IMG/VR virus record: IMGVR_UViG_3300033066_001396
Coordinates: 32,001-96,000 of that record
Direction: 5' to 3' (one strand)
DNA length: 64,000 bases
Source of the DNA: a virus
Lineage: Duplodnaviria; Caudoviricetes
In this document: piece by piece, positions 1 through 64,000 of the stretch
Layout of the letters: the number at the start of each line of letters is the position of its first letter
Numbering within the stretch: the first letter of the stretch is position 1
Program-made: the position numbers and the translations under genes
The notes under the pieces: generated by a model
The model's database searches: none
Told to the model about the DNA's origin: nothing
The model's input: the letters and a program-made list of their open reading frames with translations, nothing else

Positions 1-1176
1 AGGACCAAAGCCATTGGAAAAGTTTATTCCAATAGATGTCAGGTGACAATAACTCATAATGGTTCCTTTTCCCGGCCCAGGTGTCGGTCCCGGTGGGCAC
101 GACCCTTCCTGGGTATAACAATTGTCGATCGGTCCGCCTGGCCAGGTGCAGCTATGGGTGTGGGGAGAACTAAGGTTGTGTCCCAGTTCATGCGTAATAA
201 CCTCAACGCTCCACGAAAACGGAATGCTGGCAGCTGGCGTTCCTGGTGCAAATGTGGCATAGTTAAACATTGGTTCAGCTACAGAAAATCTGTAGGCTGG
301 CGCACAAAGGCCGTTGACATAAGCTATCCCTGACAGGGCGCCGCCATTCATTCCTCGGACTAACTGCGCCAGGTTACCCTTATAAGCTGGATCGTTTACT
401 CGTCTCTTAGAAAAATCGACAAGGGCTTCCGCTGTGTTCTTTGAATATCCATCAGGGGCAGTCCATACATACATATAGTTGATATTAACTGTAATTCCTG
501 CAGCAGCATAAATAGATTGGCACCCGGCAAATACTCCAGTGAACCAGTTTACTCCCGCAGCAACCGTACCGAAGTGTTGATATACTTCATAGGTAAGTTC
601 GTAGTCTATCTTTACGCATGGGTTACCAACCGACTTAACCCTTATCGTGTTTTTTAGCTGAGCCTCTACTGCCCTGATCAGGCTATCGTTTTCCACGGCA
701 TCACATTTAAAGGTGATATCTCCGTTATTGCTCTGTTCCATTATAATATAATCAGGTCCATATTTCCCTATGTTTAGATTGCCAAGGTCTTTACTGGATA
801 CCATGCCGGTAATCTCGCCATCCACAATAGATATTGTGACTACCGATGTCGGATCCCCATCTATTGTCCCGCTGAAATACTTTCCGGGTTCATATAATAC
901 CCGGCCATTGTTTGTCTGAACAGAGAAGTCTTGTGAAAACAGATTAAGTCTTTTAAGGTTTAGGGTAAGAGCCTTCCCATCAAAAGGAACCGCCACATCA
1001 AAGGTATTTAGAGCGGTGGAAGACAGAAAGGCAACACCGGCAGAATCTATCTGCAGTAGCGAATGGGTTCCTATCCCTTCCAGGCTTATCGCGTTTTTTT
1101 CTTTGAATAATAGAACAGGGATGGCCGGATTACAGCCAAAGACCATGATAACGGCCAACAAAAAAAAAGTTTTCAT
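1..1176 (-). CDS. M12/reprolysin-like metzincin zinc metallopeptidase, probable lipoprotein (3' end runs off window; absent from ORF track)
   Basis: Manual translation from ATG at 1176: MKTFFLLAVIMVFGCNP... open to base 1 (392 codons); contains THELGHNLSSPHTH (HExxHxxxxxH) and Met-turn GTIMSY; start overlaps the upstream TGA (ATGA). Confidence 0.9.
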   Translation of the reverse strand, partial: MKTFFLLAVIMVFGCNPAIPVLLFKEKNAISLEGIGTHSLLQIDSAGVAFLSSTALNTFDVAVPFDGKALTLNLKRLNLFSQDFSVQTNNGRVLYEPGKYFSGTIDGDPTSVVTISIVDGEITGMVSSKDLGNLNIGKYGPDYIIMEQSNNGDITFKCDAVENDSLIRAVEAQLKNTIRVKSVGNPCVKIDYELTYEVYQHFGTVAAGVNWFTGVFAGCQSIYAAAGITVNINYMYVWTAPDGYSKNTAEALVDFSKRRVNDPAYKGNLAQLVRGMNGGALSGIAYVNGLCAPAYRFSVAEPMFNYATFAPGTPAASIPFSWSVEVITHELGHNLSSPHTHSCTWPGGPIDNCYTQEGSCPPGPTPGPGKGTIMSYCHLTSIGINFSNGFGP

Positions 1177-1400
1177 GTTTTTTTCCTTTTAAGAAGGTGT
1201 TTTAAATAAAGATATATCAAAAAAAACCAAAACGCAATAAAGATCGCGAACAATATGCATACGCCAACCGCTACCACAAACAACCAGGGATATGTTGGAA
1301 CCCATACCCATTTCCACGGGATATCTACAAAGGTTTTTAACCCTAAAAAGATTAGCTGAACTACAGCATAGGCAACAATTCCTAGTTTTTCATCGCTCAT
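1173..1400 (-). CDS. small membrane protein
   Basis: Two hydrophobic segments, basic tail; stop/start overlaps with both neighbours. Confidence 0.7.
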   Translation of the reverse strand: MSDEKLGIVAYAVVQLIFLGLKTFVDIPWKWVWVPTYPWLFVVAVGVCILFAIFIAFWFFLIYLYLKHLLKRKKT

Positions 1401-1804
1401 TGAGTCTTTCGTATTGTGCCGTATAGTTCAAGAGTCACATTCGCCTTGTCAGGATTATACACCAGCTGCCCAATATTGTTGGGTACCTTTAGCTTTTTGT
1501 CATCCTCCAAAAACAACCTGATTGTAGCCCAGTAAGGACCACGCTCAACTCCGGTATCTGCCCGGCCTGAGTTAAAGTTAACCTCTATGCCGTCTTCTCT
1601 GATCGAGAATCCATCAGAACAAGGACAGTTGATGATGTAGTCAACTATCTTGCTTCCAAGCTGGTTAGTTGGAATATCACACAGTTCGTTTGGGTTTTTA
1701 AACGGTAAAAACAACTTTACAGTTGCACCAGAAACTAGTTCCCCATAAGACACTTCTGTCGTGAATCGAGTCTTATACTCTGCTGAATTAAACACTTTCT
1801 CCAT
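1397..1804 (-). CDS. hypothetical protein (possibly Ig-like)
   Basis: ORF in tightly coupled minus-strand operon; beta-rich, CPCS motif. Confidence 0.65.
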   Translation of the reverse strand: MEKVFNSAEYKTRFTTEVSYGELVSGATVKLFLPFKNPNELCDIPTNQLGSKIVDYIINCPCSDGFSIREDGIEVNFNSGRADTGVERGPYWATIRLFLEDDKKLKVPNNIGQLVYNPDKANVTLELYGTIRKTQ

Positions 1805-2219
1805 AGCCTATAATTAATTTTATTTTATATAATAATTTGTTTTTTTTGTAAACTACAGGGTCTCTTTCTACCGCCCCCCACTTGCCAGCGCTGCACTCCG
1901 CGTCAAGGTCATAAGTTTTTTCAGGCATCTTACAACCACAGTCAAGGCACTTGCCGGCCTCAACACACGGTTGACATACTATTTGCCTAACAAGTACTTG
2001 CTCGAGGATGTGGGGCTGAAGAAACATGTCAAAAACCACTCCCTTGACAAAAGATACCCACTTAACAGGACTAACCATGTCTCGTATCCGCATTCCAAAA
2101 AGCATCCAATAACTGTTTCCGTTGTCGCTTTTTTTAAGATGCAGCCGCAGATCCGGATTCCTGGACTCCCACTCCTGTATTAAGCCTGATAATATGACCA
2201 ATAAGACAACAAAGATCAT
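1788..2219 (-). CDS. Cys-rich putative zinc-binding phage protein
   Basis: CQPCVEAGKCLDCGC...CSAGKW. Confidence 0.65.
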   Translation of the reverse strand: MIFVVLLVILSGLIQEWESRNPDLRLHLKKSDNGNSYWMLFGMRIRDMVSPVKWVSFVKGVVFDMFLQPHILEQVLVRQIVCQPCVEAGKCLDCGCKMPEKTYDLDAECSAGKWGAVERDPVVYKKNKLLYKIKLIIGYGESV

Positions 2220-2731
2220 TTTAGCATCATTTCTTTATCCATGACACATTCTATGTATCCGGTGGGTATTAACACCACATAATTTTTGTCGCTTCGTTTC
2301 CTGAATGGCCGATGATCATAACTATACAGTTCAAGGAACTTTATAATATTGACCTCTCCAAGATATTGTGGAGGAAGTTCCCGCTTGTCATTCGGATAGG
2401 CTTTGTTATGATACACAACAGTATCATATTCTGGATTGGGCACAGGTGGCTTGGTAATGTCGTTAGAAAGCTTGATAATGTCTCCGGCCTTAAACTTGGG
2501 AGAGTCTACTAACACCTTGGCAAAAGGAAACATGTTTAGCTTTCCTTTTTTAGAGTCCCCGTTTTCGGAGTCCCCTAAGATGGCGTCCGCCGTAGGGTCT
2601 ATTACTAGACCACTTTCTCTGTATATGAATAACTCCGCCAATACGTAATCGGGAGTTGGTTTTGTCTTAGCCAGCTGTTCAGCCAGGCGGTTGTCTGCAT
2701 CAAACAACCTAAATCGTTCTAATGAATCCAT
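2216..2731 (-). CDS. hypothetical protein
   Basis: 171-aa ORF coupled to the downstream gene. Confidence 0.7.
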   Translation of the reverse strand: MDSLERFRLFDADNRLAEQLAKTKPTPDYVLAELFIYRESGLVIDPTADAILGDSENGDSKKGKLNMFPFAKVLVDSPKFKAGDIIKLSNDITKPPVPNPEYDTVVYHNKAYPNDKRELPPQYLGEVNIIKFLELYSYDHRPFRKRSDKNYVVLIPTGYIECVMDKEMMLK

Positions 2732-2736
2732 TTAGG

Positions 2737-2961
2737 TTATTGGTTTGAGTGGTTAACAACTTCGTTAAAATTCTTGCACACTATTCTTTCAATAGCGCGC
2801 ATAAAGCCCTTGCACTCCTTGGCGTCTCTTATGATTGTCGTGCCAGCGGGGTCGTCATTTTTTACTCCCTTGTTTGTTTCTGGACGCACTGAGCCGTTCG
2901 AGGCGGCTACATAAAGCTCGGTAAGCGCCGTAAGCTCTGGGATCGTCAATTTCTCTGCCAT
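2737..2961 (-). CDS. hypothetical protein (start revised to ATG at 2961)
   Basis: MAEKLTIPELTAL...; fills the gap, overlaps the 3' end of the upstream gene. Confidence 0.5.
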   Translation of the reverse strand: MAEKLTIPELTALTELYVAASNGSVRPETNKGVKNDDPAGTTIIRDAKECKGFMRAIERIVCKNFNEVVNHSNQ

Positions 2962-3298
2962 TTCTAAACCGTTTTTTGTAGTAATACATCTTCGGGGCAT
3001 ATCCCGAATCAATCAACATTCTTCTAACTACAAGAAGGCGATAGAGCTTGTCCCGTTCTCTAGCACCATTACTTTCCCTTATCTTCTTTATTTCCCGACG
3101 AATAGCCTTATTAACCACCCTGTATTCTGGCCTAAATGTGCCGAAATACTTAATTTTAATAACAGGCATTTCGTCCTGAGACATAAAGAACTTTATGGTG
3201 TACCAGAAGACTTCTACGGCTCTCATGAAGTCTCCGTGTACAAAACCTCTTTCTTTTTCTACCTCTTCAATGATAAAATTTTCAATATCATCGATCAT
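2855..3298 (-). CDS. HU/IHF-like DNA-binding protein
   Basis: Helical N-terminus then VIKIKYFGTFRP, like the HU/IHF I-x-x-FGTF strand. Confidence 0.55.
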   Translation of the reverse strand: MIDDIENFIIEEVEKERGFVHGDFMRAVEVFWYTIKFFMSQDEMPVIKIKYFGTFRPEYRVVNKAIRREIKKIRESNGARERDKLYRLLVVRRMLIDSGYAPKMYYYKKRFRNGREIDDPRAYGAYRALCSRLERLSASRNKQGSKK

Positions 3299-3651
3299 AA
3301 CTTCATATGGTAGTCAACAACTTCTTTTTTCACCATGGCCTTTGCCATATCGAAAAGCACAGGCGGAAAGACAAAGGCCTTTCCGCTAGACTTCATCCAA
3401 TTTGTCTTTTTTATCCTAGTAATATAGGTATATCTGTATCTAACCAAAACCAAGGGGACATTTAGACTAGCTATCCATCCCCTTGAAGGTTTATTTCCTG
3501 ACGCAAAGAACTCTAACATAGCAGAATACAATGATCTTTGTTGTACACTTAACCACTTGCTTCTGTCAACGTTGAGCACCATGTATGTATACACGGCATT
3601 TGCTATTCTCTTTCTTGTATCTACACCAGATATGTCTTTAGTCACTTCCAT
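3295..3651 (-). CDS. hypothetical protein
   Basis: ORF directly behind a TAnnTTTG box. Confidence 0.65.
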   Translation of the reverse strand: MEVTKDISGVDTRKRIANAVYTYMVLNVDRSKWLSVQQRSLYSAMLEFFASGNKPSRGWIASLNVPLVLVRYRYTYITRIKKTNWMKSSGKAFVFPPVLFDMAKAMVKKEVVDYHMKL

Positions 3652-3659
3652 AACACAGA

Positions 3660-3667
3660 CAAATATA
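3660..3667 (-). promoter_or_regulatory. Bacteroidota sigma70 -7 element (TATATTTG)
   Basis: caaatata on + strand, 8 nt upstream of the ATG at 3651. Confidence 0.6.
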
Positions 3668-3691
3668 TAATCTTTTTGGGATTATACATAC

Positions 3692-3976
3692 TTATGCCGC
3701 CATTTTCCACGGTTTTAAGGCATAACTCCACTTGTCTCCAGCACTCAAGGTCTTAGCCTGAGAGCTTGGATGTGTAGCAAAGATGCCACGCACGATTTGT
3801 AGATAGTTGATGACCGCCCCTACCAATATCATTGTGGCCTGAACAAAGTGCTCAGAGAACAATGCCGGCGCCCAATCTGGCAACCCAACCACCTTGGTTC
3901 CAAGTAAAACCAAAAAGGTTCCAATGCCAATCCAGGCAGAAGTCACCTTGGCCACCCATGCAGGTAAATTTTCCAT
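3692..3976 (-). CDS. two-TM membrane protein, possible holin (start revised to 3976)
   Basis: MENLPAW..., two hydrophobic helices. Confidence 0.55.
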   Translation of the reverse strand: MENLPAWVAKVTSAWIGIGTFLVLLGTKVVGLPDWAPALFSEHFVQATMILVGAVINYLQIVRGIFATHPSSQAKTLSAGDKWSYALKPWKMAA

Positions 3977-4028
3977 AATTATTTGTTGTTTTAAATTAAA
4001 AAATATTTCTATCAAATATATACACAAT

Positions 4029-4634
4029 CTAGGATATAACCAGTTTTTTGGTCTTGGCTATCTCATCAATAAACCACTGATCGCTTGGATGCCGGCGCAC
4101 CAGATGACCTTCGTCGTCAACCCCTTTGTTGATCCATTCGAGATACCTTGCAGCCTCTCCCCTCATGTCATCAAATCGCTGTTGGCCCCAAACCTCAATC
4201 ATCATAGACTCCATGGCAGCTACGGTCTCTGGTTTGTCTACATTGTGCCTGTAACAGCATATTCCGCTATTAACCGGATGGGTCCACAGTTGGTATATGT
4301 GTGATTTAGCGTAATAATGAGATACCTGGGCCGTATAAAGTCGGTTTGTAACTCCCTGCAAGAAGGGCTTCCTGTCGATCCAGCAAAAAGATGTCAGTCC
4401 TTTTTTTTGGTAGAAAGGGAATATTTTGGCCCGCCAATGATATTGTAGCTTTGCCTTTAACTTCTCCCGGTCATGGTTGGGAGATATTCGCCTCTTTACA
4501 GCCTGGTAATATTTTTTTTCTTTGCCCTTGCTTTCTTTTATAGAAGCCTTCCATGCTGATATCTTCTCCCGATTGCATTCGTTACAAAAAGCTCCTTCCT
4601 TATAGAAAGATCCATGAACTTCACATACTGGCAT
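4029..4634 (-). CDS. NinG/Rap-like His-Me nuclease
   Basis: CWID...VSHYYAKS...LWTHPVN...CCYRHN pattern; N-terminal Cys/His knuckle. Confidence 0.5.
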   Translation of the reverse strand: MPVCEVHGSFYKEGAFCNECNREKISAWKASIKESKGKEKKYYQAVKRRISPNHDREKLKAKLQYHWRAKIFPFYQKKGLTSFCWIDRKPFLQGVTNRLYTAQVSHYYAKSHIYQLWTHPVNSGICCYRHNVDKPETVAAMESMMIEVWGQQRFDDMRGEAARYLEWINKGVDDEGHLVRRHPSDQWFIDEIAKTKKLVIS

Positions 4635-4734
4635 ATTATATCAACCTAACCCTGAAAAGAACTTAATATTCCAATACCAAAAAGAAATACAAATAAAAAA
4701 ACTACTAGCAGCTTTAAATTCAAATATTTATTCA

Positions 4735-5043
4735 TTAAGGATATATTTTTAATTCAAAAAATAGCTGACCCCAACTATCAGTACTTAATAATCCACTAGG
4801 GGTACAATCAAAAACCTCTAGGAACAATTCATTATCTCCATATCGGGTTAATCTCCCAAAAGGAACGCCACTTATAGAGTACCATAGGTTATTACTAATT
4901 ATAGGCTTAGACAATAATATCTTATATTGACCTTTTGATTGATATTCCGTAGCAAAAGTCACCAATGGAGCATTCGTACTTTGAATTACGATTCCTGGTT
5001 TAGAGTTTGACATTGAATATAAGTATCCGGATATTGCTTTCAT
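4735..5043 (-). CDS. hypothetical, possible virion/tail accessory protein
   Basis: Shares STNAP / ELKIYP features with the adjacent 5051-5551 protein. Confidence 0.55.
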   Translation of the reverse strand: MKAISGYLYSMSNSKPGIVIQSTNAPLVTFATEYQSKGQYKILLSKPIISNNLWYSISGVPFGRLTRYGDNELFLEVFDCTPSGLLSTDSWGQLFFELKIYP

Positions 5044-5050
5044 ATTTTGT

Positions 5051-5551
5051 TTATTGATATACTCTTATTTCAAACGGCACGTTAGTCATCGCATTGTCTG
5101 AATAATTACCTATAAATCCTATTGAAGAAAAAATATAAAAATTATCAGAATCGCCACCACCACTATCTAACGTATAAAAATATACGCCTTGTGATTGAGG
5201 TGATATAAAATACATAGTTTTACTAGGAGGAAAAGCCCCTGTCTTTGTAAGAACATAATTTCCTGGACTTGTTCTTGTAAAATGTCCTGGAAGGATGTTC
5301 AACGTGTTTTCTAACACTGTTGCAGTAGGGGCGTTGGTGCCAGATTGGTTCAACAATGCTGAGAAAACTTTATATAATGAACCACTAGATATCTTCTCAA
5401 TAACTCCATTATTATTCCCCCAATGTTCTAAATCTCCTGTACCTGTATTCCTAAATGTTTGCTGAGTACCAACAGGGAGATCTGCTAAAGTAGGATCAGT
5501 ATTTATAGTGGGAAACTGATATAGATGATCTGAACTTACTATTGATTTCAT
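5051..5551 (-). CDS. hypothetical, possible virion/tail accessory protein
   Basis: YKVFSALLNQSGTNAPTATVLENT...FEIRVY, beta-rich. Confidence 0.6.
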   Translation of the reverse strand: MKSIVSSDHLYQFPTINTDPTLADLPVGTQQTFRNTGTGDLEHWGNNNGVIEKISSGSLYKVFSALLNQSGTNAPTATVLENTLNILPGHFTRTSPGNYVLTKTGAFPPSKTMYFISPQSQGVYFYTLDSGGGDSDNFYIFSSIGFIGNYSDNAMTNVPFEIRVYQ

Positions 5552-5871
5552 CTTTTGTAAATTATGATTGTGGATGCAGATGTTATTCCGCCGAAATAAA
5601 GTTTATAATCATCTTCAGAAAAAGCATTTACAACAAACGTATTCCAGCCTACTACGGTGGCAGTACTGGTCAATACATCTGTACCTCCTGGCGTTGTTCC
5701 TATTGTCAACGCGGCAAGAATTGAATTAGATTTTACTTTTATCATATCTACTTCTGATCCGCCAGATATTTTTAAGTTAAAATCTGTAGCTGTGGTAATC
5801 TTGGAGCGTTTATTACAGCACTCTTTGTCTTCAAGCGCCTTAATCCTTTTTTCTAATTCTAACCAATCCAT
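5548..5871 (-). CDS. hypothetical, possible virion protein
   Basis: IGTTPGGTDV motif, beta-rich. Confidence 0.6.
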   Translation of the reverse strand: MDWLELEKRIKALEDKECCNKRSKITTATDFNLKISGGSEVDMIKVKSNSILAALTIGTTPGGTDVLTSTATVVGWNTFVVNAFSEDDYKLYFGGITSASTIIIYKR

Positions 5872-5886
5872 GTGATTTTATTGTTT

Positions 5887-6153
5887 TTAAAGCTTCAATA
5901 TAACGATTCCTCGCTTATTTGCAAGGATAAGGATGTTAATGTTTAACTGATCCAGGGTTTGGCCGGTTTTTTCAACACATAAGCTGACAAATCTTTTTTT
6001 AAGAGCGGCTGGCTTATCGTATTCTATTACGTAAGTATCTCCTGGGCGCATACGCTCAACATTCGGCCACAGGTCCTCTTTTTTCATCTGAAAATGAGGG
6101 GATCGGGTTGAATGATTGAATTTTATGTCTTTTTCTATTTTAAAGTCAATCAT
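5887..6153 (-). CDS. small putative DNA-binding protein
   Basis: ERMRPGDTY resembles ERMGYGDSV of 37143-37499; TATATTTG box at 6237-6244. Confidence 0.5.
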   Translation of the reverse strand: MIDFKIEKDIKFNHSTRSPHFQMKKEDLWPNVERMRPGDTYVIEYDKPAALKKRFVSLCVEKTGQTLDQLNINILILANKRGIVILKL

Positions 6154-6309
6154 ATTTAAAAAATCTTGGTGATATCTGTTTCAATACCACCAAGTCATGA
6201 CCAAATTTAATGCTTAAAATTTAATACTTACAGGTACAAATATAATAAAAAAAGGTATGACGAACTCGCCATACCCATCCAAAAATTACTAATCACAAAA
6301 AAATGTCTT

Positions 6310-6335
6310 AAAAAAGGCGGCATTGCACCGCCTTT
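6310..6335 (-). terminator. intrinsic terminator
   Basis: aaaggcgg/ccgccttt stem with T-run on minus strand after the 6368-7042 gene. Confidence 0.65.
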
Positions 6336-6367
6336 CGGGGATCGTTATCCCCCGCCAGTAGTAGGTT

Positions 6368-7042
6368 TTATTTTTGAGGCGAAGTAATGACTATACCTGC
6401 CCTGAATTGACTTTGAACTGACTTGGTAAAAGGAGTGTTGTATTCGGCTAATAGCCCTAGTGCGCCAGAGATAGGTACAATCAATGTACTTTCAAGCGCC
6501 GCAAAGTTCTTCATATCCAGGTTATGCATAACATAAACCGGCGTAAAGCTCAGCGTAACCGGATAACCGCTTTCAACAACTTTCTTGGCAAAATCTATCC
6601 CAGCAAAGATCTTTGTCTCCTGGGGAGTAAAGCTTGTTGCTCCTGGTAATAGTTTATAAGCCAGACCGCCATGTAATACTGTTTCTATTGCCCCGCTACC
6701 AATGACCTTATAAGGGTACACACCTATGGAAATTCCTTTATCTCCATTCAAAAATCCTCCAAGGCCTTGTCCGAAATCGATATTAACATTGCTCACAATA
6801 GGCAGCTTTAACCCGCCAACAGAGACATCATAGATAATCTTTCCGGACAATAAAATATTATCCTTTAATCCGTCTGTGTGGTCATTGAAGGCTGTGGTAA
6901 GTGTCGATCCAAGCCACAGGCTGTGGACAGATACGCTTTTGACCAGTTCCGGTCGCTCCCTGTTAAAAATAGCATATGGCGCCTGGGCAAAGGTCGTTGC
7001 CAGCACCAATAACATAGGTATTAGTAAACTTAATCTTTTCAT
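6368..7042 (-). CDS. exported beta-strand-rich protein (possible outer-membrane protein)
   Basis: Signal peptide MKRLSLLIPMLLVLATTFAQ; alternating hydrophobic strands; own promoter and terminator. Confidence 0.7.
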   Translation of the reverse strand: MKRLSLLIPMLLVLATTFAQAPYAIFNRERPELVKSVSVHSLWLGSTLTTAFNDHTDGLKDNILLSGKIIYDVSVGGLKLPIVSNVNIDFGQGLGGFLNGDKGISIGVYPYKVIGSGAIETVLHGGLAYKLLPGATSFTPQETKIFAGIDFAKKVVESGYPVTLSFTPVYVMHNLDMKNFAALESTLIVPISGALGLLAEYNTPFTKSVQSQFRAGIVITSPQK

Positions 7043-7066
7043 GTTGTTTTGATTTATTTAAAGGGG

Positions 7067-7074
7067 CAAAGGTA
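7067..7074 (-). promoter_or_regulatory. Bacteroidota -7 element (TACCTTTG)
   Basis: caaaggta on + strand upstream of ATG 7042. Confidence 0.6.
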
Positions 7075-7575
7075 TGAATTTGGCACAATTTCCCCAAAAC
7101 TTTAATGTATGTGTTTAAAGTTGATTTTTTAGTATTAAAGTTATTTGTTATTCCAAGTTCCAATTTTGAGGTAATCTTCTTTTTTATTTTAGGCTATACC
7201 CTCAACTTTATTAATGTGGACAACCCCTAAACAACCCTAATCCGCGACGGCAATCATTTGTTTGTGCCAGGCTGCTGATGTTATGCTCAGGCTCATAGAA
7301 AGCCCATAAACGCCGTTTTGCATTTTGGGTGGAATGTTTTTGCAGATAGTATGGCTTATAACGTCTTGCTTCGCGCCTGAACCTCAAGGAAGATTTTCTT
7401 TTAACCACTGACGGCAATTTGCCGAATCCCGGGATAACCTTCAATAAGCCAATACCTAAATGCTCGGAGGAACCTCACTGCTATACCGCAGGTTTACAAA
7501 ACCTCCACCGAGATACAGCCTGTACCCTTTCTAATGTAGTGCTGCACCTGGGTTTGTGATACTAAATAGGAAGGC

Positions 7576-7705
7576 AAAAAATGCTCGATCCGATTAGTTT
7601 TGTTTCTGAGGCACACCGATGGATCGAGCTGATATCATACCCGGGGAAGGTATAAATTTAAGTCTTTCTACGATGTGTCTCAGAAATTATCACGAAGCAA
7701 ATGTA
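7576..7705 (-). ncRNA. candidate structured leader or small RNA
   Basis: TACATTTG box (7698-7705, minus); interleaved inverted repeats 7583-7591/7621-7629 and 7603-7615/7674-7686; T-run at the end. Confidence 0.35.
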
Positions 7706-7769
7706 TTAATAAAAACAGAATTTCAAAATTAAATAAAAAAAATATTTTTTCAACTTCACAATAAGTTTG

Positions 7770-7777
7770 TATATTTG
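7770..7777 (+). promoter_or_regulatory. Bacteroidota -7 element (TATATTTG), start of the plus-strand arm
   Basis: Consensus match upstream of ATG 7812, divergent from the minus block. Confidence 0.6.
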
Positions 7778-7811
7778 TCTCCATAGATATTGACAAAAAC
7801 CCTGTATATGT

Positions 7812-8102
7812 ATGGCAACAAAAGACCAGTATTATCGACCAATAAATATGGTAAAAGAATCTAAACAACACATGGCCCAGGAGCAAAGCACTAAGGACAT
7901 GGCTATATCTGTAATAAGCCGGGTCAAAGATGATTTGATCAAAATAGACCAGGCCTCCTTTCAGCTAGAATATATCGAAAGAATAGAGGTCTTTCTGAGC
8001 TGCGCCAAGTCTATTTGCAAGCCGGAAGTAATTACCGAAGAGGAAAAGAAATCAATTTTAAAAATATTAAATATAGATAATGGTAAGAAAGGCAATAATT
8101 AA
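7812..8102 (+). CDS. hypothetical protein
   Basis: First ORF of the plus-strand operon. Confidence 0.6.
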   Translation: MATKDQYYRPINMVKESKQHMAQEQSTKDMAISVISRVKDDLIKIDQASFQLEYIERIEVFLSCAKSICKPEVITEEEKKSILKILNIDNGKKGNN

Positions 8103-8298
8103 AAAGCTACGTAAAGACGTTGACGGAATATATTCGTCCTATTTACAAACCAACGGTAGTTGGTCAGGAAGGGATCACTGGATTCTAATTTATCCTATGC
8201 AGTTTTTTGGTGATACCGTACAGGCCTTGGAACACCTTGAAAAGATTAGCGAGCCGGGAGAGGTGTATGTAATAGAATTCGCATTTGTAAAAGAGTGA
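8080..8298 (+). CDS. hypothetical protein
   Basis: Packed co-oriented ORF. Confidence 0.6.
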   Translation: MVRKAIIKKLRKDVDGIYSSYLQTNGSWSGRDHWILIYPMQFFGDTVQALEHLEKISEPGEVYVIEFAFVKE

Positions 8299-8307
8299 TC
8301 CTGCCTA

Positions 8308-8718
8308 ATGGTTAAAATGATTGTCACCGGGTCCAGGGATTTTAATTACCTGTCCTACATGTTTAAGGTATTGGACGGTATACTTATGAAGTATAAAAAA
8401 GACATCAGCATAATTTCTGCCGGGCGAAGGGGCGCCGAAACTAGGGGAGAGTGTTATGCCAGAGCCAACAGGTATTCATTGATAAAGATCCGTCCGGACT
8501 TCAAAACACTTGGGTTAGACGCACTATTGGTGGCGAACAGGGAGATGATTGATATAGCCACACACTGCATATGTTTTATCAATAAGCACGACCCGGAGAT
8601 GGAGTTGCTTTTGAAGATGTGTGAAGAAAAAAAGATAAAGACCAAGCGCGTTTTTTACGACAAAATAGTTGACTGGATAGACGTGGATAACCTGCAATTT
8701 ACCTATGATGAAATCTAA
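8308..8718 (+). CDS. SLOG-family (DUF2493/YspA-like) protein
   Basis: KMIVTGSRDF...IISAGRRGAE...NREM...ATHCICF. Confidence 0.8.
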   Translation: MVKMIVTGSRDFNYLSYMFKVLDGILMKYKKDISIISAGRRGAETRGECYARANRYSLIKIRPDFKTLGLDALLVANREMIDIATHCICFINKHDPEMELLLKMCEEKKIKTKRVFYDKIVDWIDVDNLQFTYDEI

Positions 8719-8926
8719 TGTCCTTACTGACGAACAAAAACTAGAGGCCATCATGGTTGTTCAGTCATTAAAGCTGTTAAAGATAACCAGGGCCAGGCAT
8801 AAGGTTTTTGAAGAACTTTCTAACGAAAGCAATTATTATAATAGACTTAGGTTAGAAAAGGAGTTGGCGCTACTGGACGACGACAGAGACAAGGCCGCAG
8901 ACCTGCTTACTCTTACATTTGATTAA
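8705..8926 (+). CDS. hypothetical protein
   Basis: Packed co-oriented ORF. Confidence 0.55.
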   Translation: MMKSNVLTDEQKLEAIMVVQSLKLLKITRARHKVFEELSNESNYYNRLRLEKELALLDDDRDKAADLLTLTFD

Positions 8927-8948
8927 TAGTTTATTAAAATAAATTAAT

Positions 8949-9227
8949 ATGCCAGAAGAATATGGTTTTATAGCCCTTAGTAAAAATAACTGGAAGGGTA
9001 TTTCGTCTAATGAAAACATCAATACAGGCTGCCTACAAAGAATAGCCGCCGCCACAGAAATTATGGCAAGCAACTATCAAAGAATGGAAGCTGAGCGTGA
9101 CATGTATAAACGTTGGTATTATGACAGCCAGGAAAGGCATAAGGTCTTAAATAGAAAAGTAATCGCCTATCGGGGAGTAATTACTAAGCTTAAAAATATG
9201 TTGGTAGATGCTAAAGCAAAAAAATGA
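8949..9227 (+). CDS. hypothetical coiled-coil phage protein
   Basis: GCLQRIAAATEIMASNY followed by coiled coil. Confidence 0.65.
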   Translation: MPEEYGFIALSKNNWKGISSNENINTGCLQRIAAATEIMASNYQRMEAERDMYKRWYYDSQERHKVLNRKVIAYRGVITKLKNMLVDAKAKK

Positions 9228-9325
9228 ACACCAACGATATCACCATAAGTATTAACATCAATGCCGTCCGGTCTTCTTCCTTGATCATAAGATTAAAATA
9301 ATTTGTCAATGCAAATATATAAAAA

Positions 9326-9586
9326 ATGAGTGAAAATAAAATTTATCGAATAATGGCTGACGGAGCATATGTGGAGTTGACTCCCGGCAAACACGTACAT
9401 TCTGGATGTGGTTTTTTGGTTGAAAAGGTTGATAATAAAAATGGCAAGGTTGAAGTGTTTTCCGCCACTTACACTAACAGCCATGTTCAATATTCTGAAT
9501 CTACAGACAGAAAAACCTATGAGAAGAAAAAAAGGGAGATGCTAAAATTTATAAACAAACTTATTATGAGCAAATGTGCCCAGTAA
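9326..9586 (+). CDS. hypothetical protein
   Basis: Packed co-oriented ORF. Confidence 0.6.
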   Translation: MSENKIYRIMADGAYVELTPGKHVHSGCGFLVEKVDNKNGKVEVFSATYTNSHVQYSESTDRKTYEKKKREMLKFINKLIMSKCAQ

Positions 9587-9990
9587 ATAAAAAGCTATAC
9601 CCGGAAAACTGGGATTCTGAGCTGCGGCCAAGGGTGTTAGAGCGTGCCGGAAACTGTTGTGAGACATGCAAGGTTCCTAACTACCAAGTTGTATTTAGAG
9701 GCGTTATGGATGGTGTAGAGGTCTACCAGTATGCAACCGGTGAAATTTTTAACTCAGAGACCGGAGAATATATTGCCACGGATTTTTATGCAGACATAGT
9801 TCCGCTTTCCGGAGATCCCAACCAGGTTGCTATAAAAATTATTCTTACCATAAGCCACCAAAACCATGATGTCTCAGACAATAGAATGGAGAACTTAAAG
9901 GCACTTTGCCAACTTCACCATAACAGGCACGATGCTCAATACAGAGCCAACAACAGAAAGAGACGGCGGTGGCAGTTGGAAATGTTTTAA
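9574..9990 (+). CDS. HNH-like nuclease
   Basis: YPENW...RAGNCCETC...LTISHQNHDVSDNRMENLKALCQLHHNRHD. Confidence 0.8.
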   Translation: MCPVNKKLYPENWDSELRPRVLERAGNCCETCKVPNYQVVFRGVMDGVEVYQYATGEIFNSETGEYIATDFYADIVPLSGDPNQVAIKIILTISHQNHDVSDNRMENLKALCQLHHNRHDAQYRANNRKRRRWQLEMF

Positions 9991-9997
9991 TTTAATT

Positions 9998-10005
9998 TAT
10001 ATTTG
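9998..10005 (+). promoter_or_regulatory. Bacteroidota -7 element for tRNA-Met
   Basis: TATATTTG 3 nt before the tRNA 5' end. Confidence 0.65.
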
Positions 10006-10008
10006 TAT

Positions 10009-10084
10009 TGCGGAATGGAGAAGTTGGTATCTCGTAGGGCTCATACCTCTAAGATCGGTGGTTCAAGTCCATCTTCCGCTACCA
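10009..10084 (+). tRNA. tRNA-Met(CAT), initiator-like
   Basis: Cloverleaf: TGCGGAA/TTCCGCT acceptor with 1:72 mismatch, anticodon loop CTCATAC, GGTTCAAGTCC T-arm, encoded CCA. Confidence 0.92.
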
Positions 10085-10118
10085 TCATATTCATTTAAGG
10101 TTTTTTAGAATTTAGTTT

Positions 10119-10144
10119 GGGAGCTTGAAAAAGCTCCCTTTTTT
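10119..10144 (+). terminator. intrinsic terminator after the tRNA
   Basis: gggagctt/aagctccc stem plus T-run. Confidence 0.75.
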
Positions 10145-10290
10145 AAGCGTTTTTTTAATCATTTTTAAATATTTATCTTTATGCGATTAGCGGCAATTGA
10201 GTAGCTGCTAATCGCTTATGTGATAGCAGCATTTCTCCTTTCGTTTACCGGGGTTCCTATAATTTATTTTTACCCCAAAAATTAGAAAGC

Positions 10291-10319
10291 AAAAGGGACC
10301 TTTACCGGGTCCCTTTTTT
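10291..10319 (+). terminator. intrinsic terminator, possibly bidirectional
   Basis: aaaagggacc/ggtccctttt stem flanked by A- and T-runs. Confidence 0.7.
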
Positions 10320-10386
10320 ATTTCATATTTCAAAAATATATCTATATACACTTGTATTATATATACAAAGCTGTTATATTTGCATC

Positions 10387-10683
10387 ATGGAAGAGCAAAT
10401 AGTGGACATAAAAAGCGCAAGACGAGCCGTGCTTGTGTTGAGGGCTGTAAATCACAAGCTTAGGGGGCGCATTTTGCCTTTATTGCACGACAGGGATTTT
10501 ATGTCAGTCACAGATATATATATAGCTTTAAGGATAGAGCAGTCTGTGGCTTCGCAGCATTTGGGTATATTATTACGAGCAAGGCTTATCACAAGTCAAA
10601 GGAGTGGCAAGTTTGTATACTACTCGATCGACAAAAAAAGGCTGGCAGAAGTTGAGTCACTTATTAATAAGATGCAAGGATGA
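10387..10683 (+). CDS. ArsR/SmtB-family transcriptional regulator
   Basis: LRAVNHKLR..IL...MSVTDIY..LRIEQSVASQHLGIL...R.GKFVYYS; TATATTTG at 10375-10382. Confidence 0.9.
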   Translation: MEEQIVDIKSARRAVLVLRAVNHKLRGRILPLLHDRDFMSVTDIYIALRIEQSVASQHLGILLRARLITSQRSGKFVYYSIDKKRLAEVESLINKMQG

Positions 10684-11678
10684 TTTGTATTACACACGGA
10701 AGAGATTTAGATGGTTGGGCCAGCGGAGCTATTGTCAAGCATAAATATCCTCAATGCAAGATTATTGAATGGGACTATGGGCAGCCTATTCCCTGGGAAA
10801 GCATTCCTTTTGGGGAACATGTTTTTATGACCGACATAAGTTTTCCAATGGAGGATATGCAACATTTGTCAGGGAGATGCGGGCTTACGTGGATTGATCA
10901 CCATATTTCCGCTATAAATCAATACAACCTATATCATAATTTTTCCTGCAGGGCCTTGCTGGATACCACCATTTCTGCCTGTGAAGCTACATGGAAGCAT
11001 TTATTTCCCGACAAGGGTGTCCCGGTTGCCATACAGTTGCTTGGAGAATACGATACATGGCGATATTCCGATACTCCTCGCTGGGAAGAAATAATATTGC
11101 CGTTTCAGTATGGAATGAGACTTCGGTGTAGTTCGGTTGACACATTTGATTCTTTTCTATTTAACGACGCACCCTTAAACAGATTATTAACATCGGATGA
11201 CGAGATATCATTAATAATAGAAGAAGGCAAAACCGTAATAAAATATCAAAGACAAATCGACCAAGTTCAATGTAAAAAGGCCTGGGTAACACAGTTTTTT
11301 GGTTTTAGGGCATTGGTAATGAATGGAAGCCAATTTAGTTCCCTTTCCTTTAAATCGGTATATGATGAAAGCCTTCATGACATTATGATGGTGTTTCAAT
11401 ATAATGGCGCCATTGATAAGTGGGTTTTTAGTATATATACCACCAATGACATTGACTGCTCGGCAATAGCTAAAGCAATGGGTGGAGGAGGGCACGCAAA
11501 GGCCGCAGGTTTTGAACTAGATAATGCTTCCTTTGTTAGTTTGGATGTTTTTCATCGACAGGAGACATCCATATCCAGAGAACAGTTTATAAAAAAGTGG
11601 GGAAACTGTAGCGATAACGACTACGGTGGGGAAGAAGATTTTATTAAGGATCTTGACCTATTAATTAAAAGTAAATGA
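10680..11678 (+). CDS. DHH/DHHA1 phosphoesterase
   Basis: H..DLDG, TD, WIDHH, GGGGHAKAAGF motifs. Confidence 0.92.
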   Translation: MICITHGRDLDGWASGAIVKHKYPQCKIIEWDYGQPIPWESIPFGEHVFMTDISFPMEDMQHLSGRCGLTWIDHHISAINQYNLYHNFSCRALLDTTISACEATWKHLFPDKGVPVAIQLLGEYDTWRYSDTPRWEEIILPFQYGMRLRCSSVDTFDSFLFNDAPLNRLLTSDDEISLIIEEGKTVIKYQRQIDQVQCKKAWVTQFFGFRALVMNGSQFSSLSFKSVYDESLHDIMMVFQYNGAIDKWVFSIYTTNDIDCSAIAKAMGGGGHAKAAGFELDNASFVSLDVFHRQETSISREQFIKKWGNCSDNDYGGEEDFIKDLDLLIKSK

Positions 11679-11902
11679 GTCTTGTTTCTGTACTAATTAA
11701 ACAGTTTAAGGATTTATTCAAGCGCAAAGAGCCTGTGCCGGGAAGCAAGCGCTGGTGTCGGAAAACGAAGAGGATGCTTAAAAAAAAGTATCCCAGGGGA
11801 ACAGACATGAGGGGATTGAAAATATATTATGACTATTACTTTATGTTTCAGAAAACAAAAGAGGATAGGTTGGCTGAAATCTATAAAAACAAAACAATAT
11901 GA
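11675..11902 (+). CDS. hypothetical basic protein
   Basis: ATGA-coupled on both sides. Confidence 0.6.
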   Translation: MSLVSVLIKQFKDLFKRKEPVPGSKRWCRKTKRMLKKKYPRGTDMRGLKIYYDYYFMFQKTKEDRLAEIYKNKTI

Positions 11903-12480
11903 TTGCTGATAAGGAAATAAAGTCATTGGGGTGGATACCACTGGTTTCTCACGGAGAAATCGTCAAAATGTATGTAATTGGATCTTTTGTTTTGGTAGCT
12001 ACAAAACAACATGTGGTTATTACGCAGAACGACAAAGGGAATCCATCTACAGTGTATAAGAGCGATGATGCTGACTGTTTTAGGATTAAGATAGTAATGC
12101 GGCATTTAAAAATACCAATTAATGGATCTTTAGACCCAATAGTGACGGCAACGGATACGCCAAGACAAGGAGAACCACTTGCTGAGACTCCAATAAAACC
12201 AACTGATGAGGTAAGGCCAAAACATGTATTTGATCGGTTTAGGGGAACTTATATAAAAGACCTGGGCCATATGGTTTTGGAGTGCAAAATATCTCTGTAT
12301 AGTTTAGTGGATCCAAAATTGTCACTTGAAATATCTTCCTACAGGGTAGGGGAAAAGGGAATTGTTATAGATAATAATGGCTGTCCAAAAGAAACATATT
12401 CTAACATTTCTTTTGTCATAGGCGTAGACCAGGCGGTGGAGGCATATTTTTTGGCTTTCCAAAAAACTCACTTGCTATGA
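11899..12480 (+). CDS. hypothetical protein
   Basis: ATGA-coupled ORF. Confidence 0.65.
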   Translation: MIADKEIKSLGWIPLVSHGEIVKMYVIGSFVLVATKQHVVITQNDKGNPSTVYKSDDADCFRIKIVMRHLKIPINGSLDPIVTATDTPRQGEPLAETPIKPTDEVRPKHVFDRFRGTYIKDLGHMVLECKISLYSLVDPKLSLEISSYRVGEKGIVIDNNGCPKETYSNISFVIGVDQAVEAYFLAFQKTHLL

Positions 12481-13232
12481 AAGTAGTAATAGAATGTCTT
12501 GATGGAGGTGAAATAGTATCAGACTATTGCTTTAAGGGGTGTCTCGGTGCAAGAAATGCTGGACATGATGTGATATTGATGCCTTTGTCGCAATTATCGA
12601 TGGTTAAAGACAGATCTTTTTTAAAGGATGTAATGCCTATTGGATCTATAATGTATATGACTTGGTTTTTTAATTACGTTCATAACATGGAGGTTCCGGC
12701 GCCCTTAAAAGTTCATAAGGTCCCTGGCTTGTTTGATCTGAATTGGGCGGAAGTAGAGACTAAGGATAAAATACGATATCCATCGTTTGTCAAGCCGCTG
12801 AATGACATAAAAAAGTTCGCTGGTTTTGTAGCTAAGTCAATCGAAGATTTTGACTTATATCCTGAATTAAATGGCTGGGATGGACCATATTTCTGCTGTG
12901 AACCTAGGCGTTGTAATATTGATTCAGAGTGGAGAATATTTTATCACAGAGGAAAGATTGTAAACGTAAGTCATTATCGTGGAGATCCTATTGTTCTTCC
13001 AAATGATTTGTGGGGATCTGCCGGTGCCTTTACCAGGGATATTAATGATAACATAGAATCTTTGCCATTGGCCTTTACGGTTGACGTAGGCGTCGATATG
13101 GAGCAGGAATATACCTTTCCAATTGAGCTTAATGATATGTGGGCTATTGGTCCGTATGGATGTCCAGAGGACGTTTATTTTAAAATGCTTAAAGATCGTT
13201 GGTTTGAAATTTTAAAAGGAGATAAGATATGA
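12477..13232 (+). CDS. ATP-grasp domain protein (DUF4343/R2K-like)
   Basis: FVKP...KKFAGFV, SEWRIF, FTVDVG, IELNDMWAIGPYG. Confidence 0.85.
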   Translation: MKVVIECLDGGEIVSDYCFKGCLGARNAGHDVILMPLSQLSMVKDRSFLKDVMPIGSIMYMTWFFNYVHNMEVPAPLKVHKVPGLFDLNWAEVETKDKIRYPSFVKPLNDIKKFAGFVAKSIEDFDLYPELNGWDGPYFCCEPRRCNIDSEWRIFYHRGKIVNVSHYRGDPIVLPNDLWGSAGAFTRDINDNIESLPLAFTVDVGVDMEQEYTFPIELNDMWAIGPYGCPEDVYFKMLKDRWFEILKGDKI

Positions 13233-13606
13233 CGATATACTTGGATTTTGACGGAACAGTAGTTCATCATGCTTATCCTAAAATAGGTAAGTATAATGAA
13301 GGGTGCCAGGAGGTTCTTAATAAGCTTCAGATGGCCGGTCACAACATTATACTAAACACACGCCGGGTGGAATTTAATGACGGATCGCTGGAGGCGGCAC
13401 TCGTATACTTGACCGAACTAAATCTTCAACGGCCCATCGTTGAGTTCTCCAAGACAAAAATTGATCCTGGGTTCTGGAAGCGCATGAAGGATGAAAACAT
13501 TTTGTTTATCGATGATGAGTGTATAGGAATTCCCGTAATAACCAATCCGTTCCGGGTTGACTGGCATGAGATTGACAAACAACTTACACAAGAAAAAATC
13601 ATTTAA
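13229..13606 (+). CDS. HAD-superfamily phosphatase-like protein
   Basis: IYLDFDGTVV, IILNTRR, LFIDD. Confidence 0.85.
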   Translation: MTIYLDFDGTVVHHAYPKIGKYNEGCQEVLNKLQMAGHNIILNTRRVEFNDGSLEAALVYLTELNLQRPIVEFSKTKIDPGFWKRMKDENILFIDDECIGIPVITNPFRVDWHEIDKQLTQEKII

Positions 13607-13616
13607 GAAAACTACC

Positions 13617-14282
13617 ATGATATCAACAATCCTACTTCCGTTATTTCTCTTTTTCAAGGAGTTCCGCCAACCGGAAGGTAACACGTTCGTTAATTACCGG
13701 GTTGAGACCGGAGACATGTTTTACGATTCAGGAGGGAAAGACGGAAACTACCTCAACTGCGATGCCCCTGGCGACCGATGTTTGTCTACGGCCCACATTT
13801 GCGGAGCGGGAGTTGTCAGCATAGTGATAAATAAGCTTAGCATATTCCCGTCAATTGGCGGAGACAACCTGATCATATACTCTGGGCTGGAAGAACTTTA
13901 CAACAATCTAAAAGATGCTTCGCCGGTGGGGAAAACCATTACAAGCCGTGCGCCGGACGGATGCCTTACTATTACTTTTATGGCTACTTCATTAAATAAC
14001 AGTTATGGGTGGGAGGCCACGTTTTTGGTTACCACGCCTACGGTAATACAGACAGAGCCGTGCCGGTATACATGCAGGGCCAATGCAGAAGTGTCTCTAC
14101 CCATAACCTACCAGGATCTTGTCATGAACCCAACCCCTGGCTGTAACTATGATCTGACCTTTCTTGACGTAGCCGGAAACATGGTCGATCAGAGAAGCTT
14201 AAAGCCAGGGCAGACATTCACCTATAAAGCCGGAGATACCAACGTTAATTATTGCTGGGGACACGTAAAAATCAAACCATAA
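13617..14282 (+). CDS. CUB-domain exported protein (start revised to 13617)
   Basis: Hydrophobic N-terminus; FYDSGGKDGNY...DNLIIYSG...GCLTITF...GWEA. Confidence 0.75.
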   Translation: MISTILLPLFLFFKEFRQPEGNTFVNYRVETGDMFYDSGGKDGNYLNCDAPGDRCLSTAHICGAGVVSIVINKLSIFPSIGGDNLIIYSGLEELYNNLKDASPVGKTITSRAPDGCLTITFMATSLNNSYGWEATFLVTTPTVIQTEPCRYTCRANAEVSLPITYQDLVMNPTPGCNYDLTFLDVAGNMVDQRSLKPGQTFTYKAGDTNVNYCWGHVKIKP

Positions 14283-14285
14283 TAT

Positions 14286-14597
14286 ATGAAAGTATTATTA
14301 GAAGGCCACCGCTACATAGCGGCCAATTTTGAAAACCCAGACCATGGTCAGGTTATTCAGTTCATACACAAAGAGCCCATAGTTGCAGGGCAACCGGAAT
14401 TAGAAACCCTGAGTGATGGTACTACCAATGAAGAATTGTTGGCTGTGCTTATCGACAGGATCCAGTATCTTAATAAAAAATTCCCAAGCAGGGAAAATAG
14501 CATTGTGATCACAAAGCTCGAGGAGAGCCTTATGTGGTTGAATAAGAGGACTGCAGATCGTAAGAGTAGAAATGTTGAAGGCAAGGCAATGGTGTAG
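14286..14597 (+). CDS. Tad1/Acb2-like anti-defence nucleotide sponge
   Basis: IQF...GTTNEELLAVLIDRI...FPSRENSIVITKLEESLMWLNKRTADRKSRNVEG matches the Tad1 C-terminal helical hairpin pattern. Confidence 0.8.
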   Translation: MKVLLEGHRYIAANFENPDHGQVIQFIHKEPIVAGQPELETLSDGTTNEELLAVLIDRIQYLNKKFPSRENSIVITKLEESLMWLNKRTADRKSRNVEGKAMV

Positions 14598-14600
14598 ACG

Positions 14601-14629
14601 AAGGCCGCGCTCCCTCAGCGGCCTTTTTT
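14601..14629 (+). terminator. intrinsic terminator
   Basis: aaggccgc/gcggcctt stem plus T-run. Confidence 0.75.
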
Positions 14630-14641
14630 AAACTTTGAAAC

Positions 14642-15106
14642 ATGATAAGAGTTACAAAAAATCTTTATGTAGGAGACAAGAGCGAATACGCTAATGCTGT
14701 AGAGCATGGCGCCGCGATCGTGTGTGCTATGAATAACGGTGCAGGGAACTCATACCAGTCCAAAGTAGGCAAAAAAACTCCTGACCATCCAGACTACTTG
14801 TACAAGGAGGTGGGTAATGAGATTTACCTTAACATGATTGACGGCAAAGATCCTAAATATGTTCACGATGATATGATCGATGCCGCAGTGCGTTTTATTG
14901 ATCGGAAGATAAAGGATCAGAATGTTTTTATCTATTGCTCCAAGGGAGAGTCCAGGGCTCCCTCGCTGGCCATGATATACATGATGGACAAGGGGTTAAT
15001 CGCCAAAGACCGAACTGGAATAATGGAGTTTCACAGATTGTATCCTGGATATTTGCCAGGTGAGGGAATTAAAAAATATATCACTCATAGATATGGATTG
15101 AAATGA
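14642..15106 (+). CDS. dual-specificity/tyrosine phosphatase family protein
   Basis: NLYVG...VFIYCSKGESRAPS (CX5R). Confidence 0.85.
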   Translation: MIRVTKNLYVGDKSEYANAVEHGAAIVCAMNNGAGNSYQSKVGKKTPDHPDYLYKEVGNEIYLNMIDGKDPKYVHDDMIDAAVRFIDRKIKDQNVFIYCSKGESRAPSLAMIYMMDKGLIAKDRTGIMEFHRLYPGYLPGEGIKKYITHRYGLK

Positions 15107-15336
15107 GCAATACAGTTAAAGAACTATTATACTGGATTGAACAAAATCCGCCGAAGGCAGAAGATTATGACTATACCATGATAGCCGGTGGAAAGTTTAT
15201 AGCAACCTACCAGGACTCGGTTCGAAGAAATAGTGGCATGTCAGATGACTTAGTTAAAGCACTAAGAGAGGCGGAAGGAATACCCGAAGGTGCCTATCAA
15301 TTCAAGTTGGTGGACATAATGAAAATAAGAAAATGA
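15103..15336 (+). CDS. hypothetical protein
   Basis: ATGA-coupled ORF. Confidence 0.6.
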   Translation: MSNTVKELLYWIEQNPPKAEDYDYTMIAGGKFIATYQDSVRRNSGMSDDLVKALREAEGIPEGAYQFKLVDIMKIRK

Positions 15337-15800
15337 CCCAACCCGAACTAATACGATCGAAGTATTCAGAAACAGGCCAGCGCCTAATGCTGTGTGATTT
15401 TTGGGATACCAGCAGGACGAACATTTTGTTCATTGACCTTGTTCCTCCTAACGAAGAAAGAGAAAAGTACTTTACGGACATTGCTAAGTCACATAAGTTT
15501 GGGGGAATATACCTATGCAGTGTTTTCCCCTGTATGATTGATAGTCCCTCAGACGATCAGCTTATAGCCTCCGGCAGCGCAGAAAACGACATGACCATTA
15601 TGCAGAGTTCTCTTAAATGCAGTACTGTGGTATTTGCCTGGGATAGCACATTGCCACAGACTACGGGACGAGACCTTGAGCTTTTTAAAATTATAAAATA
15701 CGCCCCGACAATGTATCATTCGAAAATAAAGATACTTAAGCGGCAAACAGATTTATTGTCTCGTGGGCCATTGTTATTACCTTATCCAGAAAATAAATAA
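15333..15800 (+). CDS. DUF1643-like protein (divergent)
   Basis: W...ILFI.L.P...FGGIYLCSVF...END......VVFAW. Confidence 0.6.
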   Translation: MTQPELIRSKYSETGQRLMLCDFWDTSRTNILFIDLVPPNEEREKYFTDIAKSHKFGGIYLCSVFPCMIDSPSDDQLIASGSAENDMTIMQSSLKCSTVVFAWDSTLPQTTGRDLELFKIIKYAPTMYHSKIKILKRQTDLLSRGPLLLPYPENK

Positions 15801-15822
15801 TCAAACTAAAAACGATACAATT

Positions 15823-16254
15823 ATGTGGAAAAAAATAAACATAAATAAATTACCTGATGGGGTGGTTATTGCCAGACGAGGATCGCTAGCTCGTAGTGGA
15901 TATTTAAAAACAGTTCCTGATGGAATGATTTTGCTAGTATCTGAATACGGCAGAGAGGTTCTTATTGAATGGCCGGAATGGTATATAAAGATATTTGATT
16001 TGCTAGAATTGCCTTTTGAGGCATCTGCAAAAGATATCTTGACCAAGGAAATTGCCAACAGCGCCTCCGGATTTAATGGAGTTATAGTCCACCCTAAGCT
16101 AGCAGACCGGCTTATTGAAGAAGGGGCTATTGTATCAAATGTATCGCCTGTTAATGGTTATTTGTTTCCTATAGAAACCCGGACTGGATTGGTACACCAC
16201 AAAATCTATGTATCTTCAGACAACATGGAGCCAGAGCAGGTTATTGTTTTTTAA
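15823..16254 (+). CDS. hypothetical protein (start revised)
   Basis: MWKKININKLP after an A-rich leader. Confidence 0.6.
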   Translation: MWKKININKLPDGVVIARRGSLARSGYLKTVPDGMILLVSEYGREVLIEWPEWYIKIFDLLELPFEASAKDILTKEIANSASGFNGVIVHPKLADRLIEEGAIVSNVSPVNGYLFPIETRTGLVHHKIYVSSDNMEPEQVIVF

Positions 16255-16274
16255 TTTATAAATTATACTCAAAG

Positions 16275-16610
16275 ATGAACTGTTTAGCATATGCGTTAAG
16301 GTTTTGGAGCGAGAACCCCAATTATAAATTGTGGTATAATAGCAATCATGTTATCAACATTCCAATTGGGCTCGATGCTACTTTTACTCATAATTCAGAA
16401 TATCCTTACGCTATAGCCTACTCGCCAGCTGAGCAATGGGGATACAATTACTTTGCCAGCGCCTTCAAGGGGTTGTTGGATAAAGACGAAATGGAGTTGT
16501 TAAAGAAATATTTTAAGAAAAAAGACCCTATTGAAATAGTCGCAGAGGCCATTATGGCTAGCGATGGAGACTGCCTATTAGAACCCTATCCATTTTTGTC
16601 AGCAAGGTAA
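16275..16610 (+). CDS. hypothetical protein
   Basis: Co-oriented ORF. Confidence 0.6.
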   Translation: MNCLAYALRFWSENPNYKLWYNSNHVINIPIGLDATFTHNSEYPYAIAYSPAEQWGYNYFASAFKGLLDKDEMELLKKYFKKKDPIEIVAEAIMASDGDCLLEPYPFLSAR

Positions 16611-16673
16611 GCATGGAAGAGGATCGGATTATTGTTTTCACTATTCCTAAAATCAAATAAAATTTAAAACTAT

Positions 16674-16946
16674 ATGAATAATTTAGATTTGCAAAAGGAA
16701 TTAAGCTTTGAAGAAGTACAGCGCTTCTTTTCTAAATGTAGCGAATATGAAGTGTCGAAAAATGACGACAATACAATTAAGTTAAACCTTAAATTCTTAA
16801 AGTCAGTTACTTATAATCCAACGACTAAAGAGCATACTCATGAATATCACAATATTGACACATTGTTATATAGACCAACATTGCAAACATTGATAAGAGA
16901 CATAAATGGTCTTGGATATCGTAGCCATGCCATCAAACCTAAATAA
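16674..16946 (+). CDS. hypothetical protein
   Basis: Co-oriented ORF. Confidence 0.6.
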   Translation: MNNLDLQKELSFEEVQRFFSKCSEYEVSKNDDNTIKLNLKFLKSVTYNPTTKEHTHEYHNIDTLLYRPTLQTLIRDINGLGYRSHAIKPK

Positions 16947-16981
16947 CAATCATTCACTCACATCAAAAATCAAACAAAATC

Positions 16982-17410
16982 ATGTCAAAAAACTTTTTAC
17001 CAGACTATTCGGATGCAGATCGGTTGCAGATACTAAAAGAAACGTCCGATCACATTGAAGAAACTACCTATTATCGTGATTTATCTGAACACGACATTGA
17101 TGTCAAGAACGAGTCCTTTGTGGCCAATTGTATTGAGATATCAAAGCACGACGCAGAACTCAGCAAAGCAAAGCTGGTCCACAAAACAAATACCAAACCA
17201 TTAGCAGCCATTAACGCAGTGCTGTTAGAGGAGATCAGCACCAGGAAAGAAATGGCTAAAGGGCTATTGTTCGGCATTGCCGACCATGAACTGGGCGTAA
17301 TGAATACTTTTGACGAAAAAGGAGAGTTTATTTCATCCCGTAGACTTCGTCCTGACGAAAGACAGACCAGGATGGTTGTTCATCCAGGATTGAAAGCCGT
17401 TAACGATTAA
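16982..17410 (+). CDS. conserved phage protein, partner of the downstream DUF2303-like gene
   Basis: GEFISSRRLRPDERQ tail; adjacent to 17439. Confidence 0.65.
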   Translation: MSKNFLPDYSDADRLQILKETSDHIEETTYYRDLSEHDIDVKNESFVANCIEISKHDAELSKAKLVHKTNTKPLAAINAVLLEEISTRKEMAKGLLFGIADHELGVMNTFDEKGEFISSRRLRPDERQTRMVVHPGLKAVND

Positions 17411-17438
17411 TTTTATTTCACTAATTAAATAATAGTTT

Positions 17439-18152
17439 ATGCCAGAGCAAGTATTTCATATCAATGACGAGACCAGGCACCTCATTATCACCAACCGCAA
17501 AGGGTTAGATGAGGAAACTCCATATTCGTTTCACCAGATCGGTAGGATTGACAGCGTTTCGAGATTTATTAATTGGAGCCCGGAAAAAATTTCAGGAAAG
17601 CAGGCGCCTACTATTAACTCAATTATAGAGGTCTATCCAGATAAGGGATCAATAATTCTAATCATAGACCCTAACGATCGTTATGGGAACAAGGTTACCG
17701 GATCATTGGAATCGGCTCCCGATCTGGATCAATTTAAGATCAACACCAACAAGAAGTATGATAGAAACGATTTACTAAAACTTATTCGATTCAACTCATA
17801 TCGTATAGATAACGCAAAACGGCTTATCGAGGAACTGCAAAAACTCAATATCAGTGCCAGTATTCAGTCTAAAAACCAAAAAGACCAAAGGGGTAATGTA
17901 GATAAACTTTTTTCTAAGAACATAGTTTCTGAGATACCAGAGTCGTTTGTAATTACTATGCCGGTTTTTAAATCGATGCCGGCAGAAAAGTTCCGGGTAG
18001 ACATCGTCATGGAGGCTACGGATTCGTCTGTGGAGTTCTGGCTTGAGTCGGTAGAGCTACACCAGTTGATTGAAACGCGCAGGGCCGAAATCCTGGACGA
18101 AGAAGTTAAAAAAATTGAGGAAAGTGGATTCCTCGTCATCTATAAAAACTAA
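17439..18152 (+). CDS. DUF2303/YfdQ-like protein
   Basis: IPESFVITMPVFK...F; size and pairing resemble the family. Confidence 0.5.
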   Translation: MPEQVFHINDETRHLIITNRKGLDEETPYSFHQIGRIDSVSRFINWSPEKISGKQAPTINSIIEVYPDKGSIILIIDPNDRYGNKVTGSLESAPDLDQFKINTNKKYDRNDLLKLIRFNSYRIDNAKRLIEELQKLNISASIQSKNQKDQRGNVDKLFSKNIVSEIPESFVITMPVFKSMPAEKFRVDIVMEATDSSVEFWLESVELHQLIETRRAEILDEEVKKIEESGFLVIYKN

Positions 18153-18156
18153 TAAA

Positions 18157-27356: not shown

Positions 27357-27644
27357 ATGCGAATCTTTAATATTGATCAGGAAACAGATGCCGGATATAT
27401 GGCATATAAGGCCATGACAAAGACAGATAGTTCAGTATTTCAGGCTATTGAAAAGGAGTTTGACAAGTGGATAGACGGGCGGCCGGATTATAACGAAATG
27501 TATTTTAGTGATGAAGCGGTATACACTAAAAAGGGGGCAATAATACAGGCTATTGATCAGGCCCTTGAAGTGATGGAGGAATATAAACTTAAATGGATTG
27601 ATTTGAATGATAGCCGGTTAGACTTGTGGGCAGCGTTTGAGTGA
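27357..27644 (+). CDS. hypothetical protein
   Basis: Co-oriented ORF. Confidence 0.6.
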   Translation: MRIFNIDQETDAGYMAYKAMTKTDSSVFQAIEKEFDKWIDGRPDYNEMYFSDEAVYTKKGAIIQAIDQALEVMEEYKLKWIDLNDSRLDLWAAFE

Positions 27645-27703
27645 TTTTTTGTATATATGTTAATACCATTTTTGTGGTATTGTTTAGGGGTGGGGGGCGG
27701 CGG

Positions 27704-27711
27704 TATCTTTG
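27704..27711 (+). promoter_or_regulatory. Bacteroidota -7 element (TATCTTTG) with G-rich upstream spacer
   Basis: Consensus match upstream of ATG 27759. Confidence 0.65.
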
Positions 27712-27758
27712 TACTTCAATTTTTTAATTAACTTTTTTTAATCCAAAAATCTAATAAC

Positions 27759-29042
27759 ATGAAAAATTCATTTAGCAACGTTAACGGGTGGGACGTAGAA
27801 ATACACACCGGAAAAAATTACAATGGTATTATTGCGTGTAGTGCGCAATTCGGCACCAGTAAACAGAAGAACGGGTATAGCACGTTTGAATATGCTATGT
27901 TTACCGATCCCAATATAGTTTTGGCCAAGTCAGCACCGGGCACCAGGGCAACGGAGAAGGCTATACAAACCATTCACGCGGCCGGACTAGCTAAGTTCGA
28001 AGCCATGAGGGCGGCGGGTGAATTGCCGATTAAAAAATCAGTGTCAGAAATACAGATAGGGCAAATATTATTCCTGAACGGTTACGGTCAGGACGAGCAC
28101 AGCCACGAACAAGAGGCCGTTTATAAGATCGAGGGCCAACGGTATTTTACGGTTAATATGTCAACCCTTGCCCTTTCCAGTCATGAACACGTTAGGCCGA
28201 TTGAGGAAAAATTTGGGATCGGTACGTATTACAAAAAGGGCGACACGTTGCCGATTGAAGAGGTAGAGGCCGCAGTGATTAAGGCCCTGGAAAAAAGAGA
28301 GGCCGATAATATCGCCGAAATAGAGGTACAAAAGGCCCAGGAAGAAGAAAGAGCCGCCAAAATAGCGGAGGGGTCTAAAATATTACCCGCTATTCCTGTA
28401 GGGGTTACACATGTAATTGTAGCAGAATTAAGGGAGAACACAAGCGACCCCATGACGGACTACTTTGGCTATATTACAGTTAAAACCGTATACCTTGCAT
28501 GGTCCCGTCACGATCGCAATTTGTTTGATGAGATGCGCAAGGCAGCAGCCAACGGGAGCCCGGAGATAGCCGTATTATCCGAAAACAATTCCAATATGGA
28601 ACATCGGGAAAATTATAGCGGCGGCTCGGGTATGTATTTAGGGGAATCCAAGTATTTCGGATGGATCATAAGAAAGCGCAGGGTGCCAACCCTTGAAGAG
28701 TTGCAAATAGCTGCAGCAGAAGGCCGAGTAAATATCCCGGACGAGGACACACCAGGCCAGGCACCCGCAGACCTGGGCGGAGATATCGCAATGCTTGACT
28801 ATTCAGAAAAGGCCTTTATAGTTAGGGGAGAAGGCACCAGAGCAATAAAAGACGATTTACGGGGCCTCGGTGGAATGTTTAATTTTAGATTACAGGGCGG
28901 CCCTGCCTGGGTATTTAGCAAGACCAAACTGGATAAAGTAATGAATTACTTGCAAGGCCTTAAAACCCGCCAGGATGAGGTAATAGGAGCCCTTAAAGAC
29001 GAATATTCCAAGATGCAGGAATTTATAGGATCAGAAGCATAG
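27759..29042 (+). CDS. multidomain early protein of mobile-element type
   Basis: SDPMTDYF, HRENYSGGSGMYLG, and C-terminal DYSEKAF...LGGMFNFRL..GPAWVFSK module. Confidence 0.7.
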   Translation: MKNSFSNVNGWDVEIHTGKNYNGIIACSAQFGTSKQKNGYSTFEYAMFTDPNIVLAKSAPGTRATEKAIQTIHAAGLAKFEAMRAAGELPIKKSVSEIQIGQILFLNGYGQDEHSHEQEAVYKIEGQRYFTVNMSTLALSSHEHVRPIEEKFGIGTYYKKGDTLPIEEVEAAVIKALEKREADNIAEIEVQKAQEEERAAKIAEGSKILPAIPVGVTHVIVAELRENTSDPMTDYFGYITVKTVYLAWSRHDRNLFDEMRKAAANGSPEIAVLSENNSNMEHRENYSGGSGMYLGESKYFGWIIRKRRVPTLEELQIAAAEGRVNIPDEDTPGQAPADLGGDIAMLDYSEKAFIVRGEGTRAIKDDLRGLGGMFNFRLQGGPAWVFSKTKLDKVMNYLQGLKTRQDEVIGALKDEYSKMQEFIGSEA

Positions 29043-29125
29043 TTTTTTTTAGGTTCAATTTTCCAGGGCCGTTTTTAGAAGTAATTACGGCCCCGGTTTT
29101 TCTTCTCACATTAAAAGACCTTAAC

Positions 29126-29335
29126 ATGAGTATAGACAAAACAATTCACTATATAGGGGCTCAAATTGTTGACCATATAAACAGCTTAACCCTGGGCCAG
29201 TTACGAGCCATGAAACAGGCATTAACCGAAGATATAAGCATTCCGGTACCCTGGAATAAACAAGGCACGCCGGAACTATTTAAACGTACTATTGAACTGC
29301 AATATATTAACCAACGATTAAAAAACGAATCATGA
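29126..29335 (+). CDS. hypothetical protein
   Basis: First of five ATGA-coupled small ORFs. Confidence 0.55.
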   Translation: MSIDKTIHYIGAQIVDHINSLTLGQLRAMKQALTEDISIPVPWNKQGTPELFKRTIELQYINQRLKNES

Positions 29336-29571
29336 ATATCACATGGAAAGACAAAAAAACGCTTTTCCTGGGGCGCAACGGTACATTTAAATGTACCGGG
29401 GTAATTGTTTCGGAAATAATGTACCTACCAAAAGACAAAAGCGCAAGCGCATTTAACGGGGTTGCAATAGAGCCCTTAACAAGTCTTGGGAAAATTGGCA
29501 GATGTGCTATTGATATCCCAATAGAATCAATACCGGAACTGATTGAAAACCTTAAACAATTTATAAAATGA
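29332..29571 (+). CDS. hypothetical protein
   Basis: ATGA-coupled. Confidence 0.6.
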   Translation: MNITWKDKKTLFLGRNGTFKCTGVIVSEIMYLPKDKSASAFNGVAIEPLTSLGKIGRCAIDIPIESIPELIENLKQFIK

Positions 29572-29861
29572 AAACATTAGCAGACTTTAAGCGCAGGATT
29601 AAACCAGGCGTTAAACTTCATACTATTTTCCACAGCATGGCCGGAGACATCGACAAAGGTATTCGACCGGTTACCATTGTAAAAACCCAAAATTTTGCAC
29701 TCAAAACAGAACAGCCCGATAAAACTGTCGACTCCTGGGTGAATTTTCCCAGGTCCAACGACTTCAAAATAGTAGACTGTAATACCGTTCAAATGCTGCA
29801 TTTTAACCCGATCACCAAGCACACCCAAGTAATATTAACCTATAAATTTATTGAGGCATGA
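29568..29861 (+). CDS. hypothetical protein
   Basis: ATGA-coupled. Confidence 0.6.
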   Translation: MKTLADFKRRIKPGVKLHTIFHSMAGDIDKGIRPVTIVKTQNFALKTEQPDKTVDSWVNFPRSNDFKIVDCNTVQMLHFNPITKHTQVILTYKFIEA

Positions 29862-30118
29862 GACATATATCAGCAGGGGAGGTATTCACAAAAAACTTAC
29901 TTGAGCGGCTTAATTATAAAGCTTGGGAGAAAACAGGGGTTAAGGGTCAGGTTATTGTATTAAAAGACCACAAACCAGGCTATAACTTTGCATTAAAAGA
30001 AAACCGGACAGAAATAGCACTACCAAAGGACGCCATAAATGGAAGCCCTAGCCGCTTCATCCGGGATTTTGAGACGACAATGAACTCATTTGTTTATCAA
30101 ATAAAACTAACGCCATGA
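29858..30118 (+). CDS. hypothetical protein
   Basis: ATGA-coupled. Confidence 0.6.
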   Translation: MRHISAGEVFTKNLLERLNYKAWEKTGVKGQVIVLKDHKPGYNFALKENRTEIALPKDAINGSPSRFIRDFETTMNSFVYQIKLTP

Positions 30119-30345
30119 CAATCAAGATCCAGTTAACCAAGTTAACCAACCACGTAATTACCCAATCCATCAGCCCACCCGGCCCGGTTGAAATAGATTA
30201 TATTATTGATCGTGTTGGTGAAACAGTACGTAATTATTTGCGTGCCGAGATTAAAGACGCTAAATACGGCCAGATCGTTGACCTGGAAATAAACATTAAT
30301 ACCCTGGAATCCCAGGACATTAATCCAGAAGAAGAAGGCTTTTAA
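30115..30345 (+). CDS. hypothetical protein
   Basis: ATGA-coupled. Confidence 0.6.
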   Translation: MTIKIQLTKLTNHVITQSISPPGPVEIDYIIDRVGETVRNYLRAEIKDAKYGQIVDLEININTLESQDINPEEEGF

Positions 30346-30551
30346 AAATATTTCTTAACCCGATGGGCCGCCCATAGTAAAATCCGAATTAGATGCAATC
30401 GGCCCGTCATTTTTTAACCTAAAAAAATGAAAATATACAGAGTCAAGGCAGGTGTTACAGAAAATTACAAAACTGGTATGGTTTATAAGGGATATTTGGC
30501 CCACAGAACTTCTTTGTGAATTGATATTATAAACTTAAAAAACTAAAACTT

Positions 30552-30737
30552 ATGAAAACATATCTTAGTATAAGGATTGTTAAAGCGAGCAATAAAAAGA
30601 GGGCAATTGAAAAGATCCAAAACGAGGATTTTGTAGAAGATCATAAACTTTCAGACGTGGTAATCACAGAAAATGAATTTATGAAAATATATACCAAAGC
30701 AGCAATTGTAAATCATAAAACATTTAGAAAAACTTAA
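30552..30737 (+). CDS. hypothetical protein
   Basis: Co-oriented ORF. Confidence 0.5.
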   Translation: MKTYLSIRIVKASNKKRAIEKIQNEDFVEDHKLSDVVITENEFMKIYTKAAIVNHKTFRKT

Positions 30738-30741
30738 AACC

Positions 30742-32343
30742 ATGTTTGGAATTGATTTTTATCCAACTCCTCCAGATGTCATTGATATGATGATAGACAT
30801 ACCAATACGGGGAAAAACGATTTTGGAGCCCTCGGCCGGGCGTGGAGATATAGTGGACTATCTGTTAGCCCAGGGAGCTAAAAACGTGCTGGCCGCAGAA
30901 ATAGACCCATCACTAAGGACTATTCTAAAAACCAAAGCCGAACTTGTGGCCATAGATTTTTTGGATCTTAAAGCGGAGCGCATTTCGCATATCGATGCTA
31001 TTATCATGAATCCGCCATTTAGTCGGGCCGCTGAACATATTTTGCACGCCTGGGCAATAGCACCGCCAGGCACACAAATACGGGCATTGCTCAACATGGC
31101 AACAATTAAAAACACATATAGCCAGGCCCGAGTCGATTTAACTACAATTATAGAAGAAAACGGATCGGTTGTATCATTGGGCAATGTGTTCAATAAAGCA
31201 GACCGGCCCACAGAAGTAGAGGTAGGCCTGGTAAGACTTAAAAAACCTGGAGAATCAGCAACTCAGGAATTTGAGGGCTTTTTTATGGATGAGGATATAG
31301 AGGCCCAAGGCGACGGCCTAATGCCTTATAACGTTGTCCGGGACATTGTAAATCGATACGTAGAGGCCGTGAAAATATTTGATCTGCAACTGGAACAGGG
31401 GGTGAGACTCAACAGTATACTAAAAGGTTTTTATGGTCATGAGTTAGGATTGCAGGTAACCCAGGAAGGCCGGGCAAAATCTAAAAATGAGTTTAAAAAA
31501 GATTTACAGCGTGACGCCTGGAAGTATATTTTCGATAAACTGGATTTAAGCAAATATACTACCAGGGGAGTAATGAATGATATTAATAAATTCATTGAAC
31601 AACAGACCGAAGTTCCTTTCACCATGCGAAATATATATTGGATGCTGTCAATAGTCAGAGGCACCACCGGATCCAGAATGGATAAGGCACTGTTAGAGGT
31701 ATTCGAAAAACTTATATCCATGTCCTATGATGGAGAAAACAAATACTATCCCGATGGCCGTTGGAAAACCAATAGCCACTACCTGGTAAATGAAACATTT
31801 ATTATTCCACGCATGGCCGAGACCGATCGATGGCATAAGGGCAATAAAATACAGCAAAATTATGGGGGGTATTGGGATTACATTGAAGATCTTGTAAAGG
31901 CCCTTTGTTTTATCACCGGTGACAAATACGAATCCTTTGGCACACTATCAAATACCATAAGATACGAGTATAAGATTAGAACTGCCGATACTGTTAAATA
32001 TGCCACGGGACGGGAATTCTATGCCGGAGCGTTGGCTATTGAAAAAGAGCTATATGAAAAGGGAATAGCTTTTAAAACCGAGCAGTTTTTACCGGAGTAT
32101 GGGCAATGGTTTACCTGGGCTTACTTTGAAGTAAAAGCATTTAAAAAGGGTACCATGCATTTTAGATTCAAGGATAAAGAGATATGGGCAATGTTTAATA
32201 AACATATAGCCAGAATCAAAGGATACCCGTTATTCGAACACAGGCCAAAAGGGACCAGAGAACAGCAACGCACGAACAAAGAGCAGCAGATATACAAGGA
32301 TCAAACTATTTTATTCAACATTAAACAAGAAGCAGCTTTATGA
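30742..32343 (+). CDS. N6-adenine DNA methyltransferase with DUF4942-like C-terminus
   Basis: DFYPTP, ILEPSAGRG, IIMNPPF; WKTNSHY, YFEVKAFKKGTMHFRFKD. Confidence 0.9.
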   Translation: MFGIDFYPTPPDVIDMMIDIPIRGKTILEPSAGRGDIVDYLLAQGAKNVLAAEIDPSLRTILKTKAELVAIDFLDLKAERISHIDAIIMNPPFSRAAEHILHAWAIAPPGTQIRALLNMATIKNTYSQARVDLTTIIEENGSVVSLGNVFNKADRPTEVEVGLVRLKKPGESATQEFEGFFMDEDIEAQGDGLMPYNVVRDIVNRYVEAVKIFDLQLEQGVRLNSILKGFYGHELGLQVTQEGRAKSKNEFKKDLQRDAWKYIFDKLDLSKYTTRGVMNDINKFIEQQTEVPFTMRNIYWMLSIVRGTTGSRMDKALLEVFEKLISMSYDGENKYYPDGRWKTNSHYLVNETFIIPRMAETDRWHKGNKIQQNYGGYWDYIEDLVKALCFITGDKYESFGTLSNTIRYEYKIRTADTVKYATGREFYAGALAIEKELYEKGIAFKTEQFLPEYGQWFTWAYFEVKAFKKGTMHFRFKDKEIWAMFNKHIARIKGYPLFEHRPKGTREQQRTNKEQQIYKDQTILFNIKQEAAL

Positions 32344-32577
32344 AGTATAAATTTCGTGCAGAAGGTCGCATAGATGTGGGTCTGTGGTTGGTGGAAATGG
32401 CTATTAAAAAATACTCGGTCAACTACCTAGTCATAGAGCCATGTGACGGTATCATTTCGTTCAAAAGCCCCTATTAAAGAAATAATAAATGTCATGGAAA
32501 TCATATCGGACTCTCACGTAATGATCAAAACAATACTGCCTATAAAACTATACACCGGCGAACGCCTGAGAAGATAA
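32340..32577 (+). pseudogene. frameshifted small phage gene
   Basis: MKYKFRAEG...SFKSPY* continues in another frame as LLKEIINVMEIISDSHVMIKT...YTGERLRR*; span 238 nt = 3n+1. Confidence 0.55.
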
Positions 32578-32699
32578 AAAAGGGCTCTCGGTTAACGGGA
32601 GTTAGATTTTTGGGATAGGGGCGGAGCATGGGTAAAAGTATTCATTTGATACGCCTCTTTTTTTAAAGCTTTTAATACCTTAAAAAACAAAAATGCAAA

Positions 32700-32927
32700 A
32701 TGGCAAACAAATTAACATTAGATCAACAGAGGGAAGCATTAAACAACGCATTAAAGAGCTTCAATTTTCCTGAAAAATATTTTATTCATTTGACCGCTCC
32801 AAAGTTCGTAATTGCAACATCAAATAAAAATGGCGGGATTAACACACATAGCTCTTTCATGAGCTATGAACAGATGAACTATTTCCTTGTAGGATATAAT
32901 TTAGCACTTATTAAACCTTTTAAATAA
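32700..32927 (+). CDS. hypothetical protein
   Basis: Co-oriented ORF. Confidence 0.6.
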   Translation: MANKLTLDQQREALNNALKSFNFPEKYFIHLTAPKFVIATSNKNGGINTHSSFMSYEQMNYFLVGYNLALIKPFK

Positions 32928-32936
32928 AAAATTATC

Positions 32937-33296
32937 ATGGAAATAGAAGATGATAAGTTTTTGTCCGAAGAACAATTCGAGGCAAACAAAAAAAATATTG
33001 GAGAGGCATTAAAATTGCTCGAAGAAACAACCTACGGAGGTCAACTGAACAGTATGCTTTTTATAAGCCTAAGTACCACCGAAAAGATGTATAAAGCATC
33101 AATCCAGGGGGAATTAGCAAAGACATCAGAGGGCCAGGTTACTATATTTGGACGAGGAACAAACCAATCGATTGAAACCCTTATTATAAATCTCATGCAA
33201 AAACATGATGGTATGTATAGAATAATTCATTCGGCATTGGCTAAATATATTGCCTATAACATAGCAACCAATATCAAACAACGAAGAGAAAACTAA
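32937..33296 (+). CDS. hypothetical protein
   Basis: Co-oriented ORF. Confidence 0.6.
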   Translation: MEIEDDKFLSEEQFEANKKNIGEALKLLEETTYGGQLNSMLFISLSTTEKMYKASIQGELAKTSEGQVTIFGRGTNQSIETLIINLMQKHDGMYRIIHSALAKYIAYNIATNIKQRREN

Positions 33297-33323
33297 TTTT
33301 TTCAAATATCTAAAACCTTTTTT

Positions 33324-34250
33324 ATGAATACAATGACAGCTAGTATTAATCCGATCGCTGACCTGGTAAAAGTAACTTATCCAGGCCAAGACCCTGTCCG
33401 ACGCCAATACCGTGAGGGCTACGAGCACTATATGAACATTATGCCGGTACTTGAAGACAATGATCCGGATCTGCCGCACAAAATTGATTATGCCAGAAAC
33501 ATTGTCCAATCCCTGGCCTCATCATTAAAACAACATATTTGGATAACTGCTAATCAGCCCAGGGAGTTTGATCGAACTATTATTGCAATAGAGCCCCGAA
33601 CCATTGACAAAGAAGGCGCTGAGCTTGTTGTGGCACGATGGGGAAAAGGATTTAGCAGCCCGGTACATGGCCACGCCAGTGGTTACTTGCACGAAGAAAT
33701 CCTTTACGGTAAGATGTTAGTAAACACCTATAAGTTAACTCCAAACTCGAATATCGTTCGTCCCTGGGCAACAGAGATCGTTGGAGAGGGCACCTTTGCC
33801 TCAGTATACAACAAAACCGACACCTCCCACCAATTTAAACGCCAGGCATTAATTCATAATTTCAGGGCCTTGACACCAGCGGCCTCACTGCATTTCCTTC
33901 CTGAACATACCAGGGATGGCCGGGACAACACCTTTGTTGTGTCAAGATTTGAGGAATGGTATGATTTGCGAGGCCATTTACAAAGAATAACCAGTCAGGA
34001 GGCCATGTATTCTGCACCTGGAACAGTAATATTAGTCCGAAGCAATAATGTGCCGGAATATGGAGATCATTACATATACATTACAGGCGCACCAGTGCAA
34101 AAAGAACACGGCATAAGGCCCCAGGATCAACCAATAGAGGCTCCGCTTACCAAAAGAATACTTGATGAGTATCATCCGGAGCAAGGCCTAATACTTTTAA
34201 AACTTGACAAGGAAACAACCAATCACTTTGTTAAATTTCATGGATTATGA
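33324..34250 (+). CDS. cysteine-dioxygenase-like cupin with extra C-terminal domain
   Basis: LVVARWGKGFSSPVHGH...ILYGKM..NTY...IHNF...AASLHF matches the CDO W..G..S..HxH / H / SLH pattern. Confidence 0.75.
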   Translation: MNTMTASINPIADLVKVTYPGQDPVRRQYREGYEHYMNIMPVLEDNDPDLPHKIDYARNIVQSLASSLKQHIWITANQPREFDRTIIAIEPRTIDKEGAELVVARWGKGFSSPVHGHASGYLHEEILYGKMLVNTYKLTPNSNIVRPWATEIVGEGTFASVYNKTDTSHQFKRQALIHNFRALTPAASLHFLPEHTRDGRDNTFVVSRFEEWYDLRGHLQRITSQEAMYSAPGTVILVRSNNVPEYGDHYIYITGAPVQKEHGIRPQDQPIEAPLTKRILDEYHPEQGLILLKLDKETTNHFVKFHGL

Positions 34251-34265
34251 AAAGACATTAAAAAA

Positions 34266-34520
34266 ATGAAAGTAGTATCAATTCAAGCAGAACCACCGCT
34301 TATTGGGCATGTGTTAGCGGCTGGCGATTTCATTTCGTCAAATGTTCAAAAACCGCCATTTAAAACTATTGTTGAAACATACACTCCTTTTGGATATGCT
34401 AATAAGGCGATGTTTCACGAGAATGAAAATGACGGATACGATTTTAAAAATGAAAAGCCAATGGTTACACATTTTATAGATGATTTTGAAGCGGAAGTTT
34501 TATGGCGGTTACCCCAATAA
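34266..34520 (+). CDS. hypothetical protein, probably cassette-derived
   Basis: N-terminus EPPLIGHVLAAG spans a GTTAGCG half-site at 34313. Confidence 0.6.
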   Translation: MKVVSIQAEPPLIGHVLAAGDFISSNVQKPPFKTIVETYTPFGYANKAMFHENENDGYDFKNEKPMVTHFIDDFEAEVLWRLPQ

Positions 34521-34558
34521 TTTTGGTTTTTTTCTTTTAAAAACTACTCAAATCCAAC

Positions 34559-35449
34559 ATGATAGAACAAATCCTTAATATTTTCCAGGGATTCAGGATG
34601 ACCCCCACGCCTTTAGATCAGTATGAGTCTAAGGGCAAAGAAATCCTGGGCAACAAAATTGCCGGTTATGTGTCAGATAATAAGCCCTTGCGCTTTGTGA
34701 TGCTAGGCTTCCCATTCAAGTCAACCAACCACAGGGACAAGGTACTGGGATCAGATACCGACCTGGGCGAAGATCTTACAATCAAAAACTTTGCGCTTTT
34801 CAACCAACAGATACAAACATCCTATAAGCCAGGTATTGTGCTAAACATGGTATCTGACGGCTTTGTGTTTAATGATATCCTGGGAGTATCGCCGGCAGAG
34901 GTAGAAGCCTATAAAGAACAGTCGATGGATCTAACCACAGCTCACCAGGCACCGGTACAATGGTTTGATTTGCGGGATTTTTACCGGACCACATTAAGCC
35001 AGGGCCGGGAGCAACTAACGGAACATTTCGGGATTACTCCGGAGAAGCTTGAACATGAGATATTGTTTAATCCCGATGTCAACTTTCTATACCGTGGTAT
35101 GATCCGGTTTATGGAAGAGGAATTGGCACCACAAAACCACCCGAGCCGAAACCAACTTCAGAAGGCTGCCAAGAAGCTAACCAGGGAAATGATGTTTAGA
35201 AACGAGGCTTATTCTAACCTGGTAAAAGAAGAGTTCAAGGACTGCATCAGGCTATCCATGCATCCCTCTGTCAATTCAGGAGCAAAGTATAGCTTCCAGC
35301 TTATCCCAGGGGCCAGACATAGTGCCTGGCACAGCTCAATAGCACTGTACAATGATGGGAGAATTGAAACAATTCACCGAAAAGACGCCGAACAAAAAGG
35401 AATGAAATTGGTTTATAAAAATAACAATCCATATAACTTTATAGAATGA
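34559..35449 (+). CDS. PvcA/Dit1/IsnA-family isocyanide (isonitrile) synthase
   Basis: FVMLGFPFKSTN..DKVLG..TDLGE...Y.PG....VSDGFVFNDILGV...V.AY; IRLSMHP; AWH. Confidence 0.88.
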   Translation: MIEQILNIFQGFRMTPTPLDQYESKGKEILGNKIAGYVSDNKPLRFVMLGFPFKSTNHRDKVLGSDTDLGEDLTIKNFALFNQQIQTSYKPGIVLNMVSDGFVFNDILGVSPAEVEAYKEQSMDLTTAHQAPVQWFDLRDFYRTTLSQGREQLTEHFGITPEKLEHEILFNPDVNFLYRGMIRFMEEELAPQNHPSRNQLQKAAKKLTREMMFRNEAYSNLVKEEFKDCIRLSMHPSVNSGAKYSFQLIPGARHSAWHSSIALYNDGRIETIHRKDAEQKGMKLVYKNNNPYNFIE

Positions 35450-35757
35450 AAATAGGGGAAGCAAAACTGAGATACAATCATAAGGGAGAGATAGATAGCG
35501 CAACGTTCTTTCCAGTAGACGCATTTATGGTGCCACATGAAACACTCCTGGAATTATCCAATAGCCAGGATGAGGAATCTATTAAGGCGAACGCCAATAT
35601 GGTACTGGCATCCTATTTCTCTAAGATTAACGATATCGAACTAGGAGACAGGGACCAGGTTGAAATCAAAACCAAAATCATTAACTGCAACAAGCATTCC
35701 AATGGCATGATATCCCATTGTACGTTACAATTCACCTTAGAGCCCATTACAAAATGA
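35446..35757 (+). CDS. hypothetical protein
   Basis: ATGA-coupled to the isocyanide synthase. Confidence 0.6.
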   Translation: MKIGEAKLRYNHKGEIDSATFFPVDAFMVPHETLLELSNSQDEESIKANANMVLASYFSKINDIELGDRDQVEIKTKIINCNKHSNGMISHCTLQFTLEPITK

Positions 35758-35854
35758 CAAAGATGCTGATAGACCTTATCGTCCCATGCGCAATAGCCAT
35801 CCCTCTGTACTTATGGGTCCGGTCATTTATTGAAGTACTTAAAAAAGAAAGAAG

Positions 35855-36283
35855 ATGAACAACAGATTAAAATTCCTTTTATTGATATTGCTTATTTCCT
35901 GTAACAGCAAAAAGCTAGTGGTAATTGACGGAGACAGTTATATTCTGGACGGTAATAGGATAAGGCTTATAGGAGTAGATTGCCCAGAACTTGGCCAGAC
36001 GTATGGTTATGAGGCCAAAACCCATGTTTGGAATCTATTAAGGGGGGCAAGCCTAAAAGTTACATACACGAACCAAGACCATTATGGCCGGTGGCTTGCA
36101 AATGTAAAAGTTAACGGCGCACCGCTTGACAGCATAATCGTGGTCAATGGCTGGGGATGGGCAGACACCTACAACCATACCTACAACCATAAAAATGAAG
36201 ACCTTATGTACTATGCTAAAGCAAAGAACCGGGGATTGTGGAAATTTGATCCGATCGAACCATATAAATTCAGACGAAGATGA
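35855..36283 (+). CDS. thermonuclease (SNase) family lipoprotein
   Basis: LISC lipobox; VIDGD, IRLIGVDCPE, DHYGRWLA, AKAKNRGLW. Confidence 0.92.
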   Translation: MNNRLKFLLLILLISCNSKKLVVIDGDSYILDGNRIRLIGVDCPELGQTYGYEAKTHVWNLLRGASLKVTYTNQDHYGRWLANVKVNGAPLDSIIVVNGWGWADTYNHTYNHKNEDLMYYAKAKNRGLWKFDPIEPYKFRRR

Positions 36284-36320
36284 ATTATAGACTTGCCTTA
36301 TAAAAAAAAAACTCACAGTT

Positions 36321-36533
36321 ATGAAAAATACAATGTTTGCCAACTTAGATGTTTTAAAGCAGGAAGCTAAATCGTTAGTGGATGATGGTGCTAATATTGA
36401 ATACACAAGGGGGGTCCTGGAGATTATAAGTTCCTTTATTAGCTATGGGGATGACTGTTGTCATGCAGATAACGCCATTGAATTAGCTAGAGAAATTGGA
36501 CTTTCAAAGGAAATTATCAGCAAATTGTATTAA
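36321..36533 (+). CDS. hypothetical protein
   Basis: Co-oriented ORF. Confidence 0.55.
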   Translation: MKNTMFANLDVLKQEAKSLVDDGANIEYTRGVLEIISSFISYGDDCCHADNAIELAREIGLSKEIISKLY

Positions 36534-36548
36534 AATACATAAATTAAA

Positions 36549-37067
36549 ATGGATAATTACGGATTTGAAGTAATTAACTTCTCCCTTAAACCATCCAGGT
36601 TTTGGGTTACTGTAGCAGGAATAAATGAGACCCCTTTTACCTTAAAAGCTGACAAAGACGATATCCTGGCCTATTTTGAGGACCAGAACATAGATGCAAT
36701 ACCACATCTTAAATCATTGTGCCAAGAGCAATATGTCCAGGAGTTTGTATATCCGTTCACAGCTTACCTTTTAGAAGGGGCCGACGAAATGAAGACAAAA
36801 CTATTATTGTGCGCCAAGATATTTAGAGCGATGACAGATATTAGGCCAGAATTGCAGCCTCGTGGTGACACATTTACCCTAAGATCAAATGATCATCCTA
36901 ATGTGAATATATCAGGAAGAAAAGATGATGAGGGTCTTTATATTAATTCACTTGGAGATAATTACCGGGTATGGATCGATGGACAGGGTCTTAAAAGCAT
37001 AGAAAGCTACCTGGGCATGTATGAGGCTTCTATTCGCGCAGCCATGCTTAAAATTGTAAATAATTAA
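36549..37067 (+). CDS. hypothetical protein
   Basis: Co-oriented ORF. Confidence 0.65.
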   Translation: MDNYGFEVINFSLKPSRFWVTVAGINETPFTLKADKDDILAYFEDQNIDAIPHLKSLCQEQYVQEFVYPFTAYLLEGADEMKTKLLLCAKIFRAMTDIRPELQPRGDTFTLRSNDHPNVNISGRKDDEGLYINSLGDNYRVWIDGQGLKSIESYLGMYEASIRAAMLKIVNN

Positions 37068-37142
37068 AACAGCCACCAATGTTTTAACAAAAAAAATAAC
37101 ACAACTAATTTATATATATAATTATATTTGTGTTCTAATAAT

Positions 37143-37499
37143 ATGAATCTTATGATATCTTACAAAGGAAACGAAGAAAAACTCCAGGAACTAAATCCGT
37201 TTTATCGATGGAAAAACCTGGACAGGAAACTGCAGTTTTCCAAAGAAACAAAGGCCTTCACCTACCAGAGAATGTATAAGCTCATACCATTCGAACGCAT
37301 GGGTTACGGCGACTCAGTTTTTGTTCGACTATCTCTTATATACTGGCACAAGATAAAGAGAGAGGCCAGGCGCGATCCTAGGATAAAGATCATGTATGAC
37401 AATACCGACAAAAGAAATGGCGGTGTTAGGATCTGGAATATGGTTGTGCCGACTCCCAAGCTAAAAAGACCTATAAGAGTATATAAAATAGCGGCGTAA
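37143..37499 (+). CDS. putative DNA-binding protein (start revised)
   Basis: IPFERMGYGDSVFV...GGVRIW; TATATTTG at 37123-37130. Confidence 0.6.
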   Translation: MNLMISYKGNEEKLQELNPFYRWKNLDRKLQFSKETKAFTYQRMYKLIPFERMGYGDSVFVRLSLIYWHKIKREARRDPRIKIMYDNTDKRNGGVRIWNMVVPTPKLKRPIRVYKIAA

Positions 37500-37521
37500 G
37501 TAAAAAAAAATAAAAAAAAAT

Positions 37522-37824
37522 ATGGGTTATTACGGAAGATATGATGGGCCCGACGAGCCTAAACACTTAACAATAACGGATCTGCTTTATGGCAAATTAG
37601 TGTCCATCGATACAGACGTCATGGTTAAGGTTAATCTTGAAATACAAAGAGTTGAAGAGGTGGAGCACTCAGAACAATTAGAGAAAGGAACACCAGAAAA
37701 CGACTGGTGGCCTAAAACCAAGGACTGGACCACTTTTGATGTAACTTTTACAAATGGATTTAAAAAATCATATCCTAGCATATCTGAATTGCTTAAACAA
37801 ATAAAAGTGGGGTTGATTCCTTAA
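37522..37824 (+). CDS. hypothetical protein
   Basis: Co-oriented ORF. Confidence 0.6.
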   Translation: MGYYGRYDGPDEPKHLTITDLLYGKLVSIDTDVMVKVNLEIQRVEEVEHSEQLEKGTPENDWWPKTKDWTTFDVTFTNGFKKSYPSISELLKQIKVGLIP

Positions 37825-37959
37825 AAGGAAATAAAAATGGCGTTTTGATGGCATAAATAAAGTTCTGGGCTCACTGGCGACGAGTACAAGCTATGCCTAA
37901 ACAAACTATCGTGAATTTTATGTCACTTTAAGCCGACGTACAGAATGTGTGAAAGCAGC

Positions 37960-37984
37960 CTGACAGCCGGGAAAGACCGGCATT
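37960..37984 (+). repeat. CTGACA-GCCNG-GAAAGA-CNGGC hairpin, copy 2
   Basis: See 26258-26282. Confidence 0.75.
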
Positions 37985-38014
37985 CTTTAAATCACAAAAA
38001 AATGAAAAAATTTC

Positions 38015-38713
38015 ATGATAATTATCAAGCCGTCAATAACCGAACAAAGGGTTTTTAAGCATTGGGCAGCTCACGATACCAACAATAATTTAGCCATTAG
38101 GGAGTCTCTGTCCAAATTAGGGGTTCAATGGAGTTTGAGAAAATTGCAGCGAAAGGATTTAGGGCACCTGAACATAATATACGCTCCCGATTGGGCTTTT
38201 AAACATGGCCTGGCAATGGGTAAGGGAACGGTGGTAGATTATAGCCTAAAAAATGTATATAAAAACTATCTTTCTTTCATTCACAAGAAAAAGGACAATC
38301 AAAGAGCCCATGAGATCCTGGTACGCCAGCAGGCAATTTACGATGGCTATTCACCGGGCAGAATAATATTGGTTACCGAAGATAATATAAACTATGTGGC
38401 ATTTGAAGGAAACAGAAGAATGGTCGCTCTTTATGGATTGCGATGCCTGGTTGGAAAAGAAGTATTTGTGGGTTTTCATCCAAATATAACAGAAACTGGG
38501 CTGTATCAAACTGAGCCAAAAGACCTGGGACAGATTTTTCACATGGAGAATTATATCTGGCACAACACATCGTCCGGCCAGTGGGGAGAAGAATACGACT
38601 GGGAATCTCCTTGGAATGCTTTTTTAAATCTGCATGGTGGAGGGAGAGAGGGTTGGACTATTATAAGGTATGCCAACATTATGAATCCTTATAAGTTAGC
38701 CAGCTTTAAATGA
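38015..38713 (+). CDS. ParB/Srx-like domain protein
   Basis: IILV...YVAFEGNRRMVAL resembles the D/E-G-N/H-x-R motif. Confidence 0.5.
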   Translation: MIIIKPSITEQRVFKHWAAHDTNNNLAIRESLSKLGVQWSLRKLQRKDLGHLNIIYAPDWAFKHGLAMGKGTVVDYSLKNVYKNYLSFIHKKKDNQRAHEILVRQQAIYDGYSPGRIILVTEDNINYVAFEGNRRMVALYGLRCLVGKEVFVGFHPNITETGLYQTEPKDLGQIFHMENYIWHNTSSGQWGEEYDWESPWNAFLNLHGGGREGWTIIRYANIMNPYKLASFK

Positions 38714-38811
38714 CCACTTTGGGTATTGATAGCCAGCACATTGTATCATGTTTGCCTCATTACCAAGGGGAACACACTATAATAAATTTTAAAAATCTAA
38801 ATAACAAATAA

Positions 38812-39105
38812 ATGAATCCATTTCAAATCATTTCGTGGTCACAAAACAATCCAGGAGCAGCGACTTTTTTAATGTCAATTATGCAACTTGAAAATGTAAC
38901 AAGTGGAAGTGCTATAATTACAAAACTGGAAGAAGCAAAATCAATTCGTGGCACAAACTTATATGTGCTGTGGTCAGATTTGTGCGGTAGAGATATGACA
39001 AAGGTTGAAACTCTTTGTAAAAATTGCCCAACTGATATTTTAGAGGACGCCTGTAGTCGTCAAGACTATTCTGGCCGTGAATTGGTTTCGGAGTTCCTAA
39101 AGTAA
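38812..39105 (+). CDS. hypothetical protein
   Basis: NPGA...IRGTNLYVLWSDLC, recurrent phage motif. Confidence 0.65.
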   Translation: MNPFQIISWSQNNPGAATFLMSIMQLENVTSGSAIITKLEEAKSIRGTNLYVLWSDLCGRDMTKVETLCKNCPTDILEDACSRQDYSGRELVSEFLK

Positions 39106-39123
39106 AATCTAAATCACAACAAA

Positions 39124-39429
39124 ATGAAAAGTATTAAACTACCTCTTTGGTGCGCAATAGATACCAAAGGGAAGCCGATTGTATCAACTTTTGAGCGTAC
39201 CCGGGGACAGGTGGCTAGAAGACTTCATATGTCTTTAACGGCAAAAAACATTGTCCGAGTATCCGTAGTTATATCCGATTACACAACCAGTAAGGCACGT
39301 ACTGTCAAGCCCAAGGCCGCGTTCAAACTGGACCGGGAAGCACAAAGCCTGTATAACAAGATCATAAAGCTGTTTCCAAAGAGAAAAAAGAGAAAATATA
39401 CCAGGAAAGCAAAACCAGAAACGGCATGA
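39124..39429 (+). CDS. hypothetical basic protein
   Basis: Co-oriented ORF. Confidence 0.6.
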   Translation: MKSIKLPLWCAIDTKGKPIVSTFERTRGQVARRLHMSLTAKNIVRVSVVISDYTTSKARTVKPKAAFKLDREAQSLYNKIIKLFPKRKKRKYTRKAKPETA

Positions 39430-39920
39430 AAGAAGAGGACTTAGTTAAGTTATTTGACTTGGCGGCAGGAGATATTATTTCGGGCCCAGGTATTGGCCGA
39501 GATCAGTTCATTGGATTGATGTACGATATAGGTGTGTTAGATAAACCGGTTGAAACCACATTTGCCTCCGAATGGCTTGCACTCTGGCCAGACAAAAGGG
39601 AACTGGAAGCGCATGGGATAAAACGTGATCCTCCGGATATATCAAAGGTAACCACTAAGCTTGTGGCTTTTATTAAGGAGTTTAAGAAAAAGACAAACAT
39701 ACTGGCCCCTCTGCCTAAAAAGAAATCTCTTATATTAGAGTCCACTGAAAGATACATACAGCGATTTAAGCGCGGGGAGGACGACTGGAAGTGGATCTCT
39801 GATCCGTCGAACTTTATATCTCATCCAACCAAAGGCTCAAAACTAGCTGCATATATCATGGAGAGAGCAGAACCAAAATCAGATATTGTCAATAATTCAC
39901 CAGACTATAAATTTGCATAA
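39426..39920 (+). CDS. hypothetical protein
   Basis: ATGA-coupled; F..EW..LWP motif. Confidence 0.6.
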   Translation: MKEEDLVKLFDLAAGDIISGPGIGRDQFIGLMYDIGVLDKPVETTFASEWLALWPDKRELEAHGIKRDPPDISKVTTKLVAFIKEFKKKTNILAPLPKKKSLILESTERYIQRFKRGEDDWKWISDPSNFISHPTKGSKLAAYIMERAEPKSDIVNNSPDYKFA

Positions 39921-39921
39921 A

Positions 39922-40425
39922 ATGACAACAATACTTATATTTCTTACTGCACACTGGATTGCAGATTTTGTACTTCAAAGCCGAAGAGACGCCGAGGCAA
40001 AAAGCCACGATGTTGTTGCTCTAATTAGGCATGTTAGCAGTTACATTATTTTAATGACAACTGTTGCGCTATTTGTATTCAAAAGAGAAGAGGATGTGGT
40101 TTGTTTCTTCCTAATTACCTTTGTGGCTCACTTTATAACTGATTATTTTACAAGTAAAGGAACGGCCTATGCTTACCTTAAAACGCAGGAAGCTTTTGCT
40201 TTTAAAGCAAGTAGTTTTAGTTTAATGCCTGGAGATATTATAACCACAGAAAGTGGTATAAAGATTAGAATTTTGAGAACTACTTACATGAATGGTTATT
40301 ATGATGCCATACTATTGAGAACCTATGACAAATGGAATAAGATCTTTTGGTCAATAATAGGGTTTGATCAGCTATTGCATGTAACGCAAATATTATTAAC
40401 GATACAACTACTACTACTCAAATGA
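39922..40425 (+). CDS. DUF3307-family membrane protein (start revised)
   Basis: AHWIADFVLQ...K...H...HFITDY...IGFDQLLH. Confidence 0.85.
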   Translation: MTTILIFLTAHWIADFVLQSRRDAEAKSHDVVALIRHVSSYIILMTTVALFVFKREEDVVCFFLITFVAHFITDYFTSKGTAYAYLKTQEAFAFKASSFSLMPGDIITTESGIKIRILRTTYMNGYYDAILLRTYDKWNKIFWSIIGFDQLLHVTQILLTIQLLLLK

Positions 40426-40895
40426 CATTATTAACACCAGAAAAAGCCAAGTTGCTTCTTGGTGATCCAAACAAGGCAGAGGCAAAAAATTGCGCTCTGT
40501 GGGCAGCACCAACAAACAAGCGCATAGACAATATCCCCGTTAAAATATATATGAATAAGGCAATGATTCCATATTGGAATACTGCTTATCTGGAAATATA
40601 TGATAAGGGCGTTGGATCTTTGATAAAAACTTGGGATGGGTGTTTTAATATGAGACTTATTTACGGAACCAGACAATGGAGCTTGCATGCGTGGGGATTA
40701 GCGTTTGATATAAACGCACAAACCAATAAACAAGGAACAAAAGGAGATATGCCTAAAATAATTGTCGAAATTTTCAAAGAAAATGGTTTTGATTATGGCG
40801 GAGATTTTAAAGGAGCCAGAATTGATCCTATGCACTGGCAGTTAAAAGAAGAATTTTTAACATATTACATAAATAAAACCCGAACATCAAAATGA
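40422..40895 (+). CDS. M15-family peptidoglycan peptidase (endolysin-like)
   Basis: GCFNMR...SLHAWGLAFDIN...GFDYGGDF...DPMHWQ. Confidence 0.92.
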   Translation: MTLLTPEKAKLLLGDPNKAEAKNCALWAAPTNKRIDNIPVKIYMNKAMIPYWNTAYLEIYDKGVGSLIKTWDGCFNMRLIYGTRQWSLHAWGLAFDINAQTNKQGTKGDMPKIIVEIFKENGFDYGGDFKGARIDPMHWQLKEEFLTYYINKTRTSK

Positions 40896-41680
40896 TGATA
40901 AGACAAAGCAAGAATGTTTTTGGTTTTAATAAAGATGGAACTTTTTTTGGGGGGTGGCCTTCTATAAAAGAATGCGCAAGGAGCCTTAAAAGAGAGCCAT
41001 CTACTGTGCGAGAGGCGATTAACAAAAGAAATTTTTGTAACGGATTGGTGCTTCAGTTTATACCAGAGTTCATGCCTATTGAAAAGCGAATAAGGTGCAG
41101 ATCTGGTGTTCCTCCCAAAAAAAACGCCAAGGTTGTTCCAGACGAAAATACAGTTGTAGTGCCAGATACAAATGGATATTATTATGTCACCAGAGATGGC
41201 AGGATAATTAATATGTATGGTAGAGAATTACAGCAAAAAACTACTCTTTGGTGTGAATACTTAACCGTGAATCTTCAAATAAATAAAAGAAAAACGCACA
41301 GGAGTGTTCATAGAATAGTCGCACAGGCCTTTTTGTCAAATCCAGAAAACAAATCACAAGTCAATCATGACGATGGAAATAAAAAAAATAATAATATAAG
41401 CAACTTGGGGTGGATGACACCAAAAGAAAACATGAAACATGCTATTGATAAGGGTTTGTATAAACGATACAATAATCAAACATACAAGGGTAAATTTGGC
41501 AAGGATCACAATAGGTCATTGGCCGTTATCTGTAAAAACACAGGTAATGTGTACGGAAGCATTTCTGAGGCGTCAAGAGAATTAAAAATTAGTATTTCAA
41601 CAATTCATTATTCGATATCTAAAAAAGTTCCATTAAAAAATGGACTGGAGTTTTCTTATCACCAAAAGTTGATCAAATGA
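40892..41680 (+). CDS. HNH homing endonuclease with NUMOD-type DNA-binding modules
   Basis: VHRIVAQAFLSNPENKSQVNHDDGNKKNNNISNLGW; SIKECAR and YGSISEASREL modules. Confidence 0.92.
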   Translation: MMIRQSKNVFGFNKDGTFFGGWPSIKECARSLKREPSTVREAINKRNFCNGLVLQFIPEFMPIEKRIRCRSGVPPKKNAKVVPDENTVVVPDTNGYYYVTRDGRIINMYGRELQQKTTLWCEYLTVNLQINKRKTHRSVHRIVAQAFLSNPENKSQVNHDDGNKKNNNISNLGWMTPKENMKHAIDKGLYKRYNNQTYKGKFGKDHNRSLAVICKNTGNVYGSISEASRELKISISTIHYSISKKVPLKNGLEFSYHQKLIK

Positions 41681-42039
41681 CAGCAGCATATATTCAAGAG
41701 CGTATAAACTACTTATCCTCATACTTCCAAGAGGACTACCAGGAAGACAATATTGAAATATTGAACGAGCGGTTCAAGAAGACATTGGTGTTCGGAGCCG
41801 AATTGCCGGCACTTTTAAAGACCGCTAGCACGTTAAGGGATCAAAGACTATCTGAATTAGTTGGGGGAGGGCATAAGATGTCTGAAGCTAAGTTGCTGGC
41901 GTATACCGAGGTGAATTTAGTTGAAGAACTTAAGTCATTACGATCAACAATCAACCAGGCCCACCGAACCCTACAGTCTCAGATATCAGTATGGAAAGAG
42001 GACTATAACAGGCATAGATTTGCTGAAAAAGGAGCATAA
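41677..42039 (+). CDS. hypothetical helical protein
   Basis: ATGA-coupled ORF. Confidence 0.6.
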   Translation: MTAAYIQERINYLSSYFQEDYQEDNIEILNERFKKTLVFGAELPALLKTASTLRDQRLSELVGGGHKMSEAKLLAYTEVNLVEELKSLRSTINQAHRTLQSQISVWKEDYNRHRFAEKGA

Positions 42040-42068
42040 TTAGTGTTAGACAACGTAAATTATTAATT

Positions 42069-42410
42069 ATGAGTAAAAAGTTAAAAAACAAAGAAGAAAA
42101 GGCGTTAATCCACCCACAAATGCTGATAAAAGCAATGGATGAATATGCACAAATGGTATTAAAAAACTTGCATAAACCCCCTGTTGTGTTAGCCGAAATT
42201 AAACCTTCTGCGTGGGTCGATGTTGAAAAAAGGTTGCCTGACACATATTGTAGTGTGCTGGTATATGACCCGAACAATCCATTTAATAGTTCAATGGACG
42301 TGGTAAGATATGATGCTTACCAAAAATGCTTTTTCTTTAGTGGTGGAGATACAATACACCCTACTCATTGGCAACCTTTACCCGAAAAGCCGTGCGTGGA
42401 TAAGATTTAA
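42069..42410 (+). CDS. DUF551-like protein
   Basis: WVDVEKRLP....VLV...THWQPLPEKP. Confidence 0.8.
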   Translation: MSKKLKNKEEKALIHPQMLIKAMDEYAQMVLKNLHKPPVVLAEIKPSAWVDVEKRLPDTYCSVLVYDPNNPFNSSMDVVRYDAYQKCFFFSGGDTIHPTHWQPLPEKPCVDKI

Positions 42411-42599
42411 GTAGTTAATAATCCGCAATCAAAAACTTCTGTAATCCTCGCTCCGTTACTGGCGTTGAAGTTGTGCATTCAGACCGCCATATTATAAAGC
42501 ACATGTTATATGAAGGTGGGATTTTCACGCACTACCTCCGATTATAGCACTAAAGAAAAAAGAAAAATGTGCGTGGGAAACAAATTAATTTAATCAAAA

Positions 42600-43145
42600 A
42601 TGGGAACAAGAAATTTAACAATGGTTATCAACCAAGAAGGAGAAAAGAAAGTAGCACAATACGGACAATGGGATGGTTATCCCTCTGGCGTTGGCGTAGG
42701 TGTTATTAAATTCCTTAAAAACAAAGAGGTTTTTGAAAAGTTTAAAGCCAACTTATCTAAAGTAAGATTTTTAGATGAAGAAGGCGTTGACAAGGAATTT
42801 GTTGAAAGCTACAATAAAAACGCACCACAATGGAGTAATGCGCCTGATAACAGAACCGAAGAACAAAAGCGATGGTTTTCTACTTATTGCACTCGTGATT
42901 TAGCAGAAGAAGTTTTAACCAATATTGCAAACTCTACTGATGAAGAAATTGTTTTAATAGATAGAGAAAACACCGCAAAAGGTGATGGGTGGGTAGAATA
43001 TTCTTATGTGATAAACTTAAAAGAAAACACCATTGGAATTTACGGACACATAGACAAAGAACCAATGAAAGTTTACAAACTTGATGAACTACCCGAAGAA
43101 GATGTTTTTGTTTCAGAGATAGAAGGTGTTGAAGAAGAAGATTAA
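42600..43145 (+). CDS. conserved phage protein
   Basis: MGTR...YGQWDGYPSGVG...EYSYVINL. Confidence 0.75.
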   Translation: MGTRNLTMVINQEGEKKVAQYGQWDGYPSGVGVGVIKFLKNKEVFEKFKANLSKVRFLDEEGVDKEFVESYNKNAPQWSNAPDNRTEEQKRWFSTYCTRDLAEEVLTNIANSTDEEIVLIDRENTAKGDGWVEYSYVINLKENTIGIYGHIDKEPMKVYKLDELPEEDVFVSEIEGVEEED

Positions 43146-43161
43146 AAAGAAGCGTGGGCAA

Positions 43162-43392
43162 ATGATTAGATTTCTAAATTTAAAAGACCAAATCTGCGAA
43201 GGACAAAACGACTTTGCATTTTATGATACAGTAAGCGATACTATTTGCTCATTCGGAGAACAGGGAGAACAAATATTTAGTAGTGTTGCAGAATTTCAAT
43301 ACGCTTACGGAAAAGAACAAGAAGGAACAACAAGACCATTAAGCAGATTTGTGTCTTTAATTCCAGAAAATTATTTTGAAAACGAGAAGTAG
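43162..43392 (+). CDS. hypothetical protein (start revised)
   Basis: MIRFLNLKDQI...FAFYDTVSD. Confidence 0.6.
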   Translation: MIRFLNLKDQICEGQNDFAFYDTVSDTICSFGEQGEQIFSSVAEFQYAYGKEQEGTTRPLSRFVSLIPENYFENEK

Positions 43393-43461
43393 TGCTTGCC
43401 TATAACGTATGGTGCTTGCCGAAGGGCGGATTTAGAATTACAAATGTTCAATTACTTACTT

Positions 43462-45297
43462 ATGTCAAATAGAAATACTAATGTTCAGGGCTTGCACGTC
43501 AGCCCGCCTTTTGGCAAACACGTGTTAGGCGAAGATGCTTTTACGGTACTTTCCTTATTCGATGGAATGTCGTGTGGCCAAATGGCTTTAAAACGTGCAG
43601 GGTTTAATATTACCAAGTATTATGCTTGTGAAATTGATAAATATGCTATACAAGTAACTCAAAAAAACTTTCCTAATACGATTCAATTAGGAGATGTTAC
43701 AAAAGTTTCGGCAAAGGATTTATCAAAAGTAAATTTGCTTATTGGTGGTAGCCCGTGCCAGGGATTTAGTTTTGCTGGTAAGCAATTAAATTTTGAAGAC
43801 CCAAGAAGCAAACTGTTTTTTGAGTATGTGAGATTGCTAAATGAAATTAGAGAAATAAATCCTAATGTACTTTTCTTACTTGAAAACGTGGTAATGAAAA
43901 AAGAGTATCAAGATATAATTTCGGAACATTTAGGCGTACAACCTATTTTGATTAATAGTTCACTTGTATCGGCTCAAAATCGCAAACGATTATACTGGAC
44001 TAATATTGGTAAAATTTCACAACCAAAAGACAAAGGTATTACTTGGGGTGATGTAAGAGAACACAATATAGAATGGGGTGCAATGTATTATACCGATAAA
44101 GCAATGGATTGGATAGGGAAACACGGAACAAGAAAAGGAAAGCCTTTGAAAATTCACGCTGATAATGAAAAAATGCAAATGCTTGAAGCAAGTCACCACA
44201 AAAAATATAGTTCACAAAGGTTTTTTGGAATAATAGACCAACCTGCCCAAATAACTGGGCGTAGGCTTAATGAATTTGGCAAAAGAGAAGATTATAACAA
44301 AAATATCAAAACTACTCAATGTTTAGAAGTAAGAGGTGGCGATAAAGTAAATTGCCTTACAACTGTTCAAAAGGATAATGTAATTAGTGTATTACCAATA
44401 GGAAGATACCCTGATGTGTTTAAAGAATTGGAAGAGGGTAAGCATTATAGATACATTACTCCAATTGAATGTGAAAGATTGCAAACTGTACCTGATAATG
44501 AAATTATTTGTATATTTGCATTATGTTTAGACCGAGCAAAGAATTATGTAAATGCGGTAGAGCAAAATCCCAAGTTGCTAAAACTTGCTTTGAGTGCCGA
44601 AAAAACAGAGTTGAACGAGTTTGTAAAACTTGTAATTCAAAATACATTACAAAGCAATCAACAAACAAAGTATATTGCTCAAGTAAATGTAGATATGCAG
44701 ATACAAATGCAAACAAATCAATGCACAGCAAACAATCAGAAAGACAGCAATATAATTGCAAACAATGCGGCAAATATTGCGATGTGCAAAAATCAAAATA
44801 TAGGGGCGGATTTTGTTCATCCAAATGTTTTTATAAATATAACAGAGGGGAGAATAACCCACTTTGGAATGGAGGAATTACACCAGAAAGGCAAACATTC
44901 TACAAATCAATTGAATGGAAACAAGCCGTTGCTCTTGTCTGGGAACGAGATAATGGAACTTGTCAAAGATGTAAATGCCGGAATAACAAGGGAAAAAGAT
45001 ATGAATTTCACATTCACCACATTATCAGTTTTAAACACAAACAGTTTAGAACTGATGTTAGCAACCTACTACTTGTTTGCAAAAAGTGCCATAATTGGAT
45101 TCACTCAAAACACAACAAGTCAAAAGAGTATATCGGTTCAATTCAAAATAAATGATGGATACACAAGCATTGTAAGTAATTCTCAAAGGTACAGAATGCT
45201 TGGTAATGGTTGGACTGTTGATGTCATAAGTCATATTTTTAACCATATCAAAAAAGAAGTTTCAAGTTACGAGGGTGCTTCTTGCATTTTCGCCTAA
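43462..45297 (+). CDS. dcm: C5-cytosine DNA methyltransferase carrying a 220-codon in-frame insertion
   Basis: VLSLFDGMSCG (I), GGSPCQ (IV), LLENV (VI), QNRKRLYW (VIII), CERLQTVPD (IX), RYRMLGNGW (X); start probably ATG 43462 in the hairpin loop. Confidence 0.93.
   Translation: MSNRNTNVQGLHVSPPFGKHVLGEDAFTVLSLFDGMSCGQMALKRAGFNITKYYACEIDKYAIQVTQKNFPNTIQLGDVTKVSAKDLSKVNLLIGGSPCQGFSFAGKQLNFEDPRSKLFFEYVRLLNEIREINPNVLFLLENVVMKKEYQDIISEHLGVQPILINSSLVSAQNRKRLYWTNIGKISQPKDKGITWGDVREHNIEWGAMYYTDKAMDWIGKHGTRKGKPLKIHADNEKMQMLEASHHKKYSSQRFFGIIDQPAQITGRRLNEFGKREDYNKNIKTTQCLEVRGGDKVNCLTTVQKDNVISVLPIGRYPDVFKELEEGKHYRYITPIECERLQTVPDNEIICIFALCLDRAKNYVNAVEQNPKLLKLALSAEKTELNEFVKLVIQNTLQSNQQTKYIAQVNVDMQIQMQTNQCTANNQKDSNIIANNAANIAMCKNQNIGADFVHPNVFINITEGRITHFGMEELHQKGKHSTNQLNGNKPLLLSGNEIMELVKDVNAGITREKDMNFTFTTLSVLNTNSLELMLATYYLFAKSAIIGFTQNTTSQKSISVQFKINDGYTSIVSNSQRYRMLGNGWTVDVISHIFNHIKKEVSSYEGASCIFA
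44511..44518 (+). promoter_or_regulatory. internal Bacteroidota -7 element for the nested HNH
   Basis: TATATTTG 4 nt before ATG 44523. Confidence 0.6.
44523..45155 (+). CDS. zinc-finger HNH endonuclease nested in an alternative frame of the methyltransferase
   Basis: CKTC/YCSSKC repeats, GENNPLWNGG, VWERDNGTCQRC, HIHHIISF...DVSNLLLVCKKCHNWIH. Confidence 0.92.
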   Translation: MFRPSKELCKCGRAKSQVAKTCFECRKNRVERVCKTCNSKYITKQSTNKVYCSSKCRYADTNANKSMHSKQSERQQYNCKQCGKYCDVQKSKYRGGFCSSKCFYKYNRGENNPLWNGGITPERQTFYKSIEWKQAVALVWERDNGTCQRCKCRNNKGKRYEFHIHHIISFKHKQFRTDVSNLLLVCKKCHNWIHSKHNKSKEYIGSIQNK

Positions 45298-45451
45298 CGG
45301 TAGGGCTTTGCGATGTGTGGGCATCGAAGCACAAAAGCTGAATAACCCACAAAAGCATCATAGAAGTACGATGCTGAATATTAGTACTTCTGCCACATAT
45401 AGCAAAACCCCTGTTATATGCTGTGCTTTCTTAGGGGTGTAAAATTTAGAT

Positions 45452-45790
45452 ATGGCAAAAACAGTCAAGTTACAAGAACTAAACAGACAATATGAATTTG
45501 TCTGTAATGAATGGGTAAGAAAATTTTGCAATAAACAGCAAATTGATTTTGATGGTTGGGTAGGTGATGAAGTTGGTGGCATTGCTTCGTTTGCTTGTCA
45601 ATATTTTTTCAATTTGTCTGATATTATTTTAGACTTAAACACAAAGCAACCAAAAGGTAATATTTTAGATTGGCAAAGTGAAGATGTTGATTTTAATATG
45701 TTCAATGAAAAACAACAACATATTAATTACAAATCTTACACAATGGGTTTAAGGCACGAACAATTAAAAAATGTAAGCAATGAAAAGTAG
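45452..45790 (+). CDS. hypothetical cassette protein
   Basis: ORF inside the 45413-46128 cassette. Confidence 0.7.
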   Translation: MAKTVKLQELNRQYEFVCNEWVRKFCNKQQIDFDGWVGDEVGGIASFACQYFFNLSDIILDLNTKQPKGNILDWQSEDVDFNMFNEKQQHINYKSYTMGLRHEQLKNVSNEK

Positions 45791-46103
45791 TTTAAGATTA
45801 CCGATAAGGATAAAAGCAAAACACAAATTAATGAAATGGGATGTTGTATTAAACCCTGTATTCTTTATGTATCATAATGCTTTTGAGGTAAAGGTAATTA
45901 AAGGCAGTTTGTCAAGTAGCATTTTTTGCTGTAAAATATCTGAATTTGAATATAACTGGTATGCTAAATGTCAAATATGGTTTATATGGAAAATATACTG
46001 GTGTCGTAATGTTTTTTGGCGATATGTAAGGTATCAACTTCCTTATAAAATTAGGATGTATTTTAAAACGAAACAAGCTATGTCCGATGACTTGCCATTT
46101 TAG
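45780..46103 (+). CDS. hypothetical cassette protein
   Basis: Second ORF inside the 45413-46128 cassette. Confidence 0.6.
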   Translation: MKSSLRLPIRIKAKHKLMKWDVVLNPVFFMYHNAFEVKVIKGSLSSSIFCCKISEFEYNWYAKCQIWFIWKIYWCRNVFWRYVRYQLPYKIRMYFKTKQAMSDDLPF

Positions 46104-46202
46104 AGTGCTGCACAGCATAGCATATAACGGTAGGGATTTACGCTCGTTATTTTTAGCGGGATTAGAAGCAAAAACTTTAATAAACAACTAAATATAAATA
46201 AA

Positions 46203-46490
46203 ATGAAACAGACATCAAAAAAAGCGAAAATGCCCGCTAAAAATAATGGCGTTAAATCTATTGTTAGCAGCAGTAGCGTGTTCATAAATGACCGTTACTC
46301 TCATTTGAAATTCAAAACAATGGCAACACCAACTCAACTAACTATTGGAATGATGGTGCAGATTTGTGAAAGCAACAAACAACCATTAAGTTGGGAATGG
46401 AATGAGATAACAGTTGAGTTGCTAAATAAATTGTTGGTGATGCCATCCGATAAATACAAATGGATACGGATACCGAGCTATTGCTGCTAA
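46203..46490 (+). CDS. hypothetical cassette protein
   Basis: ATG in hairpin loop; TAA inside the closing GCTAAC box. Confidence 0.65.
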   Translation: MKQTSKKAKMPAKNNGVKSIVSSSSVFINDRYSHLKFKTMATPTQLTIGMMVQICESNKQPLSWEWNEITVELLNKLLVMPSDKYKWIRIPSYCC

Positions 46491-46548
46491 CATCTGTATT
46501 GACGCAATATGAACATACAACTACTTAGCAATAAACCAATTATATTCC
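46488..46548 (+). repeat. array-terminal 61-bp repeat, copy 2
   Basis: 54/61 identical to 23740-23800. Confidence 0.9.
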
Positions 46549-46706
46549 GAGTAGGAAATAGACAGTTCGAATATGTAAAGCCATATTACTTAATGGAAGG
46601 ATTTAGAATGATAAAAGCAGTGGTGAAAGGATCAACTCTATGTTGGAACATTGAAGGGAAAACAATAAGTTATAATCAAATAAAAAAAACGACTAATGGC
46701 ATCTGA
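46509..46706 (+). CDS. small protein anchoring the array end
   Basis: MNIQLLSNKPI...; a truncated copy MNIQLISNKPIVFLS* starts at 23761. Confidence 0.65.
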   Translation: MNIQLLSNKPIIFRVGNRQFEYVKPYYLMEGFRMIKAVVKGSTLCWNIEGKTISYNQIKKTTNGI

Positions 46707-46965
46707 CGGATTGTTAAAGAGAGCAAAAAATGGTACTTGCAGAATTTGTCAACGTACACGAAGTACAGAGAACCAGGTAAAGGCCGTTGGCGAGGTTAGG
46801 CATGGATATGCAACTGGTCATATTTGGGAGTGCATAAACACCGAAGACTGCGACAAGGCCGCAAGGGAAAGACTTGTTTCAGGCAAGGTGAGTGGTCGTG
46901 TACGTGGTAAAATAGAAAACGGATTACAGCGTGGTCGATTCACAGAATATATGATTGCAGTTTAA
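46696..46965 (+). CDS. hypothetical Cys-containing protein
   Basis: CRIC...EC....C. Confidence 0.6.
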   Translation: MASDGLLKRAKNGTCRICQRTRSTENQVKAVGEVRHGYATGHIWECINTEDCDKAARERLVSGKVSGRVRGKIENGLQRGRFTEYMIAV

Positions 46966-46983
46966 ATAAAATAGTTAAAGGTT

Positions 46984-47427
46984 ATGATGATACAAATATC
47001 TGAAACACACTGGATCAATCCAGATAAGATCTCCTACATAAAGCTTGACCTGATTAAAACCCCCGACCCGGCGGTTACCCAGGCAAAATATGTTGCGGTA
47101 ATGATAAACGGCAAAGACCTGATCATTGAAAAGCCAGAGGCTATAAGAATACTGCTTAAGAGCCCAGAGCAGGAGGATCAGAACGAAAGAATATTAAAGA
47201 TTTCTGCACAGAAATACCAGGTACTAAAATCCTTTAAAGCGGCCAACAATGATCTCATGATAGAAGCCGGAACGGTATTGCACCGCAAGGAATTTGATGG
47301 AAAAATTCGGTGGATAGCCGAAGAAAATAGCATGATCGAATTTGACTGGCAGAACATTAATAATCCGGAATTTTTTGCACCGGCATCACCACTACGAGTA
47401 TTGCCAACCCCAAATACTGATAAGTGA
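46984..47427 (+). CDS. hypothetical protein
   Basis: Co-oriented ORF. Confidence 0.6.
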   Translation: MMIQISETHWINPDKISYIKLDLIKTPDPAVTQAKYVAVMINGKDLIIEKPEAIRILLKSPEQEDQNERILKISAQKYQVLKSFKAANNDLMIEAGTVLHRKEFDGKIRWIAEENSMIEFDWQNINNPEFFAPASPLRVLPTPNTDK

Positions 47428-47451
47428 AAGTTTTTTTGTTGCCTTTGGCGA

Positions 47452-47688
47452 ATGGAACCACCTAAAGTTATGACCTTCGGACTTAACGACGTAATAGTAT
47501 TTGGAGGAAAGTACAAGGGGAAAACGATATCCGAAGTTCTCTGGTACGATCCCTCCTATATCGTTTGGCTAGACAGCAAGGATATAATGCATTTCGAACC
47601 GACCATATTAGAGGCGGCTAACGAGGCGGTAAGCGAAAGAAATTGCGCCTATGGCGACCCAGAAGATTTTTTTGACCCACATTATTAA
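47452..47688 (+). CDS. DUF3820/ExoX C-terminal-like small domain protein
   Basis: FGGKYKGKTISEVLWYDPSYIVWL. Confidence 0.75.
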   Translation: MEPPKVMTFGLNDVIVFGGKYKGKTISEVLWYDPSYIVWLDSKDIMHFEPTILEAANEAVSERNCAYGDPEDFFDPHY

Positions 47689-47691
47689 ATT

Positions 47692-47967
47692 ATGGATCTT
47701 GAACAAATATTAAAAGAACTCGAAAATGATCATAGCGACTCAGTTGTATTGCTACTTCCTCGCGATTACGATAATCTGTGTATAGAGCTAAACGAATTCT
47801 TTGATACCGTGCCTCAAACTCATATAGAAAGGAGCGAAACATTGCATGGAAATCATATAAAAATAAACGGGCATGAGGTGCATTATTACCCATTACATTT
47901 GGAAGGTTTAAATAGGCATCAATCAAGGATAGTAAGCAAGCAATTTTTATCTACATTGAAAAAATGA
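47692..47967 (+). CDS. hypothetical protein
   Basis: ATGA-coupled to the helicase. Confidence 0.6.
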   Translation: MDLEQILKELENDHSDSVVLLLPRDYDNLCIELNEFFDTVPQTHIERSETLHGNHIKINGHEVHYYPLHLEGLNRHQSRIVSKQFLSTLKK

Positions 47968-49301
47968 TTCAAGACGCATTTGAAGAAGCCCTGGAGCGTA
48001 TTAAAGACGCTAAAAAGGGAATTGTGGCTCCCAGCATTTTCTTTAAAAACCAAAATACCGGCATCCCTCTTTCTTTAAACAAAAGGATGAGGCTGGGAAA
48101 TGGAACTTACATGGTTGTGACAGGTCCGCCAGGGACAGGGAAGACTTCGCTGGTAGACTCGGAGTTTGTGATGAACCCAATACTCGACTGTATCATTGAT
48201 CCTGCCACGTATGCAAATATCTACTGCATTTATCGCAGCATGGAAAAGCCTATAATTAATAAGGTGACAAAGTTTATAGCCTACATGCTTTATCTGGCTA
48301 CCGAAGGACAGGTGATTTTGGATACAGCTACGCTATTGGGCTATCACAACAAAAAGAGAGACTTAACCGATGAGGACATAGCATTGATTTCAGAGCTCAG
48401 GGGGCACATAAACGAAATAGCGAAACATCTTGATCTGGTATCCGGGCCAGACACACCAGAAGGAGTAAAGCAATACATTCTAAAAACACTTTACCGTCTT
48501 GGAACTTATATCCAGTCAGATTTAGAACATGTGTATATCAATGGGAAGAAAACAGAAAAAACCTTCGACCTTACCGATGAGTATGGAAGACCTTATTGCT
48601 TGCTAAGGGGAAAGACAGGGAAAGAAATCAAGGTGGGACATATGTTTAATCAATTCATCCCTACCGATCCCAAAATGATTATAGAGCATGTTACAGACAC
48701 AACAAATAAAATAAGAAAGCCGAAAGGATCAAGCGTACTGGACACATCGAATGACTACACTTTTATTATCTCTGAATTTGTAGAACACCGGGCAATCTGC
48801 GCCATTGACATCAATCAGTTTGGAAAAGAAAGCGAAAAGGATCTAAAAGGCAAATCAGGAAATTCTTTATCCGTAGGGCTGTCCGATATAAAAGGATCCG
48901 GTGATTTTATGCAAAACGCCCAGATTGGATTAAGCATACTGGATCCTACTTATCTTGGCATAAGTCGGTGGGGGGGGGACCCAGGAGGACGATGGCCAGA
49001 CATAGAAGTCGACCGATTCCATGGAACCCTTAGAATATTGCAGATATTTAAAAACTCGGATGGGCAGTCTATGTATAAAATGCCGTGTGTGATGCTTGGC
49101 GAGATGGGATACTTCCAGGAGATACCTAACCCAAGGGAGATCACCGAGAAAGATTATACGGATATCAACAATACTATTCTGAGACATCTAAACCCGTCTG
49201 CGCACAATCAGCCAATACAAATGGAGGCCTTTCAACTTCCAGATAATATGATTATTAAGAAGAGGCCTAAAACCGGTGGCAAGGAACAAGCTCCTTTTTA
49301 A
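47964..49301 (+). CDS. DnaB-like replicative helicase
   Basis: TGPPGTGKT Walker A, YRSME, INQFGK, LSDIKGSGDFMQNAQ, IFKNSDG. Confidence 0.8.
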   Translation: MIQDAFEEALERIKDAKKGIVAPSIFFKNQNTGIPLSLNKRMRLGNGTYMVVTGPPGTGKTSLVDSEFVMNPILDCIIDPATYANIYCIYRSMEKPIINKVTKFIAYMLYLATEGQVILDTATLLGYHNKKRDLTDEDIALISELRGHINEIAKHLDLVSGPDTPEGVKQYILKTLYRLGTYIQSDLEHVYINGKKTEKTFDLTDEYGRPYCLLRGKTGKEIKVGHMFNQFIPTDPKMIIEHVTDTTNKIRKPKGSSVLDTSNDYTFIISEFVEHRAICAIDINQFGKESEKDLKGKSGNSLSVGLSDIKGSGDFMQNAQIGLSILDPTYLGISRWGGDPGGRWPDIEVDRFHGTLRILQIFKNSDGQSMYKMPCVMLGEMGYFQEIPNPREITEKDYTDINNTILRHLNPSAHNQPIQMEAFQLPDNMIIKKRPKTGGKEQAPF

Positions 49302-49395
49302 AAAAAATTAACTAAAAAACCAAACAAATATATATACAAAGATGTTGTATATTACACAATAGGGTTGTATCTTTAACTTTTAAAATCACAAAAAA

Positions 49396-50415
49396 ATGCC
49401 GATCTACAAAGCAGGCCAGCCGGCCCCACAATTAGGATGGAAGATATTGGTTATCTATGGTGACTATGCCAGCAGAAAATCCAGCATAGCAACCACCGCC
49501 AAAAACTCATTACTCATAGACTTTGACGAAGGATCAAAGCGAGTGCATGATATTCTGAATAAGAACAAGTTAGTAATAAAACACGGATGGACGGAGGTCG
49601 AGGCCTTGGCCAGGAACGGCGACTTTGACGAGTTCGACACTATTATTATTGACACGGCCAAGGTAGCTCTGGATCGTTTTCTGATGGAGGCGGTGTTAGA
49701 AGATATCCCTGGGCTGAAAGATACTAATGGCGTACCCAAGCAAGATGCTTACGCAGTCATGTATAATCGATTCCAGGACAATTTGCTCAGCAGGATCAGA
49801 AACAAGGTGATCATTTTTGTTGCCCATGGAGACTATGACTCTGACAATAAAAAGCAAATGCCGGTGGTTTCCGGAAAAACCGGTCAGTTTATTTTGGGAT
49901 TGGCTGACCAGGTTGGTTTCGTTCAGAAAGTAGGCGATAAGGTTTTTATCAACTTCGCCACATCAGGAGCCTACGTGTCCAAGGATCAAGCAGGAGTCGG
50001 CATAATAGAAGTCCCTCATTTTAGCGAGAAGTCATGGCCTACCTTCCTGCAGACTCAGGTAATTGATAAAATAGGTTGGCAGGATGTCGTAGAGACGCCA
50101 AAAAAGAGCGTTGAAGAGCAGGGCGAGGAATTGAAAGCCTGGACAAAAAAGATTTCTGAGATCACTAATGCATCCGGCATGAATGAAGTCGTTAAAGACC
50201 TTAAGGAAGTTTCAATGACCCTGTCAAAGCCAATTGACACATTATTGAGGTCTCTGGTCAAGGAAAAAGTAAAAGCGCTTGGTCTTAAACTTAAAGGCAG
50301 GACATATGAAGATCCTGCGGCGCCGATCATCACGATAACACAGACGCCATCCGAGCCAGCAGGGGTAAAAATGACTGTCATGCAGGGTGAATTTGAACCA
50401 GACAAAAACAGTTAA
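49396..50415 (+). CDS. AAA_24/Sak4-like ATPase
   Basis: KILVIYGDYASRKSS, LLIDFDEG, DTIIIDT, IFVAH, ADQVGF. Confidence 0.8.
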   Translation: MPIYKAGQPAPQLGWKILVIYGDYASRKSSIATTAKNSLLIDFDEGSKRVHDILNKNKLVIKHGWTEVEALARNGDFDEFDTIIIDTAKVALDRFLMEAVLEDIPGLKDTNGVPKQDAYAVMYNRFQDNLLSRIRNKVIIFVAHGDYDSDNKKQMPVVSGKTGQFILGLADQVGFVQKVGDKVFINFATSGAYVSKDQAGVGIIEVPHFSEKSWPTFLQTQVIDKIGWQDVVETPKKSVEEQGEELKAWTKKISEITNASGMNEVVKDLKEVSMTLSKPIDTLLRSLVKEKVKALGLKLKGRTYEDPAAPIITITQTPSEPAGVKMTVMQGEFEPDKNS

Positions 50416-50416
50416 A

Positions 50417-50782
50417 ATGGACCTGCATTATTGTGACATCTCAAAACAGGATACCGAAACTACTCACTACGGAATAGCAATAGACTTATGCGAGGAGACG
50501 GAGGATGGTAGGCTGTGGGTAAATAATCTGGAGTATGGAAACGGAGTAAATTTTTGCCCGTTCTGTGGATTTAAAGCTAAGGTTCCTATGGGGCCGAAAA
50601 CAGGTGACTATAAAACCGACTGGGCAGAAGACCAGGCTAATAAAAGGAAATGGATTTTAATCCAAGAGATTGCCACATTCCCCTTTGCTCTTGGATTAGA
50701 GAAGGGATGGAGCAAGGTAACAGAAGAGGAGGATGAGGATAAATGGATTAAACGAAAGATGTTGAATCAGCCAGAGAACTAA
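50417..50782 (+). CDS. hypothetical protein with CPFCG knuckle (start revised)
   Basis: NFCPFCG. Confidence 0.6.
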   Translation: MDLHYCDISKQDTETTHYGIAIDLCEETEDGRLWVNNLEYGNGVNFCPFCGFKAKVPMGPKTGDYKTDWAEDQANKRKWILIQEIATFPFALGLEKGWSKVTEEEDEDKWIKRKMLNQPEN

Positions 50783-50826
50783 TTACAGTCTTTTTTAGAT
50801 GAATTAAAGCAAAAACAATTATAGAC

Positions 50827-51582
50827 ATGGGAGAAAATACGGAAACCAGAGAAAAGAAAAAGTATTACAACTTAGTAAGCAAGGCCGAAGATGTTGACAA
50901 GGTTAACAACCGGGTCATTGCGCGAGTTGAGAAGGTAGGCAACGAATACCAGAAGGCTGCCTGGATAAAAAGCCTGAGTGGTTGGATTACTCATGCTGAG
51001 ATAGGAGAAATCAAGTGGAAGACAAAAGCAGGTAAGGAGAAGGTAGACCCTAAGTTCGCCTTAGAACTAAGAGACGCTAATGGTATATACCACCTTGAGT
51101 TTACGTGTAATAACACATCCTATGGCCTTATAAATAGCCTTTTAGCCGCTGATTTTACCAGGGAAATAGAGATTGAGGGATATATCCAAAAAAGTGGATT
51201 TGTAGCGGCCTCGGCAAAGTATCCTGGCGACCAGAAGCCCATAGGCTGGAAAATACCGATTCCTTCCCTGCCAAAACCTGTCGAGTTTGAACATCCGGTA
51301 ACCAAAGAAAAAGAAAAGAGCTACAAGAACGTAGAGGATTTCTGGCTCGAAGAGTTTAAGAATATTAAGTTCAAGGCTGTAATGAGCAATCTGCCGTCAA
51401 AAGAATCAGATGCGCTACGCAACCTGGAAGCCACTAAGTCAGACCTTAACCCACCGGAAAGAGAGGGCATTGACTTCAGGGCAGCCAGTAAGAATAAAGC
51501 AGAGAACACCGATAAAGACAGCTGGCCTACTACTCCGCCGCCAGTGAATGATGATGACGATTTAGATAATTTACCTTTTTGA
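50827..51582 (+). CDS. putative single-stranded DNA-binding protein
   Basis: Follows the Sak4-like gene; acidic C-terminus DDDDLDNLPF. Confidence 0.65.
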   Translation: MGENTETREKKKYYNLVSKAEDVDKVNNRVIARVEKVGNEYQKAAWIKSLSGWITHAEIGEIKWKTKAGKEKVDPKFALELRDANGIYHLEFTCNNTSYGLINSLLAADFTREIEIEGYIQKSGFVAASAKYPGDQKPIGWKIPIPSLPKPVEFEHPVTKEKEKSYKNVEDFWLEEFKNIKFKAVMSNLPSKESDALRNLEATKSDLNPPEREGIDFRAASKNKAENTDKDSWPTTPPPVNDDDDLDNLPF

Positions 51583-51585
51583 TGT

Positions 51586-51969
51586 ATGAAGAAGTCCGTT
51601 GTCACCGCGGCAGTTGAAAAGGAAAGGGCCAGGGGAAGGGAGAAGTATTATCGCCTGGGGTACAGAACTCGCAAACCCACTCCAGAAAGGAAGAAAGAGA
51701 TAATTGCCAAGCACCTAAAAAAGTACCCTGAGAAAAAAGCAGCCCGAATAGCTGCCCAACATATCAAGGCACCTAAAGGTAAGGAAAACCATCACTGGTC
51801 TTACAAAAAAGCACACCACAAAGATGTATTGTTTCTTACCATCAAAGAGCATTTTACTGCACATCGGTTTATGATATACGACCAGAAAAGAATGATGTAC
51901 AGAACTCGTGATGGAATATTGTTAGACACCAAAGAAGCACATGAAAAGTATATAAAAAGTTTGTTTTAA
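51586..51969 (+). CDS. HNH-related basic protein
   Basis: KYPEK..A...HHWSY...VLFL...EHFTAH. Confidence 0.55.
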   Translation: MKKSVVTAAVEKERARGREKYYRLGYRTRKPTPERKKEIIAKHLKKYPEKKAARIAAQHIKAPKGKENHHWSYKKAHHKDVLFLTIKEHFTAHRFMIYDQKRMMYRTRDGILLDTKEAHEKYIKSLF

Positions 51970-51984
51970 ATTTTAAATAAAACA

Positions 51985-52767
51985 ATGTTCACGGTATCAG
52001 CAAGTAAGATCAAGACTTTCGACACTTATGCAAAAGGGTCATGGGGCGATTACGACTCTGTGGTCATGGACATCATGGGTATAAAGAAGAAATCAGCTGC
52101 TTTGAACATTGGAAGCTGCGTGGATGCTTATATTAACGATATGCTGGCAGGAGGCGACAGCTACGACAAACTTTCAACTAAGCTTGGATTGTTTATACAT
52201 GAGGACGGCATAAAGGAATTGAATGCATGGGGCGTTGACTTTAAGAAGAAATTCCCTACGTTTACCATACAGCCTAAAAGCACTAAAATATATACCACTA
52301 AATATGGAGACCTGGCCGTGACATTGATGAAGGATATTGTTTACCCTGGTGGAATAAAGGATGTGAAAACTTCCGCCTGGCCCTTGTCAAAGTTGGTATC
52401 CGGATATGTCAGCGACATCCAGGGGTATTTGTATCTGGATGACGAAGAATGTGATTTGATGGAGTATGAGCACTTTAAAGTATCGCATGCAACCAACCGA
52501 GTAAAATATGAAGGAGTAGCCAGGCAGGCGGCGGCGTCACCTGGATACATAACCAATGTCATTAATAACTTTATGGAGTTTGTGATGAAGAATGATCTAG
52601 CTGTGTACATAGACCGTCCGGAAGTGTATAAGATGGATACGATCATTTTCTCTCCGAAGCACTTTCATAAGTCAGTGGCAGCAGTATTAAAAGAAGATCC
52701 TGGATACATTAAATGGATGAATGGAGCCGGGTACAAATTTGACCAAGAAGTAAAAGAACAATTATAA
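51985..52767 (+). CDS. PD-(D/E)XK exonuclease-like protein
   Basis: VSASKI, IGS..D, KD...IKDVKT, QGYLY; C-terminal module resembling 47452-47688. Confidence 0.7.
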   Translation: MFTVSASKIKTFDTYAKGSWGDYDSVVMDIMGIKKKSAALNIGSCVDAYINDMLAGGDSYDKLSTKLGLFIHEDGIKELNAWGVDFKKKFPTFTIQPKSTKIYTTKYGDLAVTLMKDIVYPGGIKDVKTSAWPLSKLVSGYVSDIQGYLYLDDEECDLMEYEHFKVSHATNRVKYEGVARQAAASPGYITNVINNFMEFVMKNDLAVYIDRPEVYKMDTIIFSPKHFHKSVAAVLKEDPGYIKWMNGAGYKFDQEVKEQL

Positions 52768-52776
52768 TTAAAATCT

Positions 52777-52853
52777 GGTGGCTGTAGTTCAGTTGGTAGA
52801 ATATCAGATTGTGGTTCTGAGGGTCGAGAGTTCAAACCTCTCCAGCCACCCCA
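52777..52853 (+). tRNA. tRNA-His(GTG)
   Basis: G-1:C73, GTGGCTG/CAGCCAC acceptor, TCAGA-TTGTGGT-TCTGA anticodon arm, encoded CCA. Confidence 0.95.
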
Positions 52854-52863
52854 AAATATTTTT

Positions 52864-53139
52864 ATGTTAAACGATTATATCCTTAGCAAAGAAGAGCAAG
52901 AAAACATCCAGGACATAGCTGAGCTTAATGCAATCTATGATCTCATGCTGGGCAAGCCTATTCCTGGTGAGTGGCTTCCCTGGGGTCCTAAAAGAGATCC
53001 TGATACCGCAGAAGATCCTGAAGTCGCCAGGAAACTATTGAATCAAATGGAAAACTTTCAAAAAATGAGGGATCTGACACAGAAGAACGAAGAACTGAGC
53101 AAGTATGCTGAAGAAACTATCAAACAACAGTTTTCATGA
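52864..53139 (+). CDS. hypothetical protein
   Basis: Co-oriented ORF. Confidence 0.6.
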   Translation: MLNDYILSKEEQENIQDIAELNAIYDLMLGKPIPGEWLPWGPKRDPDTAEDPEVARKLLNQMENFQKMRDLTQKNEELSKYAEETIKQQFS

Positions 53140-53933
53140 AATATCACAGCACTCTTTTTTTTAAGTATATCTACAACATGTACGCATATGAACTGGCGTA
53201 TAGGCTTGGCCAGGTTTATAAAAATAATAAAAATGAAATAGCCGTATCAGGCATGGCAGCGCAGCTTGATCTTATCCCTGCTGATCCGAATTATAGGCTT
53301 CCAGAACTGCAAAAAATTAGAGAGGATTTTAATTTAGAGATAACCTACGTTAATAGAGGCCAGGGCACTGAGGATACTGGCTGGACCATAAGTTATGGTA
53401 ATTGGCAAATTCTATTGAATGGAGTGGAGGACGATAACAAAATTTGCACGCTATTCAATGAACTATCTGTAAAGTTCAATGTCGAGGGAATATGGGACTC
53501 TTTTGATGGAGGATACGCCGATGAATTTATAGGAATAGCCGATTTTAAAGAAGACAATATGGGATTTCCTTTCTTAGGGGTTGTCAGGCGTTACTACACC
53601 TCTTATGAGGATAGCCCGAAACAAGATGGCACAGGAATTGTTATTACTAGATCTAAAATATGTGCCGGGTTTATAATGGGATCGGTGCGTTCGGTTATTA
53701 ATTCATCTTTGTTTAATTTCCATGGATCAGTTGGGGAGTTTGAGAAAGCTTATAGTGTACATATCCAAAGGCTAACATTCTCCGAGGCATGTAAGAAACT
53801 AATGCACTACTACAGAAAGAAGCATCCCGAAGACGCAGAAGGCATGGTTACATACAAGTGGGGATCACATGAATTTAAAGAGCGTTCTTTTTACAAACAA
53901 ATAGCTGATGTTTTTGAATCAAGAAGCATATGA
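53136..53933 (+). CDS. hypothetical protein
   Basis: 265-aa ATGA-coupled ORF. Confidence 0.7.
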   Translation: MKYHSTLFFKYIYNMYAYELAYRLGQVYKNNKNEIAVSGMAAQLDLIPADPNYRLPELQKIREDFNLEITYVNRGQGTEDTGWTISYGNWQILLNGVEDDNKICTLFNELSVKFNVEGIWDSFDGGYADEFIGIADFKEDNMGFPFLGVVRRYYTSYEDSPKQDGTGIVITRSKICAGFIMGSVRSVINSSLFNFHGSVGEFEKAYSVHIQRLTFSEACKKLMHYYRKKHPEDAEGMVTYKWGSHEFKERSFYKQIADVFESRSI

Positions 53934-54294
53934 AGATAGATGTAAAATAACTATGAAAGTCTTAAAGAAACTATACCTGTTAACCAACTATAAGCCCCTT
54001 AATCTATTGAACAAGGATAAGGAAGCTGTTAAGTTCTTTTTGCGACGCCTCCGCTACATATCCAGCGATGGGAGCGCATTTGAAAGAGCTATAAGAATAT
54101 CTATCCCTAGGTCAGTAGAAGGCTTGCTAAATAACAGGCATAGTTCTTCAAGGACCATAGTAATCCAGAAGGTTAAGCCCATACCAATCGAAAAAAGTAC
54201 ATGCTTCTTGATAGAACTGACAGCAGAAGAATCTAACATGTTTGCAAGTCAATCTTTGCAGGATTTTATTATGATATTACCTAAATGGAACTAA
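53908..54294 (+). CDS. hypothetical protein
   Basis: Co-oriented ORF. Confidence 0.55.
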   Translation: MFLNQEAYEDRCKITMKVLKKLYLLTNYKPLNLLNKDKEAVKFFLRRLRYISSDGSAFERAIRISIPRSVEGLLNNRHSSSRTIVIQKVKPIPIEKSTCFLIELTAEESNMFASQSLQDFIMILPKWN

Positions 54295-54295
54295 C

Positions 54296-54802
54296 ATGAG
54301 AAACATATCATTTAGTCGTAAATACCCATCGTATCATCCAAAGAAAGGGCAGCCTACGTTCTTCGTTGAGAAGATATTGAATGAATTAGATTTGTATCCC
54401 GAAGATTGGAGTATTGGCATTATAAACAATGATGCGCACCATGGGAAAAAAAGCACCACTATCCGTAAAGGACATCGATGGAAAGCCGGTGATTGGTTCC
54501 AGCCTGTGTATTGGGGGGATGATATGAATCCATCGTCTGGCCGCTCAGGGCCATATCACTCTAAAATGGTAAAGTTTGGCGATCCGATACAGATAAAAAA
54601 GGTGTGGGATTTTGAGATTAAAGACACTATAATTCATTTGACCGGATCAGTCGTGCACGTGGACGGTTACTCGTATGATCATACGCTAAACGAAATAGCT
54701 AAAAACGACGGACTTAGTACAGACGATTTACTTCATTGGCTTAAGTTTCCTAATGATTTCGATGGTCAAATCATTTGCTGGAGCGAAAACATAAACTATT
54801 GA
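54296..54802 (+). CDS. ASCH/PUA-like domain protein
   Basis: KKSTTIR....WKAGD...IAKNDGL...LLHW. Confidence 0.7.
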   Translation: MRNISFSRKYPSYHPKKGQPTFFVEKILNELDLYPEDWSIGIINNDAHHGKKSTTIRKGHRWKAGDWFQPVYWGDDMNPSSGRSGPYHSKMVKFGDPIQIKKVWDFEIKDTIIHLTGSVVHVDGYSYDHTLNEIAKNDGLSTDDLLHWLKFPNDFDGQIICWSENINY

Positions 54803-54803
54803 T

Positions 54804-55298
54804 GTGATGGCAATAAGGGATGATAGGCATATGCCCTGGTTGGTTCCTGCTTTTGGTTTGCGCGACCCCGCGCCTGCCGTAATAAGATCATCAATAACAG
54901 TAAGTCGCCTGGCCGCAAAAGACATCGTGATTAATGGGATATCTCTGAATCTAACAGGTGCAAGCGCGGAGCGATGGGATATGGATCAGCTATATGGAGA
55001 GAAGCCAAGATCTATTGTTGGATGGACACTGGAATTGGATATGATACTGGCCGAAGCTGTGCTGAAAGAAATAACTAATCCGGCAATTCGCTCATTTGTC
55101 GTTGATAGTTTTTTAAAGGCGGTAGCTATAATAGGACATTTAATGCCAAATACTTACAACGACGCATTCAGTGACTCCATATGGGCATACAAAGAAAGAG
55201 CCCCAAAGAAACCCATTCCACCTGTAAAACAGGAAATTGAATTTGTACCACTAAAAGCAGATGAATGGTCTAATCGAGGATATTATATAACAAAATGA
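54804..55298 (+). CDS. hypothetical protein
   Basis: Co-oriented ORF. Confidence 0.55.
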   Translation: MMAIRDDRHMPWLVPAFGLRDPAPAVIRSSITVSRLAAKDIVINGISLNLTGASAERWDMDQLYGEKPRSIVGWTLELDMILAEAVLKEITNPAIRSFVVDSFLKAVAIIGHLMPNTYNDAFSDSIWAYKERAPKKPIPPVKQEIEFVPLKADEWSNRGYYITK

Positions 55299-55504
55299 AA
55301 AAGAAATTACTGATAGGAGATAAGCTGATATGGGACCATGGTGCTGACTATGCCATCGTGTTGTTTATAGGAAAATCAGCTGGGAATTACAAGATAGTCC
55401 ATACTGATATTGATTGGAAGGGAAAAATTGTTGTAAATCAACTGCTTGTTGAAAAAAAACACATAATGAGATACAACAAGAAAAATCTATTAAAAATGTT
55501 TTGA
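55295..55504 (+). CDS. hypothetical protein
   Basis: ATGA-coupled. Confidence 0.55.
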   Translation: MKKKLLIGDKLIWDHGADYAIVLFIGKSAGNYKIVHTDIDWKGKIVVNQLLVEKKHIMRYNKKNLLKMF

Positions 55505-55519
55505 CAACCATCACAGGTC

Positions 55520-56008
55520 ATGAATATCTATAACATCGAAAAGAAATACCTGGAACTAGCTGACGCCATCATAGATCAAGATGGTGTCCCAACACCAGAG
55601 CAGGAGACGGCACTGGCACTGAACCGGGAAGAGTTAGAGATCAAGGCCGTAAACTATGGCTATGTAATGAAGAGAGCTCAGGACGAGGCTGACGCTATTG
55701 ACCAGGAGATCAAAAGGCTCTATGAGATGAAGCAATCTCGACAAAAGCTTATCTCCCGGATAAAAGAGACGGTGGCTGAAGCCATGATCTTATATGATAT
55801 CGAAAAGATTGAGATGAGAAACCTTAAGATAAGTTTCCGAGCTTCCACATCCGTAGAAATCACCGATATCATGCAGATTCCTGATCAATATAAAAGAGAA
55901 AAGATTGAGGTAAGTATATCTAAAGCAGAGATCGGAAAAGACCTTAAAGCCGGAGTAGATGTGCCTGGTGCTTACCTATCAACAAATAAAAACATCCAGT
56001 TCAAATGA
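55520..56008 (+). CDS. siphovirus Gp157-family protein
   Basis: IYNI...EIKRL...KISFRAS.SVEI.D...IP...K.EI.K.LK.G.DVPGA.L.....IQFK. Confidence 0.9.
   Translation: MNIYNIEKKYLELADAIIDQDGVPTPEQETALALNREELEIKAVNYGYVMKRAQDEADAIDQEIKRLYEMKQSRQKLISRIKETVAEAMILYDIEKIEMRNLKISFRASTSVEITDIMQIPDQYKREKIEVSISKAEIGKDLKAGVDVPGAYLSTNKNIQFK

Positions 56009-64000: not shown

Follow-up and report, generated by a model that had tools for sequence, protein, structure and literature searches.

What might a tailed phage do with an isonitrile synthase? Isonitriles are uncommon and reactive, bind metals, and serve in antibiosis, virulence and metal scavenging. The rhabduscin, paerucumarin and hapalindole pathways combine IsnA/PvcA/AmbI1-type synthases with IsnB/PvcB, an Fe/2-oxoglutarate enzyme of the TauD family. 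The IsnA-type pathways known to us are all cellular, and nearly all of them pair the synthase with a 2-oxoglutarate oxygenase. No description of a phage isonitrile synthase, or of a cupin as its partner, came up in the literature searched. If viruses conserve such a pathway with other partners, phage auxiliary chemistry would gain a new class. The locus considered here lies in a window of 64,000 nucleotides (the whole stretch of DNA that was analysed), where the original prediction placed a minimal natural-product pathway consisting of a PvcA/Dit1-type synthase and a CDO-like cupin.

The window belongs to a 124,566-bp IMG/VR virus record from an uncultured wastewater phage, estimated by CheckV to be ~80% complete. 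The same record encodes a major head protein and a large terminase, both recognized with PHROGs (phrog_11589, E 2e-23, and phrog_6681, E 4e-42, respectively); the Pfam models Terminase_6N and Terminase_6C missed the terminase. The best cultured match of TerL is Cellulophaga phage phi14:2 (27% identity), followed by crAss-like and Flavobacterium phages, with a range of 25-27%. The record is thus that of a tailed phage (Caudoviricetes) in the crAss-like/Bacteroidota-phage neighbourhood, and its host may belong to the Bacteroidota. Sak4-like, DHH, several DNA methyltransferase and numerous glycosylation genes are also present. Methyltransferase and nuclease genes and small ORFs flank the genes of interest; the structural genes lie on the other strand. 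A location among DNA-metabolism genes would also suit a macromolecular substrate.

The synthase is ORF C (34559-35449, plus strand, 296 aa). A search against the Pfam family DIT1_PvcA (PF05141) gives E 8e-64 and 216.2 bits, with a cut-off of 26.4, and the match covers profile positions 2-272 of 273. Among solved isonitrile synthases, 9dhm/9dh4 (E 5e-29) and PvcA 3e59 (E 1.6e-26) are matched as well, and the motifs from which the family was originally recognized (FPxKSxN..KVLG, SDGxVFxD, IRLSxHP and WH) align to these structures. Across 15 phage and 4 cellular homologues, 22 residues are invariant, including K54, S55, K61, D100, G101, R231, S233, H235, W257 and H258. Judged by its sequence, ORF C is a genuine full-length member of the PvcA/IsnA family in a phage, as had been predicted, and the same chemistry of an amine and ribulose-5-phosphate would be expected of it.

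Within the family, however, ORF C stands apart from the IsnA/PvcA/AmbI1 systems. It is only ~27% identical to cellular homologues, is carried by phages and belongs to a phage-dominated clade of its own: in a maximum-likelihood tree, the phage synthases form one group (support 84/97), separate from the TauD-linked cellular genes. Positions specific to this clade are N215, E216, F246, S255, T271 and H273. With the NCBIfam equivalog model for PvcA (NF045653), ORF C scores 116.2 bits, far below the cut-off of 600; thus, it is not a PvcA orthologue, and tyrosine specificity cannot be assumed. This low score and the 27% identity together mean that substrate and product may differ from those of the characterized DIT1_PvcA enzymes, all of which, to our knowledge, act on free Tyr or Trp. 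Relatives of ORF C fall into 345 clusters at 90% identity; the phage records in INPHARED contain no homologue at E 1e-5.

The partner is different as well. A TauD-family gene lies directly downstream of the synthase in 3/4 true cellular PvcA loci, whereas TauD (PF02668) is absent at E 0.1 from the 124.6-kb phage record, at ~80% completeness; the proposed non-canonical partnering therefore stands. A parallel in this one respect is found in fungi. Yeast Dit1/Dit2 provides N-formyl-tyrosine for spore-wall dityrosine, and xan and crm are fungal isocyanide synthase clusters; these likewise join a DIT1_PvcA enzyme to a tailoring enzyme that is not of TauD type, and in the phage, too, the product may become a formamide. 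Their partners, however, are P450s, NRPS-like domains and fused dioxygenases, in eukaryotic and non-viral settings.

The genes around ORF C are closely packed, all on the plus strand. ORF A (33324-34250, 308 aa) encodes the cupin with a C-terminal domain (CTD). The 308-nt gap between A and C contains ORF B (34266-34520, 84 aa), and ORF D (35446-35757, 103 aa) starts within the end of ORF C, overlapping its stop by 4 nt. ORFs A, B and D have no match in Pfam, NCBIfam or PHROG, and no PHROG family covers any of the four. A scan of the module for sigma-70 promoters and terminators gave a background level only, and a search for inverted repeats around it gave nothing convincing.

Which of these genes belong together can be judged from related loci, located with tblastn in genomes, IMG/VR and JGI metagenomes. 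The order A-C-D is found in 15/15 informative loci, that is, those with enough sequence, so that the predicted co-occurrence of cupin and synthase across phages is confirmed. Most junctions within the module are 4-nt overlaps or shorter than 40 nt. Inserts between A and C occur occasionally: ORF B here, other small ORFs elsewhere, and a stand-alone extra CTD in loci L017 and L020. ORF B itself has no tblastn match at any related locus and is a variable insert outside the conserved module; the upstream ORFs (32700-33296) and the downstream nuclease are likewise not conserved with the module at these loci. The linked loci include complete or near-complete genomes of 71-96 kb, one of them a complete 95.6-kb genome with terminal repeats. 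One locus, L023, was excluded as an apparently chimeric contig, and a match labelled ‘Allocoleopsis’ is uninformative on host, the contig being 1.4 kb long.

ORF D is the conserved third member. It lies downstream of C in the related loci with 25-43% identity, and the gap from C to D is -4 to +12 nt in most of them. Thus, the idea of a two-gene pathway holds insofar as synthase and cupin are linked, but with D conserved the module comprises at least three genes. Searches of Pfam, NCBIfam, PHROG, PDB profiles and the ESM Atlas give no family or structural match for D, and its fold is without a recognized counterpart. Prediction of a complex between C and D gave a median score of 0.14, with 0.32 as the mark, which is evidence neither for nor against contact.

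The same comparisons bear on whether the genes do anything at all for the phage. They could be morons, carried along without contributing to infection, or the synthase homologue could have become a non-catalytic binding protein. IMG/VR has few copies of the genes, cultured-phage records have none, and the RNA trace at the locus is a single 251-nt contig from one library, which is not proof of transcription. We nevertheless consider this explanation very improbable: ORF C keeps all of the family-invariant residues, the genes are translationally coupled, clusters at 90% identity number in the hundreds, and very divergent phages have conserved both the sequences and the gene order, with 41-62% identity in A and C where TerL is only 28-31% identical.

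The cupin domain occupies residues 1-204 of ORF A (33324..33935). An alignment of 31 family members (A1) was the basis for both an AlphaFold (AF2) model and a profile. The model has a pLDDT of 94.4, with the cupin barrel at approximately residues 30-207 and the extra domain at 205-308. Thiol dioxygenases are the closest structures: the VIA Z-score is 12.5 with B. subtilis CDO (4qm8; rmsd 3.1, 146 aligned), 12.1 with 3-mercaptopropionate dioxygenase (MDO, 6xb9), 11.5 with mercaptosuccinate dioxygenase, 11.2 with rat CDO and 10.7 with PCO4/ADO, versus at most 9.4 with generic cupins. The best Foldseek matches are also thiol dioxygenases (E 2e-8). By sequence, the A1 profile matches PDB CDO weakly (E 0.006, over motif 1), and hhalign with bacterial CDO-family proteins gives E 1.8e-5, placing R84 at the carboxylate-binding Arg (the Arg60 position of CDO) and H115/H117 at the HxH motif. 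In the lower-confidence region of a global hhalign alignment, H178 corresponds to the third His and S188/H190 to the Ser-His of the catalytic triad. R84, H115, H117, E124, R173, H178, H190 and E194 are invariant in the 31 sequences. The N-terminal domain of ORF A is, on the strength of the model, a thiol-dioxygenase-like cupin with a predicted 3-His metal site, in agreement with the initial description of a CDO-like 3-His cupin bearing an extra domain. Relatives of ORF A fall into 195 clusters at 90% identity, and no longer fused forms (at least 540 aa) were found.

In other ways, ORF A departs from thiol dioxygenases such as CDO, 3-mercaptopropionate dioxygenase and ADO/PCO. It has no Pfam match at E 0.1 or better, including CDO_I (PF05995) and PCO_ADO (PF07847); the residues of the Cys-Tyr cross-link are missing; and E124, R173 and E194 are additional invariant residues, besides the fused CTD. 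The position of the triad Tyr (Tyr157 in rat CDO) is taken by Leu192 in the low-confidence part of the alignment, and the 31-member family has no invariant Tyr. The cupin may therefore turn out to be no oxygenase. The chemistry of IsnB, moreover, is not something that a 3-His cupin lacking a co-substrate could simply reproduce.

These features matter for a reading in which sulfur chemistry comes first: the cupin would be a true thiol dioxygenase, oxidizing, for example, cysteine or a related thiol amine to a sulfinate from which the synthase would then make a sulfur-containing isonitrile. All of the best sequence and structure matches of the cupin are thiol dioxygenases; R84 falls on the Arg with which CDO holds the carboxylate of cysteine, and Ser188-His190 on part of the triad. 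The unconserved Tyr and the lack of a CDO_I or PCO_ADO match speak against such a reaction, as do modules that have the synthase with no cupin on the contig (described below), where the substrate of the synthase must be independent of the cupin. We regard this order of events as distinctly unlikely. For the thiol dioxygenase family in general, we know of no linkage to an isonitrile synthase.

The CTD occupies residues 205-308 of ORF A (33936..34250). Folded alone, it reaches a pLDDT of 93.7. In comparisons with the PDB, the best VIA Z-score is 3.6, the best Foldseek E-value is 0.28, and there is no sequence-profile match; the CTD is a previously undescribed, beta-rich domain of ~100 residues. 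A profile search of 1.84 billion representative sequences finds it in only 155 proteins: 81 have the architecture cupin-CTD, 3 are cupin-CTD-CTD, 6 carry an unrelated helical N-terminal domain, and ~50 are stand-alone, although some of the latter may be fragments. Direct fusions to the synthase also occur, three as CTD-C and one as C-CTD. These are Rosetta-stone fusions; in one of them (P0136), D comes next after CTD-C, and the surrounding 5 kb contain no cupin. Kinship between the CTD and D was ruled out (hhalign probability <=0.2%), and the helical domain of the CPR CTD proteins is likewise unrelated to D or to the cupin (probabilities <=0.2%).

A search of IMG/VR with C added five records to the two already found through A. 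One has cupin-CTD, C and D. Another, 96% complete, has A at one end and C-D at the other, which fits circular permutation. In a third (L068), C is truncated at its 5' end and followed by D. The remaining two, of 41 and 57 kb, have a stand-alone CTD, then C and D, with no cupin anywhere on the contig. These two phage contigs make CTD + C + D the conserved core, to which a cupin is often, but not always, added. In the synthase tree, cupin-less and fused forms nest within the phage group. At every examined locus with enough flanking sequence, the CTD and D accompany this clade of synthases. What the synthase is universally paired with is the CTD rather than the cupin, which revises the original description. 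Unlike the IsnA/PvcA/AmbI1 systems, the phage synthase is thus linked to a beta-rich CTD and the small protein D, in most cases together with a CDO-like cupin.

In a search of 185,579 species genomes (GTDB), the sole match is an ‘uncultured Neisseriaceae’ MAG; it was rejected as a case of cellular carriage, as crAss-like TerL matches number nine in the bin, spread over several contigs, and the module has phage neighbours on its contig. PF05141 itself occurs in 5/401 sampled Pseudomonadota genomes, one of which is the crAss-like phage bin. A protein with the helical domain and CTD (P0301) comes from a Candidatus Peregrinibacteria MAG, with the housekeeping genes BipA and a SpoU-type methylase as neighbours. 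The locus begins with an NAD-dependent sugar epimerase and continues with a stand-alone A-type cupin (231 aa, HMM E 2e-47), a very divergent 422-aa PF05141 protein and the helical-CTD protein. With cupin, PvcA-like gene and CTD protein together in this MAG, the association is not restricted to phages. In a Candidatus Pacearchaeota MAG, the C-CTD fusion (P0371) carries the annotation of an isocyanide synthase family protein. Phages, a CPR bacterium MAG and a DPANN-labelled MAG thus share a new domain, the CTD, that goes with a whole subfamily of isonitrile synthases.

How might such a module work? Our preferred reading, to which we give a probability of about 0.55, is that three conserved genes form an auxiliary biosynthetic module carried by the phage, in which an IsnA/PvcA-type synthase acts together with the CTD and D, and the cupin contributes an Fe/O2 step. 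By homology, the substrates of ORF C would be ribulose-5-phosphate and a primary amine, the alpha-amine of an amino acid being the most probable; their condensation would yield an isonitrile, from which a formamide may form by later hydrolysis. The CTD and protein D would be obligatory accessory parts, for docking or substrate delivery; the CTD itself, we infer, is a docking domain, through which the enzymes bind one another or a common substrate. The cupin would be an Fe(II)/O2-dependent enzyme with a carboxylate-bearing substrate held by R84 and R173. It might either tailor the isonitrile, in the place that the absent 2-oxoglutarate oxygenase (IsnB/PvcB) would fill, or act earlier and provide the amine for the synthase; as some phages have no cupin, this step would be optional.

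The mobility of the CTD can also be seen differently. The amine could belong to a macromolecule or activated precursor, for instance a DNA base or nucleotide with an amino modification, a glycan with an amino sugar, or the N-terminus of a protein. Recognition would then fall to the CTD, and the cupin would act on protein-borne groups in the manner of ADO/PCO. A domain that is stand-alone, duplicated or fused to either enzyme does resemble a mobile recognition or adaptor domain, and PCO4 and ADO, which act on proteins, are among the structural matches of the cupin (Z 10.7). The setting would be suitable: methyltransferases, nucleases and recombination genes surround the module both here and in relatives, where they include SNF2, SSB, PDDEXK, MazG and ThyX-like genes; the sugar epimerase opens the Peregrinibacteria locus; and the phage has its many glycosylation genes. 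The CTD, however, could not be matched to any fold known to bind nucleic acids or peptides, D lacks a conserved Cys or Lys at its N-terminus by which it could be taken for a substrate, linkage to known hypermodification genes was not seen, and the precedent of free Tyr or Trp points the other way. On balance, we find a macromolecular substrate unlikely.

The auxiliary module with a small-molecule amine can be extended to a fuller proposal, which we consider less likely than not: several phage lineages would encode a self-contained isonitrile pathway (synthase, adaptor domain, D and optional cupin) that yields a metal-binding isonitrile during infection, with the cupin performing a new Fe/O2 step and the product acting on metalloenzymes or metal supply of the host or of competitors. 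If true, this would be the first virus-encoded isonitrile natural product, with an Fe/O2 step that is not known to occur in isonitrile pathways; the cupin offers a possibly new reaction. Action on host metalloenzymes or defences, as raised in the original prediction, and Tyr or Trp as the substrate are speculative. As a non-essential metabolic module within a large tailed-phage genome, the locus resembles other auxiliary genes of crAss-like/Bacteroidota phages, but it differs from them in having no PHROG for its four ORFs and no INPHARED homologue of the synthase. With only three or four small genes, the module is directly testable.

The locus has also been assembled independently. A wastewater run that may be the source of the record and three runs of an independent 2025 study contain it in full. 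Runs from river, sludge and freshwater with only a small share of it were left out of account for habitat. In the 2025 study, contigs of 8.9 and 7.9 kb match the locus with one and zero differences, respectively.

Between the cupin gene (A) and the isonitrile synthase gene (C) of the phage lies ORF B, an 84-aa frame on the + strand (34266-34520). Relatives of ORF B are absent from the other module loci, and it may be an inserted cassette. In most other loci A and C are tightly coupled; here, their junction is broken by ORF B. Window positions 34359-34609 are covered by a 251-nt contig of a wastewater RNA library.

Two related loci carry variants of the synthase. In L068 (IMGVR_UViG_3300020577_009823), the homologue occupies a 203-aa frame (5911-6519) and is followed by D, the third gene of the module; the match is limited to residues 124-299 of C, and the gene may be truncated, frameshifted or interrupted. 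L060, a Logan contig of 8.4 kb, encodes a PvcA-like protein of 429 aa and a helical-CTD protein, after which come an FAD_binding_3 monooxygenase and further flavoenzymes. These flavoenzymes are a further putative set of tailoring enzymes, again other than TauD, that accompanies synthases of this subfamily.

The sole match among GTDB species genomes (L007 / G001) is titled as an uncultured Neisseriaceae MAG of 2.2 Mb. It contains nine matches to a crAss-like large terminase, spread over several contigs, and several to the major head protein. The genome looks like a bin largely of phage contigs, and its taxonomy label is therefore unfit for host inference.

Immediately 3' of D is a gene for a staphylococcal nuclease (SNase) homologue (35855-36283, + strand; Pfam SNase, E 6e-14), which shows no conservation with the module. 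Its N-terminus is a lipoprotein-like signal, MNNRLKFLLLILLISC, which suggests that this phage nuclease would be exported or membrane-anchored. The module shares its arm with a 533-aa putative methyltransferase with DUF4942 (30742-32343, + strand) and two HNH endonuclease genes (40892-41680, + strand, and 25073-25573, - strand), one with NUMOD1 and the other with AP2; these genes fit an arm rich in mobile and DNA-modifying genes. The window also contains tRNA genes for Met (10009-10084) and His (52778-52853), and one with a CTA anticodon, of the amber-suppressor type (18342-18414, + strand).

Follow-up and report, generated by a model that had tools for sequence, protein, structure and literature searches.

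For a long time, homing endonucleases were believed to spare the gene in which they settle only by residing in an intron or an intein or between genes. How, then, can a complete HNH endonuclease gene lie inside a phage C5 DNA methyltransferase gene, in a shifted reading frame, while the methyltransferase frame stays open from one side of the insertion to the other? This question is raised by a locus in the 64,000-nt stretch of viral DNA analyzed here (in the following, the window).

Anatomy of the invaded methyltransferase gene

The host gene is a plus-strand ORF of 633 aa (43396..45297) encoding a C5 DNA methyltransferase (PF00145, E = 1.6e-37 in Pfam). Its true start is uncertain, since 43396 is the TTG of the longest ORF, with motif I not starting until residue 55. 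The 5′ part (43396..44499, plus strand), matched by PF00145 over residues 49-368, contains motifs I (FDGMSCG), IV (SPCQ), VI (ENV), VIII (QNRKR) and IX (ECERLQ); the 3′ part (45160..45297, plus strand; ...QRYRMLGNGWTVDV...) contains motif X (GNGW). All of these motifs are intact. Across 95 invaded and uninvaded homologues, G603 and N604 downstream of the insert were invariant, and Q597, R598 and Y599 were at least 90% conserved. In an AF2 model of the product, the methyltransferase core reached block-mean pLDDT values of ∼70-97 and was matched by the catalytic domains of DNMT3A/B (E about 1e-15).

Homologues lacking the insert are ∼351 aa long, share up to 87% identity and have the sequence ...ECERLQTVPDN/YT... 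(the slash marks the insertion point). Aligned to these, the insert comprises exactly 660 nt, or 220 codons (44500..45159, plus strand), located between motifs IX and X, bordered by TGAT on both sides, carrying two coding frames and missing from homologues up to 87-93% identical. No stop codon occurs in the methyltransferase frame across all 220 codons, as compared with 26 in the third frame. The remaining frame, relative to which the methyltransferase frame is shifted by +1, encodes a homing endonuclease of 210 aa (44523..45155, plus strand) with three Cys4 zinc ribbons and an HNH core (PF01844, E = 1.3e-8 in Pfam; phrog_144/119/1271). Translation could begin at TTG 44508 or at ATG 44523, the latter being the conserved start, and the TGA stop (45153-45155) falls within the right-hand TGAT. 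The AF2 model of the HNH protein had a pLDDT of 87.9. Its profile matched the HNH domains 6me0 and 5h0m in the PDB, but the match of the model itself to HNH structures was weak.

Most of this anatomy had been anticipated by a first-pass annotation of the sequence, and the insert-free homologues and profile searches bear it out: a 660-bp insert between motifs IX and X (its parse, 44497-45156, is equivalent to ours), a methyltransferase frame without stops over 220 codons, a 210-aa zinc-finger HNH in another frame terminating in the right TGAT, and about 26 nt outside the HNH ORF (about 27 by our count). Its additional statement that the insert is nested within a cassette was not supported: the sole hint is a direct repeat of 18 nt (at 45295 and 46125), and the 16-nt pattern did not exceed chance.

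Selection on the stop-free methyltransferase frame

Judged from the window sequence alone, selection on the open frame is suggestive only. When synonymous codons were resampled with the codon usage of the window, 4.9 stops were expected in the methyltransferase frame (P(0) = 0.002); with the codon usage of the HNH gene itself, P(0) rose to 0.16, a value that would suit an open frame arising as a compositional accident in a gene for a dead methyltransferase. The comparative data go beyond this single-sequence hint and make the case for selection decisive. Relatives of the HNH frame were found at 42 loci (34 distinct sequences, including that of the window; HNH identity 44-82%). The 210-aa HNH ORF was intact in all of them, and neither the HNH frame nor the methyltransferase frame contained any stop, as opposed to 10-32 in the third frame. 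Both frames were also open in five further loci from other assemblies, among them genomes of Elizabethkingia anophelis (GCA_032914705.1) and Psychrobacter celer (GCA_052264845.1). For P0183 (Thalassospira), no contig was found. Stop avoidance across related inserts, which the first-pass annotation had named as a check, was thus observed, with both frames open in 39 loci and stops avoided through codon context.

The expected number of host-frame stops per sequence was 2.8 when synonymous codons were permuted within each sequence and 5.1 when the codon usage of the exons was applied, the geometric-mean P(0) being 0.012 and 0.0024, respectively; as common descent links many of these loci, the per-sequence probabilities are not independent. 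The avoidance was most obvious at the level of codon context. NTA codons for leucine, isoleucine or valine preceded a pyrimidine in 181 cases and a purine in none (Fisher p = 4e-53), NTG codons stood before a base other than A in 75 cases and before A in none (p = 2e-9), and an internal methionine codon was never followed by a codon starting with A (0/27). Two loci served as natural controls: where the methyltransferase was deleted or absent (L064 and L069), the host frame had acquired two stops and one, respectively. On this comparative evidence, the methyltransferase frame is kept stop-free by selection; an accident is excluded by the statistics across relatives, by the invariance of motif X and by the two natural controls.

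The same data bear on whether the insert could be a self-splicing (group I-like) intron carrying an HNH ORF, with the open host frame being incidental. Phage group I introns often carry HNH genes (e.g., I-HmuI), and the insertion does occupy a highly conserved site. However, the few nucleotides outside the HNH ORF leave little to form a ribozyme, an Rfam search of the window was negative at E ≤ 10, and among 12 relatives Rfam returned no intron above the gathering score but a single, unrelated tRNA, in agreement with the earlier statement that a separate ribozyme core is lacking. Furthermore, an intron provides no reason for 220 stop-free codons in 39 diverged loci, for the avoidance of stop contexts or for the decay of the host frame where the methyltransferase has been lost. 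We therefore regard an intron as highly improbable.

Constraint on the two products

The two frames differed sharply in what they conserve. In the alignment of the relatives, the HNH frame had 32 invariant columns, among them all cysteines and the HNH residues (core positions H165/H166, N181 and H190/H194), as compared with two in the host frame, whose identity (0.35) was that of the noncoding third frame (0.34). At changes that were synonymous for the HNH protein, no preference for conservative replacements in the host frame was detected (mean BLOSUM62 score of −0.906 versus −0.903 expected). By these measures, the host-frame peptide is without constraint on its amino acid sequence. Third codon positions of the HNH gene varied less than those of the single-coding methyltransferase region at equal amino acid identity (0.46 versus 0.63), which could reflect either additional constraint or a younger and faster-evolving element.

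A host-frame intein with an out-of-frame endonuclease, the methyltransferase being restored by protein splicing, would account for the open frame as well. Such inteins have been reported (bioRxiv 10.1101/2025.01.02.630785; 10.64898/2026.09.14.751524) and share with the present element an overlapping endonuclease ORF, an in-frame insertion and a host frame that must stay open; canonical inteins are also present in other members of this methyltransferase family (P0038, P0039 and P0083). In contrast to the present element, in which no intein feature was found, those inteins have a splicing Hint domain in the host frame (same sources). None of 34 host-frame peptides matched a Hint or intein family in Pfam at E ≤ 1, nor did their profile match any PDB entry at E ≤ 1. 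The ends characteristic of inteins are likewise absent, as the first-pass annotation had stated: there is no conserved N-terminal cysteine or serine and no terminal His-Asn, and the residue following the insert is tyrosine, or proline in L003 (...YVI/PYTEG), or lysine in alternative parses. The single near-invariant cysteine of the host frame is forced by the overlapping ATG of the HNH gene. With two invariant columns, an identity no different from that of the third frame and a predicted insert that is mostly helical, as opposed to the all-β Hint fold, there is very little probability that the host frame encodes an intein.

In the AF2 model of the host-frame product, the ends of the insert paired as strands (residues 367-376 and 579-586) and residues 422-473 had a pLDDT below 50, but helices were predicted at 378-423 and 548-569 with pLDDT values of 70-87. 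The insert may thus be folded, and possibly functional, according to this model. These helices of intermediate confidence, the low variability of HNH third positions and the tight linkage of a nuclease and a methylase would all agree with a host-frame peptide domesticated as a functional methyltransferase domain, or with an HNH protein that teams up with the methylase in a restriction-like role instead of homing. Against these readings stand the lack of amino acid-level constraint on the host frame, the sporadic occurrence of the insert and its absence from the closest methyltransferases. Moreover, the insert occurs in methyltransferases of 409-1012 aa with unrelated variable regions, which makes a matched specificity unlikely. 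We consider either role improbable, if somewhat less so than splicing of the RNA or the protein.

Mobility, expression and a proposed mechanism

Between hosts whose methyltransferase 5′ parts were only 44-49% identical, the HNH proteins were 81-82% identical, and the methyltransferases nearest to that of the window (87-93% identical) did not contain the insert. One locus (L059) represents a near-isogenic uninvaded allele, with 98.8% nucleotide identity in the roughly 600 nt that precede the site; its empty site reads ...CCAGATAAT/TATACGG.... Immediately downstream of the insert, 15 nt (45160..45174, plus strand) have diverged from this allele (TACACAAGCATTGTA in the window versus TATACGGATTGTGTT in L059) and are probably a co-conversion tract. 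An insert more conserved than its host genes, together with a near-isogenic empty allele, indicates mobility through homing. A sister methyltransferase gene in L059 (93% identical) contained a hidden GIY-YIG ORF at a different site, which had a match in PHROGs and none in Pfam. Carriers of the HNH element were uncultivated AT-rich phages and prophage-like regions of Elizabethkingia and Psychrobacter; among 50,697 deposited phage genomes there were no close relatives, the best tblastn match being 30% identical.

A −10/−7-like promoter box (TATATTTG, 44511..44518, plus strand) starts 12 nt ahead of the ATG of the HNH gene, and its position is conserved among relatives: a TAnnnT hexamer was found exactly at −12 in 19 of 34 loci, often within TGnTATAAT, but in no more than six at other offsets (the peak at −1 in this count is the conserved start itself). 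In other loci, the same place was occupied by a GGAG(G) site. The position of these signals suggests that the HNH gene is expressed independently and often from a leaderless mRNA. For the box in the window, which the first-pass annotation had already pointed out, the support comes from its conserved position and not from the window as such. TAnnTTTG was not enriched over the whole window (74 found versus 74.7 expected) and no −33 element was evident, which is why a promoter role in this window is tentative; scans for sigma-70 promoters and terminators revealed nothing beyond chance.

Taken together, the locus probably represents a homing endonuclease gene living inside a protein-coding gene without splicing, the methyltransferase being read through with a tolerated loop. 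A 660-nt HNH element would have been copied into the conserved ...QTVPDN/YT... site of a phage C5 cytosine methyltransferase gene. The element is a whole number of codons long, and selection keeps the frame continuing the methyltransferase clear of stops, so that ribosomes would read straight through and produce an enlarged methyltransferase, its additional loop of ∼220 residues (369-588) being free of sequence constraint. This loop would emerge at the hinge that joins the target-recognition domain to motif X, and the enzyme may well remain usable. The HNH protein would be made separately, by initiation at a start codon in the shifted frame, in the window and many relatives from a leaderless mRNA specified by a −10/−7-type box 12 nt upstream, in other lineages by means of a GGAG-type ribosome-binding site. 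Presumably, it cuts uninvaded alleles at the empty site, whereupon repair would copy the element in.

That a mobile HNH element is tolerated by dual coding, with neither intron nor intein, had been proposed from the single sequence, and this proposal is upheld by the 39 open loci, the avoidance of stop contexts, the two controls, the empty allele and the negative searches. Of the two mechanisms offered with it, a looped-out read-through peptide fits, and a GAT-to-GAT ribosomal bypass was rejected. Despite the TGAT flanking the insert, a hop needs no open frame, let alone 220 stop-free codons, the residues that would serve for take-off and landing differ among relatives (PDNEII.., GVVENN.., PFWKID..), and the 660 nt to be skipped are more than ten times the 50-nt gap bypassed in T4 gene 60. 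We assign bypass, or a compositional accident with a dead methyltransferase, practically no likelihood.

Relation to known endonuclease genes

In known systems, the host is spared in other ways. Free-standing homing endonuclease genes that split their host gene (Aeh1 nrdA/mobE) leave it functional as two polypeptides, and intron-encoded HNH enzymes (I-HmuI) depend on RNA splicing. The present element resembles both in being a selfish nuclease at a conserved coding site with flanking co-conversion, but differs from them in that one read-through polypeptide is implied. Alternative-frame coding within a C5 methyltransferase gene is known from M.EcoHK31I, in which the second polypeptide is a subunit of the methyltransferase; there, no insertion is involved, whereas the second product here is a mobile nuclease that arrived by insertion.

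The closest counterpart is the ShiLan domain, which, along with Pacc40 gp60, represents hidden out-of-frame HNH genes in mycobacteriophage DNA methylases (Arsenault, Gosselin & Gogarten 2025, Genes 16:178, PMC11855218; Gosselin et al. 2023, PMC9957025). Elements of this kind were first published in the 2025 report, which reduces the novelty implied by the first-pass annotation. There, a fourth way of sparing the host, out-of-frame read-through, was put forward on the basis of a handful of mycobacteriophages and without statistics (PMC11855218). The likeness is extensive: an insertion of ∼200 codons in a phage DNA methylase without a host-frame stop, nearly filled by a complete HNH ORF of the zinc-finger type in a different frame, no intron or intein signature, an insert less diverged than its hosts, a patchy distribution, and an insert predicted to loop out, with leaderless translation being proposed for ShiLan. 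In contrast, the carriers found here are uncultivated AT-rich phages and prophage-like regions of Elizabethkingia and Psychrobacter. The present HNH lineage would also differ from that of ShiLan and Pacc40, judging by 104 tblastn hits at E ≤ 1e-3 that included no Mycobacterium-phage record, although the presence of ShiLan in the phage collection is unconfirmed. Furthermore, the HNH gene starts with ATG instead of GTG, and the insertion point has been pinned down, falling between motifs IX and X of a C5 methyltransferase. The 39 loci, the codon-context test, the natural controls and the positionally conserved promoter and Shine-Dalgarno signals also go beyond the ShiLan report as drawn on here (PMC11855218).

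The window element belongs to a new and very well supported family of ShiLan-type hidden HNH elements, much larger than that of ShiLan and, judging by the tblastn hits, probably unrelated to it. This family offers the comparative proof, consisting of 39 diverged copies with both frames open, context-specific stop avoidance and decay of the frame where the methyltransferase is missing. It also provides testable hypotheses on how a hidden gene is expressed, and named, sequenced bacterial genomes carry the element. The wider proposal that splice-free dual coding is a general, broad-host-range lifestyle of homing endonuclease genes in coding genes, with a portable expression signal retuned to the host and placed exactly 12 nt before the start, seems to us as apt to fail as to hold. 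The hosts concerned are Bacteroidota-like AT-rich phages, Elizabethkingia, Psychrobacter and a contig binned as Nitrosotalea; across these very different hosts, the HNH lineage occupies the same family of C5 methyltransferase sites. The forms of the signal would be TAnnTTTG, an extended −10 (TGnTATAAT) from which a leaderless mRNA would arise, and a GGAGG ribosome-binding site.

There is a consequence for annotation, since gene callers pick up the methyltransferase or the HNH gene but never the two together. In the E. anophelis assembly, in the collection searched, the ∼1 kb of methyltransferase upstream carries no gene record, and the one gene on record is the HNH gene, listed as a "hypothetical protein".

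Anatomy of the insert and signs of mobility

Within the 124.6-kb uncultivated viral record of which the window is part, a C5 cytosine DNA methyltransferase (MTase) of 633 aa is encoded on the plus strand (43396..45297; PF00145, E=1.6e-37), with motifs I, IV, VI, VIII, IX, and X all intact. Insert-free homologues are ∼351 aa long, share ≤87% identity with it, and read ...ECERLQTVPDN/YT...LGNGWTVDV at the junction (slash); alignment with them placed exactly 660 additional nt, or 220 codons, between PDN and YT of the window's gene (44500-45159, plus strand). In a frame other than that of the MTase, the insert carries an ORF on the same strand (ATG 44523, or TTG 44508 in its longest form, to 45155; PF01844; phrog_144, 119, and 1271) for a 210-aa protein in which an HNH core accompanies three Cys4 zinc ribbons. 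No stop interrupts the MTase (host) frame within the insert; the third frame has 26. The first-pass annotation had described this insert and its HNH ORF from the sequence, and every checkable detail was accurate.

HNH proteins were 81-82% identical between loci whose MTase 5′ parts share only 44-49% identity, and the MTases closest to that of the window (87-93%) lack the insert. A near-isogenic empty allele, L059, is ∼99% identical to the window at the nucleotide level over ∼600 nt upstream of the site, which there reads ...CCAGATAAT/TATACGG.... The 15 nt directly 3′ of the window's insert differ from L059, as would be expected for a co-conversion tract.

Selection on the open host frame

From the window's sequence by itself, evidence for openness above chance is only moderate: synonymous-codon resampling with the window's usage predicted 4.9 stops (P(0)=0.002), and with the HNH gene's own usage P(0) was 0.16. 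Relatives were collected by searches through the HNH frame, so that sampling was blind to the host frame. These yielded 42 loci, on viral and metagenome contigs, which together with the window's copy represent 34 distinct HNH sequences (44-82% identity), flanked by MTase motifs wherever the contig extends far enough. In all 34, the HNH and MTase frames are both stop-free; the third frame has 10-32 stops. By within-sequence synonymous permutation, 2.8 stops would be expected in the host frame of each sequence (geometric-mean P(0)=0.012), and with exon codon usage 5.1 (0.0024). Avoidance of stop-creating codons is context-dependent: NTA codons for Leu, Ile, and Val preceded a pyrimidine in 181 cases and a purine in none (p=4e-53), NTG codons preceded a base other than A in 75 cases and A in none (p=2e-9), and internal Met codons were never followed by an A-initial codon, though A is the commonest first base. 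The stop-codon avoidance sought across related inserts was borne out, both by the 34 stop-free copies and by codon context, and this comparative evidence for a host frame kept open other than by chance is decisive. When the host-frame peptide was the query, 46 protein clusters were retrieved, every one a methyltransferase reading through the insert.

Natural controls came from HNH proteins annotated by gene callers, of which eight were examined and seven located on contigs. Five of the seven loci (Elizabethkingia anophelis, Psychrobacter celer, a contig binned as Nitrosotalea, and two metagenome contigs) sit in MTase genes whose host frame runs through the insert without a stop. The other two lack a methyltransferase and are the sole copies with stops in the former host frame, HNH being intact in both: at L064 (2355-3136; two stops), only motif I remains of the MTase, fused to the element, and L069 (2501-3118; one stop) has no MTase flanks. 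Openness therefore tracks the presence of the MTase gene and is not intrinsic to the HNH sequence itself.

Some of these loci showed further peculiarities. At L064, the element adjoins an unrelated N6_N4 MTase called in two pieces. At two of the five open loci, L067 (1504-3166) and L068 (1480-3037), gene callers divided the MTase 5′ of the insert into two pieces and placed it as a separate gene in another frame; a frameshift or an assembly error in the 5′ part is implied. Across the insert, the frame is still open. The hidden-HNH methyltransferases of E. anophelis (NWML01000007.1; L063:1386-3311) and P. celer (JBQQOT010000005.1; L065:1104-3236) lie in prophage-like regions; for both, the collection records the HNH gene only, leaving at least ∼1 kb of upstream MTase without a recorded gene.

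At the protein level, 32 alignment columns were invariant in the HNH frame, including every Cys zinc ligand and the catalytic His/Asn/His, and 2 in the host frame. Mean pairwise identity was 0.53 (HNH), 0.35 (host), and 0.34 (non-coding third frame), and HNH-synonymous changes showed no excess of conservative replacements in the host frame (BLOSUM62 mean −0.906 versus −0.903 expected). Host-frame features that look conserved follow necessarily from the overlap (Leu-Cys from the HNH ATG, ..GFTQN.. from CHNWIH). Motif X, 3′ of the insert, stays invariant whether or not a gene is invaded. Together, these patterns indicate that selection acts on the HNH protein and on the continuation of translation as far as motif X, and that it does not act on the loop sequence.

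Putative expression signals and passage of the host frame

The HNH start ATG is conserved, with a nearby ATG or GTG instead in four loci. A TAnnnT hexamer begins exactly 12 nt 5′ of the start in 19/34 loci and at any other offset in ≤6, the start codon itself excepted; across the whole window, the motif in its TAnnTTTG form shows no enrichment. The box reads TAT(A/C)TTTG in the window's copy and the closest relatives, and TATAAT, TATAGT, or TATACT elsewhere, often preceded by TGn (an extended −10). Further lineages have GGAGG or GGAG at the same position. Judged by position, the −12 spacing would fit an mRNA that begins with the A of the ATG and so is leaderless, and the GGAG(G) lineages would fit internal Shine-Dalgarno initiation.

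An intron was rejected, as no Rfam family matched the window at E≤10 and none of 12 relatives held an intron above gathering score (the single match was an unrelated tRNA). An intein was likewise rejected: the 34 host-frame peptides matched no Hint/intein family (E≤1), their profile matched no PDB sequence, and they lack intein-defining terminal residues. In the AF2 model, the insert is mostly helical with a 50-residue segment of pLDDT <50, its two ends are paired as strands, and the MTase core (block-mean pLDDT ∼70-97) matches DNMT3-type catalytic domains. Ribosomal bypass, which the first-pass annotation had offered as one route, did not hold, because bypass makes no demand for a stop-free frame and relatives differ in their junction residues. 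The main interpretation of that annotation, a mobile HNH element tolerated via dual coding, is supported by the comparative frame data, the natural controls, and the negative intron and intein searches.

Relation to known systems and other selfish elements

This kind of element is already published. For a mycobacteriophage methylase, Arsenault, Gosselin and Gogarten 2025 (PMC11855218) showed that its “ShiLan domain” is an insertion hiding an out-of-frame HNH within an open host frame, and that a second such insertion lies in Pacc40 gp60. They detected no intron or intein and proposed a looped-out peptide and leaderless translation; two preprints report inteins with out-of-frame endonucleases (bioRxiv 10.1101/2025.01.02.630785; 10.64898/2026.09.14.751524). 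The window's HNH occurs in different hosts, and a tblastn search of the phage collection (E≤1e-3) matched it to no Mycobacterium-phage record; on these two counts, it would represent a new family within this known kind. Added here are quantitative proof of selection for the open host frame, natural controls, a defined insertion site between motifs IX and X, expression signals conserved in position, and sequenced, named bacterial genomes with the element.

An 18-nt direct repeat, TAACGGTAGGG(C/A)TTT(G/A)CG, follows the MTase stop (45295-45312) and recurs 830 nt further 3′ (46125-46142) with two small ORFs between; its pattern is not above chance within the window, and the proposed nesting of the insert in a cassette found no support. 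A free-standing HNH_3/NUMOD1 homing-endonuclease-like gene (40892-41680, plus strand; 262 aa) lies 1.7 kb 5′ of the MTase, so selfish nuclease genes occur more than once in this region.

The MTase genes of this family are a hot spot for selfish elements of several classes. The L059 MTase (93% identical to that of the window, without the HNH insert) has another in-frame insert of ∼260 codons just 5′ of motif IV (GGSPCQ; L059:283-999), hiding a 238-aa GIY-YIG-type homing endonuclease in another frame (phrog_314, phrog_5123). The hidden GIY-YIG element also occurs at L060:232-942 and L061:2501-3202; in 3/3 loci, with quite different MTases, the host frame has no stops versus 24-31 in the remaining frame. 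Three proteins of the same family (P0038, P0039, P0083) carry canonical intein or LAGLIDADG domains (PF14890, PF13403, PF14528), in P0038 and P0039 on top of a hidden-HNH insert. At L002:153-2022, the helicase-like gene 5′ of an invaded MTase is divided among three ORFs in a row: the first covers the N-terminal part and has an intein-like start, the second is HNH_3-like, and the last ends ...NILVHNC. This has the look of an intein interrupted by an endonuclease gene, in a “fractured gene” or split-intein arrangement.
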